IMG/VR virus record: IMGVR_UViG_3300005688_000042
DNA length: 45,332 nucleotides
Strand: one strand, 5' to 3'
Source: a virus
Lineage: Duplodnaviria; Heunggongvirae; Uroviricota; Caudoviricetes
Shown: positions 1 to 45,332 of the stretch, one piece after another
Layout of the letters: each line of letters begins with the position of its first letter
Position numbering within the stretch: the first letter of the stretch is position 1
The notes under the pieces: model-generated
Databases searched by the model: none
Seen by the model: the letters and a program-made list of their open reading frames with translations, nothing else
Told to the model about the DNA's origin: nothing
Made by a program: the position numbers and the translations under genes

Positions 1-8
1 GTGCGAAA

Positions 9-311
9 ATGCACGAATCATATGTTCCAAGCGAAAAAGATCATAGATATTTTGCAGAACATAAAGAAAACACATTTTGCAAAATTTGCAATACCACATT
101 ACAATTTAAGCAAGAGTTTTATTGTTCTGATGAATGTGCTAAGATAGATAAAAGAACTACCGAAAGACCTTCCAAAGAAGATTTGGTAAGAATGGTTAAA
201 GATATGGGTTATTCTGAAGTTGGTAGATTATACAATGTTTCAGATAACGCCATACGTAAGTGGGTTAAAGCTTATGGCCTTCACCCGAAAACATTTGAAA
301 ATTTGGCTTGA
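9..311 (+). CDS. Zn-finger/HTH protein, probably the C-terminal part of an HNH endonuclease-type gene
   Basis: CKIC...CSDEC zinc knuckle followed by HTH-like 'GYSEVGRLYNVSDNAIRKWVK'; at the window edge, so the true start is uncertain. Confidence 0.55.
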   Translation: MHESYVPSEKDHRYFAEHKENTFCKICNTTLQFKQEFYCSDECAKIDKRTTERPSKEDLVRMVKDMGYSEVGRLYNVSDNAIRKWVKAYGLHPKTFENLA

Positions 312-347
312 CGTTGTACCTAAATAGATGTATGATGTTAGCATAAT

Positions 348-423
348 CTCCGTGTAGCTCAATTGGTAGAGTCCTGCGTTTGGGGCGCAGATGTTGGCGG
401 TTCGAGTCCGTCTACGGAGACCA
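348..423 (+). tRNA. tRNA-Pro(UGG)
   Basis: Full cloverleaf: CTCCGTG/TACGGAG acceptor, CTGCG-TTTGGGG-CGCAG anticodon arm, TTCGAGT T-loop, encoded CCA. Confidence 0.95.
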
Positions 424-432
424 AATTTAAGA

Positions 433-527
433 GGTTCTGTAGTTTAACGGTAGAACACTCACCTTATAAGTGAGCATAGCCGCCAGATTAGCGGACAGTG
501 AAGGTTCGAATCCTTCCAGAACCACCA
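433..527 (+). tRNA. tRNA-Ile(UAU) with a 25-nt variable arm
   Basis: GGTTCTG/CAGAACC acceptor, CTCAC-CTTATAA-GTGAG anticodon arm, variable region 475-499 with CCGC/GCGG stem, TTCGAAT, A73, CCA. Confidence 0.88.
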
Positions 528-547
528 ACTTAACCATTTGAGGATTT

Positions 548-841
548 ATGAATCAAGAACTAAAGCAAAAATTAGAAGACCTTGCAAAATCTCTCAAAGA
601 AGAGCATTATAATACATATGGTATGCCATACCGTTTGGTAGAAATTGCTAATGAAATCAATAACTTAGTAAAAGAATATAGTAACCAAAAAGTCTGGTGG
701 GTTTATGAATATCAGGAAGATGGAGAGGATTTCATATGTTCATATGCTACAAAAGAAGAGGCAGATGCCACTGTTAATCATCTAAAGTCTAGGACATATT
801 CAGACAATTATTTAATTCAAAATATAAGTGACCGTCTATGA
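548..841 (+). CDS. hypothetical protein
   Basis: 97-aa ORF, GAGG RBS, ATGA overlap with the next gene. Confidence 0.7.
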   Translation: MNQELKQKLEDLAKSLKEEHYNTYGMPYRLVEIANEINNLVKEYSNQKVWWVYEYQEDGEDFICSYATKEEADATVNHLKSRTYSDNYLIQNISDRL

Positions 842-1422
842 CAAACCCATTTAACCCCGGATACTACTTTTCTCATGACCTTAAAACAATGGGGTTTAAG
901 CATATTGGTGAAAATGTCTCAATTGCAAAGAATTGTACCATCATTGGAGAAGAGAATATTTCCATTGGCAACAATGTTAGAATTGATGGTTTTACAACAA
1001 TCTCTGCCCATGCTGGAGAATTAACATTAGGTGACTATATTCATATTGGTGGCTATTGTTTCTTGGCTGCTGGTTGTGGTATCATTATGGAAGACTTCTC
1101 TGGATTGTCACAGGGTGTAAAGATTTACAGTAAGAGTGATGATTACAGTGGAAAGTTCTTGACTAATCCAACAGTTCCTGTAGAATATACTAATGTTAAG
1201 AGTGGCTATGTAATTTTACGTAAGCATGTGATCATTGGTTCTGGATCGGTAATCTTGCCGGGTGTTGAAATAGAAGACTTTGCAGCAGTTGGAGCTTTGT
1301 CTCTAGTCACAAAACGATTAAGTGGTTGTTTGATTTATGCTGGTCAACCTGCTAAAGTTGTTGCAGAACGGCATACAAACATGATAGAATTAGAGTTTCT
1401 TCTACGTAAGAAGTATAAATAA
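838..1422 (+). CDS. left-handed beta-helix (hexapeptide repeat) O-/N-acyltransferase, VioB/galactoside acetyltransferase-like
   Basis: Hexapeptide repeats (IGENVSI, IGNNVRI, LGDYIHI, IGSGSVILPGVEI), C-terminal 'YAGQPAK'. Confidence 0.85.
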   Translation: MTNPFNPGYYFSHDLKTMGFKHIGENVSIAKNCTIIGEENISIGNNVRIDGFTTISAHAGELTLGDYIHIGGYCFLAAGCGIIMEDFSGLSQGVKIYSKSDDYSGKFLTNPTVPVEYTNVKSGYVILRKHVIIGSGSVILPGVEIEDFAAVGALSLVTKRLSGCLIYAGQPAKVVAERHTNMIELEFLLRKKYK

Positions 1423-1432
1423 GTAATTATGT

Positions 1433-1509
1433 GGGGTTGTAGCCCAACTGGCAGAGGCGGATCACTCAAAATGATTAGGTTGACGGTTCGAATCCGTCCT
1501 ACCCCACCA
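1433..1509 (+). tRNA. tRNA-Leu(CAA), short variable loop
   Basis: GATCA-CTCAAAA-TGATT anticodon arm, Leu-type D-loop, 5-nt variable loop, A73, CCA. Confidence 0.92.
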
Positions 1510-1518
1510 TAAATCAAT

Positions 1519-1596
1519 GCAGGCGTGGTATAGTGGCTGTGCCCCGGTCTTCCAAATCGGTGATAAAGATGGGTTCGAATCCCATCGCCTGCTCCA
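1519..1596 (+). tRNA. tRNA-Gly(UCC)
   Basis: GCAGGCG acceptor, CCGGT-CTTCCAA-ATCGG anticodon arm, U73, CCA. Confidence 0.93.
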
Positions 1597-1608
1597 ATCT
1601 CATATAAA

Positions 1609-2025
1609 ATGACCAATCTAATCATTCCTACTACTCGTCAGCTTCGCTTCTACAATAGAGCGAAGCTGATTGCGTTGAAGAGCGAGCATGAGAAGCCCAT
1701 GGGCTGTGTGATCGTATCCGGTAACTATGTAGTCTCTGAAGGCTTCAATCGTTTAAAGACTCACCCAATTCAATTTAGGAATGATCGTAAGGTCAACTAT
1801 TACTCACCTTTTGCCAAGATACATGCGGAGATTGATGCACTGATTAGGTCTAAGGATTTCGATCTATCTGGTTGTGAAATCTTCTTGTACCGCCAAGACA
1901 AGCATGGTAGTATTGCTAACAGTAGGCCATGCATCTCTTGTATGCCTGCATTGTCTATAGCTGGGATTAAACATATCTTTTATACTTCAACTGAAGGATT
2001 CTGTTACCATGGTAAAATGGTTTGA
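1609..2025 (+). CDS. zinc-dependent cytidine/dCMP deaminase family protein
   Basis: HAE (IHAEIDAL) and PCxxC (RPCISC) motifs. Confidence 0.85.
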   Translation: MTNLIIPTTRQLRFYNRAKLIALKSEHEKPMGCVIVSGNYVVSEGFNRLKTHPIQFRNDRKVNYYSPFAKIHAEIDALIRSKDFDLSGCEIFLYRQDKHGSIANSRPCISCMPALSIAGIKHIFYTSTEGFCYHGKMV

Positions 2026-2563
2026 TGTAAATTTGAACTGGGCTGACGTCAATAGTTTGTCTATTGAAGTTGGCAAGAAGAACGGTGAACGTTATATTAT
2101 TCTGAATGGCCACAAACATACAAGACAGTCATTACAGAAGAACAAACCATCTAGTTTAGGTGGTACAAGGATGCATCTGTTCGGTTTGGACTTTGTTATC
2201 AAGGTAGATTCTCCAAGATTGTATAAGGAGAATTACATGACTACTAGACGCAAACAATCTAATGCTGAATATGAAGTTTGGAAAACTATAGAAGAGAAAG
2301 ACCGCAAATATTTTGCGGAAGTCATCGCTTACGAAAAGAATAAGTACATTGTGTTCCGCAGGTACCCAGATATCGATAATATTAATACACCATTACAGAA
2401 GATTCGTAAGAGACATATTGATAAAGTCGAATCTCTTACTATGAAATATGATATCTGTGATGTGAATACTGATTGGTATAAAGGATATGAGACGCACAAT
2501 TGGTGTTTGGTTGATGGTAAACCATTGATCTTTGATTATGGATTCTCAGACGTGTATGACTAA
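2009..2563 (+). CDS. protein-kinase-like fold protein
   Basis: Gly-loop-like LGGTR, 'FVIKV' catalytic Lys, D...N and 'PLIFDYG' DFG-like motif. Confidence 0.6.
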   Translation: MVKWFDVNLNWADVNSLSIEVGKKNGERYIILNGHKHTRQSLQKNKPSSLGGTRMHLFGLDFVIKVDSPRLYKENYMTTRRKQSNAEYEVWKTIEEKDRKYFAEVIAYEKNKYIVFRRYPDIDNINTPLQKIRKRHIDKVESLTMKYDICDVNTDWYKGYETHNWCLVDGKPLIFDYGFSDVYD

Positions 2564-2960
2564 ATTTAATGTACACGATCATGTAAAGAGGGTCACCTCA
2601 TCATGTACATATTCTTCCATGAGTGGAATACCATTGGAAGAGATTCTAAAAATGAACAGATTGGATATTGCTCACGATATCACTCGTGATTTTCTACATG
2701 TTGAAGTAGTTAAAGAACCATCTAACAATTATAATTATAACACTCACATATATCATGACACAAAGGTAAACACAGAGATATTTCTAATATCTAGAGAGAT
2801 GTTCTATAACATAGAACATTTCAACATCATGATGGAAGACCTTGAACGTAGAGAGGAGGAAGTAAGGAAGAAAGAGAAAGAATTCAAGAAACTCAAGAAT
2901 GATCTCAAGCACATTAACGAACTTTCCAAAAACGTAAATCAATTATTTAAAGGATTATAA
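2556..2960 (+). CDS. hypothetical protein with C-terminal coiled coil
   Basis: ORF; start moved to MTKFNV. Confidence 0.6.
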   Translation: MTKFNVHDHVKRVTSSCTYSSMSGIPLEEILKMNRLDIAHDITRDFLHVEVVKEPSNNYNYNTHIYHDTKVNTEIFLISREMFYNIEHFNIMMEDLERREEEVRKKEKEFKKLKNDLKHINELSKNVNQLFKGL

Positions 2961-2963
2961 CCA

Positions 2964-3218
2964 ATGACTAACTCACAATTGACCAATGCAATGCACACCA
3001 ATGAAATCGTTAAGGCAATGCTTGTAATGGATCGTAGGGGACTACCTACCGATAGTGATAGAGCTAAAGCTTCACAGATCATGCTTAAGGACGCAAACCT
3101 CCTAGAGAGTACATTCTACCCAATCACTGGACTGATGCTAGTGGAGGGCTTCTCAAACGAAGTTAAACGATTGGTAGAGTCACCTTACATATCAAACGCT
3201 AGTCTGGTAACAGACTAA
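2964..3218 (+). CDS. hypothetical protein
   Basis: 84-aa ORF ending at a terminator. Confidence 0.6.
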   Translation: MTNSQLTNAMHTNEIVKAMLVMDRRGLPTDSDRAKASQIMLKDANLLESTFYPITGLMLVEGFSNEVKRLVESPYISNASLVTD

Positions 3219-3220
3219 AG

Positions 3221-3252
3221 AAAAAGGGGAAGCCAGTGGCTTCCCCTTTTTT
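3221..3252. terminator. bidirectional intrinsic terminator
   Basis: AAAAAGGGGAAGCC-AGT-GGCTTCCCCTTTTTT between convergent genes. Confidence 0.9.
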
Positions 3253-3255
3253 GTA

Positions 3256-3813
3256 TCACTTGATGCTGAATGCTCTAGCTCTTTCGATCAATTCGTTAAA
3301 CCATGCTGGATAACCAATCTCGACAATTTCATCGTAGGTCATCGGTCCCAACACTTGCTTCATATCACCGTCCCGATCATGTAGATAACCGAACGTGATT
3401 GTATATTGTTCGTACCAATCAGCGTGGACTTCAATACCGAGCGCGTAACCTTCCTTGGACATGAACCCGGCAAGTAGACCAGTTTCCTTATAAGTATTTT
3501 CCATCACTGTAACATCGCGCTCTTGCCGTGCCATCATCGTTTCAATAAACTTGTTAGAAAACAATGACTTACACTTGAGCATCCGAGTGATCTGATTGCG
3601 TTGAATCTGCAAGCTATCATCTACAACCGAGTCCAGATTGTTTTTAGCCTGAGCATCCTCGCAGATTTTACGCTGATCTTCTGCATACTTTTCCGCAGCG
3701 ACCTCATAGCTAGTTTTCATTGTAAAGAACTTGGAAGCCTTCTCTCCAACATTAGCCTTGACTTTCTTTACAAGAGAGTTGACCGCATCTGAGAAGCTGA
3801 AACCGTTTTGCAT
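3256..3813 (-). CDS. hypothetical protein
   Basis: 185-aa ORF with GGAG RBS and upstream TTGCCA-17-TATCTT promoter. Confidence 0.75.
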   Translation of the reverse strand: MQNGFSFSDAVNSLVKKVKANVGEKASKFFTMKTSYEVAAEKYAEDQRKICEDAQAKNNLDSVVDDSLQIQRNQITRMLKCKSLFSNKFIETMMARQERDVTVMENTYKETGLLAGFMSKEGYALGIEVHADWYEQYTITFGYLHDRDGDMKQVLGPMTYDEIVEIGYPAWFNELIERARAFSIK

Positions 3814-4057
3814 TTCCTATCTCCTAAATGACATTGCCAGCATAAGATATCATAACTATCCTATGCTGGCAACAAGTTTTTTGTAACAGTTTTGTTTAGA
3901 ACTGTGACACTGCGTTAAACATTACTGTAATAATGAATCCACCAAGTGCGAGAGCGATAATGGGCATCGCAACGTCCTGCCAGTTGTTAAGTAAATTTCT
4001 CACGATTGTTTCTCCTAAAGTTGTGAGTCCATATTTAGCCAGAACTCACTAGAGCAC

Positions 4058-4273
4058 TCAACCTAACTTCTTCCAATATATTGTACAATAATCACCTTCA
4101 ACATTCATACAATGTTCACATTCACAGGACCAATCTGTTTCCCATTCCCACTTTTCACCATTTTCAGCTATAAACATATGTGGACCATCGTGGGTGTCTG
4201 GTAATACACAACCATTCTCGTCATGCGGAAACGCATATGGTGACTGCCAGTGCAATATACCACATTCACTCAT
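4058..4273 (-). CDS. Cys/His-rich hypothetical protein
   Basis: Start moved to MSECG; CxCxxC cluster. Confidence 0.6.
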   Translation of the reverse strand: MSECGILHWQSPYAFPHDENGCVLPDTHDGPHMFIAENGEKWEWETDWSCECEHCMNVEGDYCTIYWKKLG

Positions 4274-4384
4274 TGGTTGGAGTTTTCTTATGCTTTTCTT
4301 TACGTGAATACTGCGCCTTGCGATCACGATGCACGGCGAACTTGTTGAATTTGTTCATGTTCTTCGCAACTGGAGAGTTCTTGA

Positions 4385-4582
4385 TCACTGTAGCACCTTT
4401 TTAATAGGAGAGGGTTTATAATCACCAAAGCGAACGCCGAACCTATCATTCCTGAAATACACTTCGCCACAAGGTGTGCGTTCACCTTTAGGAATCAGTA
4501 TAACAGAATTCGCAGAAGATGCAAAGACTTCTTCACGCGATACGTTCATAATGCCCAAGATATCACCACGTTGTTCATGCAT
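4385..4582 (-). CDS. hypothetical protein
   Basis: 65-aa ORF with GGAG RBS. Confidence 0.6.
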   Translation of the reverse strand: MHEQRGDILGIMNVSREEVFASSANSVILIPKGERTPCGEVYFRNDRFGVRFGDYKPSPIKKVLQ

Positions 4583-4593
4583 TGTTCATTCTC

Positions 4594-4770
4594 CTATGGT
4601 TGTGTTACACGATAGAAATAATATTTAGCATAAAATGGATATCCATTTGCATTATGAGACAATGGAATGACAGTTGTCAATATCCAACCACTGTTAGCAT
4701 ACTTATTTAAGAAGTTCTGCTCATCCCATGCCTCTTTATGATACTCAGTCATAAAACAATGATCAATCAT
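4594..4770 (-). CDS. DUF4177-like small protein
   Basis: 'LNKYANSGWILTTVIP...YYFYR' pattern. Confidence 0.5.
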   Translation of the reverse strand: MIDHCFMTEYHKEAWDEQNFLNKYANSGWILTTVIPLSHNANGYPFYAKYYFYRVTQP

Positions 4771-5212
4771 TTTCAAGTTCCCTGATGTATTGTTCGACTT
4801 TAACAAATGCCCTTTGGTATTTCACCATTCGTTCCACATCTTTATCAGTAAGACCTTTAAGTCTAGTGATATCTGAGTTATCGCGCAAGTCTTCGCGTTT
4901 AACTTTCAATGCATCGATATTATTATACATCATATCGATATATCTTTCGTATGAAATACCTTTAGTGTGAGTCAGTAGCATTAGCGCATTGACCACACGT
5001 TCGTTAAAACCATCATCAAGAAGGCTCTGGAACGTCCTATTAGAGTCTTCTACCACATCATGTAGTACAGCGATAGACATTAGTTCTTCATCGTGTGTAC
5101 GAAGCCTCATAGCGATGCGTAGAGGATGCAGAATATAGGAGTGCCCACCTTTGTCAGTTTTGTTGAAATGCGCTTCTACAGCGATCTGGAGGGCTTTGGA
5201 GAAGGTAGCCAT
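4763..5212 (-). CDS. HD-domain (p)ppGpp hydrolase-like protein (Mesh1/SpoT-hydrolase type)
   Basis: 'AVEAH..KTDKGGHSYILHPLRIA' and 'AVLHDVVEDS' motifs; no synthetase domain. Confidence 0.85.
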   Translation of the reverse strand: MATFSKALQIAVEAHFNKTDKGGHSYILHPLRIAMRLRTHDEELMSIAVLHDVVEDSNRTFQSLLDDGFNERVVNALMLLTHTKGISYERYIDMMYNNIDALKVKREDLRDNSDITRLKGLTDKDVERMVKYQRAFVKVEQYIRELEND

Positions 5213-5437
5213 AAAAAGAAAGTCCCTGTTAAATTGAAGTAAGTTTATCTTACCGCAACTCAACAGGGACTGTCAACCACTATTTGTCTTCTTCAGAACC
5301 CGGACATGCTTGTCTAACTTTTTTATCAGTCTTAGGGTTGTTGAATCGGATAAGCCCACATTTAGCACATACTGCCCAAGGGATTCCCTTCATTCCAGTA
5401 TTATACCATTCGTGAGATTTCTTTGCGCTCATTACAG

Positions 5438-5686
5438 TTACTTCTTATTGCAGATTTGCTTACCGTGCTCATCCATTCTTGGTGTAATTCCACCACCAGC
5501 AACAGATAGGTACTGACAACCAGTTAAAGCATCTACATGTGGTTGCATATGACTGATTTCATCTGGACCATCCGTATCGTCAGGAAAATATTTTACTTGA
5601 ACCCAACTAACAATTGGTGTTGCTACGAAAAAATAGATGACAGTGAACCAAAATAGATCGTTCTTTATCTTTTCCCAGACTTCCAT
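5438..5686 (-). CDS. membrane-anchored hypothetical protein
   Basis: N-terminal TM segment, C-terminal 'DALTGCQYL...GGGITPRMD' motif. Confidence 0.65.
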   Translation of the reverse strand: MEVWEKIKNDLFWFTVIYFFVATPIVSWVQVKYFPDDTDGPDEISHMQPHVDALTGCQYLSVAGGGITPRMDEHGKQICNKK

Positions 5687-5688
5687 GG

Positions 5689-5886
5689 TTATGTTACCAA
5701 TTCACCTTGTTCATTCATCAAGTAGACATCTGGGCGATTCCATTCCTTTACAAGGTTCTTATGGACCTCACCGTTAGTCATTCTATTACCGTCTACAGTC
5801 TGAACCAACTTGAATGGATCGAACTGATAACGAGTTCCAGAGTTGAAAAACTGCCAATAGGTCTTGCGTAAAATTGGTTTCTGCAT
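5689..5886 (-). CDS. hypothetical protein
   Basis: 65-aa ORF in a tightly packed operon. Confidence 0.55.
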   Translation of the reverse strand: MQKPILRKTYWQFFNSGTRYQFDPFKLVQTVDGNRMTNGEVHKNLVKEWNRPDVYLMNEQGELVT

Positions 5887-5900
5887 TTTATTTCCTTACT

Positions 5901-6128
5901 TTAGTTATTATTTAGTTTAGTGAAAGTAGGGACCAATTCATTGTATGCGAACTGCTCCAGACCAAATATAGCACACTGATGACCAGACTGCAACTTTGTT
6001 TTAACATAATTTTCCACCTCAGACTCATCCATTATCTGGAAATCGCGAGTTACTCCATATGTTTTATTAATGTCTTTCATGTATGTGGTAATATTGGATT
6101 TTGTACTCATTACAACTTTGATAGTCAT
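5901..6128 (-). CDS. hypothetical protein
   Basis: 75-aa ORF abutting the SleB-like gene. Confidence 0.55.
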   Translation of the reverse strand: MTIKVVMSTKSNITTYMKDINKTYGVTRDFQIMDESEVENYVKTKLQSGHQCAIFGLEQFAYNELVPTFTKLNNN

Positions 6129-6758
6129 TTACGTTTCCTCATAAAAGATATGATCACCAATCTTAGCCAGACGCTTGAGTTTACTGTAATCCCATTTTGG
6201 GGACACATAGTCAGCGTGGAACATTGTAGCCCCCTTTATAACAGGATCGACACGACCAAGCAAGGCATCTTCTGCAACTTTTTGCGCACGATTCCAAGCG
6301 GCTAGTTCTTCTTTAGAGGCAAGATTGGGATTGTCAGACTTGCCATCACACTTCCACGAAAACTGGCACACACCACGTTTACGTTGTTCTGAGACAACTC
6401 CACAGATAGTAGGCGGATAGTTTTTTCGTTTAACACGTTCTAGGGTGACGACTGCAATTGCCTGTTTACCCACCTTTGGCTGATTGCGAGCCTCAAAGTA
6501 GATATTCTTGACCAGACAATTATACTCTTTTTCATTGATGTATACAATGTTTTCTTTGACCACAATTTCAGCTTCAGCGTGAACTACACGCAACCGATCT
6601 TCAATTTCATCTGCTGAATAAAACTTTGGTTTTGGTAATTCCACACTCTGCTGGTGGAATGTAATTTTAGGGTTGAAATCTGAAAGCAAGATCATAAAAC
6701 CGATCTGTGTGATTGCCAACATGATGACAATGGAACGAAGAAGTACCTTCGTGTACAT
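6129..6758 (-). CDS. SleB/CwlJ-like cell wall hydrolase (Hydrolase_2)
   Basis: 'CLVKNIYFEARNQ', 'TICGVV', 'CQFSW', 'GATMFHADYVSPKW', 'IGDHIFY'; N-terminal TM. Confidence 0.9.
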   Translation of the reverse strand: MYTKVLLRSIVIMLAITQIGFMILLSDFNPKITFHQQSVELPKPKFYSADEIEDRLRVVHAEAEIVVKENIVYINEKEYNCLVKNIYFEARNQPKVGKQAIAVVTLERVKRKNYPPTICGVVSEQRKRGVCQFSWKCDGKSDNPNLASKEELAAWNRAQKVAEDALLGRVDPVIKGATMFHADYVSPKWDYSKLKRLAKIGDHIFYEET

Positions 6759-6827
6759 TTCTTTCTCCTGTTGTTAGAGTGTATATTTATATTACACCAG
6801 AACTTATGTCCTGTCAAGAGGGAATTT

Positions 6828-6904
6828 TGGTGGCTGGGGGAGGATTCGAACCTCCGATCTCAATCTTATCAGGATTGCGCCCTAGACCGCTAGGCTACCC
6901 GGCC
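6828..6904 (-). tRNA. tRNA-Ile(GAU)
   Basis: CAATC-CTGATAA-GATTG anticodon arm, full cloverleaf, CCA. Confidence 0.95.
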
Positions 6905-7015
6905 ATCATATCAAAGAATTTCGCAAATTGCTAGGAGAACTGTACTCCCGGATACGTTTTTTTACTTTTGGCGTAAGGTACGCTACCTGCCACAGTTTTA
7001 ATTATTTGCGAAAAT

Positions 7016-7102
7016 TGGAGCCGCCCACAGGATTCAAACCTGCGATGGACTTTCGTCGTCACCTTACAAAAGTGCTCCCTTCAATCTCTCGGGCAAGGCG
7101 GC
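7016..7102 (-). tRNA. tRNA-Thr(UGU) with a long variable arm (atypical)
   Basis: GCCGCCT/GGGCGGC acceptor (C2:G71), loop TTTGTAA, 15-nt variable arm with GAC-GAAA-GTC, T-loop TTTGAAT, CCA. Confidence 0.75.
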
Positions 7103-7111
7103 ATTACAATT

Positions 7112-7188
7112 TGGGGGAGATGGAGGTATTCGAAACCTCTCCTTTACTGTCACAGAGTAATATGCGAAACCATTACAATACATCTCCC
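7112..7188 (-). tRNA. tRNA-His(GUG)
   Basis: G-1:C73 pair, TTACT-CTGTGAC-AGTAA anticodon arm, CCA. Confidence 0.93.
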
Positions 7189-7211
7189 ACTGAAATATTT
7201 TACAACTAATT

Positions 7212-7291
7212 TGGTAGCGCAGGGGGGACTTGAACCCAACCATCCGCAGAGATTATGAGTCTCGCCTTCTGCCAATTGAATGTACCGCGCG
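7212..7291 (-). tRNA. tRNA-Met(CAU), atypical
   Basis: Loop CTCATAA; C1.U72 mismatch but no GGG/CCC anticodon stem; T-stem with two mismatches; CCA. Confidence 0.7.
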
Positions 7292-7300
7292 TCAAATTTT

Positions 7301-7379
7301 TGGTGGAGTATATCGGTAACTCTCCGATCTGAATTCCGCAGTGCAAGTGCAGCGACCACCATATGCAGTCCCATACCCC
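7301..7379 (-). tRNA. tRNA-Ala(UGC) with non-canonical T-loop
   Basis: G3.U70 pair, CTGCA-CTTGCAC-TGCGG anticodon arm, T-loop AGAGTTA, CCA. Confidence 0.85.
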
Positions 7380-7501
7380 AAATATCTTGTAAATCTATTT
7401 ATCTAATTAAGCATGTCGTCCAAAATGCCCACTTATTTTGAACTAACCCTTCTTTCTTCATAGAGCTGGATGCTATTAGGCTAAACATGCTTAAATAATT
7501 C

Positions 7502-7578
7502 TGGTGGCGCGTGTAGGAATCGAACCTACTCAATATCCGTCTTGTAAGGGCGGCGCTTTCCCACTAAGCTAACGAGCC
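7502..7578 (-). tRNA. tRNA-Val(UAC)
   Basis: Loop CTTACAA, TTCGATT T-loop, CCA. Confidence 0.9.
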
Positions 7579-7588
7579 AAAATCTTTA

Positions 7589-7661
7589 TCAGGGATGTAG
7601 GATTTGAACCTACGATACGAGAGTCCAGGTCTCGGATGTTACCAGACTACATTAATCCCTG
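7589..7661 (-). tRNA. tRNA-Pro(UGG), second copy, atypical loop, no encoded CCA
   Basis: C1:G72 and A73 (Pro identity), CGAGA-CCTGGAC-TCTCG (C33, A37). Confidence 0.75.
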
Positions 7662-7784
7662 TGATTTTTATATTTAGAGATATTACAAATCTAAAAATTC
7701 TTAATGTTGTGTAAGAGTAAACCAGAAGAGAAGGATGCGTTTAAAAGGAAACATCTATCTTACACAACATGAAAAATTCTAAAT

Positions 7785-8635
7785 CTTGAATGCCTGAGAT
7801 TATAGCATATCGTTGGTTGCCTTTCAAGTGATTATCCAATCGGTGCTTAATCGACAGGTTCCACTTTTATCCACTTCCTCAAGGAAGTATCAACCATAGC
7901 GGCCTTTTTATACTAGAGGCAATTCTAGTGTCACTATAACCTATTCCAAGTTCTGTCTACCGCCTACTTTGCGAGCAGTGCAGGGTGCTACCCCTTACGT
8001 GCAACTTTCCTTGAACAACATATCGCCTTGCGAGCTTTACGTTGACTCAATTCACCGAAGTGTTGAGTATTACGCTACTTTCAGTTACAGTCGGTGACAA
8101 CTTTGCGTTTTAGTGTGGAATCGAACCACTGCGTTTTGTATAAGGCAAAACATCTAACCAATAGATAAAGTCTAACCTCCTAAGATGCGTGTCACCGTGA
8201 CTCCATATAACTTTATTATACGGAATACCACACACGTCCTTTCATCCGCTAAGATTACTCGTACTAGTGTATACCTTTGTGTGTCTAACCGATGAAGGCT
8301 AGTCCCACAACCTTATACCCTTTGTATGCGCCCTCGTCCGCTAAGACTCAAACCTCATACCTTGGCATTCAACATCTGTTCTAGACATGTTTGCGTGTGA
8401 TAGAATCTTGCGGATTCTTAGCTGAAGCTACACCGTTGGCCTCGCCAGCTATTGTCTCACCATGTTGTAAAACTTATACGAGTTTTCATCCTCGTCCTAC
8501 CATTTCTGGTAGTGTATTGTGCCATTGTTTAGATGGGCCATTTCTGGTGGCTGACTAGGGAGGCTGTCAACCTTTGAGCACCTTGCGATACTCTTTCCGA
8601 TCACCGATTCATTTCTTCCTCGGAGTGCTAAACCA
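7785..8635 (-). ncRNA. GOLLD-like giant structured RNA (~850 nt)
   Basis: ORF-free; many GNRA-capped hairpins; long-range helix TTGAATGCC (8372-8364) with GGCATTCAA (7794-7786); 3' end AATCTCAGGC; lies in a tRNA cluster and holds a tRNA-like insert, as known for GOLLD. Confidence 0.72.
8107..8177 (-). pseudogene. degenerate tRNA-like insert inside the giant RNA
   Basis: D-arm ATCT-ATTGGTT-AGAT, TTTTG-CCTTATA-CAAAA hairpin, GTGG-TTCGATT-CCAC T-arm, broken acceptor stem, no CCA. Confidence 0.65.
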
Positions 8636-8686
8636 GACACCTTACGGTGTTTCGTCTCTTTTACGGGGAGACTCATCAGTGATTCC
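8630..8686 (-). ncRNA. type I hammerhead ribozyme
   Basis: GAAUCA CUGAUGA GUCUC-CCCGUAAAA-GAGAC GAAA CACC-GUAA-GGUG UC|UGGUUU: complete core, stems I-III, GUC triplet; cleavage predicted between 8636 and 8635. Confidence 0.93.
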
Positions 8687-8704
8687 CGTTACTGCATGTT
8701 GTGT

Positions 8705-8733
8705 ACTATACTCTACTACTTTTCATCTGTCAA
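8705..8733 (-). promoter_or_regulatory. sigma70-type promoter for the hammerhead/giant RNA transcript
   Basis: TTGACA-17 nt-TATAGT on the minus strand. Confidence 0.85.
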
Positions 8734-8754
8734 CTGCATCATAAGCAAGGTAAA

Positions 8755-8915
8755 GAAAATAGGACGCCAATGTTTCGCCATTGACACAGAATCAATTAAG
8801 TCCTGTTGGTTGCGGTCCATATTCTTGTGTGGACACATGATACTTTGTTGCATGTTAGTATCAGACACTTTTAGGTTCAACCTCAACCTGCTACTCGTAG
8901 TGATAACCTATTTTC
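8755..8915 (-). ncRNA. candidate multi-branch structured RNA
   Basis: Closed by GAAAATAGG/CCTATTTTC; internal hairpins AGGTT/AACCT, TGATAC/GTATCA, GTCCA/TGGAC, ACAGGA/TTCTGT, GTCAATG-GCGAAA-CATTGGC. Confidence 0.5.
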
Positions 8916-8937
8916 GTTCGGCTTACAATTTTAACTT

Positions 8938-9011
8938 TGGTGGAACTTCTTGGAATCGAACCAAGTTTCTCTGTACTTCACACAGTCACATAGCCTTTAT
9001 GTTAAAGTTCC
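8938..9011 (-). tRNA. tRNA-Phe(GAA)
   Basis: GGAACTT/AAGTTCC acceptor, loop GTGAAGT, TTCGATT, CCA. Confidence 0.85.
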
Positions 9012-9015
9012 ATTA

Positions 9016-9105
9016 TGGTGGGCTGTGATGGTATCGAACCATCGTGGTCATATTGCAGACTTCTGCTTTACAGGCAGACCCGTATCCTTAACGGTCTAAC
9101 AACCC
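9016..9105 (-). tRNA. tRNA-Tyr(GUA)
   Basis: TCTGC-CTGTAAA-GCAGA anticodon arm, long variable arm, A73, CCA. Confidence 0.92.
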
Positions 9106-9158
9106 TCTTACATCTTAAATTCTACAGTACTATTTAGTGTTTGTCAACAACTAAATTT

Positions 9159-9236
9159 TGGTGCGCTGAGAGGGATTCGGACCCTCACTGTACAGATTTT
9201 AAGTCTGTTGTCTCCTACCAGTTGGACTACCAGCAC
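9159..9236 (-). tRNA. tRNA-Leu(UAA), short variable loop
   Basis: ACAGA-CTTAAAA-TCTGT anticodon arm, 5-nt variable loop, CCA. Confidence 0.92.
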
Positions 9237-9253
9237 ATATTCGTTACAAATTC

Positions 9254-9331
9254 TGGTATAGCGGACGAGATTCGAACTCGCAGTCTTCCAATTTGAAAAA
9301 ATGGCGTTTTTGCCGGTTAAACTACCGCTAT
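9254..9331 (-). tRNA. tRNA-Glu(UUC), atypical acceptor
   Basis: ATAGCGG/CCGCTAT acceptor, CCATT-TTTTCAA-ATTGG anticodon arm (one U.U), TTCGAAT, CCA. Confidence 0.8.
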
Positions 9332-9428
9332 ATAAATTATTGTGATAAGTTTATCGTTAAAGGAGTTTTTTCTTTGAAATAGATAATCCTAAAACTTTCG
9401 ACCACAAATTCAAATAATACCAATCTAT

Positions 9429-9593
9429 TTAGTCTTTGTCAACATCATCAAATTCATCATCGCTCAATGTATATAGATAACATACCAGAACAATGAAAAA
9501 CACTATGACGTTAGTTGCAAACAGTATAGGTGAAACAAAGATCGTTGTCAAGCATGATACTGTGAATATTGTAATTATTTGTTCTTTGTTCAC
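9429..9593 (-). CDS. small membrane protein
   Basis: Manually read ORF MNKEQIITIFTVSCLTTIFVSPILFATNVIVFFIVLVCYLYTLSDDEFDDVDKD; GTG start, weak RBS. Confidence 0.4.
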   Translation of the reverse strand: MNKEQIITIFTVSCLTTIFVSPILFATNVIVFFIVLVCYLYTLSDDEFDDVDKD

Positions 9594-9618
9594 AATATCA
9601 CTGTAAATTGTTAAATTT

Positions 9619-9696
9619 TGGTGCGCTAGGTGGGATTTGAACCCACACTGTACAGAATCTAAACCTGTTGCCTCCTGCCAATTGGGCTACCAGCGC
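9619..9696 (-). tRNA. tRNA-Leu(UAG), short variable loop
   Basis: ACAGG-TTTAGAT-TCTGT anticodon arm, 5-nt variable loop, CCA. Confidence 0.92.
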
Positions 9697-9708
9697 ATTA
9701 ACATTTAT

Positions 9709-9918
9709 TTATGCAGGTTGGTTACTACCCAATTCCCACTCTCTGAACGACTTGGTGTTACCATCCAAGTCAGCACAATGGACAAGATTATACGCATACT
9801 TCATGCAACCTACAAGCCTTTCTACACTCTTAACAAAATATACATCGCCAGTGGTTCTTTGGTACACTTCTTCACCTTTCCTGAACTCTGGAGGAGGATA
9901 GTATGCACTTTCATTCAT
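9709..9918 (-). CDS. hypothetical protein (SH3-like beta pattern)
   Basis: 69-aa ORF 'FRKGEEVYQRTTG..YFVK'. Confidence 0.55.
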   Translation of the reverse strand: MNESAYYPPPEFRKGEEVYQRTTGDVYFVKSVERLVGCMKYAYNLVHCADLDGNTKSFREWELGSNQPA

Positions 9919-10108
9919 AGAATGATCATTCCTAAGATGACAAAGAAGATTACTGTTCTGAAAGTATTATTGTATTCTATGTCATCGTTCATGTCAAGTC
10001 CTTAGATTACAAGAGTCCACCAGAATGGTACGAGGAAGATCATAATTGCAATTGCAGATAGAACTAACTTTACGGTTTCCATTTTTACTTTCCTATTATA
10101 TAGTCTTG

Positions 10109-10184
10109 CGGGCATGGAGGGATTCGAACCCCCATCTACTCCGTTACGGTACTAGAGCTTAGAAGACTCTGCCGGTACATGCCC
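10109..10184 (-). tRNA. D-armless tRNA-Arg(UCU)-like RNA with long variable arm
   Basis: GGGCATG/CATGCCC acceptor, only TACCGGC before AGAGT-CTTCTAA-GCTCT, 20-nt variable region, canonical T-arm, G73, no CCA. Confidence 0.7.
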
Positions 10185-10192
10185 GTATTATT

Positions 10193-10268
10193 TGGTGGAC
10201 CCAGAAGGACGTCGAACCTCCATCTCTGGAACTACTCCCAGTGCTTTATCCGCTTAAGCTACAGGACC
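10193..10268 (-). pseudogene. tRNA-Arg-like RNA without an anticodon loop
   Basis: Arg-type D-loop (GGATA), anticodon arm CTGGGA-GTAG-TTCCAG, 8-nt T-loop, encoded ACCA. Confidence 0.7.
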
Positions 10269-10305
10269 ACATATTTTCAAATTCTAGCTTATTTATGCTT
10301 GCGCG

Positions 10306-10482
10306 TCAAGCCTTTTTACCGAGGATCGCAGCCACAAATTGGATAGATTGATCTATTGTAAAACCTTGGCGCAAAAAAGCTTCATGCTGCTGTCGCGAAA
10401 ACTTCGCAATATTATCAGCCAGTGGTCCTTCAATGGCCGCATCAAAAAATCCGTTTGCTTGCTTCAATAGTTCTTCAAACAT
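10306..10482 (-). CDS. hypothetical protein
   Basis: Manually read 58-aa ORF MFEELLKQANG..., AAGGA RBS. Confidence 0.55.
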   Translation of the reverse strand: MFEELLKQANGFFDAAIEGPLADNIAKFSRQQHEAFLRQGFTIDQSIQFVAAILGKKA

Positions 10483-10503
10483 GGTATTTTCCTTTATAGT
10501 TAG

Positions 10504-10698
10504 TTAAAACAATCCGAACACTGCCTTGATGAAGAATGCTATCGCAAAGAATGCGAGAAAGCAAACACCAACACCAAACATGATAAAGGCGAATGCTGCT
10601 ACACCAAACAGCAACGACTTGAATGTAATATAAATGACCATGAAGATTGCTTCAATGATGGAGAAGAAATCTGAGAAGTAGTCGCCGAAGGTTTTCAC
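10504..10698 (-). CDS. small membrane protein
   Basis: Hydrophobic 64-aa ORF with upstream TTGACA-17-TATATT. Confidence 0.6.
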   Translation of the reverse strand: MKTFGDYFSDFFSIIEAIFMVIYITFKSLLFGVAAFAFIMFGVGVCFLAFFAIAFFIKAVFGLF

Positions 10699-10867
10699 GA
10701 AAGTTGTCCAGTAGTTGAGTTGGTATTAATATACTTGATGCAATCTTCTTTGTCAAGTGCCTCAAGATCTTCTTTCAGATTCTTGCGAAGTTCAGCGGCC
10801 TCGTCTTGGTTAAGGAAACAAGGTTTAAAGTATACAACAATTCCATGCGCTTCTGCAAGTTCCAACA

Positions 10868-11197
10868 TTAGGATGTCTCCAAGATGAATGTACGGTTCAT
10901 AAGTCTATACAACTCAAATGCTTTGGCAATTTCTTTCATAGTAGGCAAACGGTTTCCCTTGATCTCGTTGCAACGTCTACATGACAAAACACTGTTGCCA
11001 GCCTTGCGGAAACCTTTTGAGCGTGGGAACAGATGATCGATGGTGTATCCCTTATCATTCTTGTGTCCACCATGATGCGCAAAGTATTCAATATACTTAT
11101 TACAATAGAAGCATCGTGCATTCTGGTAAGCATACAGCAAACTTGTGGGTGGCGCAATGTGTGGTAGCATCTTAGTCTTGTACGCGGGCGGGTTCAT
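10868..11197 (-). CDS. HNH endonuclease
   Basis: CFYC...TIDHLFPRSKG...NSVLSCRRCNEIKG. Confidence 0.9.
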   Translation of the reverse strand: MNPPAYKTKMLPHIAPPTSLLYAYQNARCFYCNKYIEYFAHHGGHKNDKGYTIDHLFPRSKGFRKAGNSVLSCRRCNEIKGNRLPTMKEIAKAFELYRLMNRTFILETS

Positions 11198-11310
11198 TGT
11201 TCTGTCCGGTTGCCATGTTGTGATGAAGCATACAATATAAATAAGTGCATGTCAACTGTTGACACAACGCAAGATCTGTGTAATGATATGTACTCACTAG
11301 GGAGATGACC

Positions 11311-11481
11311 ATGGAAGCTTTTCTTGACTCTACTGCTGGTAAAATCATTTACATTGTGTTGTTTCTTGTTTTCTGTGTGATCATGGAATGGCGTAGTCGA
11401 GTATTGAAAGCTAGGTTGGATGCTGCCATCAATGGTCTCAATGAGTCTAGCCAACAGATCAGGAACGCTCTCAGGAAATGA
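11311..11481 (+). CDS. small membrane protein
   Basis: Manually read 56-aa ORF MEAFLDSTAGKIIYIVLFLVF..., GGGAG RBS, ATGA coupling to the next gene. Confidence 0.65.
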   Translation: MEAFLDSTAGKIIYIVLFLVFCVIMEWRSRVLKARLDAAINGLNESSQQIRNALRK

Positions 11482-11741
11482 GAGTCACCTATCTTTGTAA
11501 ATTTCTGAAATCTCAACGTGCATTGCTTCGTAAAGAAGATGACGGCCAGTTAATATATCTCCAACTAGCTGAACTGAACCAAATTTGCCCCTTTTTTTCT
11601 GTTGGGGACTCTGGTACAATGGTTCCATTGCCAACTGGCAGATATAAATTAATTCTGGATACAGATGACTTCATAGAAGTTGTCCCAATGATCGAACATA
11701 AACAAGGCGAATCTAATGAACAATATTCTTTACAAGGCTGA
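11478..11741 (+). CDS. hypothetical protein
   Basis: 87-aa ORF in operon. Confidence 0.5.
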   Translation: MRVTYLCKFLKSQRALLRKEDDGQLIYLQLAELNQICPFFSVGDSGTMVPLPTGRYKLILDTDDFIEVVPMIEHKQGESNEQYSLQG

Positions 11742-12498
11742 AAGTGGTGAACAGTTCTGGTGTTCCAATGATCAGGCAAAGGTGCTTGATGTACTGAAAC
11801 AACTTAACAAAGGTGGTATCGGTACGGTGCATGGTTATATTCCAGAATCTGGATGGGAAATCTCCCCCAAGGTTGATTTACAAATTATTACACGTATTTC
11901 TGTTTCAGCATTGTATAAGCGAAAGATTGCAGCACTAGATACCATCTCTTTCGCAGATGTTAAACCGTTCCTAGACAAGGAACCAAAGTTGGCAGCACTT
12001 GATGAAGCCAATCAACGACGCATCTTTAATGAGCGAAAACAGAAGCTCATTGACTCCATGAACAAGACACTCTCTGGTGATCGCAGTGATGCATTGCGTG
12101 AAGGCCATGACCGTAATTATATTACAGTGTGTCAGGGTGTCAAGGTCAATCTTGAAGGTGATAAGGTTGACGGAATCAAGATTCCTAAACTCTTCAACGG
12201 TTACCCCATTGCAAATACTATTATGTTGATGTATCTTGAAATCTCTCGTAAAGAGATTTTCCCCGGTCAACGTAAGAAGGCTCCTAATTCTGGAGCAGAC
12301 GTACTTATGGGCAATCTTATCGAATCCCAACTGAATGGTAAGTCAGTAGGTTTGAAGACTCTCTCACTTGATCCTGCTAAGTTTGATAGCATTACTGTCT
12401 CCAAGCAGCAGATTCTAAAAGAAGACTTGGCGCATTCATTTAAGGAACTCACGATGGTTGAAATGATCCTTGAGTTGATTGAGGCGTACAATGCCTAA
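11716..12498 (+). CDS. hypothetical protein
   Basis: 260-aa ORF, no family recognised. Confidence 0.8.
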   Translation: MNNILYKAESGEQFWCSNDQAKVLDVLKQLNKGGIGTVHGYIPESGWEISPKVDLQIITRISVSALYKRKIAALDTISFADVKPFLDKEPKLAALDEANQRRIFNERKQKLIDSMNKTLSGDRSDALREGHDRNYITVCQGVKVNLEGDKVDGIKIPKLFNGYPIANTIMLMYLEISRKEIFPGQRKKAPNSGADVLMGNLIESQLNGKSVGLKTLSLDPAKFDSITVSKQQILKEDLAHSFKELTMVEMILELIEAYNA

Positions 12499-12724
12499 AA
12501 CTATTTCCATTTGTGATTGGCTTGAGGAAAGATCTCAAGAAATTATGAATAGAATCAATCACTTAATTGATGTTTCTGACAAATATCATTTGGAAGGAAA
12601 TGTACAACACTCTGAACTAGTCGATTCTCAGATTGATATATTGTATAATAAAATGAATCGACTAGACGACAGGCTTATAAGAATTTTATCAAGAGGATAT
12701 AAAAATGGCCAAGAAAATTTATAA
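12491..12724 (+). CDS. hypothetical protein
   Basis: Start moved to MPKTIS; GAGG RBS. Confidence 0.6.
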   Translation: MPKTISICDWLEERSQEIMNRINHLIDVSDKYHLEGNVQHSELVDSQIDILYNKMNRLDDRLIRILSRGYKNGQENL

Positions 12725-13532
12725 TCACGTAATTTATGCACTAGATGTGTCTGGATCAATGGCACATAATAATGTAATTTCACATGCAAAGAATGTGTTG
12801 CAAGCTGGCTTGGATGCCATGAAGGCAGTGTCTGCTGGAAGTGGTCAAGAGACATTAGTTTCATTATATACATTTAACCATGAAGTGTCAACGTTGTTTA
12901 TTGATCGACCAGTTGAAGAAGTTTCACTCAATAATGTAACGTTCCGTGCAGATGGTGGTACAGCATTGATTGATGCTGCAATGAAGACTATGCTTGATGG
13001 ATTGACAGTACAAGTAAAGAACAAGAAGACTGAGAGTCATGCATATCTTCTTAATGTTATCACAGATGGTGACGAACGTCACTCCAAGAATAAGGTGGAT
13101 GATCTACGCAAGATCATTTCCAAGTTGAATGATGAATGGACTATTGCAGTTCAAGTACCAGATCAGCAAGGTGTTCACTTTGCAAAGCTATGTGGTTTCC
13201 CTGCTGGCAACATTGCTGTATGGAAAGCTGGTTCTAAGGAAGGGTTGGAAGAGTCTGTGCGCGAGTTCAGCAAAGATTATGATGAGCTTTACATAGACAA
13301 CCAATTTGTGGTATTATTCCACTATCCCATGCGTCAGTGGAACAAATGTCACCATGGATCAATAGCATGTTTTGGTCATGTGCATAATGGATTAGAACCT
13401 TATGGTAAGAGCGTAGATGTTGGTGTTGACTCTACATGGGTAACGGGCAAAGCAGAGTATAGACCATTCTCATTCCAAGAAATTAAAAGATTTATGGACA
13501 AACAGCCCATCATCGCACATCATGGTGATTAA
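12705..13532 (+). CDS. vWA-domain protein fused to a metallophosphoesterase C-terminal fragment
   Basis: MIDAS DVSGS..T..TDG; C-terminus 'LFHYP..W....GSIACFGHVH....VDVGVD...RPFSFQEI'. Confidence 0.75.
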   Translation: MAKKIYNHVIYALDVSGSMAHNNVISHAKNVLQAGLDAMKAVSAGSGQETLVSLYTFNHEVSTLFIDRPVEEVSLNNVTFRADGGTALIDAAMKTMLDGLTVQVKNKKTESHAYLLNVITDGDERHSKNKVDDLRKIISKLNDEWTIAVQVPDQQGVHFAKLCGFPAGNIAVWKAGSKEGLEESVREFSKDYDELYIDNQFVVLFHYPMRQWNKCHHGSIACFGHVHNGLEPYGKSVDVGVDSTWVTGKAEYRPFSFQEIKRFMDKQPIIAHHGD

Positions 13533-13573
13533 GCTCTGGTTCATGATCATAGCGATATAATTCTCTCATCAAA

Positions 13574-13846
13574 ATGAGGACTACAGTGAAAGCCCAGAGA
13601 ATCCATAAGTTTATCCGAGTAGAATCCGCTGATAAACTATTAGTAGTTTTTCATAATGGTGTCACTGAATATACAATGACATTTGATACACTGGGTTTCG
13701 CCATTAGGAATGAATGTGTTCCATTCAGAGTAGAGGCTGCAAAGGCGCTAAAGGCTTTAGCAGAAGACTTCATCAATTTTCACGAAGAAGATTTAACAGA
13801 TAATGCCAATAACTTAGTCTACGGAGGTATCAAAAATGTACGATAA
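13574..13846 (+). CDS. hypothetical protein
   Basis: 90-aa ORF. Confidence 0.55.
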   Translation: MRTTVKAQRIHKFIRVESADKLLVVFHNGVTEYTMTFDTLGFAIRNECVPFRVEAAKALKALAEDFINFHEEDLTDNANNLVYGGIKNVR

Positions 13847-14045
13847 TAAAGATGCTGGACCATATAACGAACGTAATGAACTGCAACGCACTACCAATGC
13901 AATGGTACGAGAAAAGTTCGCTGCAAACGATCCACTGGCACGATTGGCTTGGAATATTTCAACTGAGTATATCTCTGACCCAACCAAGCAGGAAGAATTG
14001 TTTGCTGAACTTGCAAATCTATTGAGGAAAGCTAGGAATAGCTAA
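13836..14045 (+). CDS. hypothetical protein
   Basis: 69-aa ORF, GGAGG RBS. Confidence 0.6.
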   Translation: MYDNKDAGPYNERNELQRTTNAMVREKFAANDPLARLAWNISTEYISDPTKQEELFAELANLLRKARNS

Positions 14046-14171
14046 CTTTCAAAAACGTAAAACAAAAACGTAAATCTATTCTGTCGTATAAAAACAACAC
14101 ATCGTTGCGAAAATACCACACTAATAGTCCACACCAATGATTCATCTGATATCATAAGTGAGTGTCCAAAC

Positions 14172-14624
14172 ATGAAGCCATATGACAAGAAACAGGCGAA
14201 GCTTAATTATAAGCAATTGAATTTGGTTGACATCGTTCCGGGGAAGCTTTATGCTTATGATAGATCAACATCCGTACCTAAGATTGATCTGATCTCTTTT
14301 GAATGCTCAGAAGAACGTGGGGCGTTGCGAGGATTTGTTAAGGTTTTCTATGGTAGTACCGAAGTGTTCCCCACAGAGGTATTTGCTAAGGGTCATTGGC
14401 TTACAGTTAACACGATCAACCAAGATGGTATCCAGCGACCAATGCGATTGGATTTTGATGAAAAATCTAAAACGTTGAGATTACTTTCAGACTCTGTATT
14501 AACTGATACTGGTATCGCTGGCTTTCAACAAAAGCTCGTTGAAACAATCAGCACCAAGGAAGCGGAAATTGCAAGAGAAATCGAAAAACTTCGAAATCTA
14601 TGTGATTTGTTACAAAAAGTATAA
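14172..14624 (+). CDS. hypothetical protein
   Basis: 150-aa ORF. Confidence 0.7.
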   Translation: MKPYDKKQAKLNYKQLNLVDIVPGKLYAYDRSTSVPKIDLISFECSEERGALRGFVKVFYGSTEVFPTEVFAKGHWLTVNTINQDGIQRPMRLDFDEKSKTLRLLSDSVLTDTGIAGFQQKLVETISTKEAEIAREIEKLRNLCDLLQKV

Positions 14625-15029
14625 CAAATTCAATCGGTTATGATATCGCAACCTGAACCGATCCTGAACGACCTGTTCAGGATTTTCTGGGCATAGTCAA
14701 CCGTGACAGCTCCTATTATAGCTGATCGAACCTGAACAGATGCTGAATGATTCTACCTTTTTATAAAGATTTAAAAGAATTTACAATCTGGTGAGGGTTC
14801 AGCATGGCAGCCTGAAGCTGAATAAAAAATTAACGGCATCGTAAATAAGTGAAAAAACGCTTGACGGATATAACATTATAAGGTAAAATGGGTGCGTGGT
14901 CGGGGAGATAGTTCTCCGGTTTGGCCAATGTTGCGAAAAAACAACAGTGTGGTAGAAATACAACAAAAATAGTTCTTGCGTTGTTTTAAAACTGATGTAG
15001 AATACAATACATACACAGGGAGACAAGAA

Positions 15030-15386
15030 ATGAATGCACAACATCTCTTCAACATGAACGCCTTGGAAGAACTGCGTAATGATTATACCAAGCCCATGAC
15101 TCGTGAAGAATTCATTGCATATTGGCTCAACTGCGGCGATGATCCTTATGATATGCCCGCTCTGGAATCCTGCATCGAAGGTATCGGTGAAGGCATCAGC
15201 GAGTTTGGTAGTGAGTGTGCTCTATTCGGTGACGCTGGTCCCGGTTCTCTCTATCGCATTCAACGTAAAATCGAACGCATTCAGGGTGTTGTCCGTCGTT
15301 TGAATGAATTTGGTTGTAATGTTACGATGCCTCAGTTTCGTATCCCGATGCTTGGCGCTCACGCTGCATACGATGATCGTTATTGA
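15030..15386 (+). CDS. hypothetical protein
   Basis: Start moved to MNAQHL; GGGAG RBS. Confidence 0.7.
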   Translation: MNAQHLFNMNALEELRNDYTKPMTREEFIAYWLNCGDDPYDMPALESCIEGIGEGISEFGSECALFGDAGPGSLYRIQRKIERIQGVVRRLNEFGCNVTMPQFRIPMLGAHAAYDDRY

Positions 15387-15440
15387 TTCAGCAACCGTTC
15401 AGCTAATTGTGTTATCATAGCATCAAATCAAGGAATCGGC

Positions 15441-15854
15441 ATGAATCTTCAAATCTCCCCCAACGCAAAGCATTATGGAATCGTCAATGATGGTGATGAA
15501 AATGATCATCTTGTCAAGCGGATTAGTGTTCACAGTTTTGCTCAAATGAAACTGATTCAGGCGTGTAATGATGGTTGGTTTGATGTATCATTGGTGGCAA
15601 TCAAAGATACAAACAATATTGATGCACGTTTTACCAAGAAGAAGGAAATTTTGAAATTCCTGACGTACACGAAAGGGGTGTATGATGATGCTTTTGCCCC
15701 CATTGTCCCACAACCGTTGACCGCGGTCCAATGGTTTGAGCGCGCCCGTGATACACTGCGCCAGCGTTTGAATGAAGAAGAGGACACGGAATTGATGGAT
15801 ATTTTCGATGATATCTGCAATGGTCTTGATGTTCTAGATGGTAAAGTAGTGTGA
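15441..15854 (+). CDS. hypothetical protein
   Basis: Box promoter and AAGGA RBS. Confidence 0.75.
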   Translation: MNLQISPNAKHYGIVNDGDENDHLVKRISVHSFAQMKLIQACNDGWFDVSLVAIKDTNNIDARFTKKKEILKFLTYTKGVYDDAFAPIVPQPLTAVQWFERARDTLRQRLNEEEDTELMDIFDDICNGLDVLDGKVV

Positions 15855-15920
15855 GGATCGATTCAGCTACTGTTCAGGTAACTGGTGTATAATCATTCAT
15901 ACCAACCAAGGACAAACGCG

Positions 15921-16445
15921 ATGACCATCGAATCTGATCTGCGCGCTGCTTTCAATCGTCACATGGACAATGCTTGCCGTCTTTACCCCGCATTCACTGC
16001 AAACCGTCATCGCGTGGTGTTTGAGATTGTGCCAAACATGGGTGGGATCGCCGGTCAAGCACGTGGCTGTTTGCATATCAAGGTGAATCTTACCCTTGCG
16101 CGTCAAAATCCTGACTACATCTGTAACAATACCATCCCCCATGAAATCGCGCATATCATCTGTGCACACTTCGGTTGGGATCGTGGCCATGGCAAGAATT
16201 GGAAACGTGTAGCGGTGTCGCTCGGTTGCACTGGTGAACGATGCTTCAATGCTGCTGAAACTGGTATGACTCCGGTTAAGCTTCGCCAGCGAAATCGCTA
16301 TGAATATGTTGCAAGTTGTGGTACAGTTGTCTGGCTGAGTGATGTGATGCACAATAAGGTGACGAATGGTCAGCAACGTATCCTCGCCAGCACCAAGGGT
16401 CGCATTTCCAAGCATCATTTCACTGGCAAGAGTAAGGTGGCATAA
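15921..16445 (+). CDS. SprT-like zinc metalloprotease
   Basis: 'IPHEIAH..C' HExxH, 'GHGKNWK', C-terminal 'YVASCG'. Confidence 0.85.
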   Translation: MTIESDLRAAFNRHMDNACRLYPAFTANRHRVVFEIVPNMGGIAGQARGCLHIKVNLTLARQNPDYICNNTIPHEIAHIICAHFGWDRGHGKNWKRVAVSLGCTGERCFNAAETGMTPVKLRQRNRYEYVASCGTVVWLSDVMHNKVTNGQQRILASTKGRISKHHFTGKSKVA

Positions 16446-16492
16446 ATAGTTGTTGCAAGCCACTATAGCATCTGCTATAGTGGCTACACACT

Positions 16493-16593
16493 GGGAGAGT
16501 GGCCAAGCGGTAAGGCAGCAGACTTTTTTAACACTTTTTCGAGAGTATTAAAAAATCTGTTCATCGTGGGTTCGAATCCCACCTCTCCCACCA
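16493..16593 (+). tRNA. tRNA-Lys(UUU)-like gene with a 26-nt hairpin inserted in the anticodon loop
   Basis: Intact acceptor (GGGAGAG/CTCTCCC), D- and T-arms, A73, CCA; stem GCAGA/TCTGT encloses 33 nt instead of 7. Confidence 0.8.
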
Positions 16594-16615
16594 TATAACA
16601 TAATAGGATACCATC

Positions 16616-16873
16616 ATGCGCAAACAAGTCTGGTATTTCAAATTCACCCCTACTATTATCGGTCCAGTCATTCACAATGTAAAATGGGCTGGGCGCATGT
16701 ATGATCCCACAAACTTGCCAGATTATGTGCGTGAAGCGCTTGGAATGGGTACGCGCGAGTCTGGTCGTCGAAGGTTGTTTCAGGGTATGGCAATCATAGA
16801 TTGTGAACGCGAATTTAATGAAAGGTTTCCGTATTATTGGCGATGGAATCGCATAGAAATCATTCCTAGTTAA
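16616..16873 (+). CDS. hypothetical protein
   Basis: 85-aa ORF, AGGA RBS. Confidence 0.6.
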   Translation: MRKQVWYFKFTPTIIGPVIHNVKWAGRMYDPTNLPDYVREALGMGTRESGRRRLFQGMAIIDCEREFNERFPYYWRWNRIEIIPS

Positions 16874-16925
16874 GCTACCATTCAGATTATGATGGTATAA
16901 TTGATCCCTCAACAAGGGGACCAAG

Positions 16926-17051
16926 ATGATGACCATCGAATGTACCGATTTTGAAGAATTCCTGAATACAATCAAAGGGTTAGTGATTCGCGGCTTGACA
17001 TTCTCCGCGAATACGAATACAATGAAGATCACACTCACTGGAGGCTACTAA
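16926..17051 (+). CDS. small hypothetical protein
   Basis: Manually read 41-aa ORF MMTIECTDFEEF... behind a box promoter and AAGGGG RBS. Confidence 0.6.
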   Translation: MMTIECTDFEEFLNTIKGLVIRGLTFSANTNTMKITLTGGY

Positions 17052-17052
17052 C

Positions 17053-17346
17053 ATGACTACCGCAATCGTTTGTGTCAAGGGCGACCCAAGTGTCGGTATT
17101 GCTGACCAGTGCTATCAGATTGCTGATCTTGATCTGGATGATGAGGATCATCGCAAACTTACTGTGAGGGCATTGCAGAATTGTTTCGCACTTATCACCG
17201 GTGAGAATCAGAAGATTATCAGGGTGAGTTTCGATGATGAGTATGCAGCAGAATATGAAGCAGAGCAAGCCACTCAGAAGGAAATCGACGCATATTGGAA
17301 GGTCGAAGGGTTGACCGATACATACGAAAACGAACAGCGCAATTAA
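17053..17346 (+). CDS. hypothetical protein
   Basis: 97-aa ORF, GGAGG RBS. Confidence 0.7.
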   Translation: MTTAIVCVKGDPSVGIADQCYQIADLDLDDEDHRKLTVRALQNCFALITGENQKIIRVSFDDEYAAEYEAEQATQKEIDAYWKVEGLTDTYENEQRN

Positions 17347-17437
17347 TCGCGCTTCTTACTACCTCTCCCGACCTCCATCCCATTTTAACACATCATTCCT
17401 GAACAATAGATGAATGGGCCATTGCTGGCCCATTCTT

Positions 17438-17713
17438 TTACACTTTGAAACTATCGTAAGAACGAATCGGGGAATTTTTCTCAGAATACTTTGATTCATA
17501 TGGGAAATCTTTTACAGTTGCGCACAATCCCTTTGCCACGTATGCGTTGATGAATCGCGATGCGTCCCCATCCTCTTCAAGGTACACTGTACCACCACGC
17601 TGGTAAGAGTAGCGGGAAATTTGACCAATAACACCAAGTTCGATCAGCTCTTTGCGCTTGACAGCAAGCCAGCCATGGCCGGGATCATTATAGAATTTGT
17701 AAGTTTTCATCAT
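17438..17713 (-). CDS. conserved hypothetical protein ('DPGHGWL' motif)
   Basis: Own TTGACT-17-TATAGT promoter and GGAGG RBS. Confidence 0.75.
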   Translation of the reverse strand: MMKTYKFYNDPGHGWLAVKRKELIELGVIGQISRYSYQRGGTVYLEEDGDASRFINAYVAKGLCATVKDFPYESKYSEKNSPIRSYDSFKV

Positions 17714-17901
17714 GTCCTCCGTTTCAGTGTGATGTAACTATACATCCAGACGTATTGACAGTCAAGTCTTTGTTTATAACTGTTCAGACAATCTTAACGA
17801 TTCTGTTACAAAAAAGGTCTTGCATCTTTTGCAACGTAGGACTATGATTGCTTCACGGTGGTGACGACCACTACCGATCTCACCCACTAGGAGTTATCAA
17901 T

Positions 17902-18555
17902 ATGAACGAAGCCCAGTTGTCTCAATTCAACATCCCCACCGAAAGTAAGTCTGCCGCAACCGCATTCCTTCGCCAGAATACCAATGTGGCGCATGAATTT
18001 GCCAAGTTCTTTGGTTTCGATGATGCGGATGATCGCATTGCCCTCCGTGCTGCCCAGATGGTCGCTGTTGCCATCTTTGAGGAAGTTGACGATGTCGCCG
18101 CTGTCATCGGTCCCAAGGTCGAACAGTATCGTACCTACATCCAGAATACTACTGCACCCGCTCCGGTCACCGTGACCACTGTCGAAGTCGCTGCGGAGCC
18201 TGCCAGTGTGGAACCCGTGATCGAAGCAACCGCGAATGATGAACCTGTCGTGGTCGAGACTGCATCTGAACCTGAAGTTGCTGCGGAGCCTGAAGTGACG
18301 GTGGAACCGGAAGCCGAACCGGTTGTGGTCGCTCCCAAGGCTTCCAGTGGTCGCCGTGGTCGTCAGGCATACGCTGCTACTGGCAAGTTGACCGCATACG
18401 AAAAGTGTGTTAACTGGTTCAATACCAATAACATCACTGGTACCAATGACCGCAGTGCTCTTGCAATTCAGATGTATCAGGCACTTGACATTCCGGTTCC
18501 GTCGTGTCTGGTCTATATCAGCAAGGCTTTCAAGGCTGGTATTCTCACAAAGTAG
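17902..18555 (+). CDS. protein with Pro/Glu/Val/Ala-rich linker and putative C-terminal DNA-binding domain
   Basis: TTGCAT-17-TATGAT promoter, 5' hairpin, AGGAG RBS; low-complexity linker then a basic helical domain. Confidence 0.75.
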   Translation: MNEAQLSQFNIPTESKSAATAFLRQNTNVAHEFAKFFGFDDADDRIALRAAQMVAVAIFEEVDDVAAVIGPKVEQYRTYIQNTTAPAPVTVTTVEVAAEPASVEPVIEATANDEPVVVETASEPEVAAEPEVTVEPEAEPVVVAPKASSGRRGRQAYAATGKLTAYEKCVNWFNTNNITGTNDRSALAIQMYQALDIPVPSCLVYISKAFKAGILTK

Positions 18556-18615
18556 TTGACACACAGGGCATGGATAGGTATTATCTTATCCATGCCCCAC
18601 TACTGAGAGATAACT

Positions 18616-18927
18616 ATGAGCTACAAACTGTTCCTTGATGATGAGCGATTCCCGCCTGAAGATGGTGAACTTTGGATCATTGTCCGCAATTATGCCGAGT
18701 TCCTCAGATGTATTACCATCTATGGATTACCATCTTTCATTTCCTTTGACCATGATCTAGGTGAAGGTAAGGATGGTTATGATTGTGCCAAGTGGCTTGT
18801 TGAAATCTGCATGGATTGTGATGTTGACATTCCAGATTTTTATGTGCATAGTCAGAACCCCATTGGTAGCGGAAATATCAATGGCTATCTGAATTGTCTC
18901 AAAAGGTTCCGAAAAGAGAACCGTTAA
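18616..18927 (+). CDS. stand-alone receiver-like domain (cyclic-phosphate-processing receiver type)
   Basis: 'KLFLDDER.P', 'ISFDHDLG...GYDCAKWL', 'VHSQNPIG'. Confidence 0.8.
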   Translation: MSYKLFLDDERFPPEDGELWIIVRNYAEFLRCITIYGLPSFISFDHDLGEGKDGYDCAKWLVEICMDCDVDIPDFYVHSQNPIGSGNINGYLNCLKRFRKENR

Positions 18928-18979
18928 GCTACGGTTCAGCTATTGTGTAGTATCATATCCTTAACAACTGGAGAACATC

Positions 18980-19189
18980 ATGGGAATGTTATTCGTAGAG
19001 TCAACATTGATGGGGCGAATAGCGTACAATGGTGGTACAATCAACGTGTATGAGAATGGTGAAGTACATGCCCGCCATGGTACATTTGGTAATTGGCGAA
19101 AATTCAATACCATTGGTGCAGCAAAGCGTTACATCACGAAATATAACAATATCGAAAAACGTCTAAACTTTCTAGGAATCCCAACATGA
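18980..19189 (+). CDS. hypothetical protein
   Basis: Box promoter, GGAG RBS. Confidence 0.65.
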   Translation: MGMLFVESTLMGRIAYNGGTINVYENGEVHARHGTFGNWRKFNTIGAAKRYITKYNNIEKRLNFLGIPT

Positions 19190-19386
19190 GCCGTTTGACC
19201 TACAGTGATATCGCAAACCTTCCGCAGAATCATCCTGATTATATCCGATTCATGAAGGAAATCAATGACTTGGATGATGCCTATGCAAGTGCATCCCAGT
19301 TTGATTCTACGGAAGAATATGATGAAGAATATGACGATGAAGGTTCGTTGGAATACTCTGATCGCTATATTGCAGGGGACCGATAA
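19186..19386 (+). CDS. acidic hypothetical protein
   Basis: ATGA overlap; acidic tail. Confidence 0.6.
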   Translation: MSRLTYSDIANLPQNHPDYIRFMKEINDLDDAYASASQFDSTEEYDEEYDDEGSLEYSDRYIAGDR

Positions 19387-19616
19387 TGCTCAAAACTTAC
19401 CTTGTCACACACAGTCATCGTTTCGGAACAGATTTGCATAAATTTGCCACCGAACGTGAAGCATTGCAAAATTGTGCCGCAAGCTATTCAGAAGGCTGTG
19501 AGATTGATGATGACCTGAAATGTATCCTTGATGCTCTTGAGATCAATTTCGAGCCTGAGCGTGACGAATATCTTGACATTGAACTTGATGATATGGTAGC
19601 CGTTTATATTCCATAG
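19386..19616 (+). CDS. hypothetical protein
   Basis: TAATG coupling. Confidence 0.6.
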   Translation: MLKTYLVTHSHRFGTDLHKFATEREALQNCAASYSEGCEIDDDLKCILDALEINFEPERDEYLDIELDDMVAVYIP

Positions 19617-19677
19617 TTGTTCAGTAACGGTTCAGCTTCACAGTGATAGAATGGTTTCAACAAATGAGGAGACAGCG

Positions 19678-19923
19678 ATGGAAATCAAGTTGAAGCGTGC
19701 ACAAATTTTGGTTGATGTTCTGCTTCCCGTTGAGGATGAACAACTCTTCAACGATATGAATCTGATGGAAGTTCTGCAAGAATGTCTTGATGGTGGTTGG
19801 TCATTGAAAACCGATCTTGTCTCAATGAATGTAATAACTGATGATGAATGTCAAACTGCATGCGATGAGCATGGTACTGATATGGAATTTTTCTTCATGG
19901 ATGATGGTGGTGAGGAAGAATAA
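19678..19923 (+). CDS. acidic hypothetical protein
   Basis: Box promoter, GAGGAG RBS; start MEIKLK. Confidence 0.7.
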   Translation: MEIKLKRAQILVDVLLPVEDEQLFNDMNLMEVLQECLDGGWSLKTDLVSMNVITDDECQTACDEHGTDMEFFFMDDGGEEE

Positions 19924-19985
19924 TTCAGCAACTGTTCAGGTAGTAAGTGGTAGAATGGTTTCAACAGATGAGGAAGCATACCGTA

Positions 19986-20059
19986 ACTTAGATTGTCAGC
20001 AAAGGGTAAGCGCGCGTGTCTGTATCGCGTATGGGTTCGATCCCCATGACAATGTAAGT
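19986..20059 (+). ncRNA. tRNA-shaped RNA element
   Basis: ATGGG-TTCGATC-CCCAT T-arm, extended closing stem ACTTA.ATTGTC/GACAAT.TAAGT, GCGCG-9 nt-CGCGT hairpin; downstream of box promoter 19924. Confidence 0.55.
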
Positions 20060-20229
20060 GCCCACGGGTAAGCGTCTAACGAGGCTCGGACGCACAAATT
20101 CAAGAACATGGTGTTACTGAGCATCCGGTCCATGGCAAGCGCGTAGGGAAATCATAACTTACGATCATCCTTGGAATCAGGGCTTTTCGGTGAAGCACAC
20201 AAAAACCGTTCAAATTCAATAACATAGCG

Positions 20230-20493
20230 GTGATTGGAGTTATAATGAGCCACGATAAAAAAGTCAAAGAACATTTGATCGCACGCATGAAACAGTGTGA
20301 ACTATACGCAAACTATTGGATGCACAGTGCAACTAATGGTACAGGATTGTACCGCACAATTTATCATGATGGTGTTAAAATGACTCCAGATGAACTTCGG
20401 CAGAATGCAATGGACACTGCATTGACTCATATCCAGAATTTTAACGAAGCGATGGATGATCTCATGGAATTGGACGATAAAGCATTCAGCTAG
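20230..20493 (+). CDS. hypothetical protein
   Basis: ORF; true start probably MSHDKK. Confidence 0.6.
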   Translation: MIGVIMSHDKKVKEHLIARMKQCELYANYWMHSATNGTGLYRTIYHDGVKMTPDELRQNAMDTALTHIQNFNEAMDDLMELDDKAFS

Positions 20494-20571
20494 CGTTCAG
20501 CTAATTATGCTATCATGTTTCACATGAATCGGCAAAGCCGATATAGTAGTCTCACACAAAGGGAGCAAACC

Positions 20572-20790
20572 ATGAACCGCAACTACAAAATCACATTTGA
20601 TGGTAAAGTTCTGATTGCAACCGAAATGGAGACTGCGAACTTCATTCTGGCTCTCACTGGTGGGGGTATCACACAAACCGCTACCATCAAGGCCATGACC
20701 GCACAGCGCAAGTTGGACGATGAAGGTCGTTTGGAACTCAAAACCAAGGCTGGCAAAACTGTCTTGTTTGAGACGATTCCAAAATCGTAA
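20572..20790 (+). CDS. hypothetical protein
   Basis: Box promoter, GGGAG RBS; start MNRNYK. Confidence 0.7.
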   Translation: MNRNYKITFDGKVLIATEMETANFILALTGGGITQTATIKAMTAQRKLDDEGRLELKTKAGKTVLFETIPKS

Positions 20791-20868
20791 TTTTATTTTC
20801 ATACACCATTGTTGTATTTTCGCAACAATGGTGTTGTATTTTCACCACACCAATGAGGATTATATTAT

Positions 20869-21345
20869 ATGGCTAACAATTATACTCAATTTAGCATTGC
20901 GGTTAAGGTTTTGAAGCCTGAACTGGTGGAAAGTGTTTCTGAATTCTTTGACCAGATTGATTATGATTTGATTGATCTGGATTCGAACGATACCAAACAG
21001 CTACCATCAAATGAATTGTTTAACAACGAAGAAATTCGTTGGATTTATGACAATATCATCAGTGATTATGGTGGTATTGATGGGTGGGAACACAATAACG
21101 GCGAGCTTTGGGTATATGCGGAAGAAGGTGCAAATCTTGAAGTTGTTACCTTCATCCTACAAAAGTTGTTGATTCTTGGCGCTATTGATGGCAATTTCCA
21201 CAATAACACTGCCATCCTAATCACATGGGCCAATACATGCTCCAAGATGCGCCCGGACGAATTCTCAGGTAGCGCATGTTTAATTACTAAGGAAGATATT
21301 CACTGGCAAGAAGATTCTTATCAGTGGGCACTGAAGTTAGTCTAA
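20869..21345 (+). CDS. hypothetical protein
   Basis: 158-aa ORF 'MANNYTQFS...ITWANTCSKMRPDEFSG'. Confidence 0.75.
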   Translation: MANNYTQFSIAVKVLKPELVESVSEFFDQIDYDLIDLDSNDTKQLPSNELFNNEEIRWIYDNIISDYGGIDGWEHNNGELWVYAEEGANLEVVTFILQKLLILGAIDGNFHNNTAILITWANTCSKMRPDEFSGSACLITKEDIHWQEDSYQWALKLV

Positions 21346-21360
21346 AATCAAATGATACAC

Positions 21361-21388
21361 AAACCCGGAGGGGTAATCCTCCGGGTTT
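21361..21388. terminator. hairpin terminator
   Basis: AAACCCGGAGG.../CCTCCGGGTTT. Confidence 0.7.
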
Positions 21389-21698
21389 GACTGTTCAACC
21401 TAACAGTATACCATAATGAACCTGAATGGTTGCTGAACAAATTGGAGTTTTCTGACCGTTTGTCAGGAATTTTCCAAGTCTACTAAGACTAGCACACTAA
21501 GATGAACGCAAACTGACTGTGGTAAAAATACAACATGACAATTTATATAATACCTGCTAAAATGGATGCGTGGTCGGGGAGATCTGTCGAACCTTATGCG
21601 ACTGTTGCGAAAAAACAACAAAAATTTCTTTATAAACCTATTGACGACGACATCCGATGGGAGTATAGTTACTCCATCGACAGCACGGAGACAAGCAA

Positions 21699-22127
21699 AT
21701 GTACTTCTCTTTCACTCCAAACGCCGAAATGATGGATCGCACCATCACGCGGGAAAAGTGGCACGCCGAACGTAGGGATCGCTTCGTAAAGCGTAAGCGT
21801 GTGAACGCCGAAAATGACCGAACCCGTTTCGACAAGTTTCGGACCGCATGCCCTTCTGTGCCGAAAATGCCCTGCCCTGTGAACGTGAAGTGGCGAAATC
21901 ATTCCGCCAAGTATGAGAATCTTCGCCTTGAATTGGTGCACAAGTTGTTCAAGGTTCGCAAAGAGCGTCGAATGGAACGCTTGGTGGCAATGATGAAGGA
22001 ACGCTTCGTTTTCGGTAAGCATGACGAGGCTTGTGCCCGCATCTTCCTTCAGTGGGTGAAGGATGGTGAAACGGAAGAACAATTGGTCGCCCACGTCGCC
22101 AAGAAGATGAAGCTATCCTCGAAATGA
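21699..22127 (+). CDS. basic hypothetical protein
   Basis: TTGACG-17-TATAGT promoter, GGAG RBS. Confidence 0.7.
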   Translation: MYFSFTPNAEMMDRTITREKWHAERRDRFVKRKRVNAENDRTRFDKFRTACPSVPKMPCPVNVKWRNHSAKYENLRLELVHKLFKVRKERRMERLVAMMKERFVFGKHDEACARIFLQWVKDGETEEQLVAHVAKKMKLSSK

Positions 22128-22131
22128 TAGC

Positions 22132-22161
22132 AGAAGCGCCCTCCGGGGGCGCTTCTTTTTT
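22132..22161 (+). terminator. intrinsic terminator
   Basis: AGAAGCGCCC-TCCG-GGGGCGCTTCT followed by a T-run. Confidence 0.9.
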
Positions 22162-22392
22162 GTCCGTCCCACTATCAGCTATCCTGAATCGCGGAACGCG
22201 ATATCCCCAACCGCCACCATATTTTATATTATAAGCTAACCTATGGGAACTACCGTTTGTCGGATAAATCCAATTGATCCCGTTACATTTTGGCGCAAAA
22301 AAGTTGTTGCAAGAATTATTGTACATAGGTATAGTTCTTCCATCGGCGGCAAGTTGCCTCCGACTAACCCAAACTTACTAGGAGATAGACAA

Positions 22393-22653
22393 ATGGCAAA
22401 GCTCGTCGCTGGTGTTCGTCAGTTGGATCGTTCCCCGCTCTTCTACACGTCGAATGGTTACAAGTTCGCAACTGCCACTCAGGCGAACAACCATCAGCGT
22501 GAACTGAACCGTGTCGCAAAGATGCGCTCCATCGTGTCGGATGTCTGTGGTGCGGTCCCCAGCAATCGTTACATCGTGAATGTGTCGGATGTCATCAACG
22601 CCATTCGTGACCCGAACAAGCTGGCCGCTCTGCTGAAGGTTGCAAACGTCTAA
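22393..22653 (+). CDS. hypothetical protein
   Basis: TTGCAA-17-TATAGT promoter, 5' hairpin, AGGAG RBS; start MAKLVA. Confidence 0.75.
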   Translation: MAKLVAGVRQLDRSPLFYTSNGYKFATATQANNHQRELNRVAKMRSIVSDVCGAVPSNRYIVNVSDVINAIRDPNKLAALLKVANV

Positions 22654-22751
22654 CAGTAAAAAGAGGGAGAGTGTAATCTTTCACACTCTCCCTCTTGACC
22701 ATGTTAGATAATAAGAGTATAGTCCTTCCATACCAACCACGGAGACAGTCC

Positions 22752-23042
22752 ATGAGCAAAGTCAAGATTCTGAGGGCGATGGAACATGTTATCGGAAAGC
22801 CAGCCTCACAATGGGGTGGTGGACCGGAGCCGATGAGCGGTAAGGAATGGAAGAAGAGGGGTGAGGAGTATGGTACCAATGCTGTCTTGGTCGTAGTGCA
22901 TGATGGTGGCGCAGCCGCTCCTTACTTCAATTATGACTACGAATGTTACAGCATGATTGACAAGATGAATGCTGCTCTGGAGAAAATCGGATATTATGCC
23001 GAACCCTGCACAAGTTGGTATACTGGCATTTACAAGATTTAA
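22752..23042 (+). CDS. hypothetical protein
   Basis: TTGACC-17-TATAGT promoter, GGAG RBS; start MSKVKI. Confidence 0.75.
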   Translation: MSKVKILRAMEHVIGKPASQWGGGPEPMSGKEWKKRGEEYGTNAVLVVVHDGGAAAPYFNYDYECYSMIDKMNAALEKIGYYAEPCTSWYTGIYKI

Positions 23043-23043
23043 C

Positions 23044-23067
23044 AAAGCGCCCTTCGGGGCGCTTTTT
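23044..23067. terminator. intrinsic terminator
   Basis: AAAGCGCCC-TTCG-GGGCGCTTTTT. Confidence 0.92.
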
Positions 23068-23352
23068 CATATCCCACTATCCCCGACCACGCACCCATTT
23101 TATCATAACTATCCTGAACAATAGCTGAATGGGGATCGCCCTGTTCGGTATATGTAACTCCGACAAGCGACCCCCATTCATTACTATACCCCTCTTATTG
23201 TGTAGACTGGGGTGGTCCTAGCTACTCGTTTCCTGAACGAATGCTGAACCATTCCTGAATACAATGTAACGAATCAATTTACAATCTGTTCATTATCTAT
23301 TCAGTTAAGAAAGCCCATAATGGCCACACACTAAAGCAACGGAGCAAACGCC

Positions 23353-24243
23353 ATGAGCAAGGTTCACCAGATTGTGACTGACAAAGTGTTGGAAATGATC
23401 AAGAATGGTGTTGCTCCTTGGAAGCGTCCTTGGAAAGTTGGCGCTGGCAAGCAGCGTAGCATTGATATGATCGGCAAGGGCACGTATTACAATGGTATCA
23501 ATCAGTTCATGCTGTCCATGACTGCAAGCATGAATGGTTGGTCGAACGTCTGGATGACGTTCAACATGATCAAAGCCCGTAACGGTACGATCAAAGAGGA
23601 TCAGCGCAAGAATGGTACTTGCGCATACTTCTACAAAATGTTGCAGCGTGAAAATCAGGTGACTGGCGATCTGGAAAACTCTCACCCGATGTTCCGATTC
23701 TTCCTCGTTTACAATCTGGATCAGGTTGACGGAATCATTGTCAAGGGCGTGAACGATGGCACCGTGAATGTTCCCGATACTTTGCCAGCACCGCAGAGCA
23801 TCGTGGACGGCTACCAGAATGCGCCTGAAATCCGTTTCGGTGGGGACCGGGCATGCTACAGCCCGACCATTGATAAGATCAGCATGCCCGCGCTGGATGC
23901 GTTTGACACGGTAGAGAATTACTACGCCACACTGTTTCATGAAATGGCGCACAGTACGGGGCACCTGACTCGCCTGAACCGCAAAGAGATCATGGACCCC
24001 ATCAAGTTTGGTTCCCATGATTATTCGCTGGAAGAATTGGTTGCAGAGCTTACCAGTGTCTACCTGTGTGATACTTGCGGGATCAGCAACAACCGCACGC
24101 TAGAGAGTGCAGCGGGCTATCTGGCACACTGGCACGCTGCATTGAAGAATGATCCTACCATGTTCGCAACCGCTGCCAGTCGTGCGCAGAAAGCCGCAAC
24201 GCATATCCTTGGCAAAGTCGAAGATGTAATCGAAGAGGATTGA
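23353..24243 (+). CDS. ardC: ArdC-family antirestriction/ssDNA-binding protein with zincin-like C-terminus
   Basis: 'PWKRPW', 'YYNGINQFML', 'WMTFN', 'FLVYNLDQVDG', 'ACYSP..D.I.MP', 'YYATLFHEMAHSTGH..RLNR', 'YSLEELVAEL'. Confidence 0.9.
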   Translation: MSKVHQIVTDKVLEMIKNGVAPWKRPWKVGAGKQRSIDMIGKGTYYNGINQFMLSMTASMNGWSNVWMTFNMIKARNGTIKEDQRKNGTCAYFYKMLQRENQVTGDLENSHPMFRFFLVYNLDQVDGIIVKGVNDGTVNVPDTLPAPQSIVDGYQNAPEIRFGGDRACYSPTIDKISMPALDAFDTVENYYATLFHEMAHSTGHLTRLNRKEIMDPIKFGSHDYSLEELVAELTSVYLCDTCGISNNRTLESAAGYLAHWHAALKNDPTMFATAASRAQKAATHILGKVEDVIEED

Positions 24244-24308
24244 TTCAGCAACCGTTCAGCATGGATAGGTGATAATACTATCCATGCTGAACATCAACGG
24301 AGAAAGTC

Positions 24309-24608
24309 ATGGACCGAAACACCGCGAAAAAGATCCTTGAAAATATCGAAATGGTAAAAGCCTTTGCACAAGGCAAGACCATCCAGATGCGCTATTTTTG
24401 CGATGGTGTGGATTTCTGGAAAGACAAACAAGACCCATTGTTCACTGGCCATCCCGAAAATTATCGCATCAAACCTGAGCCGGTGGAAGTTGAAGTGTGG
24501 TACAATGATAAGACTCACGTCATGTTTAGCGCGAAAGCGATATTTGAGTCGGATGGCTACATGCTTAGGCAAGGTTTCCGCAAGCTAAAAATGTGCGAAG
24601 CGGTCTAA
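24309..24608 (+). CDS. hypothetical protein
   Basis: Box promoter, GGAG RBS. Confidence 0.75.
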   Translation: MDRNTAKKILENIEMVKAFAQGKTIQMRYFCDGVDFWKDKQDPLFTGHPENYRIKPEPVEVEVWYNDKTHVMFSAKAIFESDGYMLRQGFRKLKMCEAV

Positions 24609-24707
24609 TCCATTCAGCAACCGTTCAGCATGGATAGGTGATAATCCACTTCATGGATTCGGCGAAGCCGTAATAGTATCCATGCTGAACCCCAACGGAG
24701 AAAAATT

Positions 24708-24911
24708 ATGACACCGATTCTGGTAGTGATCAAAAACAACGTGGTGGATTCTGCCACCGTCTGCCGTGATGCTGAAGGGCTGGAAGCATTGTTTGCAAAG
24801 GAATGCTCCGATTATGGAGTGGAAGCATGTGATGTAGATTTTGACAATGGATTCATGGAGTTGGAGGATGGTACGTCCATTTGCATGACTTGGGCAACGC
24901 AAGTGGGCTGA
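24708..24911 (+). CDS. hypothetical protein
   Basis: Box promoter, GGAG RBS. Confidence 0.7.
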   Translation: MTPILVVIKNNVVDSATVCRDAEGLEALFAKECSDYGVEACDVDFDNGFMELEDGTSICMTWATQVG

Positions 24912-25422
24912 TTTATTCAGCAATCGTTCAGCTAGCATAGCCTATACTAGCTTCACACTAAAACAACGGGAGAAAGCAAATGTCTGACGATATGGCTCTG
25001 CAAGCACTGGCCCGCATGGCGGAAGATGCTGGCGATTATGCGGAAGCCGAACGGCTTCGCGAACCCACTTACGATCATGTAAAAGAGGTTTAATCGAATG
25101 ATTAAGAAAATCAAAGCACTTATACTGGGAATGAGAGAGTTTCGCCAATCATTTACAACTCATCTCGAAGATGATTATTGGTATGAGTGTGGTCGGGAGT
25201 TTGCACATGTGGTCACTCTTAGACGATTTGAAGATTAAATGAACGAAACCTGAATGACCTCAAAAACATTCAGGTTTTTCTGTACATGCAATTAATTATA
25301 TGTTAAAATGGGTGCGCGGTCGGGAAGTACTCGATAAGTAAATAAAGATATTCAGCTTCGTTCAGCCAACATTCATCTAACTACTGTAGAATACATTCCA
25401 ATCCACTTAGGCGGAAAGCACT

Positions 25423-35063: not shown

Positions 35064-35359
35064 TGCGCCCCGAAAGGGGCAACTACCATCATCCCCGACC
35101 ACGCACCCATTTTATATTACATATCATGAACGAACACTGAATGAAGCGTACCAAAACAATTTGATACGATTACGATTACTGAAATGAACGAACCCTGAAT
35201 GACCTTCAGGGTTCTTCTTTACTTCTGAATTGAATTATATTAAAATGGGCGCGTGGTCGGAGATAGTACATCAGGTCCAACTGATGAAGTTATAGAAACC
35301 ATTCAGATTCCGTTCAGGTTTGTCCTGTATACTACTCGCATACCAACAAGGAACACGCC

Positions 35360-35650
35360 ATGAACGCGAGCGAACTCAAGCGCAAGGTCGAAGCCAACAA
35401 CCCCGATAGCTTGTTCTTTTCTCGTAACAATATGAAGTTCTCTGGTGACACGATGCGCAACTATGGTGTTCGCACTGCGAAGATCATGACCAAAGACGGT
35501 GAAAAAGAGGTATGGGAGTTGTATCGCCGTCAGGCTACCCGCCATGGATTCACTCGTTCAGTGTATTGGGATCCGCTCGCTCTTGAACAAGCGCAGCGTC
35601 GGCCTCACGTCGCTCACGTTGCGGGACAACTTCGAGGCTCTGCGAATTGA
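35360..35650 (+). CDS. conserved hypothetical protein
   Basis: Box promoter; 'FFSRNNMKFSGDTMRNYGV'. Confidence 0.7.
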   Translation: MNASELKRKVEANNPDSLFFSRNNMKFSGDTMRNYGVRTAKIMTKDGEKEVWELYRRQATRHGFTRSVYWDPLALEQAQRRPHVAHVAGQLRGSAN

Positions 35651-35698
35651 CGGGGAGAATATCACCCCAGCATAATCGGAAGGTAGTATACCTATACT

Positions 35699-35728
35699 AG
35701 GGCCGGGATTATCCCGGCCCTTTCTTTT
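35699..35728 (+). terminator. intrinsic terminator closing the cassette array
   Basis: AGGGCCGGGAT-T-ATCCCGGCCCT followed by TTCTTTT. Confidence 0.75.
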
Positions 35729-35919
35729 GAGTATGGGGAGATAGTAACCGAAGGTAATGGATGGCGCATGCCATACAGTAACTAACAGTAACAGAGATAA
35801 TGGCTGGGGATTATCTGAGGAAGAATAAAATCAGTTTGGGTTACAATGAGTTACTATTAATTAATAATATATACAATCGGTTTAGCCGGGGGATCAAGTC
35901 CATTTATTTCCTCAATATA

Positions 35920-36043
35920 TTTTTATATTTCTACCCAAAATTTTCCCAAGTATTTTATTGAATCACTTTGACTATCATTCTAGGGCCATTTTTTATCTAC
36001 ACCATTTTTTATATTTCTACCCAAAATTTTCCCAAGTATTTTA
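35920..36043. repeat. 38-bp perfect direct repeat (35920-35957, 36006-36043)
   Basis: TTTTTATATTTCTACCCAAAATTTTCCCAAGTATTTTA twice in an ORF-free AT-rich gap. Confidence 0.9.
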
Positions 36044-36226
36044 ACATCATCCAAAAACCATTTTATACTAGATCAGTTTGCCATTCTCTCCTACATACTT
36101 TTGAATTATCATACCAATAATCTACTTGTTTAAAAATTGCCCGCAAAAAATTTAAACTGTCATCAAACCATCTGTCTAACATCTGTTCATGATAATAACA
36201 TTGATAAATAATGAAAAGAGATCATT

Positions 36227-37180
36227 ATGAAACTTACTGAAATACTGCTTGAATCGATAAACCTAATCAAATACAAAAATCAAGTAGCCGGTATTATTAA
36301 AAAAAGTTTAGAAGAATCATTGAAAGTTCAAGTGCCAGTCGAACCCGGTCAGGATGATGAAGCCCGAGCCATTGTAAACCACCTAAGTGCTAAATTATAT
36401 GGGAAAAGTACTGAAGAGGGGATAGAATTTAATCTTAGATGGTTCTGTGATCAAATCATGGAAAAAGAGGCTGGTGTTTATGATGAACGCGGACCTTATG
36501 AACATATACAAGTAAGTTTTACAGATTCCATTAAAGATCTAGGTCAATGCTATCATAACCATATTTCTCTTAATAGGACAAAACTATTAAAACCATTTTT
36601 AGATACTATTAATGGTGAATATATTGAAAGTGTTGCATCTTCATTTAACACTATTGAAGATTATAATCATGAAGTAAAAAAATATGGAATAAACATAGAT
36701 GTAAATTTGGATGGACCATTTAATAAACTCGTTGATGTGTTATTACATGAAATGGTGCATGCAATACAACATTATAGACAATGGGAAGTCAATAATGTAA
36801 ATGGGCGTCACACTGGTTATACTGAATACAGAAGTTATCTCGAAAAAGACAAAAAAGAATTTCATAAAATGATGAACAGTGACGAATGGACTGACAGAAA
36901 AAATAAAGCATACTATAGTAGCCCACAAGAAATCGCTGCACATGCTCATAATATTAGCCTACAAATCATTAACGACTATGGGGTGGATGATGAATGGGTT
37001 TCTCACCCATCACAACTTGAACTATCTAAGAATGTTAAGACATATTTGAGTCATGTATTTTCACCAGAAGAATTCAAAGATCCGAAAATATCTAAAATCA
37101 TAAATCGTTATTACCGATTAGTATATAAAGAACTTGAAGATTACTTGTCTCATGTGAAGAAAAATAAGGATGATAGATGA
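36227..37180 (+). CDS. zincin-like protein with N-terminal capsid-targeting-like peptide
   Basis: MKLTEILLES; 'LLHEMVHAIQH', 'YYSSPQEIAAHA'; paralog of 44059..44934. Confidence 0.75.
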   Translation: MKLTEILLESINLIKYKNQVAGIIKKSLEESLKVQVPVEPGQDDEARAIVNHLSAKLYGKSTEEGIEFNLRWFCDQIMEKEAGVYDERGPYEHIQVSFTDSIKDLGQCYHNHISLNRTKLLKPFLDTINGEYIESVASSFNTIEDYNHEVKKYGINIDVNLDGPFNKLVDVLLHEMVHAIQHYRQWEVNNVNGRHTGYTEYRSYLEKDKKEFHKMMNSDEWTDRKNKAYYSSPQEIAAHAHNISLQIINDYGVDDEWVSHPSQLELSKNVKTYLSHVFSPEEFKDPKISKIINRYYRLVYKELEDYLSHVKKNKDDR

Positions 37181-37602
37181 AACTATGTAATTTATTTGAA
37201 ATTCAATCCAGTCCTGTGACTTGGGTCTATCCCAATATTGATGACGAGATGAATGAAATTGAAAGAACATCACAAGAACTTGATATAAATTTACAACAAT
37301 TGCTTGATTCTTTTCAACATGCTCGTCTTATTACATTAAATGACACTATATGGTCTAGATTGGATAATACCGATTCCTATGATATTGAACAAGGTGATAT
37401 GGAGTCTGTCACTCATCTATCCTCGCAGTATGGAAAAGATTTACAGAGTATATTAAGAGTTTTTAGTAATGCTGGTAGTCTTCCTGCCCCAATCGTGATG
37501 AAAAGCAATGGTAGGTATTACTTAATTGCTGGTAATACTAGATTGATGGCAGCGAGAGTTCATGGTGTAATTCCTAAAGTGTTATTAGTCGTAGTGACAT
37601 AA
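37177..37602 (+). CDS. ParB/sulfiredoxin-like domain protein
   Basis: MKLCNLFE; 'LPAPIVMK..GRYYLIAGNTRLMAA'. Confidence 0.7.
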   Translation: MKLCNLFEIQSSPVTWVYPNIDDEMNEIERTSQELDINLQQLLDSFQHARLITLNDTIWSRLDNTDSYDIEQGDMESVTHLSSQYGKDLQSILRVFSNAGSLPAPIVMKSNGRYYLIAGNTRLMAARVHGVIPKVLLVVVT

Positions 37603-37623
37603 ATATCTTTATTTGGAATCTAT

Positions 37624-39228
37624 ATGAAAAGTTTTAAACATTATCTTGTTAATAAATTTATACCAGAAGGTGTTAGATCTGGCGCTAGGGACATCAAAGG
37701 ATACAAACCCAAAAAAGAATTTACTGTTGGTTTTGAATTTGAAATAGCAACTCCAGATTTGTCGGATGACGATGATAATGGAGATTCTTGGGAAGAATTT
37801 TCTCAGAATTGGTTTGACAACAATGATGTCTCTGATTGGGATTATTGGGACACTCTTAGTAAACGTGATAAATTAGAAATAATTGACAACTACGGTTTAA
37901 AACCTATCTACGGGTACGGTAAACGGGATGATTATGATGAAAGGCAGGGTTTCTTGGATTTCTATGAACCAACCGAAGAAGACAGTGAAGATGCCGACAA
38001 AGTTCGTCATGGTATAGTTCTGGATGCGGAAGGTGACGAAGTTAATCTGTTATCAATAAAGAATCCTGAAGAATTTTTCGACTTATTTAAACCTAACAAA
38101 TATGATCGTTGGCGCGAAGATTATTATTACGAATATGAACAAGAACAGATGGACGATGCATATCGTGAGTACCTAGACAATAATAAGGGTAAGGGGTCGA
38201 GTGTTAGTTACATACAAGAAGTAATGTCTAAAGCATTAAGAACAAATATAGAAATAGATAGTAATGATTATAGTGAATGGACTTTAGTTAAAGACAGTTC
38301 CATTAGACCTTCTGGCGCAGAATTGCGTTCTCCGGTTCTGTCTCATCATGATGCTATTAACGCTTTACGCACTGTTTTTAATACCATAAAACAAGACAGT
38401 GAACTGGAAACTAATGATAGCACTGGTTTACATGTTAATATCGGTACATTTACTAAAGAAGAAGTCGCAAAACTAGATGTATTAAAATTCTCTCTATTAG
38501 TGGGCGAAGATCATGTACTATCAATGTTCGATAGAGGTGGAAATGATTATACAGAACCTCATATAGAACACGTCATTCAATATTTGAAACAAGAACGTGG
38601 ATTCGATTTTAAAGATTATGAAGCTGCTATTGAATCTATTAATAGAAAAATTATACGTCAAGGTGCAAAATATAGATTTGCGAATATTGGGAAACTATCA
38701 GAAGGTTACATTGAAATTCGTGCTCCGGGTGGAGAAGATTATCATAGAAAATTTGATGAGGTTTCCGAAACTATCAACAGAGTCATGAAATTTTTGGAAA
38801 TTGCTATGGACCCGAATGCCTTTAGAAAAGAATATCTTTCCAAATTATATAAACTACTAGGTGACAGATCAGAAAATAATATCGATGTATTACCAAAGAA
38901 TAGAGAACAGGCCACCGCCAAATCTGCGATAGCATCCATAGAGAAAGATATTGGTAGAGCGTTAGGAAACAAATATTTTACTTTTGGAAATTCCGTATCA
39001 GGAATTATCAGGGCTTTAGTCGAGTTGGGTATTACGCTTAAAAATAATAATAGTGATCCATCTCCTTTATTAAAACACTCTATTGCCATACGAAATTATA
39101 TGAATGAGTTTAAAAAATCTAATCCGCAACTGAAAATGCAAATGCCAGAGGCGAGAGAATACGTGAATAGATCTAAAAACGAAATGGATAAGCGAGTTCA
39201 CGCTTTAATAATGGGATTGCTCAATTAA
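37624..39228 (+). CDS. putative amidoligase (Amidoligase_2 / COOH-NH2 ligase type)
   Basis: 'TVGFEFEI', 'W.LVKDSSI', 'AELRSPVL', 'TNDSTGLHVNI', 'KYRFANI', 'IEIRAPGG'. Confidence 0.85.
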   Translation: MKSFKHYLVNKFIPEGVRSGARDIKGYKPKKEFTVGFEFEIATPDLSDDDDNGDSWEEFSQNWFDNNDVSDWDYWDTLSKRDKLEIIDNYGLKPIYGYGKRDDYDERQGFLDFYEPTEEDSEDADKVRHGIVLDAEGDEVNLLSIKNPEEFFDLFKPNKYDRWREDYYYEYEQEQMDDAYREYLDNNKGKGSSVSYIQEVMSKALRTNIEIDSNDYSEWTLVKDSSIRPSGAELRSPVLSHHDAINALRTVFNTIKQDSELETNDSTGLHVNIGTFTKEEVAKLDVLKFSLLVGEDHVLSMFDRGGNDYTEPHIEHVIQYLKQERGFDFKDYEAAIESINRKIIRQGAKYRFANIGKLSEGYIEIRAPGGEDYHRKFDEVSETINRVMKFLEIAMDPNAFRKEYLSKLYKLLGDRSENNIDVLPKNREQATAKSAIASIEKDIGRALGNKYFTFGNSVSGIIRALVELGITLKNNNSDPSPLLKHSIAIRNYMNEFKKSNPQLKMQMPEAREYVNRSKNEMDKRVHALIMGLLN

Positions 39229-39229
39229 C

Positions 39230-39943
39230 ATGAAAACATTTACACAATTCTTGATAGAAAAAATAGAAATGAAAGCTCCATCACATGAGACTAGTATGAA
39301 TGATGACGGTCGCATATTGCGCAAATGGACTACATCCAAGGGTAACAGAGTAGCATTAGAATTTCAACGTGGTAATCGTGGCAACTATGATATTTCTTTC
39401 GTCGTTAACAACTCTACAACGGAGGATATAACCAGATCATCCGATAGAGAAATATTACAAACAGTTCTGTACCAAATCAAAAAAACTATTGATGAAAATG
39501 GTATAGACAAATTTAGCTTTGATGCGTGGAATGATAGTTTCGATGATAAAAGTATCTCAAAAATGATTAATCCATATGCCTCGGAACTTGCGCTGTATAT
39601 TAAAAAATATAAATCTGATTACAGCATTGGTCTACAATTAGAAAGGATACTACAATATTTTCCATACATGAATGAACTGAGCTATGTGGAACAAGCTTTA
39701 AGACGAATTAATCATTTATTAAATTACCCAGATTTAGATAGTAAGTTTGAACAATTTTTACAAAAAATGAAATTACTCATGCAAAGATTATTGGAAATCA
39801 TAGAATCTGGCGAATCATCTAGTCAATCTTCACCCAACAGACGATTAGCCATCTATAAACGCTTCTTATCGCAATACCTCGGACCAGAATGGTCAATAGA
39901 ACCTAAAGGACGTAATGGTATTTACGCCATTAAGTCACATTAA
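39230..39943 (+). CDS. hypothetical protein with T4 IP-like N-terminus
   Basis: MKTFTQFLIE resembles T4 MKTYQEFIAE. Confidence 0.75.
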   Translation: MKTFTQFLIEKIEMKAPSHETSMNDDGRILRKWTTSKGNRVALEFQRGNRGNYDISFVVNNSTTEDITRSSDREILQTVLYQIKKTIDENGIDKFSFDAWNDSFDDKSISKMINPYASELALYIKKYKSDYSIGLQLERILQYFPYMNELSYVEQALRRINHLLNYPDLDSKFEQFLQKMKLLMQRLLEIIESGESSSQSSPNRRLAIYKRFLSQYLGPEWSIEPKGRNGIYAIKSH

Positions 39944-40130
39944 GCTGTTCAATTTTTTGGAGATATCCTAGATTCATCTCTATTTCATCATCTAATTGCT
40001 GGATGAACGCAGGAAGATCACTATTACCGGGAACATTCAGTAATTTAGTCATTTTTTCGCGCATCTCTTTTCTATGTTTAATCGTGTTATTAAACATTTC
40101 TATTAGTTGAATTTTTTCTTGTATATTCAT
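39930..40130 (-). CDS. small coiled-coil protein
   Basis: Start MNIQEK, GGAG RBS. Confidence 0.55.
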   Translation of the reverse strand: MNIQEKIQLIEMFNNTIKHRKEMREKMTKLLNVPGNSDLPAFIQQLDDEIEMNLGYLQKIEQLNVT

Positions 40131-40322
40131 GCTACTCTCCATTAAATACTTTTTTCGAAAGATTCGAATAACTTTTCGAATTTAAGTTGATACAGTTCGA
40201 TCATACCAATAACTATATTCTGCGCTTTATCGCCTTCCACTACATCCAGTAGAAGTTTTAGATCATCTACAACATTCCACGCTGCCATAATGTTTTGTTC
40301 TAGGTCAAATCTATTTTTCATT

Positions 40323-40697
40323 TTATTTTCCTTTATTTGCTTTAAATGTTATCTTACGCTCACTGGATTTAGTAATTTCAAATCTTTTTTTATCCTGCTT
40401 GAATAGCAAAAATGAATATAAAAATTCTCTTTCAGCTTCTGCTTCAGAATCAAACCATTTCAAAGATCTTTGCCAATACTGGTTTGGTTCTAATTCGTTT
40501 TCTAAGGAGTTTATTTCTATACTAATTTGATTGTTAACATCTAATGCTACATGACGATTACTGTCAGAAGTATAATTGTAAATTGTCATAATACATGCAT
40601 ATCTTCGTTTTTCAGAAAACTCATCAATGCATGAATATATTCTAACAATACAATCCAATTCACCTTCAAGAATTTGCGAATCTAATGCACTTTTCAT
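40323..40697 (-). CDS. hypothetical protein
   Basis: 124-aa ORF coupled to the YopX gene. Confidence 0.6.
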   Translation of the reverse strand: MKSALDSQILEGELDCIVRIYSCIDEFSEKRRYACIMTIYNYTSDSNRHVALDVNNQISIEINSLENELEPNQYWQRSLKWFDSEAEAEREFLYSFLLFKQDKKRFEITKSSERKITFKANKGK

Positions 40698-41023
40698 AAT
40701 TCAAAAATTCCTTCGAATGTATTTCCTATAACCATCATCTCTCTATGATCTATAGTCTCTTGTGATGCTATAAGCCATGGATCTTCGTCTAAACCATTCA
40801 CTAATAGATAGAAGCAACCATCAAAGAATGCAATTGTATATTCTGTGCCTCGATAATCTATGATAAGGTCGTTTTCGAAAATTGGCCTATCATTTATATC
40901 ATTATTACCAGTATATAATAAGACTTCTTCTGACTTATAATCTACTGGCGAGAAAAAACCACCAAAAGGATATCTCATAACTTTTTTATCATGATTCCAT
41001 ATTCTAATTTTAAAGTTTTTCAT
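40694..41023 (-). CDS. YopX family protein
   Basis: 'FKIRIWN..K..M', 'LYTG..DIN.RPIFENDL', 'VIGNTFE'. Confidence 0.85.
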   Translation of the reverse strand: MKNFKIRIWNHDKKVMRYPFGGFFSPVDYKSEEVLLYTGNNDINDRPIFENDLIIDYRGTEYTIAFFDGCFYLLVNGLDEDPWLIASQETIDHREMMVIGNTFEGIFEL

Positions 41024-41130
41024 AATTTTTCAATGTTCACGCTTCAATCATAGTAGAGATCTTTTTATTTGTCAATCATGATATAAATTTATTATTTTAT
41101 CACAATAAATATTATCATTTGGACATATTA

Positions 41131-41790
41131 ATGAAACTCTACGAAATATTCGACACTAAGAGCAAGAACATAACAGGTAATTCGCATCTTAGCAATAGGT
41201 GGGATCTTACTGGAACGGAAACTGGTGGTATTCATAGTCACGTCGTACCGGATACTGATCCGCATATGATTAATAAAATATCTCATAACGATGATCCCGC
41301 ATATAAGAAATATGTTAGATTTCTAGCAAATTCAAAATTGGCTCAACAAAATCCACACTTTCCAAGAATCTATGAAGATAAAACCTATCTGTCTACTAAA
41401 ACGGGGCAGAAAAAATTATGGAAAATGGAGAAGCTGCCATTTACCTATTATAATTATACTATTGTTAGAGGGGACTATGAAACATCACTTGAGCGTATAC
41501 GCAATTTAGCAGATTTATACATTGTCAAAGAATATTCCAACATGTTTGATAATGTACGACCAGAAACAGAAAAATGGGAACAGAATAGGCAAATCATCGA
41601 TTTATCTGATAAATTGTTTAAAATGTTAAAATCCAAAGATTTGATAGGTATGGAGAGTTATGCTGAAGCATTGGAAATAATAATGCAAAACAACAGAAAA
41701 ATCGGTTTCGTTGATTTGCATGATAAAAATATAATGGTTAGACTCTCTGGACAAGGGCCGCAATTAGTCTTTACAGATCCTTATTCATAA
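41131..41790 (+). CDS. protein-kinase-like protein with capsid-targeting-like N-terminus
   Basis: MKLYEIF; 'INKIS', 'NPHFPRIY', 'MEKL', 'DLHDKNIMVR', 'LVFTDP'. Confidence 0.75.
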   Translation: MKLYEIFDTKSKNITGNSHLSNRWDLTGTETGGIHSHVVPDTDPHMINKISHNDDPAYKKYVRFLANSKLAQQNPHFPRIYEDKTYLSTKTGQKKLWKMEKLPFTYYNYTIVRGDYETSLERIRNLADLYIVKEYSNMFDNVRPETEKWEQNRQIIDLSDKLFKMLKSKDLIGMESYAEALEIIMQNNRKIGFVDLHDKNIMVRLSGQGPQLVFTDPYS

Positions 41791-42885
41791 TTGATTTATG
41801 TGTATAAATCTGAAGTCAGGTTTCAAATTCTTAAGATCGATCTCTCTGAACCTTGAAAATATATAACCAACCTGATCTCCAATATTGGACTTCATATACT
41901 TATCATCTTTAAGATTGTCAACAAAAACTTCTAGATCGTCTTTTGTAAATGCTACTTCACCATCTGTGAAATATGTCTTACCGCCAGCAGAGAATTGGTA
42001 ATTGTTATAAAATTGGTTATCTGTTGGTATTTTTTGTATATTTTCTGCTTTATTTTTGGAATTTATTTTAATTGTCAACAGCTTCGATTTTGACCTATTG
42101 GCATCGTATGTAGCACCCAATTTGTTAATTAGATCAACAACATAGTCAGCATATTGGTCCTTTAACTCTGATGATGCTTTTCCCTCTACGCCAGATATAA
42201 TATTATCATTTGGCGAATATGTAGATATGACGTGTGGATTGTCATGCTCGTCAAATAACGTAAATATAGTCCTGTTAGGATCATTGGACATGAACCCGGC
42301 ACTACCACAATTGTTCATTCCTTTACCAACGATAGTACATTTGTCGCCAACATTTATCCACCTGTAACCATTTGGATACTGTATTAACGGTTTTGCATCC
42401 TTGAATACTTTCTTTTCTGAAAATTTCTTTTCTGCTTCTGAAAAAGACAAGTTTTCGAACTGCTTTAATGTTTTAAGTTTACCATCTACAATTTCTCTAA
42501 TAAACTCACCTTTGAAGAAATGATGCTTAAATAAACTCTCTTCTATTTGTTCTTTTAAACTTTTTAAATGATCATCCATGTCATCAACGGTTGTGTCATC
42601 AATTCCTAAATATTTGCAGGCTTTTTCATAAGCCTGTGGCGAAGTTGTTGCTGCTGTATATAATAATGTTGGGCCGTATAAATCGCCATACCACGATCCG
42701 ACCCGTTCTGTTGCCTCTTTCCACCAATTGTCCATCGGCCTATATGAAACTGAGTCCTTAAACCACTTAGATATTAAATAAGCATTACTACCGAATTTTT
42801 GTTTCATCAGTGCCGCAATAATTGGTGGAAATCCTAAATTAACAATAGATTGTTTTGATTCTAACAGTAAATTTCGTAAAAACAT
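41785..42885 (-). CDS. PcfJ-like domain protein
   Basis: MFLRNLLLES; 'YPNGYRWIN...GKGMNNCGS...IFTLFD....PHV...EGKAS'. Confidence 0.65.
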   Translation of the reverse strand: MFLRNLLLESKQSIVNLGFPPIIAALMKQKFGSNAYLISKWFKDSVSYRPMDNWWKEATERVGSWYGDLYGPTLLYTAATTSPQAYEKACKYLGIDDTTVDDMDDHLKSLKEQIEESLFKHHFFKGEFIREIVDGKLKTLKQFENLSFSEAEKKFSEKKVFKDAKPLIQYPNGYRWINVGDKCTIVGKGMNNCGSAGFMSNDPNRTIFTLFDEHDNPHVISTYSPNDNIISGVEGKASSELKDQYADYVVDLINKLGATYDANRSKSKLLTIKINSKNKAENIQKIPTDNQFYNNYQFSAGGKTYFTDGEVAFTKDDLEVFVDNLKDDKYMKSNIGDQVGYIFSRFREIDLKNLKPDFRFIHINQL

Positions 42886-43494
42886 TTATTCAAATCCATT
42901 GTTAAATATGTTTTCTTGTGGGCAAATAGTCATAGTGCCACTGGGATCAACTCTGTCTCCGAACCACAATACGGCATAATTGTCTATCAGACCGACTCCG
43001 AGACCACTAAATGGTACGCTAGCCCACTGTCCTTGTTGTAATATAACAGCATTATGTGCTGGACTGTTTTTCCACTGATCTAATGCGTGTTGTGCAGTTT
43101 GATTGAAAGAGTCTGCGGCATTTTCAAAACCATTTCCGGTGTATATTCCACCAGAGATTTGAAACGGTTTTCTCCACATTTGTTGTGCTTGCGCGTGATC
43201 TGACGTATAGCATACCGCTTGCCATAGTTGTGGCATGGCATCAGACCAACTGTGCGTATTGCATATACCACCAACGGCATTATTTGCAACTCTATCCCAG
43301 ACATGCCATTGCCCAGTGGAAGATAACCAAAAACTTATTGGTAATGCCGCTTTACCATTCTCAACTCTGTATTCGTTTACAAGATTAGCCAATTCGTATT
43401 CTTGTTCATTCAAACATACTCCGGTATTAACCGGAACTGGAGCGCCAAGAATGTTTACGAATAAAAATATACCTATTAGCAGTTCATTGAACAT
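42886..43494 (-). CDS. CAP/SCP-domain exported protein with C-terminal IFxxGFE motif
   Basis: Signal-like N-terminus, 'LVNEYR..NG', 'GFENAA', 'ALDQWKNSPAHNAVIL', C-terminal 'ENIFNNGFE'. Confidence 0.8.
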   Translation of the reverse strand: MFNELLIGIFLFVNILGAPVPVNTGVCLNEQEYELANLVNEYRVENGKAALPISFWLSSTGQWHVWDRVANNAVGGICNTHSWSDAMPQLWQAVCYTSDHAQAQQMWRKPFQISGGIYTGNGFENAADSFNQTAQHALDQWKNSPAHNAVILQQGQWASVPFSGLGVGLIDNYAVLWFGDRVDPSGTMTICPQENIFNNGFE

Positions 43495-43496
43495 GA

Positions 43497-43985
43497 TTAA
43501 TCATATTGAGTTGGCGGTTTAGAATATTGTATTCTATCTTCATTAGCTAATTCTGACATTATAGCAGAAACGAACTTTTTATCAGTTTGCATAAATTGCA
43601 TCAGCTCATTTTTTTGTTGTCCTGATAATGGTAATACTTCATCAGTTTCTACGTCTCTACATTCAAATTTATTATGTTTTACTAATTCAACTATTGTATC
43701 AACAAATAACTTATATTCGTCACGTAGATCAACAACTCCATCTATGTCAATTGTAAAATCATGAAATGCTATGTAAAATGTTTTATCTCCATAAGAAAAA
43801 TCAATCGTTAAAAGCTCTACTTCGACGTCCGTTATATAGTCTTCGTCCTGTTCTGGTGGATCATAATGTGTTCCGGGATAGTATTTACCGGCATACGCAT
43901 TTATTTTTACAACACTGTCACTTCCGACAACTTGTAGGGATTGTGCATTATCCATTTGCTCTAACAAAAATTTTAGAAATTGCAT
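43497..43985 (-). CDS. acidic hypothetical protein with capsid-targeting-like N-terminus
   Basis: MQFLKFLLEQ. Confidence 0.7.
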   Translation of the reverse strand: MQFLKFLLEQMDNAQSLQVVGSDSVVKINAYAGKYYPGTHYDPPEQDEDYITDVEVELLTIDFSYGDKTFYIAFHDFTIDIDGVVDLRDEYKLFVDTIVELVKHNKFECRDVETDEVLPLSGQQKNELMQFMQTDKKFVSAIMSELANEDRIQYSKPPTQYD

Positions 43986-44058
43986 AGCGATTTTCCATAT
44001 ATGATTTTCATTATTTATATCTTAACCAGATAAATATGTACAAATTATGAGCAATAAT

Positions 44059-45332: not shown

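Follow-up and report, generated by a model that had tools for sequence, protein, structure and literature searches.

Genomic Context and Architecture of the Locus

The window analyzed here, a stretch of 45,332 nucleotides, corresponds to positions 60628-105959, on the minus strand, of a phage record of 306,759 bp. This record is complete and has direct terminal repeats, and its source is therefore a jumbo phage. For one protein of this genome, the top matches are in Agrobacterium phage Atu_ph07 and Ralstonia phage RsoM2USA. Within the window, a hammerhead ribozyme and a GOLLD RNA form a unit that is embedded in a long tRNA cluster on the same strand, with tRNA genes flanking it on both sides. 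The features of the locus, in the order of transcription, are as follows.

8764..8787, minus strand: terminator-like hairpin with a T-run, upstream of the promoter; 9 pairs, weak at -8.8 kcal/mol
8705..8733, minus strand: sigma-70-type promoter; -35 TTGACA at 8733-8728, 17-nt spacer, -10 TATAGT at 8710-8705; scan score 11/12
8685..8689, minus strand: 5′ strand of a pseudoknot, ACGGG, directly upstream of stem I; pairs with CCCGU at 8667-8663, the first five bases of loop II
8630..8684, minus strand: body of a type I hammerhead, from sequence reading, descriptor scan, covariance model R1, and alignment A4; the complete element spans 8689-8630
8684-8680 with 8635-8631, minus strand: stem I, AAUCA/UGGUU, with an optional extra pair G8685-U8630 (5-6 bp)
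8679-8673, minus strand: core CUGAUGA, from sequence reading
8672-8668 with 8658-8654, minus strand: stem II, GUCUC/GAGAC, 5 bp, around the loop CCCGUAAAA
8667-8659, minus strand: loop II; the 3′ strand of the pseudoknot is 8667-8663
8653-8651, minus strand: GAA of the GAAA core, from sequence reading
8650-8646 with 8641-8637, minus strand: stem III, ACACC/GGUGU, 5 bp, with a GUAA loop
8635..8636, minus strand: predicted self-cleavage site; C17 is C8636, and the cut C8636/U8635 follows from hammerhead geometry (3′ of H17)
8635-7791, minus strand: 845-nt GOLLD RNA, from the cut site to the end of the RF02032 model
8239..8635, minus strand: GOLLD 5′ domain, of a subtype beginning UGGYUURRCA; homologous and structured in all hammerhead-bearing loci
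7791..8238, minus strand: conserved GOLLD 3′ domain (RF02032); 198.2 bits against a cut-off of 150, E 1.5e-54, full model 1-416
7687..7786, minus strand: long imperfect hairpin, ~25 bp and A/U-rich, a few bases past the GOLLD 3′ end; -25.6 kcal/mol, z -4.6, and 0/200 shuffles fold as well

A preliminary description of this DNA had proposed a complete type I hammerhead on the minus strand, a TTGACA-17-TATAGT promoter upstream of it, and a GOLLD-like RNA of ~850 nt directly after the cut. All three were recovered on re-reading: the promoter at 8733-8705 with 11/12 in the promoter scan; the core, the three stems, and the predicted cut at 8636/8635; and the RF02032 match, which brings the RNA from the cut onward to 845 nt. 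The promoter sets the expected transcription start at ~8699-8696 on the minus strand, and a leader of 15 nt lies between TATAGT and the start of the hammerhead (ACGGG). The hairpin at 8764..8787 is probably the end of the preceding tRNA transcript.

Structure of the Hammerhead

The window copy contains C3 U4 G5 A6 N7 G8 A9, G12 A13 A14, the A15.1-U16.1 pair (A8650-U8637), and a non-G H17. Of the three helices around this core, stem I is open, and stems II and III are each closed by a loop. After the predicted cut, U8635 is nucleotide 1 of GOLLD, which would begin 5′-OH UGGUUUAGCAC... The preliminary description had envisaged a bulge in stem I that contacts loop II. This detail does not hold; the contact is instead a covarying 5-bp pseudoknot between the leader and loop II (ACGGG 8689-8685 with CCCGU 8667-8663).

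The nearest-neighbor minimum free energy fold of the leader (-19.7 kcal/mol) is not the hammerhead, which as a nested structure has -11.5 kcal/mol. This minimum-energy fold uses the pseudoknot strands, and a nested fold cannot combine them with stem II. Such a preference for a nested fold is to be expected where the folding method has no means of representing a pseudoknot. Self-cleavage activity of the window hammerhead is predicted here from sequence alone.

Chance Occurrence and Rfam Scores

We applied a custom descriptor for all three hammerhead topologies to both strands of the 306,759-bp genome. The window copy (stems 6/5/5) was the one strong hammerhead found on the two strands together. 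Stems of at least 6/5/5 arose in 0 of 100 dinucleotide-preserving shuffles of the genome, and stems of at least 5/4/4 appeared at a mean of 0.02 per shuffle.

Confirmation by cmsearch with the Rfam hammerhead model, to which the preliminary description had looked, was not obtained: RF00163 gave 17.8 bits (E 0.19 with 501 nt searched), and its gathering score is 34. An Rfam search of the window at the gathering threshold found no hammerhead, and Rfam likewise found none in Xanthomonas phage XacN1, in Stenotrophomonas phage CM1, or at the loci L003 and L004. At 15 other loci retrieved with a GOLLD pattern, Rfam detected no self-cleaving ribozyme family at threshold, a weak result since Rfam misses the real hammerhead too. 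In our reading, the sub-threshold RF00163 score reflects a limitation of the sequences that seed the model and is no defect of the element. Because Rfam annotation misses the window ribozyme, similar couplings may be under-counted.

Related Loci in Other Phages

In a BLAST search of the unit against phage records, only the 3′ half of GOLLD matched, in XacN1, CM1, and Stenotrophomonas phage RAS14. About 470 nt upstream of the Rfam GOLLD match in both XacN1 and CM1 stands a TTGACA promoter, followed by a hammerhead and then UGGUUUGACAAC. The predicted cut sites are 38187/38188 in XacN1 (AP018399.1) and 177140/177141 in CM1 (OP883945.1), and for the second XacN1 copy GOLLD is predicted to begin at 356983. 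With a GOLLD-specific pattern, we retrieved 54 viral contigs, three of which (L004, L016, and L020) carry a hammerhead that is similarly spaced from GOLLD. A pattern combining the hammerhead with the GOLLD start added the metagenomic contigs L061, L062, and L063, the last being a second copy of L004. The distinct ribozyme sequences number eight: the window, XacN1, CM1, and five metagenomic contigs (L004, L016, L020, L061, and L062). Several jumbo phages besides that of the window share the arrangement. [quoted passage not shown] Three further contigs, L058, L059, and L060, matched the hammerhead pattern and were rejected, as they have neither the stems nor GOLLD.

A tmRNA gene lies ~500 nt upstream of the hammerhead-GOLLD unit of XacN1 (L001 1011-1430; AP018399.1 ~37177-37596). 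It scores 123 bits with the permuted tmRNA model and 108 bits with the beta-proteobacterial tmRNA model.

Our covariance model R1 has the window copy as its only sequence and contains stems I-III but not the pseudoknot. Searched against 642 kb from 63 sources, mostly GOLLD-pattern loci, R1 found eight distinct loci with E values of 1e-6 to 1e-15, the seven others scoring 36-65 bits (E 1e-6 to 8e-15); beyond these eight, there was no match below E 1 in the same sequences. Weak R1 matches at XacN1 16711-16764 and at two places in CM1 were rejected, as they are not hammerheads.

Conservation and Covariation of the Ribozyme

Alignment A4 is the R1-based alignment of the eight loci, in which we counted pairs for stems I-III and for the pseudoknot, which was first noticed by eye. 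Paired cells amount to 96.1%, compared with ~30-42% when the partners are slid by 1-3 columns. Compensatory changes occur in 12 of the 20 pairs, and 0 of 500 shuffles matched any of five measures; this covariation comes from eight distinct sequences, with stems I-III aligned by a model that already contains them. Pairing reaches 100% in stem I, 97.5% in stem II, and 100% in stem III, with one, four, and four compensatory pairs, respectively. The stem I strand UGGYU is almost invariant, such that two of the five pairs never vary and two vary on one side only.

For the pseudoknot, 87.5% of cells are paired, and three of the five pairs covary. The first position is GC in four loci, UA in three, and CG in one; the third is GC in seven and CG in one; and the fourth is CG in five, AU in one, and UA in one. 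Since R1 does not contain the pseudoknot, the evidence for this helix does not depend on how the sequences were aligned.

Core positions of the hammerhead are invariant in all eight loci save N7 and H17 (C or A), and the register of the cut is identical in 8/8. The G10.1-C11.1 pair that closes stem II by the core is likewise G-C in every locus (A4 columns 22-41). The A9/G10.1 junction of hammerheads is usually uninterrupted. Four relatives (XacN1, CM1, L061, and L062) have an extra one or two U between A9 and G10.1 (A4 columns 20-21), and the window copy has none.

The Ribozyme Is Tied to One GOLLD Subtype

In the GOLLD 5′ domain, the conserved sequence sets in with the base immediately 3′ of the cut, and compensatory changes are present in 40 of the 60 pairs predicted for this domain. 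The distance from the cut to the conserved 3′ terminal motif is 844-845 nt in the window and 795-846 nt over the seven loci with the 3′ end present. Within the set of 54 GOLLD-pattern loci, every example of the UGGYUURRCA 5′-domain subtype has the ribozyme, and no other locus does. Other GOLLD subtypes gave no R1 match in the 642 kb from 63 sources and no Rfam ribozyme in 15 loci. In the survey upstream of GOLLD homologs suggested in the preliminary description, the ribozyme is present at eight distinct loci including the window and absent from most GOLLD RNAs. A ribozyme-made 5′ end is therefore not a general requirement of GOLLD. An upstream tRNA as the general maker of the GOLLD 5′ end was also considered and rejected, since many GOLLD loci are without any tRNA.

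In searches of whole records, GOLLD and the ribozyme were both found in XacN1, in CM1, and in the complete 153-kb phage behind L016. XacN1 has two copies, ~320 kb apart near both ends of the record. Whole-record searches of Atu_ph07 and RsoM2USA found neither GOLLD nor the ribozyme.

A TTGACA-16/17-TAnnnT promoter is present in seven of the eight ribozyme loci and ends 15-24 nt ahead of the core, so that transcription would begin with the pseudoknot strand or shortly ahead of it. The eighth ribozyme, that of L016, starts 5 nt after tRNA-Trp and has no promoter. Because the upstream element varies (promoter in seven loci, tRNA-Trp in L016) and GOLLD is constant, the ribozyme is tied to GOLLD and not to the promoter. 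The promoter-ribozyme-giant RNA unit first proposed is real and conserved, with the predicted cut at GOLLD nucleotide 1 in eight loci, but the constant link in it joins the ribozyme to GOLLD and not to the promoter.

The hairpin at 7687..7786 is probably the 3′ boundary of the unit, where termination or RNase III cleavage could define the GOLLD 3′ end. The hairpin that follows GOLLD is very similar in L004 and terminator-like in L016 and L061. Together, this downstream hairpin and the terminator-like hairpin upstream of the promoter suggest a self-contained transcription unit.

Two further observations concern the GOLLD RNA itself. In the Rfam alignment, the GOLLD linker at ~8107-8140 (minus strand) has an insertion with GUGGUUCGAUUCCAC, which is like a tRNA T-arm, and inside the GOLLD of L004 a tRNA model matches at L004 3239-3304 with 34 bits; both fit published remarks on tRNAs in the GOLLD linker. 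A promoter-like TTGAAA-17-TATAAT with an upstream TG (11/12) lies at 7799-7827 on the minus strand and overlaps the GOLLD 3′ terminal motif. This site may be a mere reflection of the conserved UAUAAUCUCAG, or it may drive the downstream tRNAs.

Proposed Maturation of the GOLLD 5′ End

We propose, with considerable confidence, that the pseudoknot-stabilized type I hammerhead at 8689-8630 is active and heads a dedicated GOLLD unit, in which it very probably generates the precise 5′ end of GOLLD. The order of the proposed unit is promoter (8733-8705), ribozyme, 845-nt GOLLD (8635-7791), and long hairpin (7786-7687). RNA polymerase would start near 8699-8696, and the first ~60 nt would fold into the hammerhead during transcription, with the ACGGG leader strand pairing with loop II and so keeping stems I and II parallel. 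The RNA would then cut itself between C8636 and U8635. The discarded leader of ~60 nt would carry the 5′-triphosphate, the entire catalytic core, and a 2′,3′-cyclic phosphate end, and GOLLD would keep a single uniform 5′ end, the 5′-OH of U8635 (UGGUUUAGCAC). The task of the ribozyme would be to define the start of GOLLD precisely, with no help from host nucleases and irrespective of the upstream element. We infer that this cleavage occurs in vivo.

A structural setting in which the 5′ end might matter comes from the cryo-EM structure of GOLLD env-38, a 14-mer cage in which each half-shell is capped by a crowded, seven-fold arrangement of 5′ domains (bioRxiv 10.1101/2024.12.08.627333). Multimeric cage assembly is known for env-38 only (bioRxiv 10.1101/2024.12.08.627333). 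A clean 5′ end is possibly important, since extra 5′ sequence might hinder the seven-fold packing of 5′ domains in the cage cap. Cleavage might even be an obligatory folding checkpoint that frees UGGUU from stem I and lets it pair elsewhere within the 5′ domain. Such an exchange of partners would render the cut irreversible and license the seven-fold cap, with an uncut leader blocking the 14-mer; we consider this unlikely. RNAalifold predicts an internal AGCC segment as the partner of the freed UGGUU. The two pair in 26 of 28 cells and, slid by one, in 20 of 28, a modest margin, with 0 compensatory changes, and a second candidate partner lies ~85 nt downstream.

Alternative Explanations

RNase E is stimulated by 5′-monophosphate, and, along the lines of the preliminary description, the cut might serve a mainly chemical purpose, in which a 5′-OH that is poorly handled by 5′-monophosphate-dependent RNase E (or by RNase J) lengthens the life of the RNA. 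Ribozyme-cut 5′-OH transcripts can indeed be more abundant in E. coli. The L016 locus also fits this explanation, as its RNA follows a tRNA. If only host enzymes processed the 3′ end of that tRNA, the downstream RNA should carry a 5′-phosphate, an outcome that the hammerhead cut would avoid. In seven of eight loci, however, the promoter is directly upstream, so that the uncut RNA would have a 5′-triphosphate, which is also protective. The 5′-OH may also fail to persist, since the proteins of the phage include RNA ligase homologs and a P-loop kinase that resembles polynucleotide kinase (phrog_505, E 3e-20). Moreover, sequence cannot separate a need for the 5′-OH from a simple need for a defined end. 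We regard a mainly chemical role as rather doubtful, although a 5′-OH may give the RNA added stability.

The ribozyme could instead be retained after the cut, or stay uncut, with stem I and the pseudoknot keeping its fold attached to the start of GOLLD. It would then serve as a structural part of the RNA or as a switch that cleaves and ligates reversibly. Religation is within the reach of natural hammerheads that have tertiary contacts, and the near-invariance of UGGYU in stem I could mean that this strand has a second role. Retention would have to be achieved with a stem I of only 5-6 bp, though. Ahead of the pseudoknot, the leader shows no conservation, and only a few bases separate its beginning from the predicted transcription start; in L016, it is attached to a tRNA that itself needs release. 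Retention therefore seems to us quite improbable. Least credible by far is that the element is a chance or decayed hammerhead-like sequence and inactive. The Rfam score below threshold would suit such an origin, but none of the 100 genome shuffles is comparable, the core bases are conserved, 12 pairs have compensatory changes over eight loci from different phages, and the register with respect to GOLLD is fixed. Our preferred explanation remains that the hammerhead makes the GOLLD 5′ end. A second ribozyme or circularization was also considered and dropped, as the genome has one hammerhead and no RtcB was found.

The genes for the RNA-processing enzymes mentioned above lie outside the window, on the minus strand. 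The P-loop kinase (G000:C1:206466-206882; 161 aa) matches phage polynucleotide kinase phrog_505 and, weakly, the kinase domain of bacterial Pnkp, and an HNH endonuclease gene adjoins its gene. The kinase could phosphorylate 5′-OH ends that ribozymes produce. Two RNA-ligase-family matches are located ~3.3 kb apart, at G000:C1:212409-212825 and 216118-216621. The open reading frame at 212409-212825 has an intein C-terminal splicing motif first and then the C-terminal part of the ligase, which suggests an RNA ligase gene that is interrupted by an intein or split in two.

Implications for Phage Hammerheads and GOLLD

Phage hammerheads are numerous, yet to our knowledge a function has been demonstrated for almost none of them. 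GOLLD, reportedly discovered by Weinberg et al. in 2009, is among the largest RNAs of the bacterial world known to us, and we know of no function for it. A hammerhead locked to nucleotide 1 of GOLLD would give phage hammerheads a concrete role, the maturation of a giant non-coding RNA without a host nuclease. It also predicts where the mature RNA of this GOLLD subtype begins, a point of importance for studies of structure and assembly. Phages in culture together with their hosts are at hand in XacN1 with Xanthomonas and in CM1 and RAS14 with Stenotrophomonas.

The ribozyme class is known and the giant RNA is known; their conserved coupling appears to be undescribed. The preliminary description knew of no report of a promoter-hammerhead-GOLLD pairing, and our literature search agrees, in that it found no paper relevantly linking GOLLD with a hammerhead or self-cleavage; the original 2009 GOLLD paper was outside its reach, and a prior mention is possible there. 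The search likewise found no paper linking XacN1 with a ribozyme. The GOLLD cryo-EM paper mentions tRNAs near GOLLD; among the matches listed for "ribozyme" in it, all are in the reference list, and "self-cleav" is absent (bioRxiv 10.1101/2024.12.08.627333).

Comparison with Known Systems

A designed counterpart of this arrangement is the RiboJ type of synthetic insulator, in which a promoter is followed by a hammerhead, so that the leader is removed and the downstream RNA receives a defined 5′-OH. RiboJ is an engineered device on mRNAs, whereas the arrangement in the window is natural, conserved, and on a giant non-coding RNA.

Pseudoknot-stabilized hammerheads of all three types are established, as are hammerheads in phage transcripts (Perreault et al. 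2011, PMC3088659). The window ribozyme resembles these in its core, three-stem junction, cut 3′ of H17, Watson-Crick pseudoknot with parallel stems I and II, and occurrence in a phage transcript. The phage hammerheads of that study flank protein genes, and their role is unknown there (PMC3088659). That of the window, at the very beginning of its transcript, is instead held in fixed register with nucleotide 1 of one specific giant non-coding RNA. In Rfam, hammerheads make up clan CL00010, with type I as RF00163, and the window element falls below the RF00163 gathering score.

With known GOLLD RNAs (RF02032), the window RNA shares the 3′ domain (198 bits), a length of ~800 nt, a phage tRNA cluster as its setting, and a variable 5′ domain. 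Its 5′ domain belongs to a separate subtype that only the loci with the hammerhead have. The solved env-38 GOLLD lies downstream of tRNA-Met (bioRxiv 10.1101/2024.12.08.627333), whereas the window GOLLD stands behind a promoter and a hammerhead. Finally, the theta (HDV-like) ribozymes located by phage tRNAs are similar in being small self-cleaving ribozymes within clusters of phage non-coding RNAs, with a proposed role in maturing the end of a neighboring structured RNA (PMC10879173). They differ in belonging to another ribozyme class and in having as their neighbor a tRNA instead of GOLLD (PMC10879173).

Follow-up and report, generated by a model that had tools for sequence, protein, structure and literature searches.

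The minus strand of the window, by which we mean the whole stretch of DNA analyzed here (45,332 nucleotides), encodes a large RNA at 7790-8635 that is, with near certainty, a member of the GOLLD family, and a type I hammerhead ribozyme encoded at its head probably cuts the front end of this RNA free. The window is part of a complete 306,759-base genome, that of a T4-like jumbo phage related to XacN1, with ~30 tRNA genes, a tmRNA and a gp23-type capsid protein 62-64% identical to its counterparts in XacN1, Xoo-sp13, CM1 and RAS14. We know of no function for GOLLD RNAs, which are to our knowledge among the largest structured RNAs of that sort.

A preliminary description of the locus had proposed an ORF-free, GOLLD-like RNA of ~850 nt at 7785-8635, inside a tRNA cluster, and the analysis bore out each of these points. 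No ORF of at least 60 aa overlaps the interval, in which the longest ATG-led frame has 36 aa and stop-free runs extend over at most 65 codons. Genes for tRNA-Pro (7589-7661) and tRNA-Phe (8938-9011) lie on either side on the minus strand; GOLLDs are characteristically found in phages or prophages, close to tRNA genes. The full 416-position Rfam model RF02032, which represents the conserved 3' domain only, matches 7791-8238 on the minus strand with 198.2 bits (E 1.5e-54; gathering cut-off, 150 bits), and the Rfam ROOL model gave no match to the window even at E <= 5. The proposed size and both ends agree with the predicted ribozyme cut at 8635 and with the terminal helix P27 at 7790, so delimiting the following parts:

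7790-8635, minus strand: predicted mature GOLLD RNA, ~846 nt
7791-8238, minus strand: conserved GOLLD 3' domain (RF02032 model positions 1-416, 198.2 bits)
8239-8635, minus strand: 5' domain of ~397 nt, specific to the hammerhead-led subgroup and outside the Rfam model

The region 7780-8680 folds better than shuffled sequence (z -2.4), as does the 5' domain by itself (z -2.9), and compensatory changes occur in most helices of the 3' domain across 12 homologs. A variable, structured 5' domain and a total of ~800 nt or more are likewise typical of the family; in the 12 complete hammerhead-led homologs, the distance from the cut site to the 3' TCTCA motif is 792-859 nt. In the GOLLDs published so far, the 5' domain is variable and measures ~420 nt, and the linker, which is disordered, points to the inside of a cage built from 10 to 14 subunits (PMC12286853, PMC12990946).

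The hammerhead, which sits just outside the interval flagged initially, follows a promoter, and the leader comprises these elements:

8705-8733, minus strand: sigma-70-type promoter, TTGACA, 17 nt, TATAGT (11/12)
8631-8689, minus strand: complete type I hammerhead ribozyme (core and covariation)
8689-8685 with 8667-8663, minus strand: 5-bp pseudoknot between the first strand and its partner in loop II
8684-8680 with 8635-8631, minus strand: hammerhead stem I, 5 bp
8679-8673, minus strand: hammerhead core CUGAUGA
8672-8668 with 8658-8654, minus strand: hammerhead stem II
8653-8651, minus strand: hammerhead GAA
8650-8646 with 8641-8637, minus strand: hammerhead stem III
8636, minus strand: C17, at which the triplet GUC ends
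between 8636 and 8635, minus strand: predicted self-cleavage site, after GUC

The promoter suggests a transcription start near 8698, and the core begins ~25 nt past the promoter. The position of hammerhead cleavage is set by the NUH rule; the predicted cut would leave U8635 as the first base of GOLLD, with a 5'-OH. Stems I to III have 5, 5 and 5-6 bp, and, judged by the criteria of PMC3088659, the sequence has the CUGANGA core, the GAA, A15.1-U16.1, H17 and the standard core-adjacent pairs in all three stems. It was the only well-formed type I hammerhead that a pattern scan found in the 307-kb genome. We base the assignment on the core and on covariation because the Rfam hammerhead models gave no match in the window (E <= 5), nor in the homologs at gathering score.

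That covariation comes from 13 distinct GOLLDs with a hammerhead leader collected by BLAST and pattern scans, namely those of the window, XacN1, RAS14 (same as CM1), BUDD, 2 IMG/VR contigs and 7 metagenome or MAG contigs. The 12 complete homologs score 161-227 bits with the GOLLD model, all above the cut-off, and the GOLLDs of the cultured lytic phages XacN1, RAS14/CM1 and BUDD are unannotated. One of the metagenomic members, L284 (CAZMXB010000002.1), sits in a Rhodoferax MAG, on a contig rich in tRNA genes that is probably of phage origin and gives a hint of a betaproteobacterial host. All 13 loci preserve the hammerhead core with the pairs adjoining it, and stems II and III change in sequence yet stay paired. 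The pseudoknot is present in 11 of 13 loci, giving 50 pairs compared with 33.6 +/- 2.9 when partners were swapped between loci (0/5000). Pseudoknots of this type are needed for fast hammerhead cleavage (PMC3088659). A similar promoter, ending 16-27 nt before the hammerhead core, is found at 10 of the 13 loci.

Given this conservation, cleavage of the hammerhead in vitro is very likely. It is unlikely, by comparison, that the ribozyme is real but slow or conditional, with a leader that mostly misfolds, uncut and cut GOLLD side by side, and cleavage acting as a switch for assembly or decay. Such behavior would fit a competing fold in the window of -19.2 kcal/mol, which beats the pseudoknot-free hammerhead (-13.2 kcal/mol) by 6 kcal/mol, as well as the 1-2 additional bases between A9 and stem II in 4 homologs and the competition of stem I with helix P1, described below, over the same bases. 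However, the folding-energy model leaves out the 5-bp pseudoknot and the core contacts, and in the homologs the gap is 0-4 kcal/mol, mostly 0-3. The core is also invariant in the 13 loci despite 5' domains that are only 41-71% identical to that of the window.

Within the cleaved RNA, the following helices were considered:

8633-8628 with 8532-8527, minus strand: helix P1 (71/78 cells paired versus 61.9 shuffled; 4/6 pairs compensatory)
8524-8520 with 8367-8363, minus strand: helix (19/20 cells and 4/5 pairs compensatory in the four closest sequences)
8353-8344 with 8339-8330, minus strand: helix of the 5' domain, supported across homologs
8593-8576, minus strand: GNRA-capped hairpin (covariation; 86/91 cells paired)
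7790-7808, minus strand: terminal hairpin P27/L27 carrying AAUCUCAG (52/60 cells versus 40.4 shuffled; 4/5 pairs compensatory)
7982-7995, minus strand: hairpin with a self-complementary GC dinucleotide in its loop, ~200 nt from the 3' end

In reading these numbers we gave compensatory pairs more weight than shuffle counts, because related sequences can outdo shuffles without any structure. P1 comprises bases 3-8 of the cleaved RNA, and its overlap with stem I of the ribozyme makes the two helices mutually exclusive. In L237 and BUDD, single base changes are accompanied by changes in both alternative partners, that in stem I and that in P1. We infer that the strand passes from stem I to P1 after cleavage.

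P27 is the last helix of the Rfam GOLLD model, and in the cryo-EM structure its loop serves as a structural hub (PMC12286853). The 3' motif AAUCUCAGGC named in the preliminary description is present in this hairpin region, at 7801-7792. The loop dinucleotide of the hairpin at 7982-7995 is GC in 9 and CG in 4 of the 13 sequences and is thus self-complementary in all of them. A GC/CG switch was reported for L21a, which forms inter-subunit bridge B8 of the cage (PMC12286853), and the hairpin is the probable equivalent of L21a, with the numbering taken from its position; the switch thereby speaks, indirectly, for a cage.

Other structural proposals made initially fared less well. Among three hairpins described as GNRA capped, the one at 8593-8576 is a true GNRA stem-loop, whereas those at 8417-8402 and 8036-8024 close as 5-nt CGCAA loops. 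Such hairpins hardly exceed the number expected by chance: with at least 3 bp there are 3 versus 1.9 +/- 1.4 in shuffled sequence, which is not significant, and with at least 5 bp there are 2 versus 0.3 (p ~0.04). For the proposed 9-bp helix joining 8372-8364 to 7794-7786, the complementarity exists, and by chance alone the 3' end would seldom find such a partner (p ~0.008), but pairing occurs in 36% of cells versus 35% in shuffles. We rejected it as not conserved, its 5' arm pairing with 8524-8520 and its 3' arm in P27, both better supported; the helix is probably not part of the structure.

Three further candidates were discarded. The 5' end created by cleavage could pair with 7905-7900 in 70 of 72 cells, but this is no better than in shuffles and shows zero compensatory changes. 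A leader-trailer complement, 8710-8695 with 7771-7756, lies mostly upstream of the inferred start and is absent in L121. A promoter-like site at 7827-7799, within the 3' end, has lost its -10 hexamer in L121 and was taken as a chance occurrence.

The surrounding tRNA array has several features of its own. Downstream of GOLLD, the spacer before tRNA-Pro contains one more structured element:

7696-7778, minus strand: long trailer hairpin in the GOLLD to tRNA-Pro spacer (z -3.9; 21-nt inverted repeat)

A sequence-altered counterpart follows GOLLD in L121, and the hairpin is possibly a processing signal. It is one of two long, A/U-rich spacer hairpins between stable-RNA genes on this strand, the other being at 7404-7497, and both are possible signals for RNase III-type processing. 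Across the array (6691-10929, minus strand), near-consensus sigma-70 promoters number 21, compared with 11.1 +/- 3.2 in shuffles, and 7 of the 21 score 11 of 12. Relaxed thresholds bring out weak tRNA genes on the minus strand at 7216-7290 (CAT anticodon) and 7301-7379 (TGC), and a tRNA gene at 16493-16593 of the window has a 26-nt insertion in its anticodon loop. Elsewhere in the genome, the tmRNA maps to C1:188755-189099 and a tRNA with a CUA anticodon (amber suppressor-like) to C1:111535-111607. XacN1 has a permuted tmRNA (L001:1511-1930), unannotated in its record, ~600 nt upstream of its GOLLD.

How widespread the leader is was gauged by scans in both directions. Among 36 matches to a hammerhead pattern that included the first bases of the subgroup RNA, from metagenomes and genomes, a GOLLD 3' domain lies downstream of 9/9 well-formed hammerheads and of 0/27 others. 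An initial pattern scan of viral sequences lacked specificity, with noise making up most of its 117 matches, and yielded ~12 control GOLLDs; a second hammerhead pattern added zero new GOLLDs. Two viral contigs contain well-formed hammerheads (L124:1387-1454, minus strand, and L128:1087-1150) with no GOLLD downstream and no Rfam match. No hammerhead was found in other GOLLD loci across 972 kb, and Rfam gave no match to other ribozyme classes at 17 control loci, our own scans covering type I hammerheads only. The leader is present in 6/92 GOLLDs with at least 1 kb upstream, a figure for which the unbiased share is nearer 1/87 because 5 of the 6 entered the set through their resemblance to the window.

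A tree built from 71 3' domains places the 12 hammerhead-led rows together on a single branch (97/79, just below the threshold of the tool), with one change for the leader in 98% of the bootstrap replicates. Such a pattern is compatible with a single origin of the leader, without proving it. A profile of the subgroup 5' domain gave no or weak matches (8-31 bits) to other GOLLDs, and this domain is too divergent for mapping onto the solved cages.

The predicted cut falls where GOLLDs begin, since in GOLLDs without a hammerhead the 3' end of a tRNA-Met (836-879 nt) or a promoter (849-912 nt) is often found at a similar distance from the 3' end. The hammerhead would thus be an additional means, beside tRNA-Met and promoter, of fixing the 5' end at this point. 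The arrangement with a tRNA-Met gene ending 836-879 nt from the GOLLD 3' end and no hammerhead is seen in L147, L157, L165, L221, L239 and L064, where tRNA processing could make the 5' end; 5 of these six are weakly similar to the subgroup 5' domain.

In L260, a second complete type I hammerhead (1836-1905, minus strand) lies directly after the GOLLD 3' end, and this GOLLD, flanked by ribozymes on both sides, would carry a 5'-OH and a 2',3'-cyclic phosphate. As both ends would be ligatable, one may ask whether the ribozyme serves circularization, an RtcB-type ligase joining the 5'-OH to a 3' end with a 2',3'-cyclic phosphate. We hold this to be very improbable, the least probable of the alternatives: the 3' hammerhead occurs in 1/12 complete loci and not in the window, the end-joining helix is not conserved, and RtcB was not found in the phage genome, though the host could supply it.

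The variable linker of the window RNA contains a degenerate tRNA-like module:

8110-8175, minus strand: degenerate tRNA-like module in the variable linker
8166-8152, minus strand: D arm of the module
8151-8133, minus strand: anticodon-like arm with a non-canonical loop
~8129-8115, minus strand: T arm of the module

The module has no full acceptor stem of 7 bp, no CCA or CCA-ready end and no canonical anticodon loop, the anticodon-like loop being without U33 and purine 37. Embedded tRNAs and pseudo-tRNAs in GOLLD are already known, and the linker module is in that respect not new. Indeed, 'inhibited storage' of a tRNA by GOLLD was proposed in PMC12990946, which would make GOLLD a store or precursor from which the embedded tRNA is later released as a working tRNA. 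Consistent with this proposal, tRNA-like arms are present in the linkers of the window RNA and 12 other GOLLDs, and several of these modules are called tRNAs by Rfam or ARAGORN; Rfam tRNA matches fall at the same linker position in L121, L280, L284 and L263, and none falls on the linker of the window itself. Across the 13 modules, however, a CCA follows the T arm in 0/13, acceptor stems have ~3-4 bp, and anticodon loops of 7-8 nt vary between copies. The pseudo-tRNA of a mycobacterial GOLLD was, moreover, undetected as a separate RNA (PMC6582537). This pattern argues for a mimic of tRNA shape and against a stored working tRNA, and we regard storage as quite improbable. The full module is missing in 7/12 complete subgroup sequences, which weakens any function that depends on it. 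XacN1 (L001), RAS14 (L002), BUDD (L254) and L257 have short linkers that retain, where the D arm would be, a small hairpin apparently left over from the module.

We propose the following course of events for the window RNA. Host sigma-70 polymerase would start at the inferred site, and the first ~65 nt would fold into the pseudoknot-stabilized hammerhead, whose perfect core and covariation point to a cut between 8636 and 8635 that would make the exact 5'-OH end of GOLLD without host nucleases. Bases 3-8 would then leave stem I and pair ~100 nt downstream as P1, as covariation suggests, which would free the leader and block re-ligation. By homology, the RNA would form two domains, a 5' cap and the conserved 3' domain, and 10 to 14 such subunits would assemble into a cage enclosing the tRNA-like linkers. 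Formation of the cage, judged by analogy with the solved GOLLDs, is likely, and we have similar, if marginally lower, confidence in the sequence of promoter start, hammerhead maturation, P1 exchange, folding and cage assembly taken together. RNAs with a 5'-OH are poor substrates for the RppH/RNase E route of Proteobacteria. A 5'-OH is not always protective: in Bacillus, RNase J1 degrades the glmS product (PMC11780869).

As to function, we speculate that the cage is a stable, abundant decoy or sink in a translation-side conflict between phage and host, either by displaying large numbers of tRNA-elbow and anticodon-like arms or by binding ribosomes. We favor this idea because of the location among tRNA genes, the mimicry of tRNA, a ribosome pull-down that has been reported and the patchy presence of GOLLD in related phages; taken by itself it is nonetheless rather doubtful. 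GOLLD is present in XacN1 and RAS14/CM1 and was undetected in Xoo-sp13, RsoM2USA and PA5oct, a distribution that fits an accessory gene. A role outside translation conflict appears improbable, be it in late virion assembly or lysis, or in processing of the tRNA transcript with GOLLD itself as a large catalytic RNA, the hammerhead making the 5' end only. GOLLD levels do rise during lysis, with function left open (PMC12286853), and at all these loci GOLLD is located in tRNA arrays. Yet the promoter is of the host sigma-70 type, with no T4 late-promoter motif in the region scanned upstream of GOLLD, and the solved cages are RNA only and empty save for the linker (PMC12286853). In addition, Xoo-sp13 is the closest capsid relative, and because GOLLD was undetected there, GOLLD is not a core part of morphogenesis.

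Returning to the maturation of the RNA, we advance one further idea tentatively, at somewhat less than even confidence: these RNAs may be a self-maturing GOLLD subfamily of proteobacterial lytic phages, in which the exchange of stem I for P1 makes cleavage a requirement for cap folding and cage closure. If so, cage assembly would be gated by ribozyme catalysis, and GOLLD function could be tested in cultured phages with one point mutation. The ribozyme makes a precise prediction of where GOLLD starts and of its end chemistry, and one core substitution should block maturation with the body of the RNA untouched.

GOLLD itself is already known, and the hammerhead-led subgroup appears new to the searchable literature: we found no publication linking GOLLD to a hammerhead in a search that did not extend to the original GOLLD paper, and the word 'hammerhead' is absent from the GOLLD cryo-EM paper (PMC12286853). 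The solved structures, the env-38 14-mer (PDB 9MEE; PMC12286853) and the 10- and 12-mers of Streptococcus agalactiae (reviewed in PMC12990946), are of metagenome or prophage origin, whereas the hammerhead-led subgroup includes cultured lytic phages. The window RNA resembles known GOLLDs (RF02032) in its full match to the 3'-domain model, its length of ~800-850 nt, its tRNA-array context, its variable 5' domain of ~400 nt, the tRNA-like sequence in the J13/15 linker, the terminal P27/L27 and the palindromic kissing-loop dinucleotide. It differs from them in that a dedicated promoter and a hammerhead leader define the 5' end of its subgroup, in a 5' domain without clear similarity to those of most other sampled GOLLDs, which offers structural studies a new cap domain, and in the bearers of the subgroup, XacN1-like and BUDD-like lytic phages of Proteobacteria.

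The ribozyme shares its core, three stems, NUH triplet and loop II to stem I flank pseudoknot with the type I hammerheads of bacteria and prophages (Perreault et al. 2011, PMC3088659), for which processing of phage transcripts was proposed. Unlike those, which flank protein-coding genes in varied contexts, it keeps a constant place in front of a large noncoding RNA, and its stem I strand doubles as part of a product helix. Like the theta (HDV-like) ribozymes of gut phages (PMC10879173), it would be a cis-acting phage ribozyme that processes a stable RNA in a tRNA context, with host nucleases proposed to be dispensable. It is of another class, however, and theta ribozymes trim the 3' trailers of tRNAs whereas the hammerhead would make the 5' end of an RNA of ~850 nt, which would extend cis-ribozyme processing in phages from tRNA trailers to a giant noncoding RNA. 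With ROOL, finally, the RNA has in common that it is a large ornate RNA of tRNA islands from a cage-forming family, but the two are unrelated in sequence and fold.

What the first reader, a model, noticed from the sequence alone, without database searches (positions are those of the whole stretch)
16453..16593. tRNA-Lys body with a 26-nt hairpin in the anticodon loop
Seen: acceptor, D- and T-arms and CCA are intact, but the anticodon stem encloses CTTTTTTAACACTTTTTCGAGAGTATTAAAAAA. This folds as TTTTTTAA/TTAAAAAA plus ACT/AGT with a UUCG-type loop. Removing 26 nt restores CU-UUU-AA. The gene lies away from the tRNA clusters with its own TTGCAA-17-TATAGT promoter. Known: bacterial tRNA introns are self-splicing and far longer; PrrC anticodon nuclease targets tRNA-Lys(UUU). 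Inference: either a tiny protein-spliced intron or an uncleavable tRNA mimic/decoy.
Basis: partly seen in the sequence, partly recalled or inferred. Interest (0 to 1): 0.8.

Follow-up and report, generated by a model that had tools for sequence, protein, structure and literature searches.

The report
RNase III-shaped mini-intron in phage tRNA
A jumbo phage's lysine-tRNA gene is split right after its anticodon by a 26-base hairpin shaped like the piece that the bacterial enzyme RNase III cuts out of RNA; this suggests an undescribed way of splicing tRNAs, and it can be tested in cultured Aeromonas phages that carry the same kind of insert.

Summary
Observation confirmed. Window 16493-16593 is a tRNA-Lys(UUU) gene of a 307-kb phage, with a 26-nt hairpin at position 36/37 (16528-16553). 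A syntenic uninterrupted allele fixes identity and site; orthologs keep the hairpin through compensatory changes. Similar 24-34-nt hairpins interrupt Trp, Arg, Ala, Thr, Gly and Lys(CUU) genes of other phages, including cultured Aeromonas phages Aeh1, Ah1, PX29 and phiWae14 (phiAS5 is empty). The scan noted such hairpins before on other DNA. New here: the boundaries that restore the anticodon loop coincide with a staggered cut leaving a 2-nt 3' overhang on a 9-12-bp stem. The stems carry the published E. coli RNase III determinants, above all a U.G pair nine pairs from the cut (15/16, against 1/141 elsewhere; 5 of 6 lineages found after the hypothesis). The phage encodes Rnl2-family ligases and no detectable RNase III, RtcB or EndA. 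Best reading (0.6): host RNase III excises the hairpin and a phage ligase rejoins the exons. Nothing is shown at RNA level, the host is unknown, this copy is a suboptimal substrate, and an intact Lys gene coexists.

The parts
16453..16481 (+). sigma70-type promoter (-35 box, 17-nt spacer, -10 box), 11 nt before the tRNA
   Evidence: 9/12; not enriched alone; same position in 8 syntenic loci
16493..16527 (+). 5' exon of tRNA-Lys(UUU): acceptor 5' strand, D arm, anticodon stem 5' strand, C32 to U36
   Evidence: aligned to the empty allele L071
16528..16553 (+). 26-nt hairpin insert at 36/37: 10-bp stem (one C.A mismatch at 16532/16547), UUCG loop 16538-16541, 2-nt 3' tail 16552-16553 that pairs with U35-U36
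16536..16543 (+). distal-box-like element: U.G pair (16536/16543) and U-A pair (16537/16542), positions +9 and +10 from the predicted 5' cut
   Evidence: same positions as in T7 R1.1 and the UA/UG distal box of PMC1540722
16554..16593 (+). 3' exon: A37-A38, anticodon stem 3' strand, short variable loop, T arm, acceptor 3' strand, A73 and encoded CCA
15885..16445 (+). SprT-like gene; used only as the synteny marker for the tRNA-Lys slot, no functional link shown

Best explanation
The insert is a minimal tRNA intron that copies an RNase III cleavage product. In the precursor the anticodon is zipped into a helix of about 19 bp. Host RNase III binds the hairpin through its proximal and distal boxes and cuts both strands with its usual 2-nt stagger, after U36 and before A37, releasing a 26-nt hairpin and leaving a 3'-OH and a 5'-phosphate. 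A phage ATP-dependent RNA ligase of the Rnl2 family joins the exons, which the acceptor and anticodon stems hold together, to give a 75-nt tRNA-Lys(UUU). Shown: identity, site, conserved structure, cut geometry, sequence determinants, presence of ligase genes. Inferred: expression, cleavage by RNase III, ligation, decoding. The insert may have spread because it breaks the target of homing endonucleases that sit beside these Lys genes (inference).
For: (1) Empty alleles fix the site at 36/37 independently of any mechanism: L071 vs L109, 69/72 identical exon positions; phiAS5 vs Aeh1/PX29/Ah1 for Arg(UCU); spliced L113 is 86/87 identical to an intact Lys paralog in the same genome. (2) With these anticodon-restoring boundaries, 138/144 positions pair in the 2-nt-overhang register against at most 81/144 in eight other registers, across 16 inserts in 7 isoacceptors at two different sites, 35/36 and 36/37. 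(3) The pair profile matches the E. coli RNase III minimal substrate (PMC1540722; T7 R1.1 sequence checked): +9 U.G in 15/16 against 1/141 at other positions; +10 U-A 10/13; +3 A-U or U-A 15/16 and never G-C (the antideterminant position); +1 A-U or U-A 13/16; G at +4 10/16. The in vivo study PMC6212723 reports a G preference at the position contacted by H27, which helps set the 11-nt distance. (4) Lineages found after the hypothesis was written down: 5 of 6 have the U.G, P about 4e-4 at a generous 15% background; Aeh1, Ah1 and phiWae14 also keep it. Archaeal and eukaryote-type 37/38 introns used as controls: 1 of 16 at their own site. (5) The Trp, Aeh1 and Ah1 inserts are 28 nt, the length of the published RNase III product; most are 11 bp + 4 + 2. 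(6) Compensatory changes among orthologs: 4 insert pairs change on both sides; 0/500 shuffles reach the whole-gene values. (7) PF09414 ligases are in this genome and all six complete carriers above 200 kb; RtcB 0/17; RNase III only in the bacterial genome; no EndA here. (8) No intact gene was found for Trp in this phage or for Arg(UCU) in Aeh1 and PX29 (PMC1524935 Table 4).
Against: No RNA data of any kind. The host is unknown, and the distal-box preference is not universal: Aquifex RNase III ignores it (PMC3074117). This copy has a 10-bp stem; removing one pair from the 11-bp minimal substrate cut E. coli activity 50-fold, although here the helix continues past the cut. Its two between-cut pairs are U-A, whereas in vivo sites prefer G-C there; +2, +4 and the C.A mismatch are off-consensus. 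Intact Lys(UUU) genes coexist in this genome and in two other carriers, so splicing of this copy is not needed. Rnl2 genes are also in the empty phage phiAS5, and a PNK-like kinase is present, so the ligase set does not single out RNase III ends. The hairpins may share ancestry, which inflates the counts, and I assigned inserts to the 'zipped' class by eye. One Arg insert (L346) lacks the U.G, and a 34/35 subclass fits only at the 3' site.
Confidence: 0.6

Rival explanations
1. It is spliced, but the cut is made by a phage-encoded or other host dsRNA nuclease that I could not recognise, with the same 2-nt stagger; the U.G pair is that enzyme's mark, or the ligase's.
For: All geometric evidence fits any dimeric nuclease with this stagger. 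Most proteins next to the gene have no Pfam match. The 34/35 subclass needs a second activity at its 5' site.
Against: The match covers several separate RNase III positions (+1, +3, +4, +9, +10) and the product length. No RNase III-family or EndA domain was found in the phage records.
Confidence: 0.14
2. It is cut but never rejoined, like an rRNA intervening sequence, or is left whole: a tRNA-shaped decoy that titrates RNase III, an anticodon nuclease or other tRNA-binding defence proteins.
For: Intact Lys(UUU) copies coexist. The gene stands alone under a host-type promoter among small early-type ORFs. RNase III removes rRNA intervening sequences without rejoining (PMC8708148).
Against: A decoy has no reason to put both cuts exactly where a 7-nt loop with the right anticodon is restored, in seven isoacceptors and at two positions. 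Plain tRNA-Lys(UUU) genes fill the same slot in L071, L062 and L063. Trp and Arg(UCU) carriers have no detected intact copy.
Confidence: 0.16
3. It is a selfish or protective DNA insert that destroys a homing-endonuclease or integrase target in the anticodon loop, and the tRNA is dead; the hairpin persists by hitch-hiking.
For: HNH or PD-(D/E)XK genes directly follow the Lys gene in L013, L062 and L111, and follow the intact Lys copy of this genome; L067 has the start of the same ORF as L111.
Against: RNA-type selection: UNCG and GNRA loops, G.U pairs, compensatory changes. Exons, CCA and promoter stay intact while the neighbouring protein falls to 56-63% identity. No nuclease gene follows this copy. 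This may explain how the insert spread, not why its RNA shape is kept.
Confidence: 0.07
4. It is a self-splicing remnant (degenerate group I intron) or a neutral palindrome made by template switching.
For: 36/37 is a known group I site in bacterial tRNAs (own knowledge); some inserts end in G; the AT-rich inverted repeat could arise by replication error.
Against: 26 nt cannot hold a group I core; this insert ends in A; no Rfam intron or ribozyme match; conservation and covariation argue against neutrality.
Confidence: 0.03

Closest known systems
[quoted passage not shown]
   Same: Hairpin of about 11 bp, tetraloop, 2-nt 3' overhang, 28-nt product; U.G at +9 and U-A at +10; A-U-rich proximal box with G at +4.
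   Different: R1.1 is an mRNA processing site and its flanks are not rejoined. Here the site sits in an anticodon loop, and this copy has 10 bp.
Intervening sequences (IVS) of bacterial 23S rRNA (reviewed in PMC8708148)
   Same: An extra stem inserted in a stable RNA and removed by RNase III.
   Different: IVS are 100-200 nt, lie in rRNA and leave it fragmented; a tRNA broken in the anticodon loop would need ligation to decode.
'Enigmatic' tRNA introns of Lak megaphages (PMC6784885, Table S6)
   Same: Short non-ribozyme inserts in phage anticodon loops, with filled and empty alleles; mechanism unknown.
   Different: The four Lak introns I read are about 79-114 nt and carry T-arm-like hairpins; this class is a single 24-34-nt hairpin with RNase III determinants.
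Archaeal and eukaryal protein-spliced tRNA introns (EndA/TSEN with RtcB or Trl1)
   Same: Short intron, cut by a protein, exons ligated.
   Different: No bulge-helix-bulge, site 36/37 or 35/36 rather than 37/38, no EndA or RtcB detected; predicted ends are 3'-OH and 5'-phosphate, not cyclic phosphate.
T4 Pnkp/Rnl1 repair of PrrC-cut tRNA-Lys, and the kinetoplastid editosome (RNase III-domain nucleases plus Rnl2-family ligases); both from own knowledge
   Same: Phage ligase closing a broken Lys anticodon loop; RNase III-type cut paired with an Rnl2-type ligase.
   Different: T4 repairs damage and removes no insert, and Rnl1 was not detected here; editing is guide-RNA directed and acts on mRNA.

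Membership tests
tRNA-Lys(UUU) gene | Cloverleaf, UUU anticodon in a 7-nt loop, A73, CCA after removal of the insert | tested here: met
   empty syntenic allele L071
tRNA-Lys(UUU) gene | Mature RNA is made and charged with lysine | not testable with these tools
   needs RNA from infected cells
E. coli-type RNase III substrate | Two cuts staggered by 2 nt leaving 3' overhangs in a continuous helix | tested here: met
   predicted from anticodon-restoring boundaries: 138/144 paired in that register; the cut itself not observed
E. coli-type RNase III substrate | Distal box U-A / U.G at +10/+9 | tested here: met
   PMC1540722
E. coli-type RNase III substrate | Proximal box: A-U or U-A at +1 and +3, A-U at +2, G-C at +4 | tested here: inconclusive
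   this copy meets +1 and +3, not +2 and +4; ortholog L013 meets all four
E. coli-type RNase III substrate | At least 11 bp between cut and loop | tested here: not met
   10 bp plus UUCG here; 11-12 bp in L013, two of the Trp inserts, Aeh1 and Ah1; 9 bp in the 24-nt inserts
E. coli-type RNase III substrate | Cleavage by the enzyme | not testable with these tools
   in vitro assay needed
Group I intron | P3-P7 catalytic core, terminal G, length above about 200 nt | tested here: not met
   26 nt, ends in A, no Rfam match
Bulge-helix-bulge intron | 3-nt bulges around a 4-bp helix at the splice sites | tested here: not met
   helix is continuous through both sites
Bulge-helix-bulge intron | EndA and RtcB available | tested here: not met
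   none detected in the phage; host unknown
Lak-type / tRNA-shaped intron | Insert carries a T-arm-like hairpin and an acceptor-like stem | tested here: not met
   single hairpin; contrast and this genome's Asn insert
rRNA intervening sequence | Lies in rRNA, 100-200 nt | tested here: not met
   tRNA, 26 nt; PMC8708148
rRNA intervening sequence | Excised without religation | not testable with these tools
   needs RNA data

The most novel reading that the evidence does not exclude
Large phages run a splicing pathway not yet described: mini-introns that mimic products of host RNase III are cut out by the host enzyme and sealed by a phage Rnl2-family ligase, so these tRNAs mature only in an infected cell. 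It would be a case of RNase III acting as a tRNA splicing endonuclease, for which my literature searches found no report, and it has been sitting mis-annotated in the model phage Aeh1.
Probability: 0.6. Interest if true: 0.93.

Novelty: categorically new. Interest (0 to 1): 0.86.

Why it matters
tRNA introns are known to be removed either by self-splicing or by the archaeal/eukaryal endonuclease. A third route built from a universal bacterial nuclease and a phage ligase would give a mechanism for one class of the unexplained phage tRNA inserts first raised for Lak phages, and a concrete substrate for the Rnl2 ligases common in jumbo phages. It makes the question directly testable: base-level cut sites are predicted, purified RNase III is a standard reagent, and a natural filled/empty pair exists in cultured phages (Aeh1, Ah1, PX29 vs phiAS5), whose genes are now mislabelled tRNA-Glu, tRNA-Lys or left unannotated. 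A portable hairpin that keeps a tRNA inactive until a ligase is present would also be a simple conditional switch. The rating 'categorically new' rests on failed membership tests for every known intron class; the splicing itself is unproven.

Tried and rejected
Other readings of the anticodon: Leu(UAA) at 34/35 is excluded by ortholog L013, which has only three A before the stem; an ochre suppressor at 35/36 and ARAGORN's Phe(AAA) call are excluded by the empty allele. Sequencing runs: no RNA holder listed, so nothing on expression. Exact-pattern and BLAST searches for the Lys gene in viral contigs and cultured phages found no close copy; orthologs came through the neighbouring SprT-like protein and patterns. 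'Relatives' cannot be drawn for a virus record. A covariance model of hairpin tRNAs did not separate them from plain tRNAs and was dropped. Six other single-hairpin inserts (L127, L135, L139, L142, L288, L376) and L001 do not fit the RNase III register and seem to be other classes (the L152 row and the L349 row are offset by one base, the latter corrected). PDB searches could not place the two ligases in a subfamily; a third PF09414 hit is an NAD-dependent DNA ligase and a fourth, 437 aa, was not checked. Literature searches found no description of this class, but subscription papers are mostly missing; the search for IVS religation returned nothing. The host was not identified.

Full report
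Setting. The window is part of a complete 306,759-base virus record with terminal repeats, from bioreactor sludge by the runs that hold it (these may be the source sample). It carries about 30 tRNA genes, a permuted tmRNA and a GOLLD RNA. The host is unknown.

Observation. The gene at 16493-16593 is a full tRNA by Rfam (58.5 bits) that plain ARAGORN misses. It folds with the anticodon stem extended by a C bulge, 8 bp, a C.A mismatch, 5 bp and a UUCG loop (z -4.6). Deleting 16528-16553 gives a 75-nt tRNA-Lys(ttt). The promoter is weak by itself but conserved in position in eight syntenic loci. An independent freshwater contig matches 16499-16593 with one difference.

Identity and site. Because the loop has runs of U and A, deleting 26 nt could give Lys, Leu, Phe or an ochre suppressor. 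I fetched the same slot from relatives through the upstream SprT-like gene. L071 holds an uninterrupted tRNA-Lys(UUU) of the same body; L062 and L063 hold a different, long-armed Lys(UUU); L064, L065 and L068-L070 hold 26-nt hairpin versions, and L013 a 33-nt one. L109 (filled) and L071 (empty) share 69 of 72 exon positions. So the slot is a Lys(UUU) slot and the insert is at 36/37. Among orthologs four insert pairs change on both sides, the C.A mismatch is repaired in two different ways, the loop of the 26-nt versions stays UNCG, and the U.G near the top never changes. With six related rows the shuffle control is not a probability, but the pattern is that of selection on RNA.

A class, not a single case. 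The same genome has a Trp gene, the only one detected, with a 28-nt hairpin at 35/36. Pattern scans that did not constrain the insert found further single-hairpin inserts in Trp, Lys(CUU), Arg(UCU), Ala, Thr and Gly genes. Earlier AI notes of this scan record the same class in other genomes; I treat them as leads, not support. One hit is the cultured Aeromonas phage PX29. At that locus phiAS5 has the empty tRNA-Arg(UCU), PX29 and phiWae14 carry 26 nt, Aeh1 and Ah1 28 nt. RefSeq labels them tRNA-Lys and tRNA-Glu or omits them. In L013's genome the spliced form of a second hairpin gene is 86/87 identical to an intact Lys paralog, differing only at the wobble base. Three empty alleles therefore fix the boundaries without assuming a mechanism.

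Geometry. With anticodon-restoring boundaries, each insert is a 9-12-bp stem starting at its first base, a loop, and two extra 3' bases that in 13 of 16 cases pair with the last two exon bases. In that register 138 of 144 positions pair; the best of eight other registers gives 81. It holds at 35/36 for Trp and 36/37 for the rest, so the ruler is the hairpin, not the tRNA body. A 2-nt 3' overhang on both products, with 3'-OH and 5'-phosphate ends, is the mark of RNase III (PMC3867540). For Ala and the Sulfurimonas case the boundary is ambiguous and was chosen by this geometry, so these two count only for the next test.

Determinants. The minimal E. coli RNase III substrate yields a 28-nt product: 11 bp, tetraloop, 2-nt overhang; proximal box A-U or U-A, A-U, A-U or U-A, G-C at +1 to +4; distal box U-A and U.G, with a stringent need for the U.G (PMC1540722). 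The paper's text does not give the distal-box coordinates and once calls the box directly adjacent to the loop; I placed it at +10/+9 from the T7 R1.1 sequence, checked against T7 records, where that is the only adjacent U-A/U.G. In the 16 inserts, +9 is U.G in 15, against 1 of 141 at other positions; +10 is U-A in 10 of 13; +3 is never G-C or C-G; +4 has G in 10. L013 meets all six positions. I wrote the hypothesis down; of six lineages found later, five have the U.G (P 4e-4 at a 15% background). Archaeal and eukaryote-type 37/38 introns show it in 1 of 16. An in vivo E. coli study reports a G preference at the position contacted by H27, which helps set the 11-nt distance (PMC6212723). Six of seven inserts at 34/35 also have G eleven bases before their 3' site, but carry 2-6 extra bases on the 5' side; they would need trimming or a second cut, and I leave them unexplained.

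Enzymes. The phage has no detectable RNase III, EndA, RtcB or Rnl1. It has two PF09414 RNA ligases, one fractured by a split intein around a free-standing ORF. All six complete carriers above 200 kb have PF09414 and none has RtcB. ATP-dependent phage ligases need 5'-phosphate and 3'-OH ends (PMC7824862). This is compatible, not specific: empty phiAS5 has the ligase too and a PNK-like kinase could heal other ends.

Mechanism and doubts. Most likely host RNase III excises the hairpin and a phage ligase closes the loop (0.6). Against: no RNA data; unknown host; Aquifex RNase III ignores the distal box; this copy is one pair short, which cost 50-fold in the minimal substrate, and has U-A pairs between the cuts; intact Lys(UUU) genes coexist here and in two other carriers; shared ancestry inflates the counts. 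Rivals are an unrecognised nuclease (0.14), an unjoined or uncut decoy (0.16), a dead gene carrying a protective DNA insert (0.07) and self-splicing or neutrality (0.03). Homing-type nucleases next to several of these Lys genes suggest how inserts spread: a filled allele would escape cutting. A second possible benefit, that a zipped anticodon is shielded from anticodon nucleases until the phage ligase is made, is speculation.

Relation to known systems. It fails the defining tests for group I, bulge-helix-bulge, Lak-type and rRNA IVS elements. It works like an IVS in excision and like T4 tRNA repair in ligation. Lak introns are longer and tRNA-shaped. My searches found no paper on this class. 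Some earlier AI notes contain the words RNase III; none matched the distal-box wording.

Verdict. Real, conserved, one member of a recurring class with a specific and cheap-to-test mechanism and cultured models. Interest 0.86.

Noticed in passing
G000 C1 141158-141257 (-), outside the window: The only Trp gene detected, with a 28-nt hairpin insert at 35/36: 11 bp, GNRA loop, 2-nt tail; same class.
   Followed up: yes
G000 C1 141017-141142 (-); L112: Asn-type gene with a 51-nt branched insert holding a T-arm-like hairpin (tRNA-shaped intron class); two more in the related phage.
   Followed up: partly
L387-L391 (Aeromonas phages PX29, Aeh1, phiAS5, Ah1, phiWae14), just after gene 57B: tRNA-Arg(UCU) with filled and empty alleles in cultured phages; mis-annotated as tRNA-Lys or tRNA-Glu, or unannotated.
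   Followed up: yes
L119 4335-6427 (-) = G000 C1 about 212.3-214.4 kb: RNA ligase gene fractured by split-intein halves around a free-standing DUF7487 ORF, in a region with NAD salvage genes, an HD protein and, about 6 kb away, a PNK-like kinase.
   Followed up: partly
L120 670-3449 (-): NAD-dependent DNA ligase encoded as two separate ORFs with an opposite-strand ORF between them.
   Followed up: no
G000 C1 149844-149919 (-); L013, L062, L067, L111: HNH or PD-(D/E)XK nuclease genes directly after tRNA-Lys genes; the intact Lys copy of this genome has an unusual T loop.
   Followed up: partly
L067 1805-2159: The same slot holds two odd tRNA genes, one a Lys-like gene with a 71-nt three-hairpin insert at 34/35.
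   Followed up: no
L001, L005, L010, L115, L300, L301, L349: 34/35 subclass (Leu, Ile2/Met, Asn) with G eleven bases before the 3' site in 6 of 7 but extra bases on the 5' side.
   Followed up: partly
L131, L137, L141, L376; L139: Other small insert families in phage anticodon loops, with a shared loop motif or ACA...AG ends, that do not fit the RNase III register.
   Followed up: no
L219 930-1027 (-), Sulfurimonas MAG: Trp-like tRNA with a 24-nt hairpin of this class beside restriction-type defence genes in a bacterial genome bin; may be a phage relic.
   Followed up: partly
window 7791-8238 (-): GOLLD RNA match (198 bits) inside the tRNA cluster.
   Followed up: no
window 433-527 (+): tRNA-Ile(UAU) with an extra hairpin in the variable region whose loop shows GAU.
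   Followed up: no
window about 29175-29320 (-): tRNA-shaped RNA of about 146 nt with T arm and acceptor stem but an enlarged middle part.
   Followed up: no
G000 C1 111535-111607, 188755-189099, 161100-161500: Amber-suppressor-like tRNA, permuted tmRNA and repeated Y-RNA-like units; long ORFs end in TAG only 9 times of 154.
   Followed up: no
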